A stretch of 64,000 nucleotides of DNA from positions 1-64,000 of the forward strand of contig JBHLPW010000022.1 of NCBI GenBank assembly GCA_048939015.1. The letters are read 5' to 3'. Positions 1-64,000 of the stretch are shown here, piece by piece. The stretch comes from Promethearchaeota archaeon. GTDB lineage: Archaea > Asgardarchaeota > Lokiarchaeia > Sigyniarchaeales > SOKP01. The notes under the pieces were generated by a model. The model was given only the letters and a program-made list of their open reading frames with translations, did no database searches and had not been told where the DNA came from. Position 1 is the first letter of the stretch, and every line of letters begins with the position of its first letter. The position numbers and the translations under genes are program-made.

Positions 1-2
1 AT

Positions 3-311
3 GATGGTAAAATAACATTAAACGAAGATTGGAATTTTGAGGAACAAGGATATTTAAAAGAGAATAAGATTTTTTATAGCGGAAGTGATGAGCTCATATT
101 ATCTTTTCATAAAGAAAAAAGTGAAATACAGAATCATCATAATAATAGGATGATCTATTTAAGGGGAGAAGGTATTGAGAATCTAACAGATATAGATTTC
201 TTTGGTATTAGTGCGATTCTTCTTGAATTGTTTGCTGGTGCAGGAGAATCTGAAGGAGATGATGAAAGTATACTTGATGATGTTTCCGATTTCCTTGACG
301 ATTTATTGTAA
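3..311 (+). CDS. 3' part of a hypothetical protein (truncated by window start), acidic C-terminus
   Basis: Frame 3 is open from position 3 to TAA at 309-311: DGKITLNEDWNFEEQG...ESILDDVSDFLDDLL*. Confidence 0.7.
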   Translation, partial: DGKITLNEDWNFEEQGYLKENKIFYSGSDELILSFHKEKSEIQNHHNNRMIYLRGEGIENLTDIDFFGISAILLELFAGAGESEGDDESILDDVSDFLDDLL

Positions 312-336
312 ATTTACTAAAAAATAATTATTAAGT

Positions 337-771
337 TTATTTTATTTTATTTCCTTTACAATCATCACATTCATAGTATATGTCAATGCGTTGTCCTTTT
401 GGTTCAATTCCAATATCTGATATAATGCCATTCCATAATTCTTTAAGATTTTCGGCTTTATAATCGAATATTTTTCCACATTTTGTACATACCATATTGA
501 TGTGTAGTTCCATATCGGGATCGTATCTAACACGATCTTCAGTAAATCCCAATTTTTGTACTAAACCTAATTCTTCAAATAAATCTAGAGTTTTATAAAC
601 TGTTCCTAAACTTATAGTAGGATAACTATTCTTTAATGCTTGGTAAATCTGATCTGCAGAGGGATGATCTTTTCTTGAAAATATATAGGTATAGATTGCT
701 AATCGTTGAGTGGTAGCTTTATATCCATTTTTGCGAAAGAGAGTAAGTAATTCTTGATCATCCATGAACAA
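337..771 (-). CDS. Fur-family transcriptional regulator, PerR-like
   Basis: TxQRxxI, HPSADQIY, SLGTVYKTL, H-x-x-x-x-CxxC and C-terminal CxxC motifs; directly downstream of katG on the same strand. Confidence 0.9.
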   Translation of the reverse strand: MFMDDQELLTLFRKNGYKATTQRLAIYTYIFSRKDHPSADQIYQALKNSYPTISLGTVYKTLDLFEELGLVQKLGFTEDRVRYDPDMELHINMVCTKCGKIFDYKAENLKELWNGIISDIGIEPKGQRIDIYYECDDCKGNKIK

Positions 772-823
772 TCTAAGTTATTCTTATTATTTTTATAAAA
801 TTATATAAAAAAAAAATTTTATT

Positions 824-3079
<2,256 letters not shown>

Positions 3080-3341
3080 TCAAATTTGGATGGAATCTAA
3101 ATTCAATTCTCAGATAGATTCCTAAATAATAACTATTATTAGTTAGCTTTAGCTTTTAAAAAATATTATGATTTTATCTTATAACGTCAGCTTTTATATA
3201 GTTGACTCTGATGTTAAAGCATAGTGCAATTTACCTATAGAATAAAATTTTGTATATTTATGTTTAATAGATGTAACTTATTACATAATACCATCTTAAT
3301 TAATTTTAATTTTTCAGAAATATATTATTAATGTAATTTCT

Positions 3342-4220
3342 ATGCGTTCAAAAGAATTTTATGAAGGATTTATGGAAATCGCATTCGAAGAAGCAAAAAT
3401 TTCTTTAAAAGAGGGTAATAAAGGTTTTGGTGTAGTCATAGTAAAAAATGATAAGATTTTAGCACAATCACATGATACTGAAATAACTGATAACGACCCT
3501 ACTGCTCATGCTGAAATTAATTGTATAAAAGAAGTAACAAAAATAATTGGTAGAGAGTTAGAAGATTGTATTTTAATTTCTACTCATGAACCTTGTCCTA
3601 TGTGTATGACTGCAATAATATGGTCGAAGATTCCTGAATTAGTTTATGGAGTGAGTATTGAAGATTCTCTAAAAGAAGGACGAAAGTTAATTAATATTAC
3701 AAGCAAAGAAATCCAATCTCGTTCAAAAGCCAATATCATAATAAATGAAGGAATTCTAAAAGAAAAATGTTCTAAACTTTATAATACTAAAATAAGAGAA
3801 TATATAAAGCAATTAACGAAAACTACACCAGATGATTGGAAAAAATATGGAAAAGAACTTTTAGAAAAGAGAAAAAAATGGTTCATTGAGCATAAATCCC
3901 AAATAGATAAACTAAATGGAAGCGATATTGAAAAAGCTTACAAACTTCTCATTATGAAATTAGAAATAAATGAAGAAGAAATCCCGATTGTAAAAAAAAC
4001 TGAAAATAAATTGGTTTTTCATTCAAAAAACTTTTGCCCTTCTCTGGAAGCATGCAAAATTTTAAATTTAGATACAAAAATAATTTGTAAGAAAATTTTT
4101 GAAGAACCAACCAATAAATTTATTAAAATGATAAATCCAAAATTAGAATTTGCTAGAAATTATAACTTTATTAGACCTTATTCAAAATATTGCGAAGAAG
4201 TAATTATCCTTCATGATTAG
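3342..4220 (+). CDS. nucleoside/nucleotide deaminase (TadA/guanine deaminase-like) fused to a C-terminal Cys-rich domain
   Basis: DPTAHAE and EPCPMC zinc-deaminase motifs in the N-terminal ~150 aa; C-terminal FCPSLEAC...IC...YCEE. Confidence 0.85.
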   Translation: MRSKEFYEGFMEIAFEEAKISLKEGNKGFGVVIVKNDKILAQSHDTEITDNDPTAHAEINCIKEVTKIIGRELEDCILISTHEPCPMCMTAIIWSKIPELVYGVSIEDSLKEGRKLINITSKEIQSRSKANIIINEGILKEKCSKLYNTKIREYIKQLTKTTPDDWKKYGKELLEKRKKWFIEHKSQIDKLNGSDIEKAYKLLIMKLEINEEEIPIVKKTENKLVFHSKNFCPSLEACKILNLDTKIICKKIFEEPTNKFIKMINPKLEFARNYNFIRPYSKYCEEVIILHD

Positions 4221-4391
4221 TATTTTAGATGATGATTATTGATAAAACCTCTACATTCGATCAAATAGTTGAAGTTCATAGTTATATTGATAAAGATCAT
4301 AAGAAGGGAAATGTAGTTATAAAAATAATAGAATGATTAATCATGAAAGTATAAAAAGTTTCTTCTAATTTTTTTCTACTGTTATAATTTT

Positions 4392-4832
4392 CTAGTTTTT
4401 AAGTTTAACTATGTTGTAAATCAAGGCGGCTATAAACGCAAAGAAGAAGAAAGACACAATCCATCCCCATGTATAATCGAGTCTGAGGGCTCCAAATAGG
4501 AATGAAAAGCAAGCTGCCCACTCGACGATGATATATGGAACATGTTGGCTTGGTTTTGAACGAAAATCAATCTTGAAAACCTGGTCAAGCAAAAATTCTA
4601 ACACTAGATAAATGAGGATTAAACTTAGAGAGATTAAAAGTCTCACATTTCTTCCCACAATAACATAATTAATCAACACTAAGATAAGAGGAAAAATCAA
4701 GACAAAAAGGATAATTCCAAATACTTTTACTTTATCTTCCTTGTCATTGGCTGTTAATATAAATACACAAATTATTGATGAGAAAAAAACTAAGCTCGAA
4801 ATTATAAAAATCCAATCAAATAGATCCGTTAG
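4392..4832 (-). CDS. small multi-pass membrane protein; frame extends 44 codons upstream of the track's TTG start
   Basis: Hydrophobic frame LTDLFDWIFIISSLVFFSSIICVFILT...FGIILFVLIFPL is open back to an in-frame TAA, with no ATG/GTG/TTG before 4700; AAAGGTG lies just upstream of CTA(4832)/ACG(4829). Confidence 0.65.
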   Translation of the reverse strand, partial: LTDLFDWIFIISSLVFFSSIICVFILTANDKEDKVKVFGIILFVLIFPLILVLINYVIVGRNVRLLISLSLILIYLVLEFLLDQVFKIDFRSKPSQHVPYIIVEWAACFSFLFGALRLDYTWGWIVSFFFFAFIAALIYNIVKLKN

Positions 4833-4920
4833 GCTCTCGCACCTTTCATTTTAATTGGGTAAAATTAATATCTATTAAAAAAGGTTTTGTATTACACTAA
4901 AGTAGAAAAAAAAATAATGC

Positions 4921-5000
4921 AGCTTATCCTTCATTTCCATATAGAAATCCAGTGATTCTGGGTTGCGAAGAGCTCCACGGTTCGCAACTTACATACCATG
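4921..5000 (-). pseudogene. relic copy of the 3' end of the acetoacetate-CoA ligase gene
   Basis: 67/80 nt identical to 5978-6057; translates HGM*VANRGALRNPESLDFYMEMKDKL versus HGMKVANRGALRNPESLDFYIEMKDKL. Confidence 0.9.
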
Positions 5001-5088
5001 AAGTCTCTTTAGCTAATAAGTTTTAATAATTTTAAAATTCTTTAAAGGATTTAAAGGAAAACCGCTTTTATCTGTGAGTTAAATGGCT

Positions 5089-5868
5089 TTACTTTTTATG
5101 CCCAATAATAAATCTTCCGTGCTTTAACACTTTTTTTGTATTTAATGGAAAGGGTAATTTCGTATATTCTGATAAGAGTTTTGATTCTTCAATTATTCCT
5201 CCATTTTCTTCGACTTTCATTTTTGCAAGCTTAGTATCGGGATAAAATTTTTTATTATCAAATAAATCAAATAAGATAAATTTCCCATTATTCTTTAATA
5301 TACGAATAATTTCCGTCACACATTTAGTCTTATCCTTAGTGTCTTTAACTTCATGGAATGTAAGACAACTCATTGCTGCATTAAATTCGGAATCGTTAAA
5401 TTCTAAATTAGAGGCAGTTCCTTTCTTAAATACTATATTTTTAACTCCTTCCAATTCTGCGTTCTTCATGCATTGTTTTTTACTGTATTCCCAATCAGAA
5501 CCCCAATAATCTACACCTACAAAATCACTCATTTTATTTTGTTTTGCAGCCTTTATTATTAAATTTCCGTTTCCACATCCAACATCAATGATTTTTTTCT
5601 CCCCTTTTAGTCTCTCAATGAATTTTTCATGGATAAAATTCTGATAATTACCCCCTTTTTCTGAAAATTGATAATTTGTTAATGTAATGATAACAGCAAT
5701 ATAACCGAATATAAATGTTGGTATAAACAACACTATAAAATATATCGAATAAACCGCGAGAATAGATAAAATTAAACAAATTAATGTTAGAATCCAAAAG
5801 GTTATTATCTTCTTTTTTCTTATCCAGGTGTTATATCTTGGTCTTGCTTTTATTTGAGTATTGCCCAT
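5089..5868 (-). CDS. class I SAM-dependent methyltransferase with N-terminal TM helices
   Basis: IIDVGCGNG motif I, VGVDYW, CLTFHEV, ILKxxGKF; hydrophobic N-terminus. Confidence 0.88.
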   Translation of the reverse strand: MGNTQIKARPRYNTWIRKKKIITFWILTLICLILSILAVYSIYFIVLFIPTFIFGYIAVIITLTNYQFSEKGGNYQNFIHEKFIERLKGEKKIIDVGCGNGNLIIKAAKQNKMSDFVGVDYWGSDWEYSKKQCMKNAELEGVKNIVFKKGTASNLEFNDSEFNAAMSCLTFHEVKDTKDKTKCVTEIIRILKNNGKFILFDLFDNKKFYPDTKLAKMKVEENGGIIEESKLLSEYTKLPFPLNTKKVLKHGRFIIGHKK

Positions 5869-5967
5869 TTTTACTTTCCTATTTCTTGTAAAGAAATCCT
5901 GACAATAACGATTTCATATTATATTTTCTATGTGATACATTAAATAGCTTTTAAATTAATGAATATG

Positions 5968-7956
5968 TTAGGATTGAAGCTTATCCTTCATTTCTATGTA
6001 GAAGTCCAGCGATTCTGGGTTGCGTAGTGCGCCTCGATTGGCAACTTTCATGCCGTGGATGATTTTGGTTACGGCAATTTCGACTTTCTTGTTGCTGAAC
6101 GTGTAAGGAATCCCGTCTTCTGGTGCTGCGAAGATTAATTTAGGCACATGTCTAGGTGACGTCTTTTCACGTAAAGTTTGTCGAATTTTTGCTTGTAGTT
6201 CATCAGTTAATTCATATCCTTCGTTTAGTAAGACAAACATTACAATACGGATATCTCCTTCCCATTTTTGTCCTATAACTAGCGAGTCAGCTACTTCAGG
6301 TAGCTGTTCTACAACATTATAGATTTCCGCTGTACCAATTCGTACTCCGCTTGGTTTAAGCACTGCATCAGAACGACCCCAGAAGGTAATTCCCCCTGTA
6401 TCACTATGGATAACAATATAATCTCCATGCCGCCAGACATTCTTTCCGATATCCTTGAAATACTCAAAATACGCAGTCTTATATTTCGTCATGTTATCAT
6501 CATCATCCCAAAAATAAATAGGCATTGATGGAGCTGGAGCTTCACATACTAATTCTGCTTGTTCATCTTCAACAGGTTCTCCTTTCCCATTATATGACTC
6601 TACTTTCATCGCTAATGCTCGACCTTGTAATTCTCCAGAATATACGGGAAGTATTGGAATAGCTCCTGCAAAGCATCCGTTAATATCAGTACCTCCACTA
6701 ATAGAATTGAAAAAGAGATCTTGTTTAATTTCTTTATATACGTATTCAAATCCTTCTGGAGATAATGTAGATGCAGTTTGTGAAATTTCTCTTAATTTAC
6801 TTAAGTCATATTTTTCAGCAGGCTTTACTCCCAGACCCATTAAGTAATGGATATATGCTGCACTCGTACCAAAAATGGTTATTCCATGCTTTTCCATTAA
6901 TTCAAAGAAGCTTAATGGTTCTGGATATAAGGGATTTCCATCATAAATAAAGATTGTACAGCCCACAGCCAGTCCACTAATTAGCCAATTCCACATCATC
7001 CATGAAGGTGCAGTAATGTAATTCAATACATCACTTCTTTTACAATCAGTAGAGAGGATTAATTCTTTTAAATGATTGATCAATACGCCACCTGCACTTT
7101 GTACCATGCATTTTGGCTTTCCAGTCGTACCACTTGAGAACATTACATAAATTGGATGGTTAAAGGGTAGTTGTTCAAATTCAAGTGGTACATCTTCTTT
7201 AGCAATAAAGTCTTCCCAATTAACTGCTTTAGGAATACCACTCACATCGCACTTCCCTTCAGTGATATAAGAAACTACTACTACTTTTTCTATAGAGGGA
7301 ATAGCATCTACAACTGTTTTTGAATTCTCTCGAATATCAAATTCCTTTCCTCTATAAAAGTAACCATCTACCGTAAAGAGTACTTTTGGTTCAATCTGAC
7401 CAAATCTATCAATTACGGCACTTGGTTGAAGTTCTGCCCCACAAGAAGCCCATGTAGCTCCAATTGTCGCGGCAGCAAGCATTGCGGTAGGCGTTTCAAT
7501 TAAGTTTGGGATATAAGACACTACTCGGTCTCCCACTTTAACACCTGCATCCTTAAGCGCTTTAGCTAAGCGAGCTACAGTCTTATTCAATTCTGCATAT
7601 GTGATCTGTTTAGATACCTTAGTTTCACCTTGAAAGATGAAAGCTAATTGATTATCCTTATACTTCAAAAGGTTTTCCGCAAAGTTTAACATTGCTCCAG
7701 GAAACCATTTAGTACCTGGAAAAACACTTAAGTCTTCTACTACCTTATCATATGGTTTGGATGCTATAATTCCTGAAAATTTCCACAGTGCTTCCCAAAA
7801 GTCAGGAATTTTTTCAACTGACCATTTATATAGGTCTTTCCCTCCTTTTATGTTTAGATTGTATTCCTTATTTATAAATTCAATAAAATGGGTTGCTTCT
7901 GCATTTTTAATCCATTCATTTGAAGGTTCCCATAGTTTCTTTCGCTCATCATTCAA
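5968..7956 (-). CDS. acetoacetate-CoA ligase
   Basis: WFPGAMLNFAENLL, FSSGTTGKPKC, SISGGTD, WRHGD, GRSDAVLKPSGVRIGTAEIY, SPRHVP, KKVE, NPESLD. Confidence 0.93.
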   Translation of the reverse strand: MNDERKKLWEPSNEWIKNAEATHFIEFINKEYNLNIKGGKDLYKWSVEKIPDFWEALWKFSGIIASKPYDKVVEDLSVFPGTKWFPGAMLNFAENLLKYKDNQLAFIFQGETKVSKQITYAELNKTVARLAKALKDAGVKVGDRVVSYIPNLIETPTAMLAAATIGATWASCGAELQPSAVIDRFGQIEPKVLFTVDGYFYRGKEFDIRENSKTVVDAIPSIEKVVVVSYITEGKCDVSGIPKAVNWEDFIAKEDVPLEFEQLPFNHPIYVMFSSGTTGKPKCMVQSAGGVLINHLKELILSTDCKRSDVLNYITAPSWMMWNWLISGLAVGCTIFIYDGNPLYPEPLSFFELMEKHGITIFGTSAAYIHYLMGLGVKPAEKYDLSKLREISQTASTLSPEGFEYVYKEIKQDLFFNSISGGTDINGCFAGAIPILPVYSGELQGRALAMKVESYNGKGEPVEDEQAELVCEAPAPSMPIYFWDDDDNMTKYKTAYFEYFKDIGKNVWRHGDYIVIHSDTGGITFWGRSDAVLKPSGVRIGTAEIYNVVEQLPEVADSLVIGQKWEGDIRIVMFVLLNEGYELTDELQAKIRQTLREKTSPRHVPKLIFAAPEDGIPYTFSNKKVEIAVTKIIHGMKVANRGALRNPESLDFYIEMKDKLQS

Positions 7957-8065
7957 TATTTTTACGCCTCAAATCTAAAGATATTTTAATTAATGTTTAT
8001 AATTATAAATTGTATTAATTTATTTACATAATACTCATTAAAATAAGAATAATTAGGTGATACTT

Positions 8066-8257
8066 ATAGACGAAAAAGATGAAAGTAAAACTGAGAAAAA
8101 AGGGCAATCTGCTAAAGAGATAGCTGAAATAATGGTTGAAAACATGAAAGCAAATATGGCTAATCCAAATTTTTGGGCAGAAAAAGAAGAGAGACTACAA
8201 GAAGCAAGAGATAAGGCCTTAAAGAAACTAAAGGAAAGACAAGATAACGAAAAATAG
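8066..8257 (+). CDS. small charged helical hypothetical protein
   Basis: 63-aa K/E-rich frame. The track's GTG (8057) lies inside the AGGTGA Shine-Dalgarno motif; ATA at 8066 is 5 nt downstream of it. Confidence 0.55.
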   Translation: MDEKDESKTEKKGQSAKEIAEIMVENMKANMANPNFWAEKEERLQEARDKALKKLKERQDNEK

Positions 8258-8279
8258 CAAATAAGATGAATTTAAGATT

Positions 8280-9761
8280 TCAAGATCTCTTTTTCTTAAA
8301 TTCTACATATTTGCATACTTTGGCAAGAGCATTTACAGGACGATCCCATAATGTAAATAACATTGCTCCATTTTTTCTTAATTTTTTGGACCAGGGAGAG
8401 TTAAAATTCATAGGATTAACATATAATAGCGGTATTGAGTATTTCTGACAATTTTTCATGGTTGGTTGGAGCAATTTCTGGGCTAATGATTCTACAAATT
8501 CATCTGGTTGATGTTGAAATTGAGCATGTTTTGCTATTTGCTCATATTTTAGATATTCATCTAGTACTTCTTGGAATCCTACAACGCCATATTGAATTAT
8601 TGCATCAATTTCTCCAGATTTCATTAAAATTTCTGGCAATGTAATATAAAAATAAGGTAGATCCATATCAAAAGTACAATCCACAGGATTTTTGAAACTT
8701 GCTGTTTTAGGTAAAGCTCTCTTTAATTCTTCTTGAAGTAATTCTGAAAATTCTGGGACAATTAAGCCATGATTTTCTGCATTATTAGCTACCATTGCTC
8801 CCGGACCCCCCGAATTTGTAATAATACCTAGTCGTTTTCCTTTAGGTATTATTCCTTTTGAGAATATATAAGCAATGTCTAAAAATTCTTGAACATAATC
8901 TGTTTTAATAATACCCGTTTCTTTAAAAATTCCTTCATATATTTTAGAATTCCCTGCTAAAGAACCAGTATGACTTTGTAATGCACGATTACCCGCTTTT
9001 GACCCACCCACATAAATTGCAATAATTGGTTTTTTTGGAGTAATTTTTTTTGCTAATTCTAAGAATTTTTTTCCTCTTTTAATTTCTTCAATATATAATC
9101 CGATAATTTCAGTATATTCATCATCTTTATAATACTCTAAGCAATCAACGATATCTATATTCGCTTCATTTCCAACTGATAAAGATCTGCTTAATCCTAA
9201 ATCTATATTCTCGGGATCATACCAAATATGGCAAGAAAGTGTACCTGATTGGGAGGCAATTGAAAATTTACTTCTTTGGAGATTTTCCCATATAAAGATA
9301 TTAAAGGATTTATTTTCTTCATCAGGTCCATACCAGTTGTTATAGACCCCCAGACAATTAGGACCAATAAATCTTATTCCATATTCTTTCACAATATCGT
9401 AGATTTCTTCAGTTAAAGTATTTTTTCGTTCCTCAATTAATTCACGGAAACCCCCTGAGATCAAGACTATTCTTTTTACTCCTTTTTCCCCACATTCCTT
9501 AAATATTTGAGGAACGACCTTAGCAGGGAGTACTATTACAACTAGATCAGGAACTTCTGGTATTTCGTTAATAGATTTATATGCTTTAAATCCCATAACA
9601 GAATCTAATTTTAAGTGAATGGGATATACTTTACCTTCATATCCTGATTTAATTAAATTCATAATTTGAAGGCCAGCTAAGGAGTTACCTTTATTATTTG
9701 CTCCATATATAGTAACACTTTTCGGATTTAGAAATCCATGTAAGAAATGAGACTCATTCAT
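8280..9761 (-). CDS. ADP-forming acetate/acyl-CoA ligase alpha subunit (CoA-binding)
   Basis: PKSVTIYGA, GPNCLG, SQSG, SVGNEA, phospho-His SHTGSLAG, TNSGGPG, NPVD. Confidence 0.9.
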   Translation of the reverse strand: MNESHFLHGFLNPKSVTIYGANNKGNSLAGLQIMNLIKSGYEGKVYPIHLKLDSVMGFKAYKSINEIPEVPDLVVIVLPAKVVPQIFKECGEKGVKRIVLISGGFRELIEERKNTLTEEIYDIVKEYGIRFIGPNCLGVYNNWYGPDEENKSFNIFIWENLQRSKFSIASQSGTLSCHIWYDPENIDLGLSRSLSVGNEANIDIVDCLEYYKDDEYTEIIGLYIEEIKRGKKFLELAKKITPKKPIIAIYVGGSKAGNRALQSHTGSLAGNSKIYEGIFKETGIIKTDYVQEFLDIAYIFSKGIIPKGKRLGIITNSGGPGAMVANNAENHGLIVPEFSELLQEELKRALPKTASFKNPVDCTFDMDLPYFYITLPEILMKSGEIDAIIQYGVVGFQEVLDEYLKYEQIAKHAQFQHQPDEFVESLAQKLLQPTMKNCQKYSIPLLYVNPMNFNSPWSKKLRKNGAMLFTLWDRPVNALAKVCKYVEFKKKRS

Positions 9762-10063
9762 ATATTTTCCCTTATATCAGAAAATATATCATGATTTTAA
9801 AACCTAAATTTTTAGGAATTTATAAATTTTCTACCCTTTTCCTTCCATTAATCTTAACATATTATTAATATTATTTTAAAATAGGCAATATCTGCTTTCT
9901 ATTAATAAAGAGTGTTATAAATATTCCTAATTCTCAGGGATTAGATTTTGTTAAGCTTGATTATTGAATATATATTGTAATAATTTAGGCATGGCTAAAT
10001 TTTAAATATTATACTAAATATTTATAATTAAATATTGAAATCTTACTTATTTGGTGATAAAAT

Positions 10064-10990
10064 ATAAAGATATTAGTTTATGGAGCGGGAGTAATTGGTA
10101 GTATTTTTGCTTATAAGCTTAAAACGGGTGGGAACGATGTATCCATCCTTGCGAGAGGAAAACGTTTAGAGGATTTAAAAAAACATGGGCTTATTGTTCA
10201 AGATGATATTTTTCACAAAGAATACAAGACTGAAATAAATGTTGTAGATCGATTAGCAAAGGAAGATTATTATGATACTATCTTAGTAATAATGCAGCGA
10301 CAACAAGTTAGTCAAATTTTACCTATTCTTAAGGAGAATGTAAGTCCAAATATAATATTCACTGGTAATAACCCCGCAGGAGCAGCAGAATATCTAAAAA
10401 TTATTAAAAGAGATAAGATACTCCTTGGATTTGGAGGTCCTGGGGGATATAGGGAAGATCATAAAATTATTGCGGGCTATGTGGATGATGCTATTTTATA
10501 CGTTGGCGAATTAAATGGAAGTATAAGTGAGAGATTAAAAAATATTGAACAAATATTTTCTAATTCCGGAATAAAAGTGGATATTATTAGGAATATAGAT
10601 GCGTGGTTAAAAAGTCATATGGCATTGATAAGTCCTTTAGCCATGGGAGGGTACGCTGCTAAAAAACGGAATAAGACACTTGGAACAGATATGGAACTCA
10701 CTACCTTAGCACTCGAAGGATTTCGTGAATTTATCAAAGCTTTAAAAGAACTTGGTTTTCCCATTTTACCTAAAAAATTTAAATTGCTTACTTGGATTCC
10801 TATATCGATAATAAGAAGAAAACTTCTTAAACTTTTAAATTCGGAATTTGGTAGAATCGCTTTATCAGGGCATGCTAATGCTGCACAAAATGAAATGAAA
10901 AGGCTTACTGACGATTTATTTGAAGTTGTTAAGAATGTTCAAACAGATTTGAGTAGTAATAAGCAACTATATGAATTAAGTTTTGCTTGA
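10064..10990 (+). CDS. ketopantoate reductase family protein (PanE/ApbA-like), probable ATA start
   Basis: Frame is open from TAA at 10058-10060; ATA-AAG-ATA-TTA-GTT-TAT-GGA-GCG-GGA gives (M)KILVYGAGVIGS, the Rossmann N-terminus missing from the track ORF (10292); GELNG and WLKSH motifs. Confidence 0.85.
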   Translation: MKILVYGAGVIGSIFAYKLKTGGNDVSILARGKRLEDLKKHGLIVQDDIFHKEYKTEINVVDRLAKEDYYDTILVIMQRQQVSQILPILKENVSPNIIFTGNNPAGAAEYLKIIKRDKILLGFGGPGGYREDHKIIAGYVDDAILYVGELNGSISERLKNIEQIFSNSGIKVDIIRNIDAWLKSHMALISPLAMGGYAAKKRNKTLGTDMELTTLALEGFREFIKALKELGFPILPKKFKLLTWIPISIIRRKLLKLLNSEFGRIALSGHANAAQNEMKRLTDDLFEVVKNVQTDLSSNKQLYELSFA

Positions 10991-11066
10991 ATTAAGTTTA
11001 ACTGAGTTTTATAGAAGAGAAACTTACGCAAAAAAGTATTTTAAAAATTTTTAATTTTAAAGTTTC

Positions 11067-12257
11067 ATGGTTAAAATATTTGAAGACTTAAGAATTCTTG
11101 ATTGCTCACAATTCATTTCTGGTCCTTGGGCGGGCACATTTTTCGCGGATCAAGGAGCAGAAGTTATAAGGATTGAACCTCCACCCTATGGAGAGGCATT
11201 TAGATTATTTATTCTTTATGATAAACCTACATTTCCACTATTTTCCATTTTGAATAGAGGTAAGAAATCTATTTCACTTGATTTAAGAAAAGAAGAAGCA
11301 ACTGAGATATTCAATCGGTTAGTAAAAAAATCTGATGTTCTTATAGAAAATTTTGTTCAAGGAACAATGGAAAAATGGGGATTAGGATATGATACCTTAA
11401 AAGAAATTAATCCTAGATTGATTTACGCAAAAATTTCTGGTTATGGAAATCAAGGATTAGAACGATATACTCAGAAAACAGCCTTTGATATAATTATTCA
11501 AGCTGAAGCTGGAATTCTTGATGCTTTGGGCTTTAATGAAGGTCCACCAAGATTACCAATAGCAGATTATACTGCTGGGCATATCGCAGCAATCGGGATA
11601 AGTCAAGCGCTCTACTTTAGAGAAAGAACAGGGAAAGGACAATTTATTGATGTCTCAATGCATGATGTAATGTTTTCTATAAATACTAGAGCTCAAGCGA
11701 AAGAATTTATTCCAAGAGCTCAGAAAATTGATGTAGCATCAAAATATCTTCCAATTTATAATCAATACCATTGCAAAGATGGATTAATTGTATTAACTAC
11801 TTTAACAGAAAAACAATGGATTCGTCTTTGTAATGATGTATTAAATAAACCAGAATTATTAAAAGATTCTCGTTTCGACAATATTATAAAAAGATTCGAT
11901 TATGTTGAGGTATTGGATAAAATAATTGAAGATTGGAGCAAAAGATTCACTCGTAATGAGGCAATTAAACAATTAGAAGCAGTAAGAATCCCTTGTGGTA
12001 AAACTTTACGAATAGACGAAGTACATAACCATCCTAACCTCAAAGAAAGAGGAATGCTATGTAATCAATTTAATTTCTCTAAATGGGGTGTGGACAAAGC
12101 AACGATCCCAAACCGTTTGATAAATTTTTCTGAAACAGAGGGTTCTGTTGAAAGTATAGGTCCTGAATTTGGCATGAATAATGAAGAAATTTACTGTGAT
12201 CTTCTTGGTTACAGTAGAGATAAACTAAAAAGTTGGAAGCAAAAAAAGTTAATATAA
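11067..12257 (+). CDS. family III CoA-transferase (CaiB/BaiF)
   Basis: LRILD..SGP, GAEVIRIEPP, NRGKKSISLDL, DVLIENF, ISGYG, catalytic Asp in PIADY, GKGQFIDVSM. Confidence 0.93.
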   Translation: MVKIFEDLRILDCSQFISGPWAGTFFADQGAEVIRIEPPPYGEAFRLFILYDKPTFPLFSILNRGKKSISLDLRKEEATEIFNRLVKKSDVLIENFVQGTMEKWGLGYDTLKEINPRLIYAKISGYGNQGLERYTQKTAFDIIIQAEAGILDALGFNEGPPRLPIADYTAGHIAAIGISQALYFRERTGKGQFIDVSMHDVMFSINTRAQAKEFIPRAQKIDVASKYLPIYNQYHCKDGLIVLTTLTEKQWIRLCNDVLNKPELLKDSRFDNIIKRFDYVEVLDKIIEDWSKRFTRNEAIKQLEAVRIPCGKTLRIDEVHNHPNLKERGMLCNQFNFSKWGVDKATIPNRLINFSETEGSVESIGPEFGMNNEEIYCDLLGYSRDKLKSWKQKKLI

Positions 12258-12312
12258 AATAGTATATGGATTTTAATATATAAAAAAATTATTTAAAATA
12301 ATTAAAATTAAA

Positions 12313-12624
12313 ATGGTGTTAACGTTAATGAATGATGAAGGAGAAGAAAAAGAAAATTTCATAGAAAAATTAAACAAACAATTTACTGATTTCGTTGGAA
12401 GTGTTTTTGGTGAATCTGGTAAAGATTTTATTGAAGAGACTTCTGAAAAAATAAAAGAATTCAGTTCTGGTGCTATTGAAAAATTTATGGAATTTAGCGA
12501 TGATGTAATTGAAAAACTAAACTTAAATGAAAATGAACAAGTAATTAAAGCTCGAGATAGTGTTGAGGATTTATTAAAACAAGCAGGACTCTTAAAAGAA
12601 AGTGATGAAGAAGAAGAGTTTTAA
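12313..12624 (+). CDS. acidic helical hypothetical protein
   Basis: ORF with genome-typical codon usage; likely start at ATG 12328 behind GGTG. Confidence 0.7.
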   Translation: MVLTLMNDEGEEKENFIEKLNKQFTDFVGSVFGESGKDFIEETSEKIKEFSSGAIEKFMEFSDDVIEKLNLNENEQVIKARDSVEDLLKQAGLLKESDEEEEF

Positions 12625-12702
12625 TTAAAAATATATCATCTATAATTAATCTATTATTTATTTCTTTATTTTAATAATAAAAACAAGTTATAAAAAATAA
12701 AA

Positions 12703-12945
12703 TTAAAGAACTTTAGCATTTTTTAGGAAAGATTTTATCTCTTCCTGAGTCGCGTTAAATAATTCCGATATTACCATTAAAGATGTGGATTCATCCATAC
12801 CTAAACCTGTATAATCTTGATACAATTTTATCCAGGTTTCTTTTTGTGTATATTTGTCTGGGTGTTCTGCTTGGATGTGTGCCCAATAAGGGTGTTCCAA
12901 CTCAATACCGCAATATGGACAGAAACGAGATTCTTCTTCACTCAT
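12703..12945 (-). CDS. small C2H2-type zinc-finger protein
   Basis: CPYC...HIQAEH followed by a short helical domain. Confidence 0.75.
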   Translation of the reverse strand: MSEEESRFCPYCGIELEHPYWAHIQAEHPDKYTQKETWIKLYQDYTGLGMDESTSLMVISELFNATQEEIKSFLKNAKVL

Positions 12946-13072
12946 AAGTAATCCCTTGACTTTATAATAATTTCATTTTTTTCTGAATAATTCTAATAAA
13001 CCAATATTAGTATAAAAAACTTATAATTTCAAAATGTTTAAAATTTCGGATTTAGAGATTTTTTTAAAAAAC

Positions 13073-13600
13073 TTATCCCCATTTCCTTTCTAGATCTTCT
13101 TGATTTAATTTTCTTATTTTATCTACAGCCCATACAACAAATTTATAGCATGTCTTGCCCCAAATATTATTTTCTTTGTAATTTAAAAATCCTTCTTCTG
13201 TACTAAAATCATAACCACATAATTCTTTACAAATTACTGTACCAAATTGATTTTCAAATTCAGAGGCATATTTTGCGGCTTTTAAATAAGCCATTATCAT
13301 AGTTTCATCATCCATTATCTGTTTCCCTCCCATAATTACCCCTATCGCAGCACATCCTCCTGCTACTGCACCACAAGCCCCCATCCACCCTTTCTTAGAT
13401 TTATATCCTCCAAAACCCCCTGCTATAGGTTTAGCAAGATTATGAAAAAGGTAATTATCAACACCAAGTACTTCTAAGATACTTGTTAAAGTTAATTCTG
13501 CACAATTTACACCCTCTTTTAACGTTGGTAATAAATTATTTAGTTCTTTAAGTTTTTCATCAAATCGAATATCTATATCTTGCATTTTTTTTTCACTCAT
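13073..13600 (-). CDS. C-GCAxxG-C-C family putative redox-active protein
   Basis: NCAE, GGFGG, GACGAVAG, ICKEL and TCYK cysteine pattern. Confidence 0.88.
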   Translation of the reverse strand: MSEKKMQDIDIRFDEKLKELNNLLPTLKEGVNCAELTLTSILEVLGVDNYLFHNLAKPIAGGFGGYKSKKGWMGACGAVAGGCAAIGVIMGGKQIMDDETMIMAYLKAAKYASEFENQFGTVICKELCGYDFSTEEGFLNYKENNIWGKTCYKFVVWAVDKIRKLNQEDLERKWG

Positions 13601-13714
13601 TCTTTTAAATAGTATTTAAGTATATAGTTTAAAATTAAATATGAAAACAAATATTAAATTCTTAACAAAGATATTTAGTTGCACTATTAAAAATCATAAC
13701 TCTCTGGTCTTAAA

Positions 13715-14161
13715 TTGAAGGAACTCTACGAAATTGGCTTTGTATTCCGGGGATTCGTACTAGTTAGTCATATTTTTAAAGGATTACCTGTTCAGAAAGA
13801 AGGAGGCGTAAATAAAGATTTAAGAGGTGCATTCATTTCTGCAATTAACACATTTGTACACACCGCCTTTAATAAAAGTTCATTAGAATATTTAGAATCA
13901 GGGAATATCTTATTTATCTTCAAATTAGCTGAAGTTCAATCAATAGATAATAAGTATAAAGAACCAATAATATTATATGGATTAGTTGATAAGAGTAAAA
14001 AAAAATCTGATAAATTGGTAAGAAAATTTTTTGAAAAAGTTGATCCTATACTTCAAATGTTTATTCAAAAATATAATGGAGTAGATTTCACTGAATTAAA
14101 TCAATTTGAGTATTTTATTGAAACTATATCAGATTTCTTTATAAAAAAGCCTCAAGCTTAA
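13715..14161 (+). CDS. longin-like (profilin-like fold) domain protein
   Basis: beta-beta-alpha-beta pattern EIGFVFRGFVLVSH / DLRGAFISAINTFVHTAF / SLEYLESGNILFIFK / ILYGLVD, typical of Asgard longin-like proteins. Confidence 0.6.
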   Translation: MKELYEIGFVFRGFVLVSHIFKGLPVQKEGGVNKDLRGAFISAINTFVHTAFNKSSLEYLESGNILFIFKLAEVQSIDNKYKEPIILYGLVDKSKKKSDKLVRKFFEKVDPILQMFIQKYNGVDFTELNQFEYFIETISDFFIKKPQA

Positions 14162-14162
14162 T

Positions 14163-15833
14163 TTATTCTACTAAACTCCAACCCTTAGGCTTAGAACGAG
14201 AATATTGAATTTTCCCTTGATCTTTTAATAAAGCAATTTCTTTTTCAATTTGAATATTAGAGAATCCCATTTCTTTAATATCATTAACGAATTGAGCTTT
14301 AGTTTCAACAGTTTTTTTATTTCTTAGATACCCGATAATAGTTTCTTCTAATGATCCTTTAACGCTAACAGATTCTTTAGAGATTGGTTTTTGGGTCTCA
14401 ATTTCAAGTGCTGCTCGTAATTTTTCCTTTTTTGGCTCAACTGATTTTTCAATGACCAATGGTTGTACTTTAGGTTTTGGTTGTTCCTTTACAACTACTT
14501 CAGCTTTAACTTCTTCAGGAATTTCTTTATGTAATTCTTCTTCAGGTAAACTCCAAATCGGGTATGAAACCTTCTCATAGACAACTGACTTTTGTGTTTT
14601 AAGAAGTGTAAATTCCTCTAATATTTCATCTTCAGAAAATCCTAGTTCTAATAAATCTTTCATTAAGTCTTTTAGATTTCCTTTTTCTTGTAAAATGTTA
14701 AAGATTTGTCCTCTCATATTTGTTGGAATATCTTCTATTTCAGCTATCTGATTTATTAAGTCATCCTTTCTGGCTACTTGTTTTTCTGGTATTTGAATCT
14801 TTTGAGGAATATCAAGTGTTTCTTTTTGGCCCCATTCAAAATCAGTTACGTTTCTAATTCTTCGATCATATCCTCCAAATATAATTTGATTTAGTTTTTG
14901 CCCATTTCCTGAAATACAGCATACTTTTTTAATAGATGATGCTACCTTAGTTTTCCATTTTAAGTCAAATTCCTGAGAATTTAATGCTTGATTATGGAAG
15001 ACTTTTAATGAACCATCAGCACACCCTGCTACAATTTCTTTTGCCATATCGCCATCTATATCTTCAATTAATAACGATACTGGACGACCTTCATCAATTT
15101 CAATTTCTTTAATAATTTCTCCATTACTATTTAGAATCTTAATGAATGAGTCATCAGTGGCTAATATTATCTCATTAAATCCATCATTAGTGACATCTCC
15201 GATTTTGATATCATTAATTTGAGTATTGAAATTGCTTTGCCAGGTGATATCTGGCATACCATCCTTAAATTGAATAAGTTGAAGAGTTCCATTTTTTGTT
15301 CCAATTAATAACACAAAAACAGGTACCTTTTCATCTGGGAACTTTAGGAATCCTAATGTACAAGAAATAACCCAGGAATCATAATAGAACACATATTTTG
15401 GCTCTTTTGCTTTGATGTCATCGAATATTCTAACTGTTTTGTCTTCACTCCCGAAAATTATTTCAATATTTCCATCTTGAGTAAAATCTCCCGCGATACA
15501 ACAATTTATCCTCTTAGAGGATTTGTATCGCATTAATCCTGCCAATTTCTTCTTTTCTACATTTAATTTCATAACCATAAAATTTCCATCACCAGCACCT
15601 ACTAATATCTCATCACATCCATCTCCATCTAGATCAACGGGAAATGTGCAACGACACCATCCATCGAAAGCTCGATCATCAAGAATATTATTTTCACTAT
15701 CCATCAGGTAAAGAGTCTTATCATGTCCACCAAAAATAAGAAATTTTTCACTTCTACAGTTTAATATTGAGCAAGTTAATACAGCGTCTGGACACTCAAA
15801 CATCCAATTTAACTGATAACGTTTTCTTAACAT
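14163..15833 (-). CDS. cytoplasmic FG-GAP/WD-like beta-propeller protein (BBS2/ITFG2-like) with C-terminal winged helix
   Basis: Repeats DLDGDGCDEILVG, GDFTQDGNIEIIFGSED, GDVTNDGFNEIIL, DIDGDMAKEIVAG; GGHD/GGYD blade ends; no signal peptide; C-terminal wHTH-like segment ...LLKDQGKIQYSRSKPKGWSL. Confidence 0.75.
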   Translation of the reverse strand: MLRKRYQLNWMFECPDAVLTCSILNCRSEKFLIFGGHDKTLYLMDSENNILDDRAFDGWCRCTFPVDLDGDGCDEILVGAGDGNFMVMKLNVEKKKLAGLMRYKSSKRINCCIAGDFTQDGNIEIIFGSEDKTVRIFDDIKAKEPKYVFYYDSWVISCTLGFLKFPDEKVPVFVLLIGTKNGTLQLIQFKDGMPDITWQSNFNTQINDIKIGDVTNDGFNEIILATDDSFIKILNSNGEIIKEIEIDEGRPVSLLIEDIDGDMAKEIVAGCADGSLKVFHNQALNSQEFDLKWKTKVASSIKKVCCISGNGQKLNQIIFGGYDRRIRNVTDFEWGQKETLDIPQKIQIPEKQVARKDDLINQIAEIEDIPTNMRGQIFNILQEKGNLKDLMKDLLELGFSEDEILEEFTLLKTQKSVVYEKVSYPIWSLPEEELHKEIPEEVKAEVVVKEQPKPKVQPLVIEKSVEPKKEKLRAALEIETQKPISKESVSVKGSLEETIIGYLRNKKTVETKAQFVNDIKEMGFSNIQIEKEIALLKDQGKIQYSRSKPKGWSLVE

Positions 15834-15979
15834 CGTTCTTCAAAGCTATTTATGGTTATAGAAATTATTAGTAATTAAATTAAATTTCATTCTTTATTCA
15901 TTTAATACTTATCCCTAAGTTTATTAAACTATTAGTGTAAATAGAAAAAAATAAAAAAATAAAATATGCTAAATTTATA

Positions 15980-18151
15980 TTAAAGTGCTAATTGGGCATC
16001 ACTTGGGCTATATTTTCCTTTACCGTTTATCTCATATGTGATTTCTAAACTGTCTCCTACTTCTAAAAGGTCAATATCCCATTTTAACGTATCCTGACCT
16101 ACTTCATCAGTGATTTCTGGAGTCATAGAATAGGATCCGTACTCAAATGAATCTGGAACCTTATCTAACATCACTAATTTTCTTAATGGGGATTCACCTA
16201 TGTTTTCTAAAGTTAATATAATCTTGTAGTTTCCTAGGTCTCCAATTGGTACAACTTCCTTTCCAATTCTGAATTTCCTTCTGATGTGCATAGCCTCAAT
16301 TACAGGAACTTCTGGCTTGAATTCTAATTCTTGACTTATTGGAAAAGTATTAGCGAGATATGTGATGTCAGATTCAAAAGTGGATTGTCGAGCAGGGTTT
16401 GTACAATGAATAGGATATTCAAATTCCATTGTAGATTCTGGCATAAACATACCAGTACTGCTGTCTTTTAAATCCCTAAGATCTATTTTGAATTCATTAT
16501 TCTCTACACTAACTGCTGCTGTAGCTACTTCTACTTCTTCTCCATCCCAAGTTAATTTTATCTCATCAGCTTTAGGTGGTTGATATTCATCTGAGAAAGT
16601 TTGGTGAATAACGGTTACTTCATTAAGAGGAGCTGAACCATTATTAACAACCTTCAAAGTTGCAATAACATCTTTAGCTCGATATGTTGGAACTTCAGTT
16701 ATATCATAAGACATTACACCAGTTATACTACCAATCTCTAAGATTACATCCTCAAGAGCAGCGGTTCCATTTACAATTGTTTGAAAATCGGGCATTACTC
16801 TAAATTCTAATTTCTTCCTAAAGGTAGGGTATTCCTCACTTTCATATTCCCACTTTGTTGAATGCCACTGCGCACCGCTTGGAAGTAAGGGAACATCGTT
16901 TGGATCAATATCGACAAACTTTTTTGATTCATCTTCAGGAGCATATACATCGGCATTAAAAAGTTGTATAATAAACTCCGAAGAGTTATCAAAGACAAGT
17001 TTACAATCGAATATCCCAGGTTCTTCATCTCTTTCAACTGTATCAACGTAAAACTTGTTTCTAGTATAAGCATCAAATTTTTCAATATCAAGTCCCTCAG
17101 CAAAGGATGAATGACTCTCGTATGTGATCTCTACAGTACCTGTTCGTCTTTTAGTGATATCAGAAACCATTATATTACATGTAAATTTCATCATCACTGT
17201 ATATTCTGGAGCTAATTTATCAATTGTCCAGATTATTTGATTACCTTCAATATTAGCTCTTCCTTCAGTAGTGGTCGAAATCACTGGATTAGTAAAATCA
17301 CTTGGAATATTTTTTACTACTTTTATATTGGATACGGGTTTATCAAACATACTTCTGAGTGCAACCGCAAAATGAACAACATTTTCTTTATCAATCGATA
17401 TCCCATAGGACTCTAAACTAGATTCAACAAGTGTACCTCCATCACTCCAAGTTTCACCTGATATTTCCTCTTCTTCCTCCTCTTCTTCTTCCTCTTCTTC
17501 TATTTCTGGTTCATTATTAGAAGGCTTAGAAGGTTTAGAAGGTTTACCAGAAACCGCACTTTTTTTATCCTTTAGCTTTATTATGTCTTTCTCGATATCA
17601 TTAATGTTTAAAACATCATCAGCATTTGGATTTGTATTAATGTATTCTTTAACCAGAAGTAAATTTTTTATATCCTTTGTTATTTTAAAATTTCTTGAAT
17701 CAACATTATCAGGTTCTTCAGTACCTAATTCTTGAATTGAAATGTCTTTTGTTTTTAAATCTGTACTTCCAATATTTTCTAGTGAAACATCGATATCCCA
17801 TAATCTATCAACAGTACTAGGATTTTCAATATTGAATTTACCACTATGAGCAAAAGATGTTACACGCCCATTATGATCTTGCTCCACGTCTACAGATTCA
17901 ATTATTTTAACTAAAGCTAGTAATCCTTCTCTATTACCATTTTTTAATACGATGCTTCCTTCGAGTTTCCCCGTGTCTTCATCATAGGTTTCAATAACAG
18001 GAGTAGATGTATCTCGATCCATTAATTCGACACGACCTGTATCCATATCCTTTCTTTTCAGTGCCTCAGCGACAATCTCTTCTTCAGCTTCTTCTTTACC
18101 CCAGCCCATGCGTGATGTCGTTTCTTTCTTTTTCTTATCTTTTTTACCCAT
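15980..18151 (-). CDS. cytoplasmic multi-beta-sandwich protein with an AP mu-homology-like domain plus three Ig-like (DUF11/appendage-like) domains
   Basis: aa ~79-365 collinear with AP mu C-terminal domain blocks (see findings); polybasic N-terminus, no signal peptide or TM; KPS x3 and poly-E insert. Confidence 0.65.
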   Translation of the reverse strand: MGKKDKKKKETTSRMGWGKEEAEEEIVAEALKRKDMDTGRVELMDRDTSTPVIETYDEDTGKLEGSIVLKNGNREGLLALVKIIESVDVEQDHNGRVTSFAHSGKFNIENPSTVDRLWDIDVSLENIGSTDLKTKDISIQELGTEEPDNVDSRNFKITKDIKNLLLVKEYINTNPNADDVLNINDIEKDIIKLKDKKSAVSGKPSKPSKPSNNEPEIEEEEEEEEEEEEISGETWSDGGTLVESSLESYGISIDKENVVHFAVALRSMFDKPVSNIKVVKNIPSDFTNPVISTTTEGRANIEGNQIIWTIDKLAPEYTVMMKFTCNIMVSDITKRRTGTVEITYESHSSFAEGLDIEKFDAYTRNKFYVDTVERDEEPGIFDCKLVFDNSSEFIIQLFNADVYAPEDESKKFVDIDPNDVPLLPSGAQWHSTKWEYESEEYPTFRKKLEFRVMPDFQTIVNGTAALEDVILEIGSITGVMSYDITEVPTYRAKDVIATLKVVNNGSAPLNEVTVIHQTFSDEYQPPKADEIKLTWDGEEVEVATAAVSVENNEFKIDLRDLKDSSTGMFMPESTMEFEYPIHCTNPARQSTFESDITYLANTFPISQELEFKPEVPVIEAMHIRRKFRIGKEVVPIGDLGNYKIILTLENIGESPLRKLVMLDKVPDSFEYGSYSMTPEITDEVGQDTLKWDIDLLEVGDSLEITYEINGKGKYSPSDAQLAL

Positions 18152-18334
18152 TGTTTCTTACCAAGAATTTGTTTGTAAAAAATTGAAATCTATTTACCAA
18201 TTAATAAAAATTAATTGATATAATAATTTCAACGCCAAACATTTAAAAAATTTATCAATATAAAATAAGGGATTTGTGTGTGTAAATGTTTTAGAGATAG
18301 TCTCAAAATTATCAAATTTGTTATCAATTTCTTT

Positions 18335-18466
18335 CTAATAATGAGGTTCAAATCTAGGAAATTGAAATTCAAACCCACACATTGGACATACAATTTTTTC
18401 TTTCCTCTGCGTTATTTTTATATCAAAACTAAAACCACACCTGGGACAAATTATTACTTGTGTCAT
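18335..18466 (-). CDS. 43-aa CPxCG zinc-ribbon protein (not in ORF track)
   Basis: MTQVIICPRCGFSFDIKITQRKEKIVCPMCGFEFQFPRFEPHY*; co-oriented just downstream of glycerate kinase. Confidence 0.8.
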   Translation of the reverse strand: MTQVIICPRCGFSFDIKITQRKEKIVCPMCGFEFQFPRFEPHY

Positions 18467-18495
18467 CTTTCTACCATTAGTACTTTAGAATTGAA

Positions 18496-19923
18496 TTAAT
18501 TTGAAATTAAGATAATAATCAAATCATTTACATTGCATCCCGTTGGACCTGTGATTAATTCAACACTTAATTCCTTGAAAACTTTATTTGAATCATTGAC
18601 TTCAAGAAATTTCTTACAGTCAATCTTTTTTGAAATCGTTTGTTTTATTACATAGTTATCAACTAAAGCGCCCATCGCTTTACTATTACCTTCTATTCCA
18701 TCAAGATTTGCGCCAATTATTAAAAAATCATAATTAGTTTTCAAATCTTTTACTGTATCTATGAAAGCTAATAGCATTTCTTGATTTCTACCACCAATGC
18801 CCTTACCTTTAATTGTAACTGTTAGTTCACCTGTACCGATTAATCCTAATTTATCAATCTTTTTTTGTTTTAAGTGGCTTTCCACATATTGTGAAATAAT
18901 TTTATTAAGTGATCTACCAAATTCTCTTGCTTCACCAACAATATTGTTTGAAAAATATAGTATTTTAAAACCTCTTTCTTTAAGAAAAGAGTTAGCTTCT
19001 TGAACTGCTGAAGCTACGCTTCCAATTAAATAATTATAAACTTTAGAAAAACAAATATCATCAAGTTTTGGATTTTCTAAGTTCTTATCTAATTTTCCCA
19101 TTTTAAGTAATTCTATTACTGATTTTGGCATTTGTTTTTCTAAATCGTATTTCTCGATAATTTCAAGCGCATCCTTGAATGTAGTTTCATCAGGTACAGT
19201 CGGCCCAGAAGCAATTGAATCCAGATTATCTCCAACTACATCAGATATAATTAAAGAGATTAATGTAGCTCCACTTGAATTATATATTTTCTTCGCAAGA
19301 TTGCCACCTTTAAAGTCTGATAAATGCTTTCTTATTGTATTAATTTCATGAATTGAAGCTCCAGAGGATAAGAGTAATGAATTAACTTTTTGTAAATCTT
19401 TTAGTGTGATAGTACGTTTTGGTAATGGAAGTAAAGCTGAGCCTCCTCCTGAGATCAAACAGAAAATAAGATCATTTTCAGTTGATCTTTCAATTAATTC
19501 CATCATGGCTTTTGTTCCTTCTAAACCTTGTTCATCTGGTATAGGATGAGACGCAAAGTTGATGATAATCTTACTATTTTCAAAAGATTTGAATTCACTA
19601 GCATTTTTTGGAATATTAATTATCCCTTCATAGTCAATATCTTGGTACGCTACTAGATTTTTTTCAAGTGAGAATGTCATCTCTGCAGTTGCTTTACCTC
19701 CACCAATAATATAAATTTTTTTATATTTTGTCAAGTCAAACTCATCATCTTTGAGAATTAATTTAGTTTTTCGCAATTTTAAAATGCGTTCCATCATAAT
19801 CTGGGGCTTTACTGCATAAATAGAATTATCTAGTGCTTGCAGTGCAGTTTTTCTTAAAGATTTTTGATTCTTACTTAAATTATCAGGAAACAGTTGAGAA
19901 ATATTCTTGATGTGCAAAACCAA
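18496..19923 (-). CDS. gck: glycerate 2-kinase (MOFRL family)
   Basis: IGGGKA, ASHPIPD, LISGGGSAL, INTIRKHLS, SDVVGD..IASGPT, GGRNQE, TGPTGCNVND. Confidence 0.92.
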   Translation of the reverse strand: MVLHIKNISQLFPDNLSKNQKSLRKTALQALDNSIYAVKPQIMMERILKLRKTKLILKDDEFDLTKYKKIYIIGGGKATAEMTFSLEKNLVAYQDIDYEGIINIPKNASEFKSFENSKIIINFASHPIPDEQGLEGTKAMMELIERSTENDLIFCLISGGGSALLPLPKRTITLKDLQKVNSLLLSSGASIHEINTIRKHLSDFKGGNLAKKIYNSSGATLISLIISDVVGDNLDSIASGPTVPDETTFKDALEIIEKYDLEKQMPKSVIELLKMGKLDKNLENPKLDDICFSKVYNYLIGSVASAVQEANSFLKERGFKILYFSNNIVGEAREFGRSLNKIISQYVESHLKQKKIDKLGLIGTGELTVTIKGKGIGGRNQEMLLAFIDTVKDLKTNYDFLIIGANLDGIEGNSKAMGALVDNYVIKQTISKKIDCKKFLEVNDSNKVFKELSVELITGPTGCNVNDLIIILISN

Positions 19924-19963
19924 AACTCCCTTATTGATAATTTAGCAATGTAATTACTATTGC

Positions 19964-22015
19964 CTAACGATTTATATATTTTATTTTAAAGGACTGCAGT
20001 TCTCCATCTTTAACAATTATTTCTCTATATCCTCCAGCAGTATCAGGGTTCCTATAACTTCCTAAACCTAATGCGGGAGTCTGGACTACAAAGGGACCAT
20101 TTAATTTTATACTTTTTGCAGTGTCGTGTAGTTCAGAATAATTATCATAATAAATTGCTGCAGGATTTTCAATTCTTTTTAATCTGAACGGAGGAGCATC
20201 ATATACACTAGTTTTTATTTCAGCATTTTCTAATCTGAATTCTTTTGAATCATGAGTATGACCTGCTAGAGTTAGAATACAATAATCTTTACAGAATTTA
20301 ACTAGTTTTTCCCAATTTGTTGATATTGAACCATATTTCATATTAAATACTCCATCAATACGAGCTGCTGAAATTTGTTTTCCCATTTTTTTAATTAATG
20401 ATTCTTTAAACTCACTTAACTTCTTAGTTATAAATCTACTTCCTTTTTTTTCAAAAATATTAATCTTATATCTTTTACCCCCCGTATTTAACGGAGGCCC
20501 ATGTAGAAAGAGAAATGTATTAGTATTGTTTGTTATTACATTATTAATTAGATTTTCTAAATATTTTATTTGTTTGAAAGATATTCCTGTAACTGATGGA
20601 TGGCCTGTGATTAAATCTCTTAAATTTTTAAAAGAATCAGAACCAGTATTTAAGATAATAAATAAACTATTACCAAGCTTAATAGAGAAATCAAAGGAAG
20701 CATTTATTTCAGATAAATATCCTTTTAGAGCTAAGGTAGTTTTTGTCAAAGCGGTAATAGGGGATGCAGAAAACAACTCATTTAAGGCAATTGCTTCAGA
20801 AGCATTTAATCCAATCTTTTTGTACATTTCTGCCCATGTAAGATCATAATGAAAAGGTCGATAATCATGGTTTCCCAAAGTTGTGAAGATTGGGCAATTC
20901 AATTCTTCTCCCCTGAGAACTCCTTTATATTTCTTCTCAGAAGGGATACTTAAAACTATATTTTTAAAAGTTAGCCAATTACTCTCTTCATAATTAAATT
21001 CGTTCAATTTGCGAATTTTTTTAGAGAGTCTACTCAAAACTGTATAATCAACAATGTCTCCTGTAATTACGATGAAATCTAATTCATTGTCCAGAACTTT
21101 CTGATTCATCAACTTTATAAATCGTCTAAATTGATTATTCGGATTAATTAAACGTTTTCTCAAAGGAATTTTAATTTCTGAGAACTTCTCTTCCTCTTCT
21201 TTCTTTTTCTTTGAGATTTTCAATTTTTTTTTCATAATGTCAAAGAAATCTTCTACATTCTCTTTTACTGAGGATTGTGTCCATTTTTTGACAATACCAT
21301 AAATTCTATCATTTCTTTCAGCCAAATGCAGATCAGTGGCATGTACGAATGTAAAGTTCTCCCATTTTTGTTTTGAAATTACGAGTGAATGATAATTTAT
21401 TTGATTATTCATGCTTTGAATGTCAAACATAATGAAATTTCGTTCCTTAAGGAATTTCAGTACTTCCTTATTCAGAGTAAACTCAATTGTCACTTTATAA
21501 AATTGACTTAAATCTCCAAATACATTATTTTTTATTAGAAAGTCATTTGGATTCAGATTATCTACGGTAGTAATATTTTGAAGTGGAGTCATGAAAACTT
21601 CTTCAATATTTTTAATTTTTGGAAGAATAGGAGTTCCTCGATGTAATCTTGATTTCAGCTTTTTTAGCTGTTCTAAACTTAAATCTAATTCCGTCCCTAT
21701 GTCTAAAATTTCTTTAATTTTTTTTTTTTTCTTTTTTATTGCTCTTTTTTCTCTCCATTTTGAGAACAATCCTTTTGGTTTTTTTACGAAAATTAGTTTA
21801 TAGGACCATTTGTAATCATATAATGGTATTAATGATATTTTTTTTTGAATAGATTTAGAAAAGGTTTCCAGATCATTATTATCAGTAATAAATAATAAAG
21901 TAGTTTGCAAATCTTTGTCTTTTAGTTTACTACTAATTTTTAAAATTGATGGATATCCTAAGTTCGGGCTTACCAATCTTGAGTTTTCGGATTTTTCTTC
22001 TTCAATAACAGTCAA
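19964..22015 (-). CDS. calcineurin-like metallophosphoesterase with large N-terminal extension
   Basis: TDLH, TGDIVD, GNHD, FLHGP and AGHTH motifs. Confidence 0.85.
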   Translation of the reverse strand: MTVIEEEKSENSRLVSPNLGYPSILKISSKLKDKDLQTTLLFITDNNDLETFSKSIQKKISLIPLYDYKWSYKLIFVKKPKGLFSKWREKRAIKKKKKKIKEILDIGTELDLSLEQLKKLKSRLHRGTPILPKIKNIEEVFMTPLQNITTVDNLNPNDFLIKNNVFGDLSQFYKVTIEFTLNKEVLKFLKERNFIMFDIQSMNNQINYHSLVISKQKWENFTFVHATDLHLAERNDRIYGIVKKWTQSSVKENVEDFFDIMKKKLKISKKKKEEEEKFSEIKIPLRKRLINPNNQFRRFIKLMNQKVLDNELDFIVITGDIVDYTVLSRLSKKIRKLNEFNYEESNWLTFKNIVLSIPSEKKYKGVLRGEELNCPIFTTLGNHDYRPFHYDLTWAEMYKKIGLNASEAIALNELFSASPITALTKTTLALKGYLSEINASFDFSIKLGNSLFIILNTGSDSFKNLRDLITGHPSVTGISFKQIKYLENLINNVITNNTNTFLFLHGPPLNTGGKRYKINIFEKKGSRFITKKLSEFKESLIKKMGKQISAARIDGVFNMKYGSISTNWEKLVKFCKDYCILTLAGHTHDSKEFRLENAEIKTSVYDAPPFRLKRIENPAAIYYDNYSELHDTAKSIKLNGPFVVQTPALGLGSYRNPDTAGGYREIIVKDGELQSFKIKYINR

Positions 22016-22229
22016 TATTCATTGATCTCCAATATTAAAGTGAGAGGATGTAATAATTTCAAAAATCTTACCTAATTTTTATTATTTAATTTCGCATTTA
22101 AAATGTAATTTATTTTCTAATTTTCAATAGAGAATGAATATATTCAAATATTTCTAAAATATTTTGAAATTATTTATCTATCTTCAAATATTTTTTATTT
22201 GTCGATCGATTCTGAACAACTGAGGTTAT

Positions 22230-22502
22230 CTATAAGTGAGCAAGATTCACGAATATCACGTTATCTCCACGGACAACGATGCTACCTAAATTTTCATGTT
22301 CCTCTCTAATATTCCCCTCGTCATCTTGATACTCAAAAATCTGACTTGTTTCTTCAAGATACAGGTTCAGATGTTCATCGAAACCTCCTAAACGCCCCCT
22401 AAATAACCTGTTCCGTTTTACTTTGATAAGTATGATTTCATTGATAGATGACTTCAAATAATCAATTGGACGATTTGATCTCGTATAACTTTCACGTGAC
22501 AT
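22230..22502 (-). CDS. Sm/Lsm-like archaeal protein
   Basis: Sm1 GRLGGFDEHLNLYL and Sm2 IVVRGDNVIFV. Confidence 0.93.
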   Translation of the reverse strand: MSRESYTRSNRPIDYLKSSINEIILIKVKRNRLFRGRLGGFDEHLNLYLEETSQIFEYQDDEGNIREEHENLGSIVVRGDNVIFVNLAHL

Positions 22503-22636
22503 TTTAAGTAAACCCTAAAAAAGCAATTAATCATAAAAAATATTTATAATTACTTTATGAATAAATTAAAATTAAAACCTTTTGATTATTTTTATAGTCT
22601 CAAACATAAATACTCAAATAAAAACTGATAATAAAA

Positions 22637-22792
22637 TTGTCGAATGAAAAAACGGGTAAAGAGAAAAAGATCACTTGTTGTGTTATGAATTGCCAAGCAG
22701 AAGTGCCAATCGAGAAAGCAATTGTTATCGAAGGCCAGTATTTCTGTCCTATTTGCGGTGTAGCATATTATAGAAGCACGTTCGGTTTATAA
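22637..22792 (+). CDS. 51-aa zinc-finger protein (LIM/TRASH-like; not in ORF track)
   Basis: TTG start: MSNEKTGKEKKITCCVMNCQAEVPIEKAIVIEGQYFCPICGVAYYRSTFGL*. Confidence 0.75.
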   Translation: MSNEKTGKEKKITCCVMNCQAEVPIEKAIVIEGQYFCPICGVAYYRSTFGL

Positions 22793-22832
22793 ATTAAAAT
22801 TGGGAGAGTAGGAATATTCATTCAACTTTTTA

Positions 22833-23816
22833 TTATATTATTTCCTTAATCATAGACCTTTTAATTTTTTCTTCAATATCAAAATTTTCTATATTTCTAA
22901 GAATTCTGTTATATTCAAATTTTGTGCTGCTAGTTAAATTCATATATTTCTCTCCAAAGATGTCATCTATATTACTATTGAAATGTTTTGAATGTAAGAT
23001 TGAATGACAATTAGAGCATAAACAGATACATTTTTCGATTTTTAATAATTCAGAAATTTTTCTTATACTAAATCTTGAAATTTTGTCCCATTTTATTACT
23101 GCTTTTTTCTTAGATGGAAAAACATGGTGGAAACCAAGTGAAGGTAAATTAGTTTGCACCGTTACATTTTCACATCCAATGCATTTTCCACCATAAAATT
23201 GTTCAATAATATATCTTTTCTTAATCCATTTTTTAATTTGGTATTTAGCTTTAGATTTATAATATTTATTCTTATCTAGCTTATTCGTTATATTAGGATT
23301 ATTATCAATGAAAGCATTAATCATATTATTTAATTCCTCTAGTGTATGAAGGAATAAAGAAGAGTGAAGGATTAATGGTTTAAATGTATTGTAATTATTC
23401 GATTCTGTTAGGATATGACAATTCTTACATAAAACAATTACATTATCATTATTCAGGAGTACTACAGTATCCTCATAACTTTTTACTCTTAGAGACTTCC
23501 AAGAGTGTGATTTAGATTTTGGATTGGGATGGTGAAATTCCAAAGCAGGAAGTATTGAAACATTTTTTTTACATTTTAAGCATTCTCCGTTATAATTTTC
23601 TGAAATTATTTTCAGTTTTTTTTTAAGATTTTTTGTCAAATAAAGATCTTTACGACAATTCTCACAAATTGATCCAAGACGCCCTTGTCTTTTGCTGAAT
23701 TTGTTATGAACCTTTATTTGATGACAAATACCACATTCTTTTCTTACACCATCGTTATATAATCTTTGTCGGGTTTCTTTTGCCATTTTTTTTTGATTTT
23801 TATTTATTTCTTTCAT
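22833..23816 (-). CDS. tandem double-HNH endonuclease-like protein with N-terminal zinc finger
   Basis: CGIC..CENC finger, then two modules CLKC..LEFHH..VLCKNCH and CIGC..LGFHH..CLCSNCH. Confidence 0.75.
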   Translation of the reverse strand: MKEINKNQKKMAKETRQRLYNDGVRKECGICHQIKVHNKFSKRQGRLGSICENCRKDLYLTKNLKKKLKIISENYNGECLKCKKNVSILPALEFHHPNPKSKSHSWKSLRVKSYEDTVVLLNNDNVIVLCKNCHILTESNNYNTFKPLILHSSLFLHTLEELNNMINAFIDNNPNITNKLDKNKYYKSKAKYQIKKWIKKRYIIEQFYGGKCIGCENVTVQTNLPSLGFHHVFPSKKKAVIKWDKISRFSIRKISELLKIEKCICLCSNCHSILHSKHFNSNIDDIFGEKYMNLTSSTKFEYNRILRNIENFDIEEKIKRSMIKEII

Positions 23817-23990
23817 TGAATTAGATAATTTAGAGTAAATCCACCCAAGAATTATTTGTATTCAAGTTTTATATTTAGTATTCCTTTATATATTATATAA
23901 TTAGAGTTAGTTAATTTTTCAATTAATCTAAAATGATTTGAAAACAAAAGAAAAAAAAAGAAGATACTTCTCAAAATATATTAAATTACA

Positions 23991-24068
23991 AGGCTCGTGG
24001 CCTAGTTTGGATAGGGCGGCAGCCTCCTAAGCTGAAGGTCGAGGGTTCAAATCCCTCCGAGCCTGCCA
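23991..24068 (+). tRNA. tRNA-Arg (anticodon CCT), intronless, CCA encoded
   Basis: Acceptor stem AGGCTCG/CGAGCCT, D-arm GCC...GGC, anticodon loop CT-CCT-AA, T-arm GAGGG-TTCAAAT-CCCTC, discriminator G plus CCA. Confidence 0.95.
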
Positions 24069-24109
24069 TTATTTAATTTTGAAACTTTATATATTATCAA
24101 TTTTTCTTT

Positions 24110-26065
24110 ATGGTAATGAATGAAAAGTATGTGACTGACTTATCATATTTGAAAGTAATGGTGAAACCACGATTTCCAAAGTTTATAAGATCATTATCTA
24201 AAATTATAATGAGACATGGCACAGTTCCTATAACCAAGATTTGTGGCATAATTCTAGGCTTAGGTTATGTTAAAAATGGAGTTAAAAGATATCCAGAATG
24301 TTTTATAAAACTAAAAGATGGTATAAGATTAGCAACTGATGTGTATGTTCCAAAAACAGTCTATAAGAAAAAAAGCAAATGTCCAACAATATTAGTAAGA
24401 TTACCATATTGGAAAGATAGTATGAGTATTATTGGATATGCTTATGCTATTTTTGGATTTGTAACGATTATTCAAGACATACGTGGGACAGGTCATTCAA
24501 ATGGTTTTAATTATTATTTATTTACCGAAAGAGAGGATGGATTAGAGACTTTAGAATGGATCTCTAAAAAATATTGGTATAATGGCAGAATAGGAATGGC
24601 AGGAGCAAGTTATTTCGGAATCACTCAACTTGCTGTTTCTTGGGATAATAAATATTTAACCTGTATTTCTCCATCTGTTACATCCACGTTGAATTTATGG
24701 AAAAAAAATGGAGGGTTACAGATCCATGCTTTAACGACTTCAATTTACAGAATAATGGTTAATATTGCATCACACACCGAGGCCCCTGAGGTAGATACAC
24801 TCACAAAATTAATGTATGAAAGATATACGAATCCAAAATACGCTTTATACAACGATCCCATCAAAAATAAAAGTGATCTTAGGTTATCTCAGTTAAAAGG
24901 AAAATCCATTGAAGAAATTCAAGATCTTTTAATCACATATTATAACGTTAAAAATTTTGACCCTAGTAAACGGAATCTTAAGATTTATTTTAAGTTTTTA
25001 AATGATTTCCTTATTACACGTGGATTAGAAAAAGATTCATACAAAATGTCTGGATTTCTTGGAATGGATACTACTAAATTTTCACAACCCGCTTTTATGC
25101 AAGCTGGTTGGCAAGATATGTTTTTCGAAAAACAATTAGAAGATTTTATTGAAATTAAAAAGAATGCTAAGGAAGATGCTAAAAGATATTCAAAATTACT
25201 TATAGGATCTTGGGCACACGGAGCAATTGGTCATCCTGAAAGTCGGATCAGAAATGCAGGAGCGATTAAATTTTACAAAGAATTTGTAAACTTGCCTTGG
25301 AACCGTTATTGGTTGATGGACAATAAGGATGCCTTTCTTGATCTCAATAAGCCTTCTATAAAGTATTGGGTTATGGGAAAGAGCATTTGGAGGTACACGG
25401 AGAAGTGGCCTCCAGAAAATATTGAATATAAAAAGTTATTTATTCATTCTATAAGAGGAGCAAATAGTATAAAAGGTGATGGTTTGTTAAGTTTCGAAGA
25501 ACCACTTAATGAACGAGAAGATACTTATACTTTTGATCCAATGAATCCAGTTATCACGAAAGGGGGAAGAAATTTGGGCATTTTAAAAGGAGCTCAAAAT
25601 CAAAAAGATGCTGAAAAAAGAAAAGATGTTCTAGTCTTTTCTACTAAACCTTTAAAGGAAGGAATAGAAATAACGGGTCCTGTAAAGATGATAATTTATG
25701 CTTCCTCATCAGCAAAAGATACGGACTTTATGGTTAAATTAGTTGACGTGTACCCACATGGAAAAGCTATTAATATTTTAGATGCTGGAATCCGAGCTCG
25801 TTTTAGAAATGGTGATGAAAATCCTTCTCTCATCAAGCCAGGAAAGGTTTATCAATATGATGTTGAATTAGGAAATACTTCAAATTTTTTTAGGAAAAAT
25901 CATAAAATACGAATCGAAATATCGTCAAGCAATTTTCCAAGATTTGACATTAACTCAAATTTAGGAGGAGAAGGACAATCAGGTGATTATCTCGTAGCGG
26001 AGCAAAAAGTATTTCATTCAAAAGATTTTCCATCTCATCTTATTATCCCTTTCTTACAAGAATAG
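24110..26065 (+). CDS. CocE/NonD family hydrolase
   Basis: DGIRLATDVY, RLPY, QDIRGTGHS, GASYFG nucleophile, GSWAHG, SSSNFPRFDIN. Confidence 0.92.
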   Translation: MVMNEKYVTDLSYLKVMVKPRFPKFIRSLSKIIMRHGTVPITKICGIILGLGYVKNGVKRYPECFIKLKDGIRLATDVYVPKTVYKKKSKCPTILVRLPYWKDSMSIIGYAYAIFGFVTIIQDIRGTGHSNGFNYYLFTEREDGLETLEWISKKYWYNGRIGMAGASYFGITQLAVSWDNKYLTCISPSVTSTLNLWKKNGGLQIHALTTSIYRIMVNIASHTEAPEVDTLTKLMYERYTNPKYALYNDPIKNKSDLRLSQLKGKSIEEIQDLLITYYNVKNFDPSKRNLKIYFKFLNDFLITRGLEKDSYKMSGFLGMDTTKFSQPAFMQAGWQDMFFEKQLEDFIEIKKNAKEDAKRYSKLLIGSWAHGAIGHPESRIRNAGAIKFYKEFVNLPWNRYWLMDNKDAFLDLNKPSIKYWVMGKSIWRYTEKWPPENIEYKKLFIHSIRGANSIKGDGLLSFEEPLNEREDTYTFDPMNPVITKGGRNLGILKGAQNQKDAEKRKDVLVFSTKPLKEGIEITGPVKMIIYASSSAKDTDFMVKLVDVYPHGKAINILDAGIRARFRNGDENPSLIKPGKVYQYDVELGNTSNFFRKNHKIRIEISSSNFPRFDINSNLGGEGQSGDYLVAEQKVFHSKDFPSHLIIPFLQE

Positions 26066-26084
26066 GTTTTAGGTTAAAATATAT

Positions 26085-26363
26085 TTAAAAGATTTTTTCT
26101 GAATATACTTTTAAGATAGTCCCATATTTATGAATTATTTCATCTAATGATAACCTGAAATCATGAATTCCAATCATCTTCCCTTCCTCATTACTTAAAA
26201 ATATATTTTTTTGTTTTAATTTTAAATCTTTAAGTAATGATTCAAAAACGTATAAGAAAGTTTTTTTCATATTAATAGGAGTTAATTGAACTTTTATGAT
26301 CTCTCCGCTCTGAATTATCTTGAAAATTAAAAACTCTTTTCTATCATTATTTAAGTCATTCAT
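26085..26363 (-). CDS. hypothetical protein, possible beta-grasp (ubiquitin-like) fold
   Basis: 92 aa with predicted beta-beta-alpha-beta-beta-(alpha)-beta order; no C-terminal GG. Confidence 0.55.
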   Translation of the reverse strand: MNDLNNDRKEFLIFKIIQSGEIIKVQLTPINMKKTFLYVFESLLKDLKLKQKNIFLSNEEGKMIGIHDFRLSLDEIIHKYGTILKVYSEKIF

Positions 26364-26524
26364 ATATTTTAAAAGAAAAGTCTAGGTATTTAATAAATTT
26401 AGTCAAGTCTGTCAAAATTATAATAAAATCCATTATTTGTCGTTTAGAATGTTTATACATAACGAGTTTGTTAAATATAGAGAAATACTATTATTACTCG
26501 CCTAAAAATATAGAGGTGAAAAAT

Positions 26525-28255
26525 TTGCCAAAAAGAATATTAAGAGTAAATATGAATAATCTAGAAGCTAAATTTGAGGATTTACCAGGAGATTATGCTG
26601 CTTTAGGTGGACGTGGGATGACTTCGACCATAGTTGCTAAAGAAGTACCTCCAACATGTAATCCATTAGGGCCTCATAATAAACTAGTACTTGCTCCAGG
26701 GATAGTTACAGGCACTGCTGCCCCCTCAAGTGGAAGACTTTCTGTAGGTGGAAAATCTCCATTAACAGGAGGTATAAAGGAGGCTAATGCAGGAACCCCA
26801 TTTTCTCAGAAATTGGCCAGAATGCGTATTGGGGCTATAATAATTGAAGGTAAACATGCTGGAGATGATTATTATCTTCTTAAAGTGACTATGGATGGTG
26901 TAGAATTCATAAATGCAAATAAATGGTCTGGAAAAGGACTCTATGGTGTTTATAAAGATCTCTACAAAGAATTTGGTGATAAAGTAGGGATTTGTAGTGT
27001 TGGAATAGCTGCTGAGCTTCTTGGAGCTATGTCCGGAGTATGTTTTAATGATCCCGAAGGATTACCTAGTAGATATGCTGGAAGAGGAGGATTAGGAGCT
27101 GTTATGGCATCAAAGGGTCTAAAATTTATAATTGTTGACGAAACAGGCGCTCCAGGAGTAGAAATAGCAAACCAAGATGTGTTTAAAGCAGGTATCAAAA
27201 AATTAAGAGATGCATTGACAACTCATGACGTTACAAAACCTGGGGGCGCTCTCAATTCATATGGGACATCAGTGTTAGTAAATATCATTAATGAAGCAGG
27301 AGGCTTACCTCAAAGAAACTTTTCTAGGGGTCAAGATGACAGAGCTGAAAAAATATCTGGTGAGGCAAAAGCTGAAACAATTAAAAGTAGAGGTGGATCA
27401 AGACCACACTTTTGCAATCCTGGATGTATTATACAATGTTCAGAAGTCTGGGTAAAACCAGGTGGTAAAGATCCTGTAGGCGTTCTTGAATACGAGAGTG
27501 TTTGGGCACTTGGAGCAAATTGTGAAATTTATAATTTGGATGATATAGGTGAGTTAAACCGTGCTTGCAACGATCTTGGGTGTGATACTATAGAAGCAGG
27601 AGACACTTTAGCAGTTGCAATGGAAGGAGGCTTAGCTAATTTTGGTGATGGTAAAGCAGCCTTAAAGCTTATGGACGAGATTCGTAAAAAGACACCAACA
27701 GGAAGAATTCTAGCTCAAGGTACTGAAATCACTGGAAAAGTTTTGGGTGTAACAAGGATACCAACTTGTAAAGGTCAAGGTTTCCCTGCATATGATCCAA
27801 GAGCAATTAAGGGAATAGGGGTAACATATGCAACAACTCCTATGGGAGCAGATCACACAGCGGGTTATGCAATTGCTCCAGAAATTTTAGGAGTAGGAGG
27901 GACCTTAGATCCATTGGATCCAAAGAAAGCGGAAATTTCACGTACTTTACAATTAGCCACTGCTGCTGTTGATGCATCTGGATACTGTCTTTTCATTGCA
28001 TTTGCCGTATTAGATATTCCTGAAGGGTTGGAAGGAGTTGTAGAATCCTTAAATGGTGTATTAGGGACAAATCTAACAGTTGCTGATGTTGCACCAATTG
28101 GAAAATCAATTATCGATACAGAATTAGAATTTAATAAAAAAGCAGGATTTACACCAATCCATGATAGACTTCCAGAGTTTATCACTGAAGAAAAGCTCCC
28201 ACCGCATAATACTGTGTTTGATGTACCAAACGAAGATTTAGATAGTGTATTTTAA
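26525..28255 (+). CDS. aor: tungsten-dependent aldehyde:ferredoxin oxidoreductase family protein
   Basis: KSPLTGGIKEANAG, AGRGGLGAVMASKGLK, CNPGCIIQC, EYESVWALG, DLGCDTI, YDPR, GADHT, DASGYC; start reassigned to TTG 26525, 5 nt after GAGGTGA. Confidence 0.92.
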   Translation: MPKRILRVNMNNLEAKFEDLPGDYAALGGRGMTSTIVAKEVPPTCNPLGPHNKLVLAPGIVTGTAAPSSGRLSVGGKSPLTGGIKEANAGTPFSQKLARMRIGAIIIEGKHAGDDYYLLKVTMDGVEFINANKWSGKGLYGVYKDLYKEFGDKVGICSVGIAAELLGAMSGVCFNDPEGLPSRYAGRGGLGAVMASKGLKFIIVDETGAPGVEIANQDVFKAGIKKLRDALTTHDVTKPGGALNSYGTSVLVNIINEAGGLPQRNFSRGQDDRAEKISGEAKAETIKSRGGSRPHFCNPGCIIQCSEVWVKPGGKDPVGVLEYESVWALGANCEIYNLDDIGELNRACNDLGCDTIEAGDTLAVAMEGGLANFGDGKAALKLMDEIRKKTPTGRILAQGTEITGKVLGVTRIPTCKGQGFPAYDPRAIKGIGVTYATTPMGADHTAGYAIAPEILGVGGTLDPLDPKKAEISRTLQLATAAVDASGYCLFIAFAVLDIPEGLEGVVESLNGVLGTNLTVADVAPIGKSIIDTELEFNKKAGFTPIHDRLPEFITEEKLPPHNTVFDVPNEDLDSVF

Positions 28256-28274
28256 GTAGAATAGGATTTGAAAT

Positions 28275-28559
28275 ATGCCAATTTACCTAAAGTTATTCGG
28301 AGATTTAAGAAAAAAAGCTGATCCAAATGTTAGAGGAACGTTATCCTTAAGGTTAGAACTTGATGATTCTGAAATATCAAAAGTACAAGATATTCTTAGA
28401 AAATTCAACATTGATGATAGTGAAGTTTATCATATTTTTGTAAATAGTGTATATGCAGGACTTAAGAAAAATGTAAATGATGGAGATAAAGTATCTTTAT
28501 TTCCACGAAATATGGCTTTATTATATAAATGGTATTTTAAACGAGAAGAAGATGAGTGA
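28275..28559 (+). CDS. MoaD/ThiS-like beta-grasp protein lacking the C-terminal GG
   Basis: LKLFGDLR, IFVN, DGDKVSLFP followed by RNMALLYKWYFKREEDE instead of GG. Confidence 0.8.
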   Translation: MPIYLKLFGDLRKKADPNVRGTLSLRLELDDSEISKVQDILRKFNIDDSEVYHIFVNSVYAGLKKNVNDGDKVSLFPRNMALLYKWYFKREEDE

Positions 28560-28797
28560 CAAAACGATAAACATAACAGTGAAGTTCTTCGCCACATTAA
28601 GGCAATTTGGTCCTGAAAAAGATGTAATATCAATCCCAGAAAATAGCAAAATTAAATTCTTATTCGATAAATACAATATACCAGAGGATGAGAGAAGAGC
28701 AATAATTTTAGTTAATGGTCGTCCGCATCAAGAACTCAAAACTTCTTTAAAAAACGGGGACTTGATAGCAATCTTTCCTCCTATAGGTGGTGGTTAA
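28552..28797 (+). CDS. moaD: MoaD/ThiS family sulfur carrier
   Basis: VKFFATLR, ILVNG, LKNGDLIAIFPPIGGG; ATG at 28552 overlaps the upstream stop (track start 28477 is too long). Confidence 0.85.
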   Translation: MSDKTINITVKFFATLRQFGPEKDVISIPENSKIKFLFDKYNIPEDERRAIILVNGRPHQELKTSLKNGDLIAIFPPIGGG

Positions 28798-29110
28798 TTC
28801 CACCTCAAATATTAAATTTCTTTTTTTTTGTTTACTTCTTTTATAAAATATAAGTACACCATAGTTGAAATTATTGCATTAAAATTTTCTAAGGATTCTT
28901 AATTGATGAAAATGCTGCGATAACCTGCTTTCTATTTCGAACAATTTATAAATACTGAGTTGTATTAGTTATACGTTCTGCAATCAAGAACAACTATGTT
29001 AAATTTATAGAATATTAAATGCAATTTGAAATAATTTTTATGATTTTAATTTATTATGTAGCTACTTATTCTTAGAAAGTTTTCAAATAATACCATTGTG
29101 ATTCAATACT

Positions 29111-32100
29111 ATGACTTCTTTGGAGGAATTAAAATATACAGAAAAAATGTTAAAGGAATCTGAGGAAATTTTCAGAACTTTAGCAGAGCAATCCTTATTA
29201 GGTATAGCTATTCTACAAGATAATTTTGTTAAATATGTTAATACGCAACTCGCTCAATTATTTGGATATACAGTAGAAGAAACTATGAATTGGGGTATGG
29301 GTTTTTTTTTAAAGGTTATCCATCCTGATGATCGAAAAATGGTTGCCGAACAAGCTCAGAAAAAGCAATCGGGGGAATCAAATGCTATTAATAGATATCA
29401 ATTTAGAGGGATTAAAAAGAATGGCGATTTAATCTGGTTAGATGTATTCTCAAAAACAATCAATTTTAGAGGAAAACCAGCAGATTTTGTAACAATTCAG
29501 GATATTACGAATGAGAAACTATCTGAACAAAAATTAAGACAATCTGAAGAAAAATTTAGAACTATCTTTGAAGCGATACCAGATGTTTATTTTTTAGTTT
29601 CAGAAGACTCTACCGTTCTGGAATATAGAGGAAAGGAACAAGAGTTATATCTTTCTCCCGAAGAATTTTTAAATAAAAAATTAATCGATCTAATACCAGC
29701 CAATATTGGACTCAATACAGTAAAACTAATCAAGAAAACACTTGAGACAAAAGAACCTCAAATTATGGAATATGAATTGGAATTACAAAGTGAAATCCAT
29801 TTTTTTGAGGCGAGATTTTTCTATTTTTCTAAAAATCAAGTCTCAATTTTTATAAGGGATATTTCTGAACGAAAAAAAGCAGAAAAGCAGATCAGTGATA
29901 TTGCAAAGTTTCCATCGGAAAATCCAAATCCTGTTTTAAGGGCGAATAAACAAAGGATACTTTATACAAATCTTGTAGGTAAAAAACTATTTAATGTGAG
30001 TGAAGGTGATAAAATACCAGCAATATTACAAGACGTTATAGCTAATGTTCTTTCTGTAAAAGTCCCCCAAATTAAGGAAGTTAAAGTTAATGAAGTAATA
30101 TATTCATTTAAAATAACTCCGATACAACAAGAAGATTATGTTAACATTTATGGCCAAAATATCACAGAACAAAAGAAATCAGAGCGTGCCCTCAAAATTG
30201 AGAAAAAATTCACTGAAGATATAATCTATTCGTCTCAGGACACTATCTTCGTTTTTGATCCGGAAACTGGTAAAGCCCTGAGATGGAATAAAGAGTTTAG
30301 TGAAGTATCTGGTTATTCTAAGGAAGAAATTTCTTCACTCAAGGCTCCAGAATCTTATTATAGTGCAGAAGATTTGAAAAAGGCAGAAGAAGCAATACAA
30401 ATAATATTTAAAGAAGGAAAAGTAACCCTTGAAATGTCACTCATTACTAAGGATGGCAAGAAAATTCCATATGAATATAAGGCAACAACACTTAAAGAGC
30501 CAGGAGGAAAAATTTCAATTGTTTCTATTGGGAGGGATATGACTGAAAGAAACTTAGCTAAACAAAAACTAAAAGAATCAGAGGAACGTTATCGCTTAAT
30601 TTCCGAAGCGTCAAAAACAGTTGTTTGGTCTACAGACTTGAAATTAAATATGACCTATGTTAGTTCAAATAGTCCCCAAATTCTAGGATATACAGCGGAA
30701 GAGGCACTTTCACTTCCTATGACTTCCGTATTAACCCCAGAATCTTTTAAGAAAACAGTAAGCATTTTTAAAGAAGTATTAAGATTAGAAAGGAAAAAAG
30801 TTAAGGATTTAACACTATCTCGTACATATGAAACAGAACAAATTCATAAAAATGGATCTATCATTCCTGTAGAAATTACATTCATATTTTTACGTGATGA
30901 TAAGAGTAAGATTAGTGGTATTTTAGGAATTTCAAAGGATATATCTGAACGTAAAGAAGCAGAACAAAAAAGAATACAAGCTCAAAAAAAGCTTAAAAAA
31001 TCATATGAAAGACTTAAGGAACAAGAAAAAATAATTAATAATAGTCCAGGTGTGTTATTTCTTTGGCAAAATTCTGAAGGATGGCCAGTAGAATTTGTTT
31101 CTGAAAATGTGAAACAATTCGGGTATATCCCAGAGGATTTTTATTCTGGTAATGTTTTATATGAGCAAATTATACATCCCGATGATTTGGAAAAAATTTT
31201 TGAAGAAATAAGTTTTTACAGTAATGAGGACATCAGCGAATTTGTACAAGAATACCGAATAATAACAAAGTCTGGTGAAATTAAATGGCTGGATGATAGA
31301 ACTTGGATCAGAAGAAATTCTGAAGGTAATATTACCCATTACCAGGGAATTGTAATAGATATTACAGATCGCAAGGCAACTGAAAATGCTTTGAAATTAT
31401 CAGAGTCAAATTATAAAGATGCTTATAATATGGCGAATTTCTATAAAGATCTCTTCACTCATGATATGAACAACATTCTGCAAATAATACAATCTTCAGC
31501 AGAAATTATTTCATTTCAATTAGGGGATTCTGAGAAATCTATATTTATTGAAAATATGACAAATATAATTAAAAGTCAAATAGATAGAGGATCAAAATTA
31601 ATTTCTGATGTTCGTACCTTGACATCTCTAGATAAGGATCAGATTACTATAGATAACATTGAAATCACAAAATTCTTGCACAGTTCAATAAAATTCGTCA
31701 AGAAAGCGTATCCTGATAGAAAAGTACAAATTTTTCCTGAAATTTTTGATGAGAAATACTTTACAATGGCTAATGATCTTCTTCAAGATGTTTTTGAAAA
31801 TATCTTAATTAATGGAATAAAATATAACGAAAATGAACTGGTAGAAATTAACATAAATATTTCTAGAAAAGAATTTAAAAAAGTTAACTATGTCCGGATT
31901 CAATTCATTGATAATGGCATTGGTGTCTCTGATAATAAAAAGGAACTGATTTTTCAACCGGGGAATAGAGAAATAAAAGGAACTAAGGGTATGGGAATTG
32001 GATTGTCTTTAGTAAGTAAAATAATGGAAATTTTTGAAGGTAAAATTTGGGTAGAAGATAAAGTTAAGGGAGATTATAATCAAGGAAGTAAGTTCATAGT

Positions 32101-32122
32101 ATTACTGCCAGAAACCTCATAG
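29111..32122 (+). CDS. cytoplasmic multi-PAS (about 6) sensor histidine kinase
   Basis: Repeated PAS/PAC motifs (IHPDD, DIT/DISERK); H-box THDMNN; N-box NILINGIKY; DNGIG; GMGIGL. Confidence 0.93.
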   Translation: MTSLEELKYTEKMLKESEEIFRTLAEQSLLGIAILQDNFVKYVNTQLAQLFGYTVEETMNWGMGFFLKVIHPDDRKMVAEQAQKKQSGESNAINRYQFRGIKKNGDLIWLDVFSKTINFRGKPADFVTIQDITNEKLSEQKLRQSEEKFRTIFEAIPDVYFLVSEDSTVLEYRGKEQELYLSPEEFLNKKLIDLIPANIGLNTVKLIKKTLETKEPQIMEYELELQSEIHFFEARFFYFSKNQVSIFIRDISERKKAEKQISDIAKFPSENPNPVLRANKQRILYTNLVGKKLFNVSEGDKIPAILQDVIANVLSVKVPQIKEVKVNEVIYSFKITPIQQEDYVNIYGQNITEQKKSERALKIEKKFTEDIIYSSQDTIFVFDPETGKALRWNKEFSEVSGYSKEEISSLKAPESYYSAEDLKKAEEAIQIIFKEGKVTLEMSLITKDGKKIPYEYKATTLKEPGGKISIVSIGRDMTERNLAKQKLKESEERYRLISEASKTVVWSTDLKLNMTYVSSNSPQILGYTAEEALSLPMTSVLTPESFKKTVSIFKEVLRLERKKVKDLTLSRTYETEQIHKNGSIIPVEITFIFLRDDKSKISGILGISKDISERKEAEQKRIQAQKKLKKSYERLKEQEKIINNSPGVLFLWQNSEGWPVEFVSENVKQFGYIPEDFYSGNVLYEQIIHPDDLEKIFEEISFYSNEDISEFVQEYRIITKSGEIKWLDDRTWIRRNSEGNITHYQGIVIDITDRKATENALKLSESNYKDAYNMANFYKDLFTHDMNNILQIIQSSAEIISFQLGDSEKSIFIENMTNIIKSQIDRGSKLISDVRTLTSLDKDQITIDNIEITKFLHSSIKFVKKAYPDRKVQIFPEIFDEKYFTMANDLLQDVFENILINGIKYNENELVEININISRKEFKKVNYVRIQFIDNGIGVSDNKKELIFQPGNREIKGTKGMGIGLSLVSKIMEIFEGKIWVEDKVKGDYNQGSKFIVLLPETS

Positions 32123-32318
32123 TCTCGGATTTATTATTTTCATTTGTTTTTGAGGAAAGAACGTTCAATAATAATTTTCAAATCTTTTTTTAAGCCATAT
32201 TTTATTCAGATAACTTAGAAAATAAAATTTATGGAACCTATAGATTTTTCATCATGAAGTTTAAGAAAACATCTATATGGAGAACATAAGACATAATTCC
32301 TAAAGTTAGGGTTGAATT

Positions 32319-33818
32319 TTGACATCCATTGAAAAATCAAAAGAAACTGAATTAATCTACGATAATTTACTTGAAATTATTGATGTAGGATTTTATCAGG
32401 TAACATTAGATGGCGAGATGCTTAATCATAATAGGGCTCATAACATTATTTTAGGATATGATCCATCAGAAAACTTACAATCTAAAGATGTAAGACTTTT
32501 TTGGCAAAATCCAAAAGACCGGAAGAAATATGTGGAGAATATAATAAAGCATGGATTTACGAAAAATTATATTTGTCATGCCTTAAAAAAAGATGGGACA
32601 AAAATCATTGTAGAGTTAAATTCACGTCTAATTAGAGACGAAAAAGGAGTCCCTATAAGAATTGATGGAACCTTTATAGATGTAACAGAACGTTTTAATT
32701 TGGAAAAGCAATTATTAGAATCAGAAGAGAAATATCGATTAATTTCTGAGACGGCATATGATTTAATTGGTATATTGAATAATAAATTTAAATATGAATA
32801 TATTAATGAAACAGCTTTTCTTCAAATATTGGGATATTCAAGAGAAGATCTTATTGGAAAGTCTGCATTAGAATTCACACATCCAAACGATGTTGTAAAC
32901 ACTTCTAATGCGTTAATAAATGGATTCAAGCACGGTGAAGGCTCAGCAGAATTGAGATTTAGGCATAAGCAAGGTCATTGGGTGTGGATTGAAGCAAAAG
33001 GTAAGACATTTAATGATAAAGACGGAAAATTAAAAGCTATTGTAATCTCAAGAGACATCACTGAACGTAAATTAGCGAATGAGGAGTTAAAAAAATCTGA
33101 AAAAAAATATAGAGAAGCTTATGATATAGCTAATTTTTATAAGGATTTATTTGCTCACGATATAAATAATATTCTCCAAATTATTAGCTCTTCAACTGAG
33201 CTTATAGATTATCATCTCGATGAAACTGATAAATCCAATTCTATTAAAGAAATTGGTAATATTATTAAAAGGCAGGTAGAAAGGGGTGCTAAGCTAGTTA
33301 ATAATGTGCATACTTTATCTAAACTTAAAGAGAAAGAAACACATATTTGTCCCACCGAAATTTGTCCTCTGATGAGTAATTCAATAGATTTCATCACTAA
33401 AACATTCAACGACAGAAAAATTACTGTTAATTTAATCTGTGATCAAGATCATCTAAAGGTGAATGCAAATGAGCTCCTTCAAGAAGTTTTTGAAAATATT
33501 TTAATTAACAGTGTTAGATATAATGAAAATCACACTGTTGATATAAATATTATAATAACGAAAGTCCATATAGAGGGGAAAAAATGCATCAAATTTGAAT
33601 TTAGAGATAATGGTATTGGGGTGCCAGATGATAGAAAACAAATTATATTTAAACATGGAAATAGAAATTTAAAAGGTGTGAAGGGAATGGGATTAGGGCT
33701 TTCACTTGTTAAGAAAATTCTTAAAACTTTTAACGGTAAGATCTGGGTTGAAGATAAGGTGAATGGAGATTTTGCTCAAGGAAGTAATTTTATTTTCATA
33801 TTGCCAGAATTGATTTAA
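32319..33818 (+). CDS. two-PAS sensor histidine kinase
   Basis: PAS/PAC x2; AHDINN, NILINSVRY, DNGIG, GMGLGL. Confidence 0.93.
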   Translation: MTSIEKSKETELIYDNLLEIIDVGFYQVTLDGEMLNHNRAHNIILGYDPSENLQSKDVRLFWQNPKDRKKYVENIIKHGFTKNYICHALKKDGTKIIVELNSRLIRDEKGVPIRIDGTFIDVTERFNLEKQLLESEEKYRLISETAYDLIGILNNKFKYEYINETAFLQILGYSREDLIGKSALEFTHPNDVVNTSNALINGFKHGEGSAELRFRHKQGHWVWIEAKGKTFNDKDGKLKAIVISRDITERKLANEELKKSEKKYREAYDIANFYKDLFAHDINNILQIISSSTELIDYHLDETDKSNSIKEIGNIIKRQVERGAKLVNNVHTLSKLKEKETHICPTEICPLMSNSIDFITKTFNDRKITVNLICDQDHLKVNANELLQEVFENILINSVRYNENHTVDINIIITKVHIEGKKCIKFEFRDNGIGVPDDRKQIIFKHGNRNLKGVKGMGLGLSLVKKILKTFNGKIWVEDKVNGDFAQGSNFIFILPELI

Positions 33819-33941
33819 TTTATAAAGTAATTTATAAATATTTCAATTCCAGATACAAATCTATCAAAAATTATGAATGGAAATAAGGTCGAAATTTTTG
33901 GCAATTCCTAAATTTCTAAATAAAAAGTAAATTTAAATTTA

Positions 33942-35024
33942 TTATTTGAAAAGCGATTGAATAAATTCTCCAATCTTTTGAATAGCGTCTTTTGCTTCAG
34001 GTAAATTATGCAATCCAAATCCTTGAAAGACATGAATAGTATCATTCCATTCCTGTAATGTAGCACTAACACCCGCAGCTTTAGCTCGCTCAATAAATCG
34101 TGTGGAATGGTCATATAACATTTCACTAGTACTTACTTGGATTAGAATTGGAGGCAATCCTTTTAATTCTGCTTGAACAGGTGAAATATATGGATTGTTG
34201 GGATCTGCTCCTGCTAAGAAAGCCGTAGTCCACCAGAAAATTCCTATATCTGCTAAAACTGGATCTGTTTTTGCATTTTCATAAAATGTGACACTTTCGC
34301 CGGTAAAATCAGTGGCAGGGGATAATGCTACCGCTCCTGCAGGCAGTGAAATTCCCTCATCTCGTAATTTTACTAATGTAGTTAGTGTTAAATTACCTCC
34401 AGCTGAATCTCCAGCAACTATGATATTTTCTGCTTTAAATCCTTGAGAAAGAAGCCATTTATAAGCATTTATTGCATCTTCTAATGGAGCGGGAAAAGAA
34501 TGTTCAGGAGCAAGGCGATAATCAATACTTAAAACTCGCATTTTGGTAAGTTTGGCAATTTCTATCGTTAAAGCTCTATGAGATTTAGGAGACATTAACA
34601 CATATCCACCACCATGAAAATAAAGAATCACCTTATTTTCATTAGCTCCAGGTACAGTTTGCCATTCAGCAGGAACTCCTCCAACATCAATTTCTTCAAT
34701 TATAACGTCTTCTGGAAGGGGAAATTTTTCTAATTCACATTCTATATAATAATCTACAGCAAAACGGAAAAAATTCGCCAGTAATCTCAACTCCTCATCA
34801 GTGAAAAAACCATAAAAATCATCAATACTTCCTTCATTCTTCGATAATATATTAAAGAACTTCTCATTACCTTCTGTTATTCTTTGCATATACGCTTGAA
34901 GGTTAAACCCTTTATTTTCTTCGATTTTAAGGAATTCTATAGCCCCCTTTAATTGAATTTTTTGCATCTCATCAGTGGCTTTAAGAATTTCAGGCCTAAT
35001 TTTTGATCTGTCTAATATTGTCAT
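33942..35024 (-). CDS. HSL-family alpha/beta hydrolase (esterase) with N-terminal extension
   Basis: HGGG, YRLAPE, GDSAG, HVFQ. Confidence 0.92.
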   Translation of the reverse strand: MTILDRSKIRPEILKATDEMQKIQLKGAIEFLKIEENKGFNLQAYMQRITEGNEKFFNILSKNEGSIDDFYGFFTDEELRLLANFFRFAVDYYIECELEKFPLPEDVIIEEIDVGGVPAEWQTVPGANENKVILYFHGGGYVLMSPKSHRALTIEIAKLTKMRVLSIDYRLAPEHSFPAPLEDAINAYKWLLSQGFKAENIIVAGDSAGGNLTLTTLVKLRDEGISLPAGAVALSPATDFTGESVTFYENAKTDPVLADIGIFWWTTAFLAGADPNNPYISPVQAELKGLPPILIQVSTSEMLYDHSTRFIERAKAAGVSATLQEWNDTIHVFQGFGLHNLPEAKDAIQKIGEFIQSLFK

Positions 35025-35167
35025 GCTAATTTCGTTCTCTTTATCAAATATTTAGAGATTAAGATATCTTAATTATTCTTACTTATTTTAAGATTGCTTT
35101 AAAATTATTTAAAACAATATTTAAAAAAAAAAGAAATAAATAGTATTTATAATATTTTTATTTTTGA

Positions 35168-35380
35168 TTAGACTATTTTCATTGCCAAGTCCATATCTTC
35201 TAAGGTTAATTTCTTACGTCCTGCATGTCGGGTCATTTCAAGAGCTTTATTGGTCATACCTTTAGCTAACTTCTCTAAATAATCAATTAAAGCATCAACA
35301 GCATCTCTAGCAACCATTTCAGCACCATTGTCTTTCATCAATTTTCGTACTGGACTCCAGGCAAATACTTTTTTTGCCAT
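35168..35380 (-). CDS. archaeal histone (HMf-type)
   Basis: 70 aa; PVRKLMK..GAEMV..DA...HAGRKKL..ED histone-fold signature; GGAGG SD. Confidence 0.93.
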   Translation of the reverse strand: MAKKVFAWSPVRKLMKDNGAEMVARDAVDALIDYLEKLAKGMTNKALEMTRHAGRKKLTLEDMDLAMKIV

Positions 35381-35790
35381 TTTATTATTCCTCCACTTTT
35401 TATTATTGAATATAGGTTATTAAAGTTCATATTATTTAGTATGAACTTTATTATATTATAATATTTCTTTCAAATATTTAAAACTTGCGTAAGATTTTCG
35501 ATAGAGTATGTTTTGGTTAATAATTTCATCCAATCGACAAAATAGCGATGTCTGAGAAGAAAAGCGGTAAAACTAGTTTTGAGCTGATAGATCAGAGATC
35601 TCTATCGAACTTATATCGAGCAAGATCATTACATTAAGGTTAACTTCCAAATAGATTCATATTAATTCTTAATTTTTATATTTTATTAATTGATTAATTT
35701 ATTTAATCTAAAATTAAGTTAATATGATCTCTTTGACATAAAATAAGAATTGGAATATCTTATTAAGTCAATATATATAAGATGAATTAA

Positions 35791-36066
35791 TTATATTTTG
35801 CTTAATGTTATTAAAGATTGTTTTTTTGTTAATTGAATTAATAAAAAATCAATCAAATCTTCGTTATCAGGAACGTCTAATTGTATTAATCTTTGCTTTA
35901 GTGTATCCTTTATAACAGATTTAAATTCGATGAAATCAATTTCATTTATCGATTTAAAAGGTCCTAATTTGTCTTTAATAGCTAATTTCAATAAACCTCT
36001 AGCTGCTGGAGCACTGATATTTATTTGATCAGCTATAAAATCGCCCAAAAATCTAATTATTTCTAT
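35791..36066 (-). CDS. small helical hypothetical protein overlapping the upstream 7TM gene, probable ATA start
   Basis: Frame reads (I)EIIRFLGDFIADQINISAPAARGLLKLAIKD...; GAGGAGG lies 6 nt before ATA 36066; the track TTG at 36048 has no SD at the usual distance. Confidence 0.65.
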   Translation of the reverse strand: MEIIRFLGDFIADQINISAPAARGLLKLAIKDKLGPFKSINEIDFIEFKSVIKDTLKQRLIQLDVPDNEDLIDFLLIQLTKKQSLITLSKI

Positions 36067-36856
36067 TAGAATCCTCCTCAGTAATCTGTTTTCTAATTAA
36101 AGCCATTAATTCTTCTTCGGTATATTCTTTTTCTTCTATTATATTATATCCTTTATTTAGAAATCTTTTAAACCATTTTGGTATAAACCATGTCAACGAA
36201 AATCCAATTGCAAAAATAATTGCGAAAACAGAGATAATCCCAAACACTATAAAGCTTCTTATATCATTAGGATCTCCAAAATCTACATTCCAAGGTTGAA
36301 AAAAGAAAGGAATGTTATGGAAACTAAAAAAAAATGTAATGAATGAGAGTATTTTATATCTGGTCTTTACCCAAGGTTCTATATCTAGAACTCTAATTTC
36401 TTTATATGCCGAAAAAGTTGACCAAGCCATCCAATTGAAAACTATAAATCTATTTAATGTATCTTGAGTAACATTTAAATAAAAGGTGTAATCTGATACA
36501 ATAGCCATTGAAAAAAAGGCTAAGCCAGTTTCAAGAAAGAAATTTATTACAGTTATAATCAGAATAAATGTAGGAAGTTTAGATTTTCGGTCTCTATGAA
36601 ATATCATATTAGTAAAAACAACAACTAATATAAAACCAAACGAGAGAATCATTCGAGTAACTAACAAATTAAAATCAAATAATTGTCTGCCAATTTGTGA
36701 AATTGCTGCTATAATAAGTGCTATCCCACCATAGATAAGACTTTTTAATTTAGTTTGATATGCTCGGACTAAAAAGAAAATACCAACTACAATAAATGAT
36801 CCAACCCATATAATTAAAAATAATTGAAAAACTAGAAAAATACCTATTTGGAACAT
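36053..36856 (-). CDS. seven-TM membrane protein of unknown function
   Basis: Seven hydrophobic segments, then PKWFKRFLN amphipathic helix and an acidic tail. Confidence 0.75.
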   Translation of the reverse strand: MFQIGIFLVFQLFLIIWVGSFIVVGIFFLVRAYQTKLKSLIYGGIALIIAAISQIGRQLFDFNLLVTRMILSFGFILVVVFTNMIFHRDRKSKLPTFILIITVINFFLETGLAFFSMAIVSDYTFYLNVTQDTLNRFIVFNWMAWSTFSAYKEIRVLDIEPWVKTRYKILSFITFFFSFHNIPFFFQPWNVDFGDPNDIRSFIVFGIISVFAIIFAIGFSLTWFIPKWFKRFLNKGYNIIEEKEYTEEELMALIRKQITEEDSNRNN

Positions 36857-37011
36857 CTAAAATATCTCACAATTTCAATTTATAATAATATTTATCTTGC
36901 TATTTACCTATTTAAGAATATCGATTGATATATTTTAAAAAAAAATGCTTATCAAATAAGATTAAAACTTTTCTTACCTATTTTGTAGTTAATTTGAAAT
37001 GTATATTCTAT

Positions 37012-37587
37012 TCAGAGAATTTTTCGCATCACATAATAATCCTTAAATTCCTTATAGATAGAAAATCCTTCAGAGAGATATAATGAAACAGGTCCCCGAT
37101 AACTATGAGCATCGGATAATTTCTCTCCTTTTCTAGGATATACTTCAAATATTTTATACCCATTATCTTTCGTATCCGAACAAGCATGTCGTAAAAGGGA
37201 TCGTGCTATTCCTTGTTTTCTGTATGAAGGAGCAACCACAAAACAAATTAAAGATGCAATTTTATTCTGAGCCTTTTCCTTGAAAGGTATTTTTGCATAA
37301 TTTTCTTTAGAATTAACATTACACCATCCAACTGGTTTTTCATCTATATAAACAAGATAACCATTCATCTTACGAGAAAGGATTAATTTCTCTGAAGAAT
37401 TTCTATTCTCCTCAGCTGTTCTTTTAAAAAATTGTTTAGGTTTACCAGGAAAGTGATAAAAGTGACAATAACAAGTAGCCCAATCAGGATTATCTGAAAA
37501 AGCAATATTATCAAAGTAGTATAAAAAATCTTCAAGAGTATCGGGCGATAAAGCCCTTATCTTAATATCAGCTTCTTTATTCTCCAT
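37012..37587 (-). CDS. GNAT family N-acetyltransferase
   Basis: CYC, PVGWC, CFVVAPSYRKQGIA (motif A), EVYP, Y..EGF. Confidence 0.9.
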   Translation of the reverse strand: MENKEADIKIRALSPDTLEDFLYYFDNIAFSDNPDWATCYCHFYHFPGKPKQFFKRTAEENRNSSEKLILSRKMNGYLVYIDEKPVGWCNVNSKENYAKIPFKEKAQNKIASLICFVVAPSYRKQGIARSLLRHACSDTKDNGYKIFEVYPRKGEKLSDAHSYRGPVSLYLSEGFSIYKEFKDYYVMRKIL

Positions 37588-37611
37588 ATGTAAAGGAATT
37601 GATATTCTTTA

Positions 37612-39171
37612 TTAATATTTATTATCTATGGCAGAAAGCATAACTTTTAATTGATCGAATACATCTAAACGAAAATCAAATCCAATTCTAAAAAATAATA
37701 AATCTATCACATCTTTATCGATATGTTCATCGACATTTAATTGATCTATTATCTCTGACCAATTACTACTTTCTGCAGCGCGAACTCCGATTAAAATTAC
37801 AACATTTTCTTTAACATTTTCAACAATTTTTAAAATAGTCTCTCTAAAATTGGGACTTATCTGTTCTTGAGAACGAATATCAAAGATACAAAAGATTCCA
37901 TCAGAACTTGAAATATCATCAAGAGCTGTAAATTCATGTTGCTTGAGAATCATTCCATTTGTGTATTGGAAGACCTGTTCATCATCATAATCTCTTACGA
38001 GTGATTTTTCTCCAAGTTTACTTATTCTTGTAATGATTTGTAGTCCAGGACTCCAAGCCGAACTTTCAGTTATAAAAGATAAAGTAAAAACAATTTTTTT
38101 CTTAAGTATAGAGTTAATAATATTAAGTAATATTTCATTACGCCTTTCATCTTCGATCTCTTTACTTTTCATCACGTAATGATAAGATATTAAGTTGAAT
38201 GCATCTTCAACATTACTTCCCGATAATGCACTTGTTTCAATATACGATAATTTTATTTTTTCACCTGCTGAAAGTTTATTTGCTAATCGAGCACCTTCTT
38301 GATAGAAAACTTTTCTTCCTTCTTCCAAATCCGATTTATTTCCAACTATTACAATTGGTATATCTTCTCCTAATGTAAATTGTTTTAGTTCTTCATACCA
38401 ATTATTTATATTTTCAAATGATTCACGATTACTTAGATCATACACAATAAACGCAGCCTGAGCTCCTAAATAATAGACTTTTCGAAATCTTTTAAAATAT
38501 TTCTGAGCGCCTAAGTCATACAAACTTACACCTATTTTATTTCCAAAGAATTCAAATTCATGAGATAAAATATTAATACCAATAGTAGCTCTATAATCTG
38601 TTGTATATCTTTTTTCAACGAATCTACGAATAATAGATGTTTTTCCAACTTCATGATCTCCCAAGATTACGAATTTAAAGCGATATTCACCATTTACTCC
38701 TAACTCCATCTGATAAAGCTGATTCTTCAACCTTTCTACATTGCCTGCTTCATATTCAAAATTAGGAATTGATATTTGAATTAAAACATCCTCTTCAGCA
38801 GTAAGAATTTGGGCGGTTTTTTCTGCTAAGAAAAATCCATAAGGAGAAATTTTTTCTATTGAAGCCATATTATCTAAAACTAAGCTTAAAATTCTTTCTT
38901 CATCAACAGAGATAAACAAAAGGCGGTGTTCCTCTGTATCAAAACTTGCATTCCCAAATTTTTGAAATTCAAATTCATTACGCATTCGTTCTAAAATGGG
39001 ATTAATTATAGAGGTTAAGACCGAAACAAGTTCCATATCAATATCTTTTCGTTTTTCTCCCGCAATAATTAATCCTTCAGAATCAGATACAATCACAGAC
39101 TCAATTTCATTATTTTTTTGTAAGAATTCACTAAATAATTCTTTAAATAGTTTATTTTTTTGTATTACCAT
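37612..39171 (-). CDS. roadblock domain + Rab-like small GTPase + degenerate second G-like domain
   Basis: ESVIVSDSEGLIIA roadblock; G1 GDHEVGKTS, G2 ATIG, G3 DLGAQ, G4 NKSD, G5 ETSAL. Confidence 0.9.
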   Translation of the reverse strand: MVIQKNKLFKELFSEFLQKNNEIESVIVSDSEGLIIAGEKRKDIDMELVSVLTSIINPILERMRNEFEFQKFGNASFDTEEHRLLFISVDEERILSLVLDNMASIEKISPYGFFLAEKTAQILTAEEDVLIQISIPNFEYEAGNVERLKNQLYQMELGVNGEYRFKFVILGDHEVGKTSIIRRFVEKRYTTDYRATIGINILSHEFEFFGNKIGVSLYDLGAQKYFKRFRKVYYLGAQAAFIVYDLSNRESFENINNWYEELKQFTLGEDIPIVIVGNKSDLEEGRKVFYQEGARLANKLSAGEKIKLSYIETSALSGSNVEDAFNLISYHYVMKSKEIEDERRNEILLNIINSILKKKIVFTLSFITESSAWSPGLQIITRISKLGEKSLVRDYDDEQVFQYTNGMILKQHEFTALDDISSSDGIFCIFDIRSQEQISPNFRETILKIVENVKENVVILIGVRAAESSNWSEIIDQLNVDEHIDKDVIDLLFFRIGFDFRLDVFDQLKVMLSAIDNKY

Positions 39172-39321
39172 AAAACATTCTCCTTATGTATATTATATCC
39201 AAATGATCTTCTTCATATTATTATAATGAATTATTAACATCTGGTTTTTTATTATTATTGATTATTAATTATCAATTAATTATATCCCTTGGTCAATTAA
39301 GTTTTTTAATTTGTATCGCTT

Positions 39322-40908
39322 CTAAAGATATTTAATGGTATTTAACATAACCTTTAATTGATCATAAATTTCTAGTCTATATTCGAGTCCTATTTTGAAG
39401 AATAATAATGATACCATTTTCTGTTCCAATAATTCGTTAACATTAAAATCTTCCATGATTACTGACCAATCGCTTTTATCTGATACTCTAATCCCTATTA
39501 GTACCACTTTATTCTCATCAATTTCATTTATAATTTTTTCAACGACTTTCTTCCAATCGGGAATGATATGTTCCCTATCCCGAGCGTCAAAAATGCAGAA
39601 AACGCCATCAGAATTAGAAACGTTAAAACGAGTATAGAGAAAATTTTTCACTATCACTCTATTTGAAAATTTATATACTTTTTCATCGTTTTCATCCTTT
39701 AATTTTTCACATTCATTTGGTAAATTGATTTCTGAGAGAATTTGTAAACCAGGACTCCAAAATTCATTCTCTGATATAACTGTTAAGGTTAATAAGGGGC
39801 TTTGTTCATCAATTTCTTGCTTTCTTTTAGTAATAATAGAATTAAGTTCATCTATTAGATCCTTCTTAACCACTTTTTCTTCTTCTTCTTTACTTTTAGA
39901 TATATAGTGATAAGCTATTAATGTAAAAGCATCTTCTACATTTTCACCAGATAAAGCACTAGTTTCAATATATGAAATTTTTATGTTAGGTTTTTTGGAT
40001 AACTCATTTACAAGCTCAACACCATCTTGATAATCTACAGTCCGTTGATCAATTAAATCAGTTTTGTTTCCAATAATTATAATTGGAATTTCTCTACCAC
40101 CAATGAATTCTTCTAATTCAACATACCACTGTTTAACATTATTAAATGACTCTCTATTCGTCAGATCAAAAACAATAAACGCAGCTTGTGTACCCAAATA
40201 ATATGTTTGCCGAAATCTTTTGAAATAGACTTGAGCTCCGACGTCCCATAAACTGTAAATAATCTCATTTCCAAAAAATTCAATGGAATGAGATAGAATA
40301 TTTAAGCCGATAGTGGCACGATAATCATGAGAAAATTTATTTTCAACAAATCGACGTACTAAAGATGTTTTGCCTACTTCGTGATCGCCAATAATAACAA
40401 ATTTAAACCGATATTTGCCTCCATGATCTAATCTCATTTGATAGATTTGGTTTTTCACTCTATCATGATGCAATGCTTCATCGGTTTCATATTCAAAATT
40501 CGGAATAGCAAGTTGAATGTTATCACCCTCCTCTGCATTTAAAATTTGAACTGATTTTTCTGCTAGTAGATAGGCGTATGGACTAGCTTTATCTATAGAT
40601 GCCAGATTATTTAATACTACACTGAGAGTTCTACTCTCATCTAAAGATATAAATAGGAGTCTGTAGAATTCTGTATCAAAACTAGCCGTACCGAACTTTT
40701 TGAACATAAATTCATTGCGAATTCTTTCTACAATCGGATGTATAATAGATGTTAAAACTGATACAATTTCCATATCCACATCGCTTCTTTTTTCCCCAGC
40801 TATAACTAATCCTTGTTGATCACTTACTATTACAGCTTCTACATCATTATTCCGTTCTAAGAATTGGTTGAATAATTCACTAAAGAGCTCATTTCTATTT
40901 ATTGTCAT
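39322..40908 (-). CDS. roadblock domain + Rab-like small GTPase + degenerate second G-like domain (paralog of the downstream gene)
   Basis: EAVIVSDQQGLVIA; GDHEVGKTS, ATIG, WDVGAQ, NKTD, ETSAL. Confidence 0.9.
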   Translation of the reverse strand: MTINRNELFSELFNQFLERNNDVEAVIVSDQQGLVIAGEKRSDVDMEIVSVLTSIIHPIVERIRNEFMFKKFGTASFDTEFYRLLFISLDESRTLSVVLNNLASIDKASPYAYLLAEKSVQILNAEEGDNIQLAIPNFEYETDEALHHDRVKNQIYQMRLDHGGKYRFKFVIIGDHEVGKTSLVRRFVENKFSHDYRATIGLNILSHSIEFFGNEIIYSLWDVGAQVYFKRFRQTYYLGTQAAFIVFDLTNRESFNNVKQWYVELEEFIGGREIPIIIIGNKTDLIDQRTVDYQDGVELVNELSKKPNIKISYIETSALSGENVEDAFTLIAYHYISKSKEEEEKVVKKDLIDELNSIITKRKQEIDEQSPLLTLTVISENEFWSPGLQILSEINLPNECEKLKDENDEKVYKFSNRVIVKNFLYTRFNVSNSDGVFCIFDARDREHIIPDWKKVVEKIINEIDENKVVLIGIRVSDKSDWSVIMEDFNVNELLEQKMVSLLFFKIGLEYRLEIYDQLKVMLNTIKYL

Positions 40909-41094
40909 AAATTTTTACACTTAGTATATTTTTTATTGGTCTTCTTTTCCTTATAATACCTATAAAAAAAGTTATTTTTATTATTTATTAAATCAATGTT
41001 CTGAAAAACATATTTTTATAAAGAGCTATTTTTGTTAATTTATTATATTATACATTGAGTACTGAATAACTTCAAAAGATTAGGGGAGAATTTA

Positions 41095-41679
41095 ATGCCT
41101 TCTTGTATAATTTGTCATTTAAACATTAATGAACACACAGATTCTTTTAAGTCCTGTAAAAATTTACATCTTGTTCATAAAACATGTCTTGCAGAGTGGT
41201 TATTGCATTCACATAGTTGCCCATTATGTAGTGAGCCATACTCTCAGGATATAATTGATCAGTTCAAAGATTATAAAGATAAGAAGGAACAAGAGAAACA
41301 AGCTGCTTTAGAAAAGAAGTTAGAAGAAGAATCACAAATGAAGATGCAAGCTGTTGCAGATAAAATCTTATTTCTTAAATTTATGGAGTCTATTGAACAG
41401 TTGATTGATGAAGAAAAGTTCAATGAAGCAATAGAAAAACTTTTAGATTTATATAATGAAAATTCTATTGATGAGAAGAATTTAAAAACACTTTTCCTCT
41501 TAGGAAAAGCCAACTATCTTAAAGGGCGATATGATATGACAATTAATTTTTTATTTAAATTAGTAAAAATTAAATATGATTATCCCGATGGTTTTTTATA
41601 TCTAGGTAAAGCTTACGAAAAATTAGGTCTTAAAGATAAAGCTCAGTGGGCTTTTGATAGAATTAAAGATAGCAAATAA
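41095..41679 (+). CDS. RING-H2 finger + coiled coil + TPR protein (candidate E3 ligase)
   Basis: C4,C7,C21,H25,H28,C31,W35,C42-P,C45 form a C3H2C3 pattern; two TPR-like repeats (LGKANYLKGRYD.., LGKAYEKLG..A). Confidence 0.85.
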   Translation: MPSCIICHLNINEHTDSFKSCKNLHLVHKTCLAEWLLHSHSCPLCSEPYSQDIIDQFKDYKDKKEQEKQAALEKKLEEESQMKMQAVADKILFLKFMESIEQLIDEEKFNEAIEKLLDLYNENSIDEKNLKTLFLLGKANYLKGRYDMTINFLFKLVKIKYDYPDGFLYLGKAYEKLGLKDKAQWAFDRIKDSK

Positions 41680-41733
41680 ATTTATTATTCTATACCTTAC
41701 AATTATTAATGTAATCTGCTTACTTTCATCGAA

Positions 41734-42336
41734 ATGCCAGAATATGATAATTTGACTAATTCGAATAATGTCGATAATCGTTTAAAAATAATTAAACAAA
41801 TAGAAGAGATCTACAAATTTATATCTCAATCAAGAGATTTTAGTGTATTGATTCCTGAAGTACGAATGAATATATCAGGTTCATTTTCAAATGCAAAAAC
41901 AAAGAAGGATGTAGCAGGTGTGGAGGGTAGAATTACCATCATAAATGGATTCCCAAAAGCTTCTGGCGATATCAAATTTGGTGTGTCTAATCACACTGCT
42001 AGACTGCTTCTTTCAGCGAAAAAGTTTGATAATTCTGTTAATTTTGTTATGAACTTAAAGTATAACCCAATTTGGATAAGGAGACTAAAGGAAAACACAG
42101 ACCTGGAATTAGAAGAGATTATTAGAGAAGAACAACCCGAAAATATAAGAGAGAAAGAATTTTCCACAATGCAGTGGTTAATAAAAGAGAGTTATAATAA
42201 GACTGGCAAGATCCCCGATATTATTTGGGATAAAGGTTCCTTAGGAAAAGAACCGATGATAAGATTATTTGGGAAAACTCCTAAGGATATGATATCAAAA
42301 CTCACTAAAATCATTGGATTAGTCAAACTGGAGTGA
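41734..42336 (+). CDS. thiN: stand-alone ThiN-type thiamine-phosphate synthase domain protein
   Basis: IPEVRMNI, VAGVEGRI, FGVSNHTAR, DKGSLGKEPMI. Confidence 0.8.
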   Translation: MPEYDNLTNSNNVDNRLKIIKQIEEIYKFISQSRDFSVLIPEVRMNISGSFSNAKTKKDVAGVEGRITIINGFPKASGDIKFGVSNHTARLLLSAKKFDNSVNFVMNLKYNPIWIRRLKENTDLELEEIIREEQPENIREKEFSTMQWLIKESYNKTGKIPDIIWDKGSLGKEPMIRLFGKTPKDMISKLTKIIGLVKLE

Positions 42337-42352
42337 ATTCCAGAACAATACG

Positions 42353-43180
42353 CTATTTGACTTTTACTAAATCAAGATCTACTTCCACTATATTTCCTTG
42401 TAAATGATCAGTCGGACCATGTCCACTACCTATACGTAATTTGTCTGCTCCTTGAATTGCTGCGGTTATATATGCTTTTGCAATATGAATTGCCACCTTT
42501 ATATCATTTCCTTTTGCTAATTCCGCTGCTATAGCAGAGGCATATGTACAACCTGTGCCATGAGTATTTTGAGTATGTATACGAGTCGCACGAAATTCAG
42601 TATAGCCTTTTCCATCATAGAGTAAATCAATAGCATCCCCATTTTCAGAGATATGACCTCCTTTTATTAAGATATTCTGTGCCCCCATTTCATGAATCTT
42701 GATGGTAGCTTTTTTAGCTTGCTCTAAATCCGTAATTTCTGATCCTGCTAATGTCTCAGCTTCATGGCGGTTTGGAGTAATAATATAAGCTAATGGTATT
42801 AGCTCTGATATCAGTGAGTCCTTAGCTTCAGGCTGCAATAGTGGATCACCACCTTTAGCAATCATTACAGGATCAACAATGAGAAATTCTACGTTGTACA
42901 ATTTTGCTTTTTCAGCAATTATCTGGATAATTCCCGCATTAGATAACATACCAGTTTTCCATGCATCTGCTCCAATATCAGACATTACAGAATCTATTTG
43001 TTTTCCCACAAATTCTTTATGAACCTCAAAAATCCCTTGGACTCCTATTGTATTCTGAGCGGTAAGTGCTGTTATCGCACTCATTCCAAAAACTCCACGT
43101 GCAGAGAATGTTTTTAAATCAGCTTGTATCCCGGCACCTCCACCAGAATCTGAACCTGCAATTGTTAAGACTTTTTTCAT
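42353..43180 (-). CDS. thiD: hydroxymethylpyrimidine/phosphomethylpyrimidine kinase
   Basis: [47 protein letters not shown]. Confidence 0.96.
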
Positions 43181-43297
43181 CGATTTCTCAAAAATATTTT
43201 TTCTATTATTAATAGCTAAAAATGAAGAATATTAAAGGGTTTTATTTTTTAATCAAAAGGAATTTCGAAAACGGACAAAATTAAGGTGAAAATTGTA

Positions 43298-43327
43298 AGT
43301 GTACAACTTTTTGAACGGAGTGTACAA
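43298..43327. promoter_or_regulatory. two AGTGTACAA direct repeats (palindromic TGTACA core), 21 bp apart; candidate operator
   Basis: 43298-43306 and 43319-43327 in the divergent thiD / beta-helix gene intergenic region. Confidence 0.35.
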
Positions 43328-43385
43328 AACATAGTTTTATTAGTTAGGAAAGAAAATATTTTTTAAAAAATAAAAAGTGTTTATT

Positions 43386-44486
43386 ATGAAATCAAAAATA
43401 AAAGTAGGAATATTAATAACATTCGTAATAGTTTTTGCGTCCTCTATTCTAATAGGCGGTTATGTCTTTTATACCTTAAAAAGACTTACAGATAATGGAT
43501 ATGAGATTTTAGAGAATGGAAATGACGAACCAATTCATATAAATGGACATTTAGACTGGATTAATGCTAAAGCTACAGGGATTTGTACAGGGAATGGGAC
43601 TTATTCTGATCCTTATGTCATAGAAGATTTGGTGATAGATGCTAATCGTGAGAGAGGTATCCTTATTGGAAATTCAACTGTTTATTTTATTATAGAAAAC
43701 TGTACCGTTTATAACGCAGGATGGAATCATGGAGGTTGGGAGTGTCCTCCAGGTGAATTTGGGGCAATCGCATTATTTAATGTGAGTAATGCTCGGATAA
43801 ATAATAATACTTGCTTAAATAATACACATGGAATATACCTTGATAATGGGTTTAATAATACTATTTTCGGAAATGTTATAAACATTAACTCACATGGGAT
43901 AAGTCTATCTGGGACTTATAACATTATCTCGGGAAATTCTGTTAGCAACAGTTGGAATCAGGGTATAGAAATATTTGGTAGTAATAATAATATCTCAGGA
44001 AACACATTAAACAATAATGGATATGGGATAACTTTACCTGATTGGTTTCCATGTATTACTAATCTTAAAAGTAATAATAGCATCATCATAGGAAACACCA
44101 TAAACAACTGTTATAATGCTATTTCTATAGGAGAAGGTGGTAATTATACTATTTCTGAAAATATAATGACCAACCATCATTGGGGGATAGATTTAAGTAA
44201 TGTTAATAATAGCAACATATTGAGAAACACAATAGAAAATAGTGAAGAAGGGATGCACATCTATAATAGTCATAATAATATGTTCTCAGAAAATAATTTA
44301 ACTTTCAATAAAGATTGTATAGTTGAAATGAATTGCTCTGGAAATGTGTTTAAAGACAATCAATGTAAATATTTAAATTCAATTCCAGGATGGCATCCAT
44401 TCTTTATAGTTTTGATTTTAACAAGTATAATTATTATCAAAAATCGAAAATTAATGAAAAAAATCAAAGAAGAGATTGATATTTGA
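43386..44486 (+). CDS. NosD-like right-handed beta-helix surface protein with Loki-CTERM-like tail
   Basis: N-terminal TM/signal; GNGTYSDPYVIE; repeated NxISGNxxxNNxxGI; C-terminal IPGWHPFFIVLILTSIIIIKNRK. Confidence 0.85.
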   Translation: MKSKIKVGILITFVIVFASSILIGGYVFYTLKRLTDNGYEILENGNDEPIHINGHLDWINAKATGICTGNGTYSDPYVIEDLVIDANRERGILIGNSTVYFIIENCTVYNAGWNHGGWECPPGEFGAIALFNVSNARINNNTCLNNTHGIYLDNGFNNTIFGNVININSHGISLSGTYNIISGNSVSNSWNQGIEIFGSNNNISGNTLNNNGYGITLPDWFPCITNLKSNNSIIIGNTINNCYNAISIGEGGNYTISENIMTNHHWGIDLSNVNNSNILRNTIENSEEGMHIYNSHNNMFSENNLTFNKDCIVEMNCSGNVFKDNQCKYLNSIPGWHPFFIVLILTSIIIIKNRKLMKKIKEEIDI

Positions 44487-44497
44487 GAATTTTACAA

Positions 44498-44549
44498 TTT
44501 GAAGACAATCAGTGTGAAAAAGGTAATTTATATTCAATTCCAGAATGCC
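44498..44549 (+). pseudogene. relic duplicate of the beta-helix gene's 3' region
   Basis: FEDNQCEKGNLYSIPEC versus FKDNQCKYLNSIPGW at ~44349-44394, with matching DNA blocks aagacaatca and attcaattccag. Confidence 0.6.
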
Positions 44550-44583
44550 AGCTTCTTAATAATAAAAAATTAGATGTAGATTT

Positions 44584-45900
44584 TTACTCCTTAGATTTTT
44601 TCTTATTTTCCAAAGCATTCTTTAAAAGTTTAATAGCACAGAATTCTCCACACATGCTACAAACTTCATTATCAATATTATTCCCATTTCTATAATGGAC
44701 TTCTCTTGCTAAGTCAGGATCAATTGAATGGTGAATCATACCTTCCCAATCTAAGTTCTTCCTAGCAATGTCCATTTTATAATCCCAATTAGAAGCTCTT
44801 TTACCATATTTAGCAATGTTAACCGCATGAGCCGCAATCTTCGAAGCAATTACTCCTCTTTTTACATCCTCTTTTGTAGGGAGTCCAAGGTGTTCTGAAG
44901 GGGTCACATAACATAAATAATCAGCTCCTGCTAAACCTGCCATAGTGCCTCCTATCGCACTTACAATATCATCATATCCTGGAGCAATATCAGTAACTAA
45001 TGGTCCTAATACATAGAAGGGTGCTTCATCACATAGAGACTTCTGCAATTTGATATTTCTTTCAATTTCATTAGCAGGAATATGCCCTGGGCCTTCAACC
45101 ATAACTTGAACACCTGCTTTCCATGCGCGTTTCACTAATTTAGATATCTCAAGTAATTCTTGGATTTGGGCATAATCAGTAGAATCAAAAATGCAGCCGG
45201 GTCTTAAACCATCTCCTAATGATAATGTGAAATCATAATCTTGAGCCATCTCAAGCAAATAGTCATATCTTTTATTAAATGGATTTTCCAATTCATGTTC
45301 TAATATCCAAGACGCTAAGAAAGTTCCACCTCTTGAAACTACTCCCATAGTTCTTGGATGATCAACTAAATAATCAACAATATCCTTGGTAACTCCAACA
45401 TGGATGGTAAAGAAATCTACTCCTTCTTTTGCTTGTTCTTCTATAACATTAAACATATCATCTTCATCCATATGGATAATAGCCCCTTTTGTCTCTATAG
45501 CCCTCAGAGCAGTTTGATAAATTGGAACGGTACCTATTGGAACTTTTAGCTCATTAATGATTTGTTTTCTGATTGTTTGAATATCAGATTCAGTTACACC
45601 TGTGCTTAAATCCATAACTGTGTCTGCGCCATATTTAACAGCAATTTTAGCTTTTTCTAATTCCTCTTCGACTTTACAGACAGTTTTTGAAGAGCCTATA
45701 TTTGCGTTAATCTTTACTAATAATCCTTTTCCAATACCAATAGGAGGATTTAATTCTCTTCTATTAGATTTAGGTATAATAATTCTCCCTTTTTTAATCC
45801 CCCGCTTTAAGAAATCAAGATCAACTTGCTCATTTGCGGCAACAATCTCCATTTCTTTTGTTGTATTTCCGTTTTGTGCAACTTTCATTAATGTTGACAA
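44584..45900 (-). CDS. thiC: phosphomethylpyrimidine synthase
   Basis: KINANIG, DTVMDLSTG, GTVPIYQ, VSRGG, SLGDGLRPG, EGPGH, LGPLVTD, CSMCGEFC. Confidence 0.97.
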   Translation of the reverse strand: MSTLMKVAQNGNTTKEMEIVAANEQVDLDFLKRGIKKGRIIIPKSNRRELNPPIGIGKGLLVKINANIGSSKTVCKVEEELEKAKIAVKYGADTVMDLSTGVTESDIQTIRKQIINELKVPIGTVPIYQTALRAIETKGAIIHMDEDDMFNVIEEQAKEGVDFFTIHVGVTKDIVDYLVDHPRTMGVVSRGGTFLASWILEHELENPFNKRYDYLLEMAQDYDFTLSLGDGLRPGCIFDSTDYAQIQELLEISKLVKRAWKAGVQVMVEGPGHIPANEIERNIKLQKSLCDEAPFYVLGPLVTDIAPGYDDIVSAIGGTMAGLAGADYLCYVTPSEHLGLPTKEDVKRGVIASKIAAHAVNIAKYGKRASNWDYKMDIARKNLDWEGMIHHSIDPDLAREVHYRNGNNIDNEVCSMCGEFCAIKLLKNALENKKKSKE

Positions 45901-46160
45901 ATTTTAGAAATTTCTCCGATTTACTTTAATTAGACTCAATTTATTAGAGACTTATTCTTATTAATACAATCTGAGTTAAATTCTTTTGTTTAATATTTAA
46001 TAAAAATAGTCTATTGACGTAATATTTATCAATTGATTCATTTAAAAATAGAACACACATTCCAGAATATTTAATTTTAAAAAATCTCTTCTATTATTAT
46101 AATATTTATTAGGGATTTAAAATCCTTTAAAATATAAATGGTCTATTAGGTTTTTATTCA

Positions 46161-47057
46161 ATGGTGAGTAAAGAATTTGAAAATTTAAGAAGAATTCTTA
46201 AAGAAAGGAAGCTTAGCGCAGAAAAGAAAAGAGTGGAGGAGGAAAGAAGAAGCTTTGAACAAATTACAGCTCTTGTATCACTTCCTAAGGATATAAAGAT
46301 GATTAAATTTTTAGTTAAAGCAATTTCTTGTGTATGGATTGAAAGTCCTAATTGTAATCAAAATAACGTAATCTTTTATTTACATGGGGGCGGTTATATA
46401 ACGGGATCGATTGATACTAATAAAGATTTAGTCGCAAGAATTGCTCGTGTATCAGAAAGTCGAGTATTGTTCATTGAGTATAGGTTAGCGCCTGAATTTC
46501 CTTTTCCTGCAGCTTTAGAGGATGCTATATCTGCTTACGAATGGTTAATCAATACAGAACATATATCTCCTAACAATATCATTTTTTTTGGCGAATCTGC
46601 AGGAGGAGGTTTAGCCCTATCTACTCTTATAAAGATTAAAGAATTAAGTCTACAATTACCGGCAGCTGCAATACTGCTTTCACCGTGGGTAGATTTAGAT
46701 TTTACTGGCGATTCAATTAAAAATAATGCTAAAATTGATCCATTTATAACTTTTGATACAATGTTATTTTATGCTCGACTCTATATTGGAAATAATAATC
46801 CAAGAGATCCAAATATTTCACCATTATATGCTGATCTAAAAGACTTGCCCCCTCTTTTAATTCATGTGGGCTCTGCAGAACTTTTACTTGATGACTCAAG
46901 AAGATTGGCTGAAAAAGCTAAAATTAGTGGAGTAGACGTTGAATTAGAAATATGGAAGGATATGACTCATGTATTCCATGCTTTTGCGGGATTGATCCCC
47001 GAAGGTCAAAGAGCAATCAATAAAATTGGTGTTTTTATAAGATCCCTCTTGAATTAA
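46161..47057 (+). CDS. HSL-family esterase
   Basis: HGGG, YRLAPE, GESAGG, HVF. Confidence 0.92.
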   Translation: MVSKEFENLRRILKERKLSAEKKRVEEERRSFEQITALVSLPKDIKMIKFLVKAISCVWIESPNCNQNNVIFYLHGGGYITGSIDTNKDLVARIARVSESRVLFIEYRLAPEFPFPAALEDAISAYEWLINTEHISPNNIIFFGESAGGGLALSTLIKIKELSLQLPAAAILLSPWVDLDFTGDSIKNNAKIDPFITFDTMLFYARLYIGNNNPRDPNISPLYADLKDLPPLLIHVGSAELLLDDSRRLAEKAKISGVDVELEIWKDMTHVFHAFAGLIPEGQRAINKIGVFIRSLLN

Positions 47058-47212
47058 CCTTAATCATAAAAATTAGTTTAGGTGTTTATTTCAAATGTTC
47101 CTTGAAAATCTATAGATCATTCAAGAAAATTTAATTTCATAAAATACTTTCTATCATTATAAATTTTAGAGATCCTAATTTTTTTTAAATTAAATTATGA
47201 TATGTGTTAATA

Positions 47213-48109
47213 ATGGTAAGTAAACAAATGAAATACGTAATTAAGGGGTTGCTTTATACTAGAAGTCTTGAAATTAAAAAGAGAGTAAACGAACATCGCA
47301 AGGCTTTAGAAATGTTAGCAGTTGGTGTTGAACTCCCCGAAGATGTAGAATGTGTGAATGTAAATATTAATGATCTTTCTGGTTTGTGGTGTAAAACACA
47401 AGAGTCTGAAAATGATAAAGTAATTTTGTTTTTTCATGGAGGCGCTTATATAGCAGGATCAGCAGAAATATCTAAATACCATTCAATATATATATCCCGA
47501 GTTTCTAATGCTGAGCTTTTAAGCGTTAATTACCGTTTAGCACCAGAACATCCATATCCTGCAGCCTTAGATGATGCAGTGAAGGCTTATAGATGGCTTG
47601 TTGAGAAGAAAGAACTTTCACCAAAAAGAATTGCTATTGTTGGAGTTTCTGCAGGTGGGGGTCTAACAATTGCTACCATGTTGAAATTAAGAGAATTAGG
47701 AATAGAACTACCAGTAGCAGCAGTTTGTATATCCCCTTGGGCAGATTTAGCATTTACAGGTGAAACTTTTAGATCTCGAGCAAGTTTAGATCCATTTTTA
47801 ACTCCAGATGGTTTAGAATTTGATGCAAACCTTTATATCGGAAATGAAAAAGCAAGAAATCCTTTTATTTCACCGGTTTATGCAGACCTCCTTGGGTTAC
47901 CCCCTCTATATATTATGGCTGGAACAGCTGAAATTTTACATGATGATGCCGTTCGTTTAGCAGAAAGGGCTACTAAAGCAGGTGTGGAGGTCACACTTGA
48001 TATTTGGGAAGATATGATCCACGGTTTTCCTGTTTTTGCTAAGGTTGCACCAGAAAGTCGAGAAGCAATTGAAAAAGTAGGTGAATTCATTAGAAAACAC
48101 TTTAATTAA
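47213..48109 (+). CDS. HSL-family esterase (tandem paralog)
   Basis: HGGA, YRLAPE, GVSAGG, HGF; ATG 47213 gives MVSK like its paralog. Confidence 0.92.
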   Translation: MVSKQMKYVIKGLLYTRSLEIKKRVNEHRKALEMLAVGVELPEDVECVNVNINDLSGLWCKTQESENDKVILFFHGGAYIAGSAEISKYHSIYISRVSNAELLSVNYRLAPEHPYPAALDDAVKAYRWLVEKKELSPKRIAIVGVSAGGGLTIATMLKLRELGIELPVAAVCISPWADLAFTGETFRSRASLDPFLTPDGLEFDANLYIGNEKARNPFISPVYADLLGLPPLYIMAGTAEILHDDAVRLAERATKAGVEVTLDIWEDMIHGFPVFAKVAPESREAIEKVGEFIRKHFN

Positions 48110-48157
48110 TTATTTCTATTGATGTTAAAAAAAAAAAGAGATTTAAAAATAATATTT

Positions 48158-48478
48158 TTATTCAGGAACTTCAAACCCTGCAATTCCAGCTGCTTCTTCA
48201 AACGTATACCAAACATCTACCGAGTATTCACAATTTTCAATATTAATAAATTCGTAGAAATATTTTCTTAAATAAGCTAATGTTTCCTCAAGCTTTCCAG
48301 GTTTTACGTCGTGGATACTTTTCACTACTACTCCATTTTCATTCGTGGTTACAGGTGCACATAGTTGTTCTGCGATATTTTCATCAAGTGTATATTTAGG
48401 CGCTATTTGAAGATACTTCTTAATAACCTCATTTTGCATATGGCTTGGATATTTTATTGTTGAAATTACGTATGGCAT
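48158..48478 (-). CDS. small hypothetical protein (possible ferredoxin-like/dimeric alpha-beta barrel fold)
   Basis: 106-aa ORF with GAGGT SD; paralogous to 48504..48836. Confidence 0.75.
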   Translation of the reverse strand: MPYVISTIKYPSHMQNEVIKKYLQIAPKYTLDENIAEQLCAPVTTNENGVVVKSIHDVKPGKLEETLAYLRKYFYEFINIENCEYSVDVWYTFEEAAGIAGFEVPE

Positions 48479-48503
48479 ATTTTATACCTCTTTTCATTAT
48501 GTT

Positions 48504-48836
48504 TTATACTTCTGGTGGTGGTGCCATTCCTAATATCTTATAAGCTTCAGTAAAATCTAAGAATATATCCGTTTTGTATCTTAAACCATCAATTTTGGAT
48601 GCTAAGAATAGATTTTGTTTAGTGTTGACTTGTAAAGCTTCTTTTTCTTTTCCCTTCATTATTTCTCCAATACCATAACACAGAATCTGTCCGTTCTCAT
48701 CGGAAGAAACAGCTATACATAAATTTTTTTCTATGGTTTTATCAGGAGGATTATCTTTAAGCCAATCTACGAAACTTTTAGCTACTTTATTTGATTGATC
48801 TGGTGGAAACCATACTCTATTAAATAAAATTGTAAT
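48504..48836 (-). CDS. 110-aa hypothetical protein, paralog of 48158..48478, ATT start (not in ORF track)
   Basis: AAGGTG-TCC-TAA-ATT-ACA...: (I)TILFNRVWFPPDQSNKVAKSF...KGKEKEAL...DFTEAYKILGMAPPPEV*. Confidence 0.8.
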   Translation of the reverse strand: MTILFNRVWFPPDQSNKVAKSFVDWLKDNPPDKTIEKNLCIAVSSDENGQILCYGIGEIMKGKEKEALQVNTKQNLFLASKIDGLRYKTDIFLDFTEAYKILGMAPPPEV

Positions 48837-48979
48837 TTAGGACACCTTTTAATGATTTTTAAAAATTAGATTTCGTTGTAAGTCTAAATATGATGGTTTA
48901 TCATTTAAACATTTACATCTTTGTCAAGTGAATACTAAAATAAGATTCTTAGTGTAAAAATCGTTTATTAAACAATTAT

Positions 48980-49450
48980 TTATTTATATCCAATCTTTAA
49001 TTGTTTTAGAAGTTCAATTAAAGATTCGGTTAGTTGATATTCTTGTAATTTATCAAAAGGAACAAATTTGGCATCTAAAGCATCATCAGCTGCCTTAGGT
49101 GCCTGGTTCGGATCTCCTTCTATCTGTTCTACAAAATAGTTTATTAAGACATAATGATATTCAATTTTTCCATTATCGTCATACATAATTTTATCTATAA
49201 TACCAGCTAATTTTGATACTTTAACTTTAAAACCAGTTTCTTCATAAGCTTCTCTCTCTGCTGCGGCTTTCACTTTTTCTCCAAGATCTAAATGTCCACC
49301 AGGAATGCTCCAATAGCCTGAATCGGGATTGAATTTTCTTTTCACTAATAATAAATGGTTATCTCGTGTTAATAACACACCCACTCCTATATGTGGTCTC
49401 ACGGGATATTTTCTGGTATCAAAAGCAGTTAGTTTTTCTTTATCTACCAT
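48980..49450 (-). CDS. NUDIX hydrolase (ADP-ribose pyrophosphatase-like)
   Basis: WSIPGGHLDLGE....AAEREAYEETG Nudix box; HYVL; ADDA. Confidence 0.92.
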   Translation of the reverse strand: MVDKEKLTAFDTRKYPVRPHIGVGVLLTRDNHLLLVKRKFNPDSGYWSIPGGHLDLGEKVKAAAEREAYEETGFKVKVSKLAGIIDKIMYDDNGKIEYHYVLINYFVEQIEGDPNQAPKAADDALDAKFVPFDKLQEYQLTESLIELLKQLKIGYK

Positions 49451-49634
49451 AATTCAAAATATAATAATGAAATTTAACTAATAAAACAATATAGAAATTA
49501 TAAAGATTCATTATTACAAATAGTAATTAAGAAATAATATTTTTTTTAAAGGTTATAAGTTATAAATAGGTAACTGTGAATTCTAAATATAATTAAATTG
49601 TATAGTTAAGAACAAAAAACGGTTGGAATTCAAT

Positions 49635-52600
49635 ATGAAATTATTTAATAAAAAACAAATTTTATCATGTGTTTTACTCTCAACTATTTTACTTTCCTTT
49701 TTACCAAGTTTACATTCATCTTTTTTATTTAGTAATAGTATACAAAAAGAGATTAGTGAAATAGAAATCAATCCGAACAGATATGATTCTTCTGAAACCT
49801 TTGTATGTACCTTGAACGGTAAAGAGTATTTAGCAAAATATATTTCTCAAGAAGATGTAGAAGTTATGAAAACATCGTCTGATCTCAAAGAAGAAAATAA
49901 AAATTATAATAATATTATCGATGGTCATGGTACGGGTTTATGCGCACCTACAAAAGAGGATTTAGAAAAACTTATCGGTAAAATTTCGATTATTGGCACA
50001 TTACCAGAATCAGAACCCCACAAACCTCAAGCTGCTCAAGATCTTTCAAGTGATGTTTCTTTTCCATCCGTTGGTAATCAAGGGGCTCAAGGATCATGCG
50101 CGGCATGGGCCTTGACATATTATTGTTATGGATATTTAGAGGCAAAAGATCACGGATGGAGTGCTAGTTCAGGAAATCCTGACTACTTAATGAGCCCTGC
50201 ATGGACTTTTAATAAAGTTACTACTACTTCAGGTTCTTGGATGACTGATAATGCTCAAATAATTGTAGATTGGGGCTGTGCAACGATGTCGGCAATGCCT
50301 TATGATGATTCTGATGTCAATAGTTGGGGAAGTGAGACTGCATGGAGAGAAGCGCCCTATCATAGGGCTTATGATTATTATCTCATAGATTTTAATGAAT
50401 TCAATCCAAACGCAACCATTGATGTCATCAAAAATATGATAGTAAATGGTACTCCGGTTACTTTTGCCATGGACTCTTCTCAGTTTACTTCAGGGTTTTC
50501 TGATGGTAATTATATTATATCCTCTTCAGAATATGATTCGTTAATTTTAGATCATGCTCAAACTATTGTTGGTTTTGATGATAGTGAATCTGATGACGGA
50601 AATGTTGGGGCTTTTCGGGTAGTAAATTCATGGGGTTCATCATGGGGAGATAACGGTTATTATTGGTTAACATATGAAACTTTAAAAGAAATAGGTTTTG
50701 CTTTGGGTGATTTCGGACTTCATTTATGTGTTATTGAGGATCGAATAGATTATGTTCCTAGTTTAATTGCCACTTGGGAGTTTGATCCTGCCCCTACTCG
50801 TATGAATAATCTTATTACATTAGGAGTAGGCCCTCATAGTTCCCCATTAGCTTCTAAGACTCCTTGGTATTATTATGATGATGTATATTCACTTCCAGAG
50901 TTTATGACTTTTGATATTTCTGATTTTCAAACATATTATGATGAAGATAATGATGTTTTCTTTCTTCTAGACGTAGGGAGCTCAACTATAACTGGTACAT
51001 TATCTTCATTCAAAGTTGAAAGATATAATATTACTGGGATTTTAGAAGAAACAACTCCAGAATCTCCGATGGTTCCTATGTTGACTCCAGGATATGTACA
51101 CGCAACATTTATGGATATAGATCATGAACTGGAGGTCGAGCTTGATGTTCCTAGTATGGTTGATATTAATACTACATGTATTATTAATGCTACAGTGATT
51201 AATAATGGAATTTATGCAGAATCTAGTGTTGATTTATTTCTATATCTTGATGGAATCCTTTTCAATTCAACCACAATTCCAATTTTACTAGCAGGTCATA
51301 ATGAGACTATAAATTATTCTTGGACACCATTTGAATGTGGAAATCATAATTTCACGGTTTATGCACCTCCAATAATGGGGGAATATTACATTATAAACAA
51401 TTTCTTTAGTACGATTAGCACTGTAAGATTAAAAATCTTTTCCGATGATTTTGAAAGTGGGTTATCTAACTGGGAATCTATTACAGGTTTGTGGCATTTA
51501 ACAGATGATAGTAGTTCATGGACAGACCCATATCATTCTCCAACTCATTCGATGTGGTTTGGAGATGAATCTACAGGAACTTATAATACAGGAGACCTAG
51601 AAATGGGTGATTTTATATCTATTCCAATAGATTTACACGGATACCTCAATGCTAAATTAGAATTTTATCATTGGAGAGAAAGTGAAGCCGATATTGATTG
51701 GGATAAATCAATTGTTTATATCTCAGTAGATGGCACTAATTGGGATCTTTTATATCAAAATGATGTTTCGTATATAGCACCTTGGGAGAAAATAACCGTA
51801 GATATTTCTGCTTATATTGGAAAGACTATTCAATTAAAGTTTTATTTTGACACAGGTGATAACCTAAATAATGACTTTAGAGGCTGGCTTATCGATGATA
51901 TTGTAATTTATTCATTAGGTCCGATTTATCATGATTTACAAGTTTCTTTAAATGTTTCAAATTTCCCTAAAATTGGTATGCCTTATCAAATTAATTCCAC
52001 TGTAATAAATAATGGATTAAATAATGAATCTAATGTTGATTTTTTCTTGTATTTAGATGGTTTACCTGTATTTTCAACGACAATTTTAAATATTACTGTA
52101 GGAAATAGTAAAACTTTTTGCTATAATTGGACCCCTACTGAGTATGGTTTATACAATTTCACCGCTTACATTCCTCCAATACTTGATGAAACATTTCTTG
52201 ATAATAATCATTTCACCAAAATGATACCTCTTTATGAATTGAAAAATTATACTATGACAACTGGTTTTATATATGATTGGATTGATGCTTCTGGAGGAAG
52301 TGAATTAATTTTATCTGATGATGGATATTCTACTGCATCTCTACCGTTTACTTTTCAATTCTATAATCAATCTTTTTCAACTATATATATTGGTGCAAAT
52401 GGATATCTTAGTTTTATTGATTCAGCTCCCTCCCAGTATAGTAATTCTCCATTCCCTTCAAATGATAGTTTGCATAGTTATATGATTGCTCCATTTTGGG
52501 ATGATTTATATCCTCCTGAAGGGCATATCTATATAGAATCATTTGCGGATTATTGGGTTTTGGAATGGCAAAATATAACTCATTGGTCTGATCCTCTTGT

Positions 52601-53480
52601 TGGTTCCTTTGAAGTAGTTCTATATAAGACAGGTGAAATAATTTTTAACTATGATTATATTAATTATACTAGCGGGGGATATACTTGTGGATTAAATTTA
52701 GGTTTGGACACAAAGTATTATAATTCATACCAAGGATTAAATGATTCTACTGAAGATTTTTCGATATTATTTGCATATGATATGCTCCCAAACTCTTTTG
52801 ATTTATCCACAAATGCGGTTATTCCTTCTGATGATGATGGTATGTTTGATTTAGAATGGACGGAATCTTTCCTGGCGAACAATTATTCTGTATATCAATA
52901 TTCTAAGTATATAACAGAAATTAATGAGAGTTTAACAATATTGAGAGAAGATACAAATGATTTACAAATACATTTAGAAGGATATTCTGATGGAACTTAT
53001 TATTTTATTGTAGTTGCTGAGAATAATTATGGTAAAACAAAATCAAACTGCATTGAAGTGATTATTATTCAACAACCTCCAGAATCATTTACACTAGTTA
53101 CTGATGCAGATACTCCATATGATAACGATGGTGCATTTAATCTCTCCTGGACTGAATCTAATAGAGCAGATAGTTATAATGTTTATCAATATACCAAATA
53201 TATAACGACAATTAATGAGAGCTTAACTTTGATTGCTGAAGAAATTACCGATCAAGAACTTGCTTTAAGTAGCTATGGAAATGGGAGATATTATTTTATT
53301 GTAGTTGCTGAGAATGAAGTTGGAAAAACTCTTTCCAACTGTATTTTAGTAATAATACTTCATGAAGGAGGCGGTGGTGGGATACCCGGTTATGAACTGT
53401 TATCTATTATTGGAGTACTAGGAATTTCATTAATAGTTTTAGAGAAAAGAATATCCAAAAAGATTAAGAATAATTATTAA
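49635..53480 (+). CDS. secreted papain-like (C1A) cysteine protease with CARDB-like, MAM/jelly-roll-like and FN3-like domains and a Loki-CTERM tail
   Basis: NQGAQGSCAAW, DHAQTIVG, VNSWG...WGDNGY catalytic motifs; FSDDFESG..GWLIDDI; C-terminal GIPGY-TM-basic. Confidence 0.9.
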   Translation: MKLFNKKQILSCVLLSTILLSFLPSLHSSFLFSNSIQKEISEIEINPNRYDSSETFVCTLNGKEYLAKYISQEDVEVMKTSSDLKEENKNYNNIIDGHGTGLCAPTKEDLEKLIGKISIIGTLPESEPHKPQAAQDLSSDVSFPSVGNQGAQGSCAAWALTYYCYGYLEAKDHGWSASSGNPDYLMSPAWTFNKVTTTSGSWMTDNAQIIVDWGCATMSAMPYDDSDVNSWGSETAWREAPYHRAYDYYLIDFNEFNPNATIDVIKNMIVNGTPVTFAMDSSQFTSGFSDGNYIISSSEYDSLILDHAQTIVGFDDSESDDGNVGAFRVVNSWGSSWGDNGYYWLTYETLKEIGFALGDFGLHLCVIEDRIDYVPSLIATWEFDPAPTRMNNLITLGVGPHSSPLASKTPWYYYDDVYSLPEFMTFDISDFQTYYDEDNDVFFLLDVGSSTITGTLSSFKVERYNITGILEETTPESPMVPMLTPGYVHATFMDIDHELEVELDVPSMVDINTTCIINATVINNGIYAESSVDLFLYLDGILFNSTTIPILLAGHNETINYSWTPFECGNHNFTVYAPPIMGEYYIINNFFSTISTVRLKIFSDDFESGLSNWESITGLWHLTDDSSSWTDPYHSPTHSMWFGDESTGTYNTGDLEMGDFISIPIDLHGYLNAKLEFYHWRESEADIDWDKSIVYISVDGTNWDLLYQNDVSYIAPWEKITVDISAYIGKTIQLKFYFDTGDNLNNDFRGWLIDDIVIYSLGPIYHDLQVSLNVSNFPKIGMPYQINSTVINNGLNNESNVDFFLYLDGLPVFSTTILNITVGNSKTFCYNWTPTEYGLYNFTAYIPPILDETFLDNNHFTKMIPLYELKNYTMTTGFIYDWIDASGGSELILSDDGYSTASLPFTFQFYNQSFSTIYIGANGYLSFIDSAPSQYSNSPFPSNDSLHSYMIAPFWDDLYPPEGHIYIESFADYWVLEWQNITHWSDPLVGSFEVVLYKTGEIIFNYDYINYTSGGYTCGLNLGLDTKYYNSYQGLNDSTEDFSILFAYDMLPNSFDLSTNAVIPSDDDGMFDLEWTESFLANNYSVYQYSKYITEINESLTILREDTNDLQIHLEGYSDGTYYFIVVAENNYGKTKSNCIEVIIIQQPPESFTLVTDADTPYDNDGAFNLSWTESNRADSYNVYQYTKYITTINESLTLIAEEITDQELALSSYGNGRYYFIVVAENEVGKTLSNCILVIILHEGGGGGIPGYELLSIIGVLGISLIVLEKRISKKIKNNY

Positions 53481-53720
53481 ATATTTATTCTTTTATTTCT
53501 TTTTATTTTTAGATAGATTAATACCATAATCAATTTTGGGCATCCTTGGCACTTTTCCATTCTGTAATACAGCACTATTCTAATTGAAAATATAGTCAGA
53601 CTATCTTTTAGTATAAAATACAACTCATACAAAATTATAAATATAATTATTTCTCGTTAAACTCATAAACATTAAAATTCTAATTATCATTTTGTATATA
53701 AATTAAAGGTGTAATTCAAA

Positions 53721-56700
53721 TTGAATTTCAAAAAAAAAAAGAACAAAATTGTTAAGTTACTGATTTTCTTATTAATGCTATTTTTACCTATGCTCTCTAG
53801 TCAGATAAATTTCACTTTATGGCGTAATTCTAAAATTTTAGATTCAGGTTTTGATCAACTTGAGAATAATTCATGGTTAGATGATGATTTTATGGAGTTA
53901 AAATTTAGCTTCCCTAATCTTTGTATTGAACCTGTATATTCTTATCCTGGAAAAATATTCCATCAAATATCTCTAGAGGGTGGTGGTAATTTAGCTGAAG
54001 TAGGAAATCCTAAATTGCCTTTCAAAACTATTCAAATTCTTTTACCATATGGTAAGGATTTAAAGGATATAGAAGTCCTTAGTGGGAAAGAAGTTGAATT
54101 AGAAGGTAAGTATGAAATAGAGCCTGCACAAAAACAATTACCTATAGGACTAAATGAAACTCCTGAGTTTTATATTAATGAAGAAATATATAGCTCAGAA
54201 TTAAAATTTCCAAATGAAATCTACAATATTGAAGGTATTCATGAATTTAGGGGGTATAGAATACTAATTATTAACATCTTTCCAATTTCATATATTCCAA
54301 AACTGGGAAAAATTACTCATATTGAAGATATATTAATTAACATAGAACTTGTAAATTCTAAAGATGTAAATAAATACTTTCGAGATTCAACTAAAGACGA
54401 AATAGAAATTTTACAACTGGTTGATAATCCAGAAGTGATTGACTCATATACGCAAGAAAAAACAGAAATTCCTTCATTTGATTTACAGCCAGGATCATAT
54501 GATTATTTGATAATTACTAGCAATTCTCTCTTGAATTCTATGGGAACGTATACTTTTCAAGATCTTGCAGCGAGCAAAAATGCCTCTGGTCTCCAAACTC
54601 GAATTGTTACAACTGAGTATATTTATGCTAATTATCCTGGAATTGATGAACAAGAAAAAATTAGAAATTTTATTATAGATGCTTATCAAACGTGGGGGAT
54701 TGAATATGTACTATTAGGAGGTGATGGGGATGCGGTTTCCATCGGAGGTGAAAGTGGTGATGCTATAATCCCTGCTAGAGGTTTGTATGCTACGGCTTAT
54801 GGCTTAGGATTAAATATTAGCTCTGATTTATACTATGCGGGATTGGATGGAAATTGGAATACTGATGGTGATAATATTTGGGGAGAAGAAGATGAAGATG
54901 ATCTATATGCCGAAGTTTACGTAGGGAGAGCTCCTGTAGATTCGGAAGAAGAATTATCTAATTTTATTCATAAAACTTTAATTCATGAGCAAGAAACACA
55001 TTTATATCTTTCGAAAGTATTGATGGTAGGAGAAGATTTAGGATGGTCTGTTTGGGGTGGTGATTATAAAGATGAGGTAAAAAACGGTTCAGATTCATGG
55101 GGATATACAACAATGGGTTTTCCAGCAAGTTATAGTGTAGATACGTTGTACGATCGCGATTTAGATCCAGATAGCTGGGATAAAAATGATATTATTTCCT
55201 TAATTAATGATAATATCCATATCATCAATCATCTCGGTCATTGTGATGTAGAATATGCAATGAAGATGGTGAATCATGATGCTGATTCACTAACAAATAA
55301 TCATTATTTCTTTGGATATAGTCAAGGATGTTATAATGGAGCCTTTGATAATATAGGAGCATACGGATCAACTCATATGAATGATTCAATAGCAGAACAT
55401 TTTGTTACATCTCCTAATGGTGCTTTTGCATTTATTGCAAATAGTAGGTTTGGATGGGGAGATGTTGATGGTACAGACGGTGCCTCTCAATATTACGATC
55501 GTCAATTTTTTGATGCAATATTTGGAGAGGGAATTGAAGAAATTGGGAAAGCTAATCAAGATTCAAAACATGACAATGTCGGATACATCTCTCAAGAAGC
55601 AATGAGGTGGTGTTATTACCAACTTAATCTTTTTGGAGATCCGACAGCAAAACTACCTCCACAACCAAATGATTATGCACCTACACTTATGAATGGTGAT
55701 ATCACACCTTCTACAGGCAATCAAACAACATTATTTAATTATACAGTTGATTACTATGATCAAGACGGTAATCCACCATTACGAATTGATGTAGTGATAA
55801 ATGGTAAAAATTATCCTATGTCTAAAGTAAATCCCTTGGATGAAAATTATACAGATGGATGTGATTATTATTTTACAACATATTTGCAGCCAGGAAGTTA
55901 TGATTATTATTTTGAATGCGAGGATTATAAGTTCTCATATAGTACTTCTACTTATTTCGGTCCAACAGTATTGGAAAAGCCAAATGAGAATTCACCAACA
56001 CTAACTGATGGTCAGGTACACCCCTATAAGGGGTTATATAACCAAACAAGCTTTAGTTATACTATCAATTATACTGATCTTGATAATAATGCTCCCGAAT
56101 ATATAACTGTCACAATAAATTCTACTACTTTTTCAATGGAAAAACAAGATTCTATTGACAGTAATTATATGGATGGGTGTTTATTTCTTTTTGAGACGAC
56201 TTTAGAACATATAGGACTTTATGAATATTATTTTAATTGCTCTGATGGAACCAATCCTGCATCTGATGGAATAAATTTAGGTCCAAACACAATAGAAACA
56301 CCTCTATTTGAGGGAATGTTTATAAAGCATGTACTTAACTTAACTGGTACAACTTATGATTCTGAATTTTCATATGAGTTTGATTCTGGAAGTTTATTTA
56401 ACGTTAAATGGAATATAAGTTCATATATTGGAACCTGGAAAGTAGATTCCTTAAATAGGATAATGTCTGATGCATCAGGTGCTTTACATTTTGGCAATGG
56501 ATACCATACACCAGTATGGATTTTTACAAATGTATCGTTAGGAGATACGGTTTTAATCGCAGTGGATGGAGAAGGCGATCATATTTTTAACATAACTAAT
56601 GAGTTAGAATATGTTTTACCAAATTTTGGTAAAGTTGGGATCTGGGTCTTAGAAGATTTAACAACACCAGGAGGTATTGCTTGGTATGAAAAAAGCACTG

Positions 56701-58640
56701 GAGTTCTCTTAAACGGTTCATTTTTATATTCTGGAGGATCAAATAAGTTAACTTTTGAATTTGTTGATTCAAATAGCCATTTCACTTACTGTCCAAATTT
56801 GGATGTACCCGGGTTAACAAATCACCTGATCTCGTCCCTAACAGGAGATCAAACAACTTTATTCACATTTAATATAACATATATTGATTTAGACAATGAT
56901 TTCCCCATATTCATTAATTTAGTGATTAATGATTCAAAATATCCAATGATGAAAGTTAATGATTTCGATAATTATTACATCGATGGTTGTGATTATACAC
57001 TCGATATATATCTACAACCTGGTACTTATATGTATTATTTCGAATGTAGTGATTGGTCATACTATAATTCTACAGAATATTTCACAGGATTAAATATCAG
57101 TGAAAAAATCAATGAAGATCCACCATTATTAACTGATGGTAAGATAATTCCAAATTATGGTTATGCAAATACTACTTTTTTTACTTATTGGATTAACTAT
57201 ACTGACTTAGATAACAATGTTCCTACATTAATGACAGTTACGATAAATTCTACAATATATTTGATGTACAAACAAAATCCATATGATAATAACTACATGG
57301 ATGGGTGCATCTACATATATGAACACATGTTTGAACAGGAAGGAATATACCAATATTATTTCAACTGTAGTGATGGTTCTATGCAAGATAATTATGGACC
57401 AATCAGTGGTCCATTGGTTAAATATTGTCAATTATTCGATGGATTATATATTAAGCATACTTATGAGGAAAGTGGTTCTAAGTTCGATTCGGAGTTTTCA
57501 TATTCTTACCATTCAGGTGATTTATTTGAAACTACATGGGATATCTATTTATATACTAATACATGGAAAGAAAATGTTACAACACGAATCATGACTGAAT
57601 CAAGTGGAATGGTCTATTTTGGAGATGGATATCACACTCCAATATGGATATATAATAATATCTTTTTAGGAGAGAATGTATTAATTGCTATATATTCCGA
57701 AGGAGACCATATTTTTAATGTAACAGGAGAAACTATATATACCATTCCCCAGGTTGGAAATGTAGAAGCCTGGGTTTTGGAAGATTTAACTGTTCCTGGA
57801 GGTATAGCACTCTATGAGAAAAGTACGGGAGTTTTAATCAATAGCACTTTCTTTTTTAACGGAGGATCAAATTCTTATTCATTTAAATATATTGAATCGA
57901 ATGCAAAGTTTAAGTTTATTGAGATCTTTCATGAACCAGAATTAACATATGGAGAAGTTACTCCAATTGAAGGAACTGAATATACTGAATTTTTATTTTC
58001 TGTTAATTATATTGATCTGGACAATGAAGAACCTACATATATTAATGTTGTTATAAATGGAACTGTTTATTCAATGGCAAAATCAAATCCTGGAGATACA
58101 AATTACATCGATGGGTGTATATACTATTTTTCAACTCATCTTAATCCTTCTACCAACAGTTACTTGTATTATTTTGCCTGCAGTGATGGGCGCTTTGATA
58201 TATCTACGAGTGTATATAATGACTTAATAGTCCATACTTTACAACCACCTAGCAGCTTTACCCTTAGTACTGACGCACTTTCCCCCGATACAGATGGGAT
58301 ATTTAATTTAAATTGGACAGTATCTTCTGGATCAAATAATTACACAGTATATGAGCATGATAATCTTATAACAAAGATTAATGACAGCTTAAGTGTATTA
58401 ACCGTTGAAATTACTGATCTTTCACTTCCCCTGAGTAGTTATTCAAATGGAATTTATTATTTCGTTGTTGTTGCTCATAATGAAGCAGGAAATACGATCT
58501 CGAATTGTGTTCAAGTAACTATAGGCATTTCATCTCCGAGAGGCATCCAGGGATACAATATATTCTTAATAATATTAACAACATTAAGTATATCTATTTT
58601 AATAATCAAAAAATGGAAAACAATACATATAATAAAATAA
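53721..58640 (+). CDS. secreted gingipain-like (C25) cysteine protease with propeptide, repeat stalk and Loki-CTERM tail
   Basis: Propeptide GNPKLP; YLIIT, YVLLGGD, SDLYY, YVGRAPV, catalytic NHLGH and SQGC, LFGDP; GIQGY-TM-basic tail. Confidence 0.9.
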   Translation: MNFKKKKNKIVKLLIFLLMLFLPMLSSQINFTLWRNSKILDSGFDQLENNSWLDDDFMELKFSFPNLCIEPVYSYPGKIFHQISLEGGGNLAEVGNPKLPFKTIQILLPYGKDLKDIEVLSGKEVELEGKYEIEPAQKQLPIGLNETPEFYINEEIYSSELKFPNEIYNIEGIHEFRGYRILIINIFPISYIPKLGKITHIEDILINIELVNSKDVNKYFRDSTKDEIEILQLVDNPEVIDSYTQEKTEIPSFDLQPGSYDYLIITSNSLLNSMGTYTFQDLAASKNASGLQTRIVTTEYIYANYPGIDEQEKIRNFIIDAYQTWGIEYVLLGGDGDAVSIGGESGDAIIPARGLYATAYGLGLNISSDLYYAGLDGNWNTDGDNIWGEEDEDDLYAEVYVGRAPVDSEEELSNFIHKTLIHEQETHLYLSKVLMVGEDLGWSVWGGDYKDEVKNGSDSWGYTTMGFPASYSVDTLYDRDLDPDSWDKNDIISLINDNIHIINHLGHCDVEYAMKMVNHDADSLTNNHYFFGYSQGCYNGAFDNIGAYGSTHMNDSIAEHFVTSPNGAFAFIANSRFGWGDVDGTDGASQYYDRQFFDAIFGEGIEEIGKANQDSKHDNVGYISQEAMRWCYYQLNLFGDPTAKLPPQPNDYAPTLMNGDITPSTGNQTTLFNYTVDYYDQDGNPPLRIDVVINGKNYPMSKVNPLDENYTDGCDYYFTTYLQPGSYDYYFECEDYKFSYSTSTYFGPTVLEKPNENSPTLTDGQVHPYKGLYNQTSFSYTINYTDLDNNAPEYITVTINSTTFSMEKQDSIDSNYMDGCLFLFETTLEHIGLYEYYFNCSDGTNPASDGINLGPNTIETPLFEGMFIKHVLNLTGTTYDSEFSYEFDSGSLFNVKWNISSYIGTWKVDSLNRIMSDASGALHFGNGYHTPVWIFTNVSLGDTVLIAVDGEGDHIFNITNELEYVLPNFGKVGIWVLEDLTTPGGIAWYEKSTGVLLNGSFLYSGGSNKLTFEFVDSNSHFTYCPNLDVPGLTNHLISSLTGDQTTLFTFNITYIDLDNDFPIFINLVINDSKYPMMKVNDFDNYYIDGCDYTLDIYLQPGTYMYYFECSDWSYYNSTEYFTGLNISEKINEDPPLLTDGKIIPNYGYANTTFFTYWINYTDLDNNVPTLMTVTINSTIYLMYKQNPYDNNYMDGCIYIYEHMFEQEGIYQYYFNCSDGSMQDNYGPISGPLVKYCQLFDGLYIKHTYEESGSKFDSEFSYSYHSGDLFETTWDIYLYTNTWKENVTTRIMTESSGMVYFGDGYHTPIWIYNNIFLGENVLIAIYSEGDHIFNVTGETIYTIPQVGNVEAWVLEDLTVPGGIALYEKSTGVLINSTFFFNGGSNSYSFKYIESNAKFKFIEIFHEPELTYGEVTPIEGTEYTEFLFSVNYIDLDNEEPTYINVVINGTVYSMAKSNPGDTNYIDGCIYYFSTHLNPSTNSYLYYFACSDGRFDISTSVYNDLIVHTLQPPSSFTLSTDALSPDTDGIFNLNWTVSSGSNNYTVYEHDNLITKINDSLSVLTVEITDLSLPLSSYSNGIYYFVVVAHNEAGNTISNCVQVTIGISSPRGIQGYNIFLIILTTLSISILIIKKWKTIHIIK

Positions 58641-58900
58641 TACTATTCAATATAGTTATTTTTTTTTATTTAAATTAATTTCAGTAAATATTCTTAATTT
58701 TTAAGTAGATTAAGAGAATAATTCACAATTACTTTTGCTTTCTTTACCTCCTTCCATTGTTTTAATTTATTATGGGCATCCCATCATTGTCCTTTTTATT
58801 GATTTTGACTTATATGTAAAGATTATTTTATATGCTATGATTTTCTTTAATTTTAAAATAATATTTACAAAAAGAAATCTAAAAAACGAAGTATGAAATC

Positions 58901-60433
58901 ATGAAAAAAATTAATTTAAAAAATGGGTTAACTATAGGGTTAATAATATTTCTAATTTGCTTTCCATTAATTTCAGGCTTCACAATTATGAGAAGAATGC
59001 CTCAGATAACTGTGGAAATACCAGAAAATATAAATTTTTCTCAAGCAGAAATATTTGACGGTTTAGTTGTAAATTATACATTTGAATATATGAGCATAGT
59101 ACATAATGCAGGATTTAGCTATGAATACGATTCTGGGAATAATTTCAATCTAACTTGGCGGATAAGTGGTAGTGGTATTAGCACTTGGGTAGAAGATGAA
59201 ACTACACGCATAATCAGTATGTCAAGTGGAATATTTGCATTCAATGATGGATCACATGCTCCAATTTGGATTTTTACTAATGTTAGTCTTTATGATCTTG
59301 TACCAATTACTGTTGATGGTACAGGAGACCATATTTTTAATATAACAAAGGAAAAAATATTTAATATTCCAGGATTTGGTTCAGTAGAGGTCTGGCAATT
59401 AGAAGATTTGACTTTTCCAGGAGGCATTGCCTGGTATGAAAAGAGTACAGGAATTTTAATAAAAGGGGATTTTTATTATGGAGGTGGTTATTATAAATTT
59501 GATTTTACTAATACAAATGCTGCACTTAGCTATGTCCAACCAGTTTCTGGATTGTTTGAAGGATTGTACATGTTCTATGATTGGGGAGGGGCTACTACGG
59601 TTAATACTTCTTATAGTGGTTACTCTGTTAATACTTATAACGTAACTATGGATGTAGGTCTTATTGGAACTGGAAGTTGGAGTGTAGATACAACGACGAG
59701 AATTATGAGTTTTGTAGATAGTGGTGGACCAAATTTTTTACCAGGTGTATATACTCTATTTTGGATAAATACTAGTGTTTTGTTGGGAGATCATGTGCCT
59801 ATTACTGTTGATGGTGAAGGAGATCATATTTTCCAAGTTATGGATAGCATTAATTTAGAGTTCCCTGGATTTGGACCTATTGGTGTTTGGGAACTTGAAG
59901 ATTTAGATGGAAACGGCGGATTAGTATGGTATGAAAAGAATTCAGGAGTTCTATTAAATGGTACATTTTACTATAGTGGTGGAGGATCACAGTACTCAGT
60001 AGATATCTTAGATACTAATGCTAACTTCGGATATTTACTTCCATATGCTTTTACGTTATCAACAAATGCAACTGATCCTGATACGGACGGAATTTTTGAT
60101 CTTGAATGGACAAATTCAGTATTTGCTGAGGACTACTCTATCTATGAATATTCAAGCTATATTTCTGAAATCAATGGTAGTTTAACACCTATAGCATTGG
60201 ATACCACAAATATGACTAAACATCTCAGTGGGTATAGCACTGGAGAATATTATTTTATTGCTGTGGCAGAAAATATGGCTGGATTAACTCTGTCTAACTG
60301 TATACATATTACAGTTACACTTCCATCACCAGGAGGAATCCCAGGATATAGTATTTTTGTCCTATTACTAGCAGGATTAAGTATTTCTATAGTAATACTA
60401 AAAAGATGGAAAAGATTAACTATAATTAAATAA
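58901..60433 (+). CDS. non-catalytic surface protein built from the same repeats as the neighbouring proteases, Loki-CTERM tail
   Basis: Signal peptide; 2x (W..D.TTRI..PIWI.TNV.L.D.V.I.VDG.GDHIF..WYEK.TG.L) domain; DTDGIFDLEWT...TLSNCI domain; GIPGY-TM. Confidence 0.85.
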   Translation: MKKINLKNGLTIGLIIFLICFPLISGFTIMRRMPQITVEIPENINFSQAEIFDGLVVNYTFEYMSIVHNAGFSYEYDSGNNFNLTWRISGSGISTWVEDETTRIISMSSGIFAFNDGSHAPIWIFTNVSLYDLVPITVDGTGDHIFNITKEKIFNIPGFGSVEVWQLEDLTFPGGIAWYEKSTGILIKGDFYYGGGYYKFDFTNTNAALSYVQPVSGLFEGLYMFYDWGGATTVNTSYSGYSVNTYNVTMDVGLIGTGSWSVDTTTRIMSFVDSGGPNFLPGVYTLFWINTSVLLGDHVPITVDGEGDHIFQVMDSINLEFPGFGPIGVWELEDLDGNGGLVWYEKNSGVLLNGTFYYSGGGSQYSVDILDTNANFGYLLPYAFTLSTNATDPDTDGIFDLEWTNSVFAEDYSIYEYSSYISEINGSLTPIALDTTNMTKHLSGYSTGEYYFIAVAENMAGLTLSNCIHITVTLPSPGGIPGYSIFVLLLAGLSISIVILKRWKRLTIIK

Positions 60434-60475
60434 ATCTATTTAAAATCCAATTTTTTTTTATTTAATAATTTTTAA

Positions 60476-61006
60476 TTAAAATTTCTTATTTTTAAAAAGG
60501 TTTAGAGAATATTCAACGATTTCCAGAGCATCTTTAGCAGATTTCCATTCCTTAAATTTAACCCATTTGTGTGGTTCTAGCCGTTTATATGTTTCATAGA
60601 ACTCCTGAATCTCTTTAAGTTTGTGATTATGTACATCTTCAATGTCATTATATCCGCTAAATCTGGCATCATTGACTAGAACAGAAAGAATTTTTGGATC
60701 ATCTCCATGCTCATCTTCTATAATTAAGGCACCAATCACTCGAACTTTTACTATACAGCCTACTTCAAGTGGCTCATAACTCATTATCATTATATCAAGA
60801 GGATCGTTATCATCTGACCATGTTTGGGGAACAAAACCATATTCTACAGGAAAGATTACAGATGACGGAATAATTCGATCGAGTACAAATGCTTCCCATT
60901 CGTGCTTGTATTCATATTTATCTCTAGAACCACTAATCACTTCGATTACTGCGTTTAAAATAACAGGAGGCTCATCACCGGAGGGAATATCTTTCCAAAG
61001 ATTCAT
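60476..61006 (-). CDS. ppa: family I inorganic pyrophosphatase
   Basis: KYEY, LDR, YGFVPQT, DDNDPLD, DPKIL, FYETYK. Confidence 0.95.
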   Translation of the reverse strand: MNLWKDIPSGDEPPVILNAVIEVISGSRDKYEYKHEWEAFVLDRIIPSSVIFPVEYGFVPQTWSDDNDPLDIMIMSYEPLEVGCIVKVRVIGALIIEDEHGDDPKILSVLVNDARFSGYNDIEDVHNHKLKEIQEFYETYKRLEPHKWVKFKEWKSAKDALEIVEYSLNLFKNKKF

Positions 61007-61087
61007 ACATATCTAAATCTAAATAACTTTTTAAAGTGTTAGATCTTATTTACTAAATTATTTATTTGGATTAATATAATTTTATCT

Positions 61088-61579
61088 ATGGTTCGTCCTT
61101 GGTATTGGCCTAAAAACGGAATGCCCGAAAAAACTACACCCTTTACTTGGATTGTTAAGAATAAAATCGCTGCTTCTTGGTGGCCAGATGCTTCTTTAAT
61201 TGAAAGATATAAAAAAGAAGGAATCAAAGCCATTATAAATTGTTCTGAATTTGATAATCGAAAAGATATCCCTGATCACTTCAAATATTATCATATCAAT
61301 ATACCTGATTTTGGTACTCCAACTGATTCTCAATTAAAAAAATTCCTGGAAATTACTAGTAGTCTTGGAGAGAATAGAATCCCCATAGTTGTACATTGTG
61401 TTGCTGGGTGTGGAAGAACAGGTATAATGTTAGTAATTTGGGCTGCTGTTAATGGTTATATTCCAAATGGATTGGATCCTGTAAAATGGATTCGAAAACT
61501 TAGGCCATGTTCCTTAGAAACGAAGGAACAAAAGGAATTGGCACGGAAAATGGCTAAAAAGTATCAAAAACTTGATTAA
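61088..61579 (+). CDS. dual-specificity/protein-tyrosine phosphatase family protein
   Basis: IPDF acid loop, VHCVAGCGRTG P-loop, RP.SLET.EQ. Confidence 0.92.
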   Translation: MVRPWYWPKNGMPEKTTPFTWIVKNKIAASWWPDASLIERYKKEGIKAIINCSEFDNRKDIPDHFKYYHINIPDFGTPTDSQLKKFLEITSSLGENRIPIVVHCVAGCGRTGIMLVIWAAVNGYIPNGLDPVKWIRKLRPCSLETKEQKELARKMAKKYQKLD

Positions 61580-61656
61580 TGTAAAATATATAAGAATGGA
61601 ATATATTTTATTATTAAGATCATAATTTTTTAAATGCGATAATAGTCAAATTTCAG

Positions 61657-62832
61657 ATGCTTATGCAAAAAGCTGACTACATTTATATGATAACTGATAA
61701 TATATTGGTATATCAAATTAATTTACCTTCTGATTTTAGTGGAAATAAATTACGAGAGCATTTAAATAAATTTGATGAACAATTTCTTGAAATAATTGCG
61801 GGATTTGATAAAAACTTCTTAGAGCATTTCCTAATAATATCAAAAGGAAAGAACCAAGAAGATATCTCTGAAATACTTAAAAAAATGGAGAAAATTTCCC
61901 GTATGATTGGTCCTACTGGAAATCTAAATTATCTTACCCCTAATCAAATCCAATATATTCTTACAAAACTAGGCTCACTAAACCTAAATGAAATCAAAGA
62001 AGCAAAGATTAGTCAATTAGGAGATGAACAAATTCAAAAAGAGTTTGGAACTGGAACTGCATACAGTGCATCTTCAGCATTAGAACAACAACTTGCTAGT
62101 GCAGCATTTTACTTACAATCTATAGGATATAATATTCAAGAGATACAGGATAAATTTAACGAAGTAAGACAAGATCCATCTAAATTGGATGCTTTATTTA
62201 CACTACAGCCTAGAGATATAATTAGCGTCCCTGATGAAATCCAAACAAGAGATACACCGCCCACAAGAACTCAACCGAGTCCAACTCCTCAATCTACTAC
62301 TATTGAGAGAAGTCAACAAACTCAAGATGCCATTGAACAACACGTAAGTTCAATAGAACACGATGTTTCAGGAGAAAGAGCAAAGAAAGTCGAAGAAATA
62401 CTAAATCTTATAAAAGCACATGTAAGAGATAATATGAATGAGAATTATGAAAGAGTCTTTAAACAGATCCACCCTGATAGATTGAATAAAGCTTATAAAA
62501 TGCTAAAAGATACAAAAAGAAAATCCAAAAGAATGTCTCTTTATTTAGAATGGTTCTTTTGCTCTTATCTTTTATCCAATATTGAAGTGAAGGTTGAACA
62601 CTGGCAAACTAGCAGCGCAGCGAGCCATGGTCAAACAGGAGTATATACAGCAGGAATAAGTTTTTCTCGATATGATAATATTATAAGAGATTTCCCAGAT
62701 CATAAGTTAGCAAAGGTTATTAATATTGCAAGACGTATCCTGCAAAGTCCTACAAAACAAGCAATTCAAAAGCTCGCAACAGATTTAGTTGCAGAAACTG
62801 GATTCGATGAGCACCTTTATTTTACAGATTAA
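61657..62832 (+). CDS. hypothetical two-domain protein with Pro/Thr/Gln-rich linker
   Basis: 391-aa ORF; linker RDTPPTRTQPSPTPQSTT; no recognised motif. Confidence 0.75.
   Translation: MLMQKADYIYMITDNILVYQINLPSDFSGNKLREHLNKFDEQFLEIIAGFDKNFLEHFLIISKGKNQEDISEILKKMEKISRMIGPTGNLNYLTPNQIQYILTKLGSLNLNEIKEAKISQLGDEQIQKEFGTGTAYSASSALEQQLASAAFYLQSIGYNIQEIQDKFNEVRQDPSKLDALFTLQPRDIISVPDEIQTRDTPPTRTQPSPTPQSTTIERSQQTQDAIEQHVSSIEHDVSGERAKKVEEILNLIKAHVRDNMNENYERVFKQIHPDRLNKAYKMLKDTKRKSKRMSLYLEWFFCSYLLSNIEVKVEHWQTSSAASHGQTGVYTAGISFSRYDNIIRDFPDHKLAKVINIARRILQSPTKQAIQKLATDLVAETGFDEHLYFTD

Positions 62833-64000: not shown

What the first reader, a model, noticed from the sequence alone, without database searches (positions are those of the whole stretch)
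15980..18151. Cytoplasmic protein collinear with the mu-homology domain (MHD) of eukaryotic AP-complex medium subunits
Seen: aa ~79-365 (about 17057-17917) contain four ordered blocks that match the AP-1 mu C-terminal domain as I recall it. (1) LVKIIESVDVEQDHNGRVTSFAHSGKF ~ FLDVIESVNLLVSANGNVLRSEIVGSI. (2) NFKITKDIKNLLLVKEYI ~ SYRLNTHVKPLIWIESVI. (3) VHFAVALRSMFDKPVSNIKVVKNIPSDFTNPVISTTTEGRANIEGNQIIWTIDKLAPEYTVMMKFTC ~ IEYMIKAKSQFKRRSTANNVEIHIPVPNDADSPKFKTTVGSVKWVPENSEIVWSIKSFPGGKEYLMRAHF. (4) VEITYESHSSFAEGLDIEKF ~ ISVKFEIPYFTTSGIQVRYL. An ~80-aa KPS-repeat/poly-Glu insert interrupts the domain, and three further Ig-like sandwiches follow. The N-terminus is polybasic (MGKKDKKKK) with no signal peptide. 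The Asp of the FLDV YxxPhi pocket aligns to Lys, so any cargo specificity would differ. Inference: an MHD fused to appendage-like domains, possibly membrane-recruited through the basic N-terminus. AP-like domains have been reported in Asgard genomes, so novelty rests on this architecture and context.
Basis: partly seen in the sequence, partly recalled or inferred. Interest (0 to 1): 0.85.

Follow-up and report, generated by a model that had tools for sequence, protein, structure and literature searches.

The report
Asgard mu-homology-domain scaffold protein
This Lokiarchaeon protein is predicted to fold like the cargo-binding domain of eukaryotic vesicle adaptors, but it lacks their cargo pocket and belongs to an archaeal family already published as a candidate relative of them.

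Summary
The 723-aa gene is real (minus strand). In a confident model (pLDDT 88) the nine best structural matches are all mu-homology domains (MHDs): Z 14.4-17.9, 210-228 residues. One correction: the MHD spans aa 74-468, not 79-365. An Ig domain (366-453) is nested before its last strand, and only two domains follow: one CnaA-pilin-like, one DUF11/gamma-ear-like. There is no longin, and the YxxPhi pocket is not conserved, so this is not an AP mu subunit. It is not a new discovery: Eme et al. 2023 list an orthologue as a PF00928 candidate, and this scan noted it in many other genomes. What I found no paper for: the family occurs in 244 of 301 Asgard genomes and in Marine Group II. This clade travels with a BBS7/ITFG2-like propeller gene (53 both, 11 neither, of 69 genomes). 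A paralogue sits behind cheA (17 of 17 chemotaxis-cluster genomes in the family, 0 of 55 others). Best reading: a cytoplasmic peptide-binding scaffold reused in several systems, and a plausible sister of eukaryotic MHDs. Function is inferred, not shown.

The parts
15980..18151 (-). Gene for the 723-aa MHD-family protein
   Evidence: model pLDDT 88, pTM 0.75
18125..18151 (-). Polybasic N-terminus (aa 1-9), disordered, no signal peptide
   Evidence: 119 of 120 close homologues have 4 or more K/R in the first 15 aa; pLDDT <50
17933..18124 (-). Clade-specific N-terminal extension (aa 10-73): one helix and short strands
   Evidence: other clades carry HEAT repeats, Pro-rich tails, another small domain or nothing
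17663..17932 (-). MHD subdomain A, first part (aa 74-163); E85, G104 and N110 nearly invariant; K82 at the pocket-Asp position
17114..17662 (-). MHD subdomain B (aa 164-346), itself DUF11-like; conserved E169, K280, W308, G338
17390..17626 (-). Insert in subdomain B (aa 176-254): conserved helix, KPS x3, Glu12
17057..17113 (-). Strand returning to subdomain A (aa 347-365)
16793..17056 (-). Nested Ig domain C (aa 366-453); generic or ApaG-like sandwich
   Evidence: folded alone pLDDT 94.5; best Z 8.0 to ApaG
16748..16792 (-). Last MHD strand (aa 454-468), equivalent to the cargo-binding edge strand of mu2
   Evidence: MHD alignments run to model residue 467-470 and to the C-termini of mu2, mu1, mu4 and delta-COP; natural fusions end at aa ~469-472
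16286..16744 (-). Domain D (aa 470-622), CnaA/pilin-like Ig sandwich
   Evidence: Z up to 14.0, 131-140 aligned, to pilins and adhesins
15983..16285 (-). Domain E (aa 623-723), DUF11/CLIPPER-type sandwich with a weak gamma-adaptin-ear profile match
14163..15833 (-). Linked neighbour: BBS7/BBS2/ITFG2-like FG-GAP beta-propeller (aa 1-335) with a C-terminal extension
   Evidence: Pfam BBS7 propeller E 7e-20; adjacency and co-occurrence
13715..14161 (+). Convergent 148-aa probable longin-fold gene; linked within this family only
   Evidence: 7 of 7 family loci, none of the other-family loci; weak atlas lead to Fuz_longin_1 at score 0.88; fold not tested

Best explanation
A cytoplasmic, non-enzymatic scaffold or adaptor built of five beta-sandwiches. 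Predicted with support: subdomains A and B interlock as a true MHD fold; an extra Ig domain is inserted just before the last MHD strand; a CnaA-like and a DUF11/gamma-ear-like domain follow. Inferred: like eukaryotic MHDs and ear domains, it binds short peptide motifs of partners on exposed sheet edges, but not YxxPhi motifs. Paralogues are given different jobs by their N-terminal modules and partners. This clade uses a polybasic tail to reach the inner membrane face and works with the neighbouring beta-propeller as a two-protein module that organises proteins at the membrane. The family is a plausible archaeal sister of the eukaryotic MHD, which would have lost domains C-E and fused to a longin.
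For: Top nine of 48,161 chains are MHDs: Z 14.4-17.9, rmsd 2.8-3.7, 210-228 aligned, covering the whole domain. Family profile hits mu chains first, while the domain-E profile, also DUF11-like, lists no mu chain. 25 of 41 members hit PF00928 at E<=0.05, and one scanned singly passes the curated cut-off. No signal or TM segment. The propeller gene lies beside this clade's gene in nearly all orthologue loci examined, across two families, with a change of orientation. Among 69 family genomes: 53 have both, 11 neither, 5 one, mostly at contig breaks or in fragmented assemblies. A separate clade is tied to chemotaxis operons, which fits a reusable scaffold.
Against: The protein alone has no PF00928 or PDB sequence hit. 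The sequence signal covers only subdomain B, which is itself DUF11-like. Pocket positions vary across the family. The protein is strongly acidic (pI 4.5), unlike membrane-binding mu2 (own knowledge of mu2). A T-rich run and a TATA-like element between the two genes suggest separate transcription. The genomes are related, so the co-occurrence amounts to only a few independent events. Outside Lokiarchaeales the neighbours are unrelated housekeeping genes.
Confidence: 0.55

Rival explanations
1. A genuine proto-adaptor or coat subunit: MHD protein, propeller and longin assemble into an AP/COPI-like complex that sorts membrane proteins.
For: MHD fold; gamma-ear-like last domain; conserved three-gene cluster within the family; HEAT repeats fused to the core in other Asgard clades.
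Against: The longin gene is convergent and not linked outside the family. The cargo pocket is not conserved. Most Asgard clades and Marine Group II carry the family with unrelated neighbours. Intracytoplasmic vesicles were seen only twice in 'Ca. L. ossiferum' (PMC9834061).
Confidence: 0.15
2. A structural polymer or lattice protein on the cytoplasmic side (filament, baseplate or spacer). The MHD likeness is real ancestry but says nothing about peptide binding.
For: All five domains are DUF11/CnaA-type stalk folds. Buried Lys/acid pairs are conserved, as in CLIPPER domains (10.1101/2025.04.25.650565). The family is usually single-copy and widespread. The cheA-linked paralogue could be an array scaffold.
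Against: Variable N-terminal modules and clade-specific gene partners fit an adaptor better than a uniform polymer. No self-assembly test was run.
Confidence: 0.2
3. A surface or S-layer-like DUF11 protein whose MHD resemblance is convergent.
For: DUF11 is the only Pfam hit that passes. Domain D matches pilins. One distant member has a signal peptide (P0265).
Against: No signal peptide or anchor here, and only one full-length distant member has one. The interlocked topology over 210-228 residues at rmsd under 4 is shared only with MHDs among the listed hits. The profile hits point to mu chains.
Confidence: 0.07

Closest known systems
Asgard Adap_comp_sub (PF00928) candidates of Eme et al. 2023 (PMC10307638, Supplementary Table 3), e.g. 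Lokiarchaeales Bin_204 WJIS010002891_3
   Same: Same family and clade; 85% identity over a 55-aa segment; same basic N-terminus and acidic insert. The authors also note no longin in the same chain.
   Different: They report a Pfam domain hit with sparse distribution. In the passages I read they give no full architecture, nested domain, gene context or non-Asgard members.
MHDs of AP-1 to AP-4 mu subunits, delta-COP, and muniscins (SGIP1, Syp1)
   Same: Interlocked two-sandwich fold over the full domain, Z 13.3-17.9; weak profile similarity.
   Different: 8-16% identity; no N-terminal longin or F-BAR; YxxPhi pocket not conserved; nested Ig domain before the last strand; two extra C-terminal domains; acidic overall.
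DUF11/CLIPPER and CnaA pilin domains
   Same: Subdomain B and domains D and E have this fold or profile.
   Different: No signal peptide; nested rather than purely tandem; no complete Lys-Asp-Asn triad in this protein (domain D has M480/Q517/N601; domain E has K631/D663 with Q720).
Gamma-adaptin ear (GAE) domain
   Same: Best PDB hit of the domain-E profile, E 9e-4.
   Different: Match covers about 70 residues; the ear's Ala-Val-Pro-Lys motif is replaced by Asp-x-x-Pro; no platform subdomain.

Membership tests
Mu-homology domain (fold/superfamily) | Two interlocked beta-sandwiches, B inserted in A, chain returning to A for the last strands | tested here: met
   Nine MHDs rank first, aligned from model 74 to 468 over the whole domain; predicted model, not experimental
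Mu-homology domain (fold/superfamily) | Profile similarity to PF00928 or mu chains | tested here: met
   Met at family level: 25 of 41 members, best E 2e-12; L031 member 40.1 bits against cut-off 31.6; PDB E 3e-4. This protein alone has no hit.
AP-complex mu subunit / delta-COP | N-terminal longin domain in the same chain | tested here: not met
   aa 1-73 is a disordered basic tail, one helix and short strands
AP-complex mu subunit | YxxPhi pocket (mu2 F174, D176, W421, R423; numbering from own knowledge) | tested here: not met
   By end-point register these map to L80, K82, P454, F456, all variable in the family. The register of the last strand assumes no gap.
AP-complex mu subunit / delta-COP | Part of a heterotetramer with two solenoid subunits and a sigma subunit | not testable with these tools
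   No solenoid gene in the conserved neighbourhood; needs co-purification
delta-COP / muniscin MHD | Binding sites for WxW or DPF motifs | not tested
   No residue-level superposition was available
DUF11/CLIPPER surface adhesin | Signal peptide or sorting signal | tested here: not met
   No hydrophobic segment
DUF11/CLIPPER surface adhesin | Lys-Asp-Asn isopeptide triad | tested here: inconclusive
   Family domain D: K 58%, D/E 77%, N 58%, but M/Q/N here. Domain E: K 97%, D 88%, no Asn seen. Distances could not be measured.
Gamma-adaptin ear (GAE) | GAE fold with its peptide-binding motif | tested here: inconclusive
   Partial profile hit, E 9e-4, motif differs; domain E was not folded alone
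Alpha/beta-adaptin appendage | Ig sandwich followed by an alpha/beta platform | tested here: not met
   aa 366-723 is all-beta apart from one short terminal helix

The most novel reading that the evidence does not exclude
The eukaryotic MHD descends from this near-universal Asgard family, which arose by nesting of CLIPPER/DUF11-type Ig domains. In Lokiarchaeales the family works as a membrane-facing adaptor in two systems: this clade with a BBS7/ITFG2-like propeller as a minimal coat-like module, and a paralogue coupling the chemotaxis kinase to a non-archaellar output.
Probability: 0.2. Interest if true: 0.85.

Novelty: new variant of a known kind. Interest (0 to 1): 0.5.

Why it matters
The origin of adaptor cargo-binding domains is open. 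Published evidence for an Asgard mu domain is a weak Pfam hit described as patchy (PMC10307638, PMC12962969). The model supports the full MHD fold, and the searches show a widespread family with one conserved core. That names a concrete protein for structure and binding tests; members occur in the complete 4.36-Mb and 6.04-Mb Lokiarchaeales genomes, whose sizes match the two cultured strains (my identification). The Marine Group II members weaken its status as an Asgard-only signature. The cheA-linked paralogue gives a first functional handle on the family.

Tried and rejected
Single-sequence Pfam and PDB searches gave no mu hit. Foldseek with the full model returned generic multi-Ig proteins with very large rmsd; an AP-2 mu chimera appeared only at rank 48. 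Domain C folded alone found no specific family: best Z 8.0 to ApaG, GAE 6.1, no Foldseek hit at E<=0.001. Complex prediction of aa 62-723 with the propeller returned no answer (runs 0.65, 0.00, 0.29; mark 0.32); this is not evidence either way. No RNA holder was listed; also not evidence. A pattern search with the divergent non-Asgard alignment could not run, and the single-query search found only close Marine Group II relatives, so the range outside Asgard is not measured. No tree with eukaryotic MHDs was built because none was available by reference; the family tree is an unrooted FastTree. Four small (1.3-1.4 Mb) Asgard genomes gave no real match by profile: not found in those searched. Paper searches found no study of this family's architecture or its cheA link; the library is incomplete. 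Rejected: 'three Ig domains after the MHD' (one is nested) and 'longin neighbour as split mu N-terminus' (convergent, linked only within one family).

Full report
Observation. The coordinates hold a 723-aa ORF on the minus strand. Named close homologues are mostly from Promethearchaeota (Lokiarchaeia). There is no signal or TM segment, and the protein is acidic (pI 4.5) apart from its basic tail.

Sequence tests. Alone, the protein hits only DUF11 and nothing useful in the PDB. At family level the signal appears. Of 41 diverse members, 25 hit Adap_comp_sub at E<=0.05 (best 2e-12), and one scanned singly passes the curated cut-off. Family profiles rank AP-3, AP-2 and AP-1 mu and delta-COP first among PDB sequences (best E 3e-4). 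That signal covers subdomain B only. As an internal control, a profile of the C-terminal DUF11-like domain lists no mu chain and hits the gamma-adaptin ear instead (E 9e-4).

Structure. AlphaFold2 with 132 sequences gave pLDDT 88 and pTM 0.75. Against 48,161 chains the first nine hits are all MHDs (AP-2, AP-4, AP-3, delta-COP, AP-1, SGIP1): Z 14.4-17.9, rmsd 2.8-3.7, 210-228 residues. The alignments run from model residue about 74 to 468 and reach the C-termini of the eukaryotic domains. The MHD therefore ends after aa 366-453, a separate Ig sandwich (pLDDT 94.5 alone; best Z 8.0 to ApaG) nested before the last strand. Natural fusion proteins that switch to unrelated tails at aa ~469-472 support this boundary. 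Domain D (470-622) is CnaA/pilin-like (Z 14). Domain E (623-723) is DUF11-type. No platform subdomain is present.

Cargo pocket. By the same end-point register, mu2 F174, W421 and R423 (numbering from own knowledge) fall on L80, P454 and F456. All four positions vary in the family, so YxxPhi binding is unlikely. The invariant residues look structural (E85, N110, E169, K280, W308, K631, N650).

Distribution. A single query matches 244 of 301 Asgard genomes, 232 by my count at E<=1e-10. The shared core is about 590 aa with all five sandwiches. N-termini vary: none, HEAT repeats, another small domain, Pro-rich tails, or the basic tail seen here. Four small genomes of one family gave no real match by profile. 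Full-length members occur in Marine Group II, so the family is not Asgard-only. This genome has three paralogues.

Context. In this clade the next gene is a BBS7/BBS2/ITFG2-like propeller. It is adjacent in nearly all orthologue loci examined, and also in a second family, where it is convergent; in one genome it lies about 7 kb away. Of 69 family genomes, 53 have both genes, 11 neither and 5 one; these are kin, so only a few independent events. The longin-like gene is linked within the family only. A T-rich run and a TATA-like element lie between the two minus-strand genes. A separate clade lies at cheA: directly behind it in 15 of 16 loci checked first (the other shows no cheA in the short flank held), and behind it or one short gene away in four further families or genera. 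Within the family it is present in 17 of 17 genomes with a chemotaxis cluster and 0 of 55 without. The complete 6.04-Mb genome has three che clusters without it, so it is not required for every cluster.

Mechanism. Supported by prediction: MHD fold, nested domain, no export signal, altered pocket. Inferred: a cytoplasmic scaffold that binds peptide motifs on sheet edges, reaches the membrane by its basic tail, and acts with the propeller (0.55). Rivals: structural polymer (0.2), true proto-coat with the longin (0.15), convergent surface protein (0.07).

Prior work. Eme et al. 2023 reported PF00928 in most Asgard phyla, sparsely and not fused to longin. Their table lists an orthologue of this gene. 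A 2026 preprint lists a BBS7/ITFG2 cluster among catalogued Asgard signatures (PMC13734099). This scan noted the protein in 43 windows of 35 genomes, and one follow-up reached a similar verdict.

Verdict. It works like an MHD scaffold and belongs to the MHD fold family, but it is not an AP mu subunit. The protein was already a published candidate; the nested architecture, the breadth of the family and the two context-linked clades are the additions. New variant of a known kind; interest 0.5.

Noticed in passing
L075:2-664 (G000:C108); L045, L077, L088-L102, L106-L109: A paralogue clade (N-terminus MGFK) lies directly or one gene behind cheA and before a conserved ~280-aa unknown gene and a CheW-CheC fusion. 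Within the family it co-occurs exactly with chemotaxis clusters (17/17 against 0/55). No earlier scan note or paper was found for it.
   Followed up: partly
L078-L087: Marine Group II (Thalassarchaeaceae-type) genomes encode the full five-domain core; in L078-L080 it lies just upstream of an EMC3/TMCO1 membrane-insertase gene. Related members have long Pro-rich N-termini.
   Followed up: partly
L052, L053, L057-L059: In two Asgard families the core is fused to N-terminal HEAT repeats, giving a solenoid plus MHD in one chain.
   Followed up: no
L072:8001-9992 (P0265): A distant member has a signal-peptide-like N-terminus and an Rce1-like protease gene next to it: a possibly exported version.
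   Followed up: partly
P0129, P0138, P0267, P0226: Some members keep only the MHD plus nested domain and continue into helical or TPR-like tails; P0226 (1644 aa) carries tandem cores.
   Followed up: no
L074:1483-3609 (G000:C88): Third paralogue: bare core with a C-terminal helical tail and unrelated neighbours.
   Followed up: no
window 14163-14830 (-): The propeller protein's C-terminal ~65 aa look like a winged-helix domain by eye; this tail is absent from the 383-aa relative in L032.
   Followed up: no
window 22833-23816 (-): A 327-aa protein with two Cys/His-rich HNH-like units (weak Pfam HNH_2, E 5e-4) next to an LSm gene.
   Followed up: no
window 49623-53480 (+) and 53721-58640 (+): Two very long ORFs (1285 and 1639 aa), not examined.
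   Followed up: no
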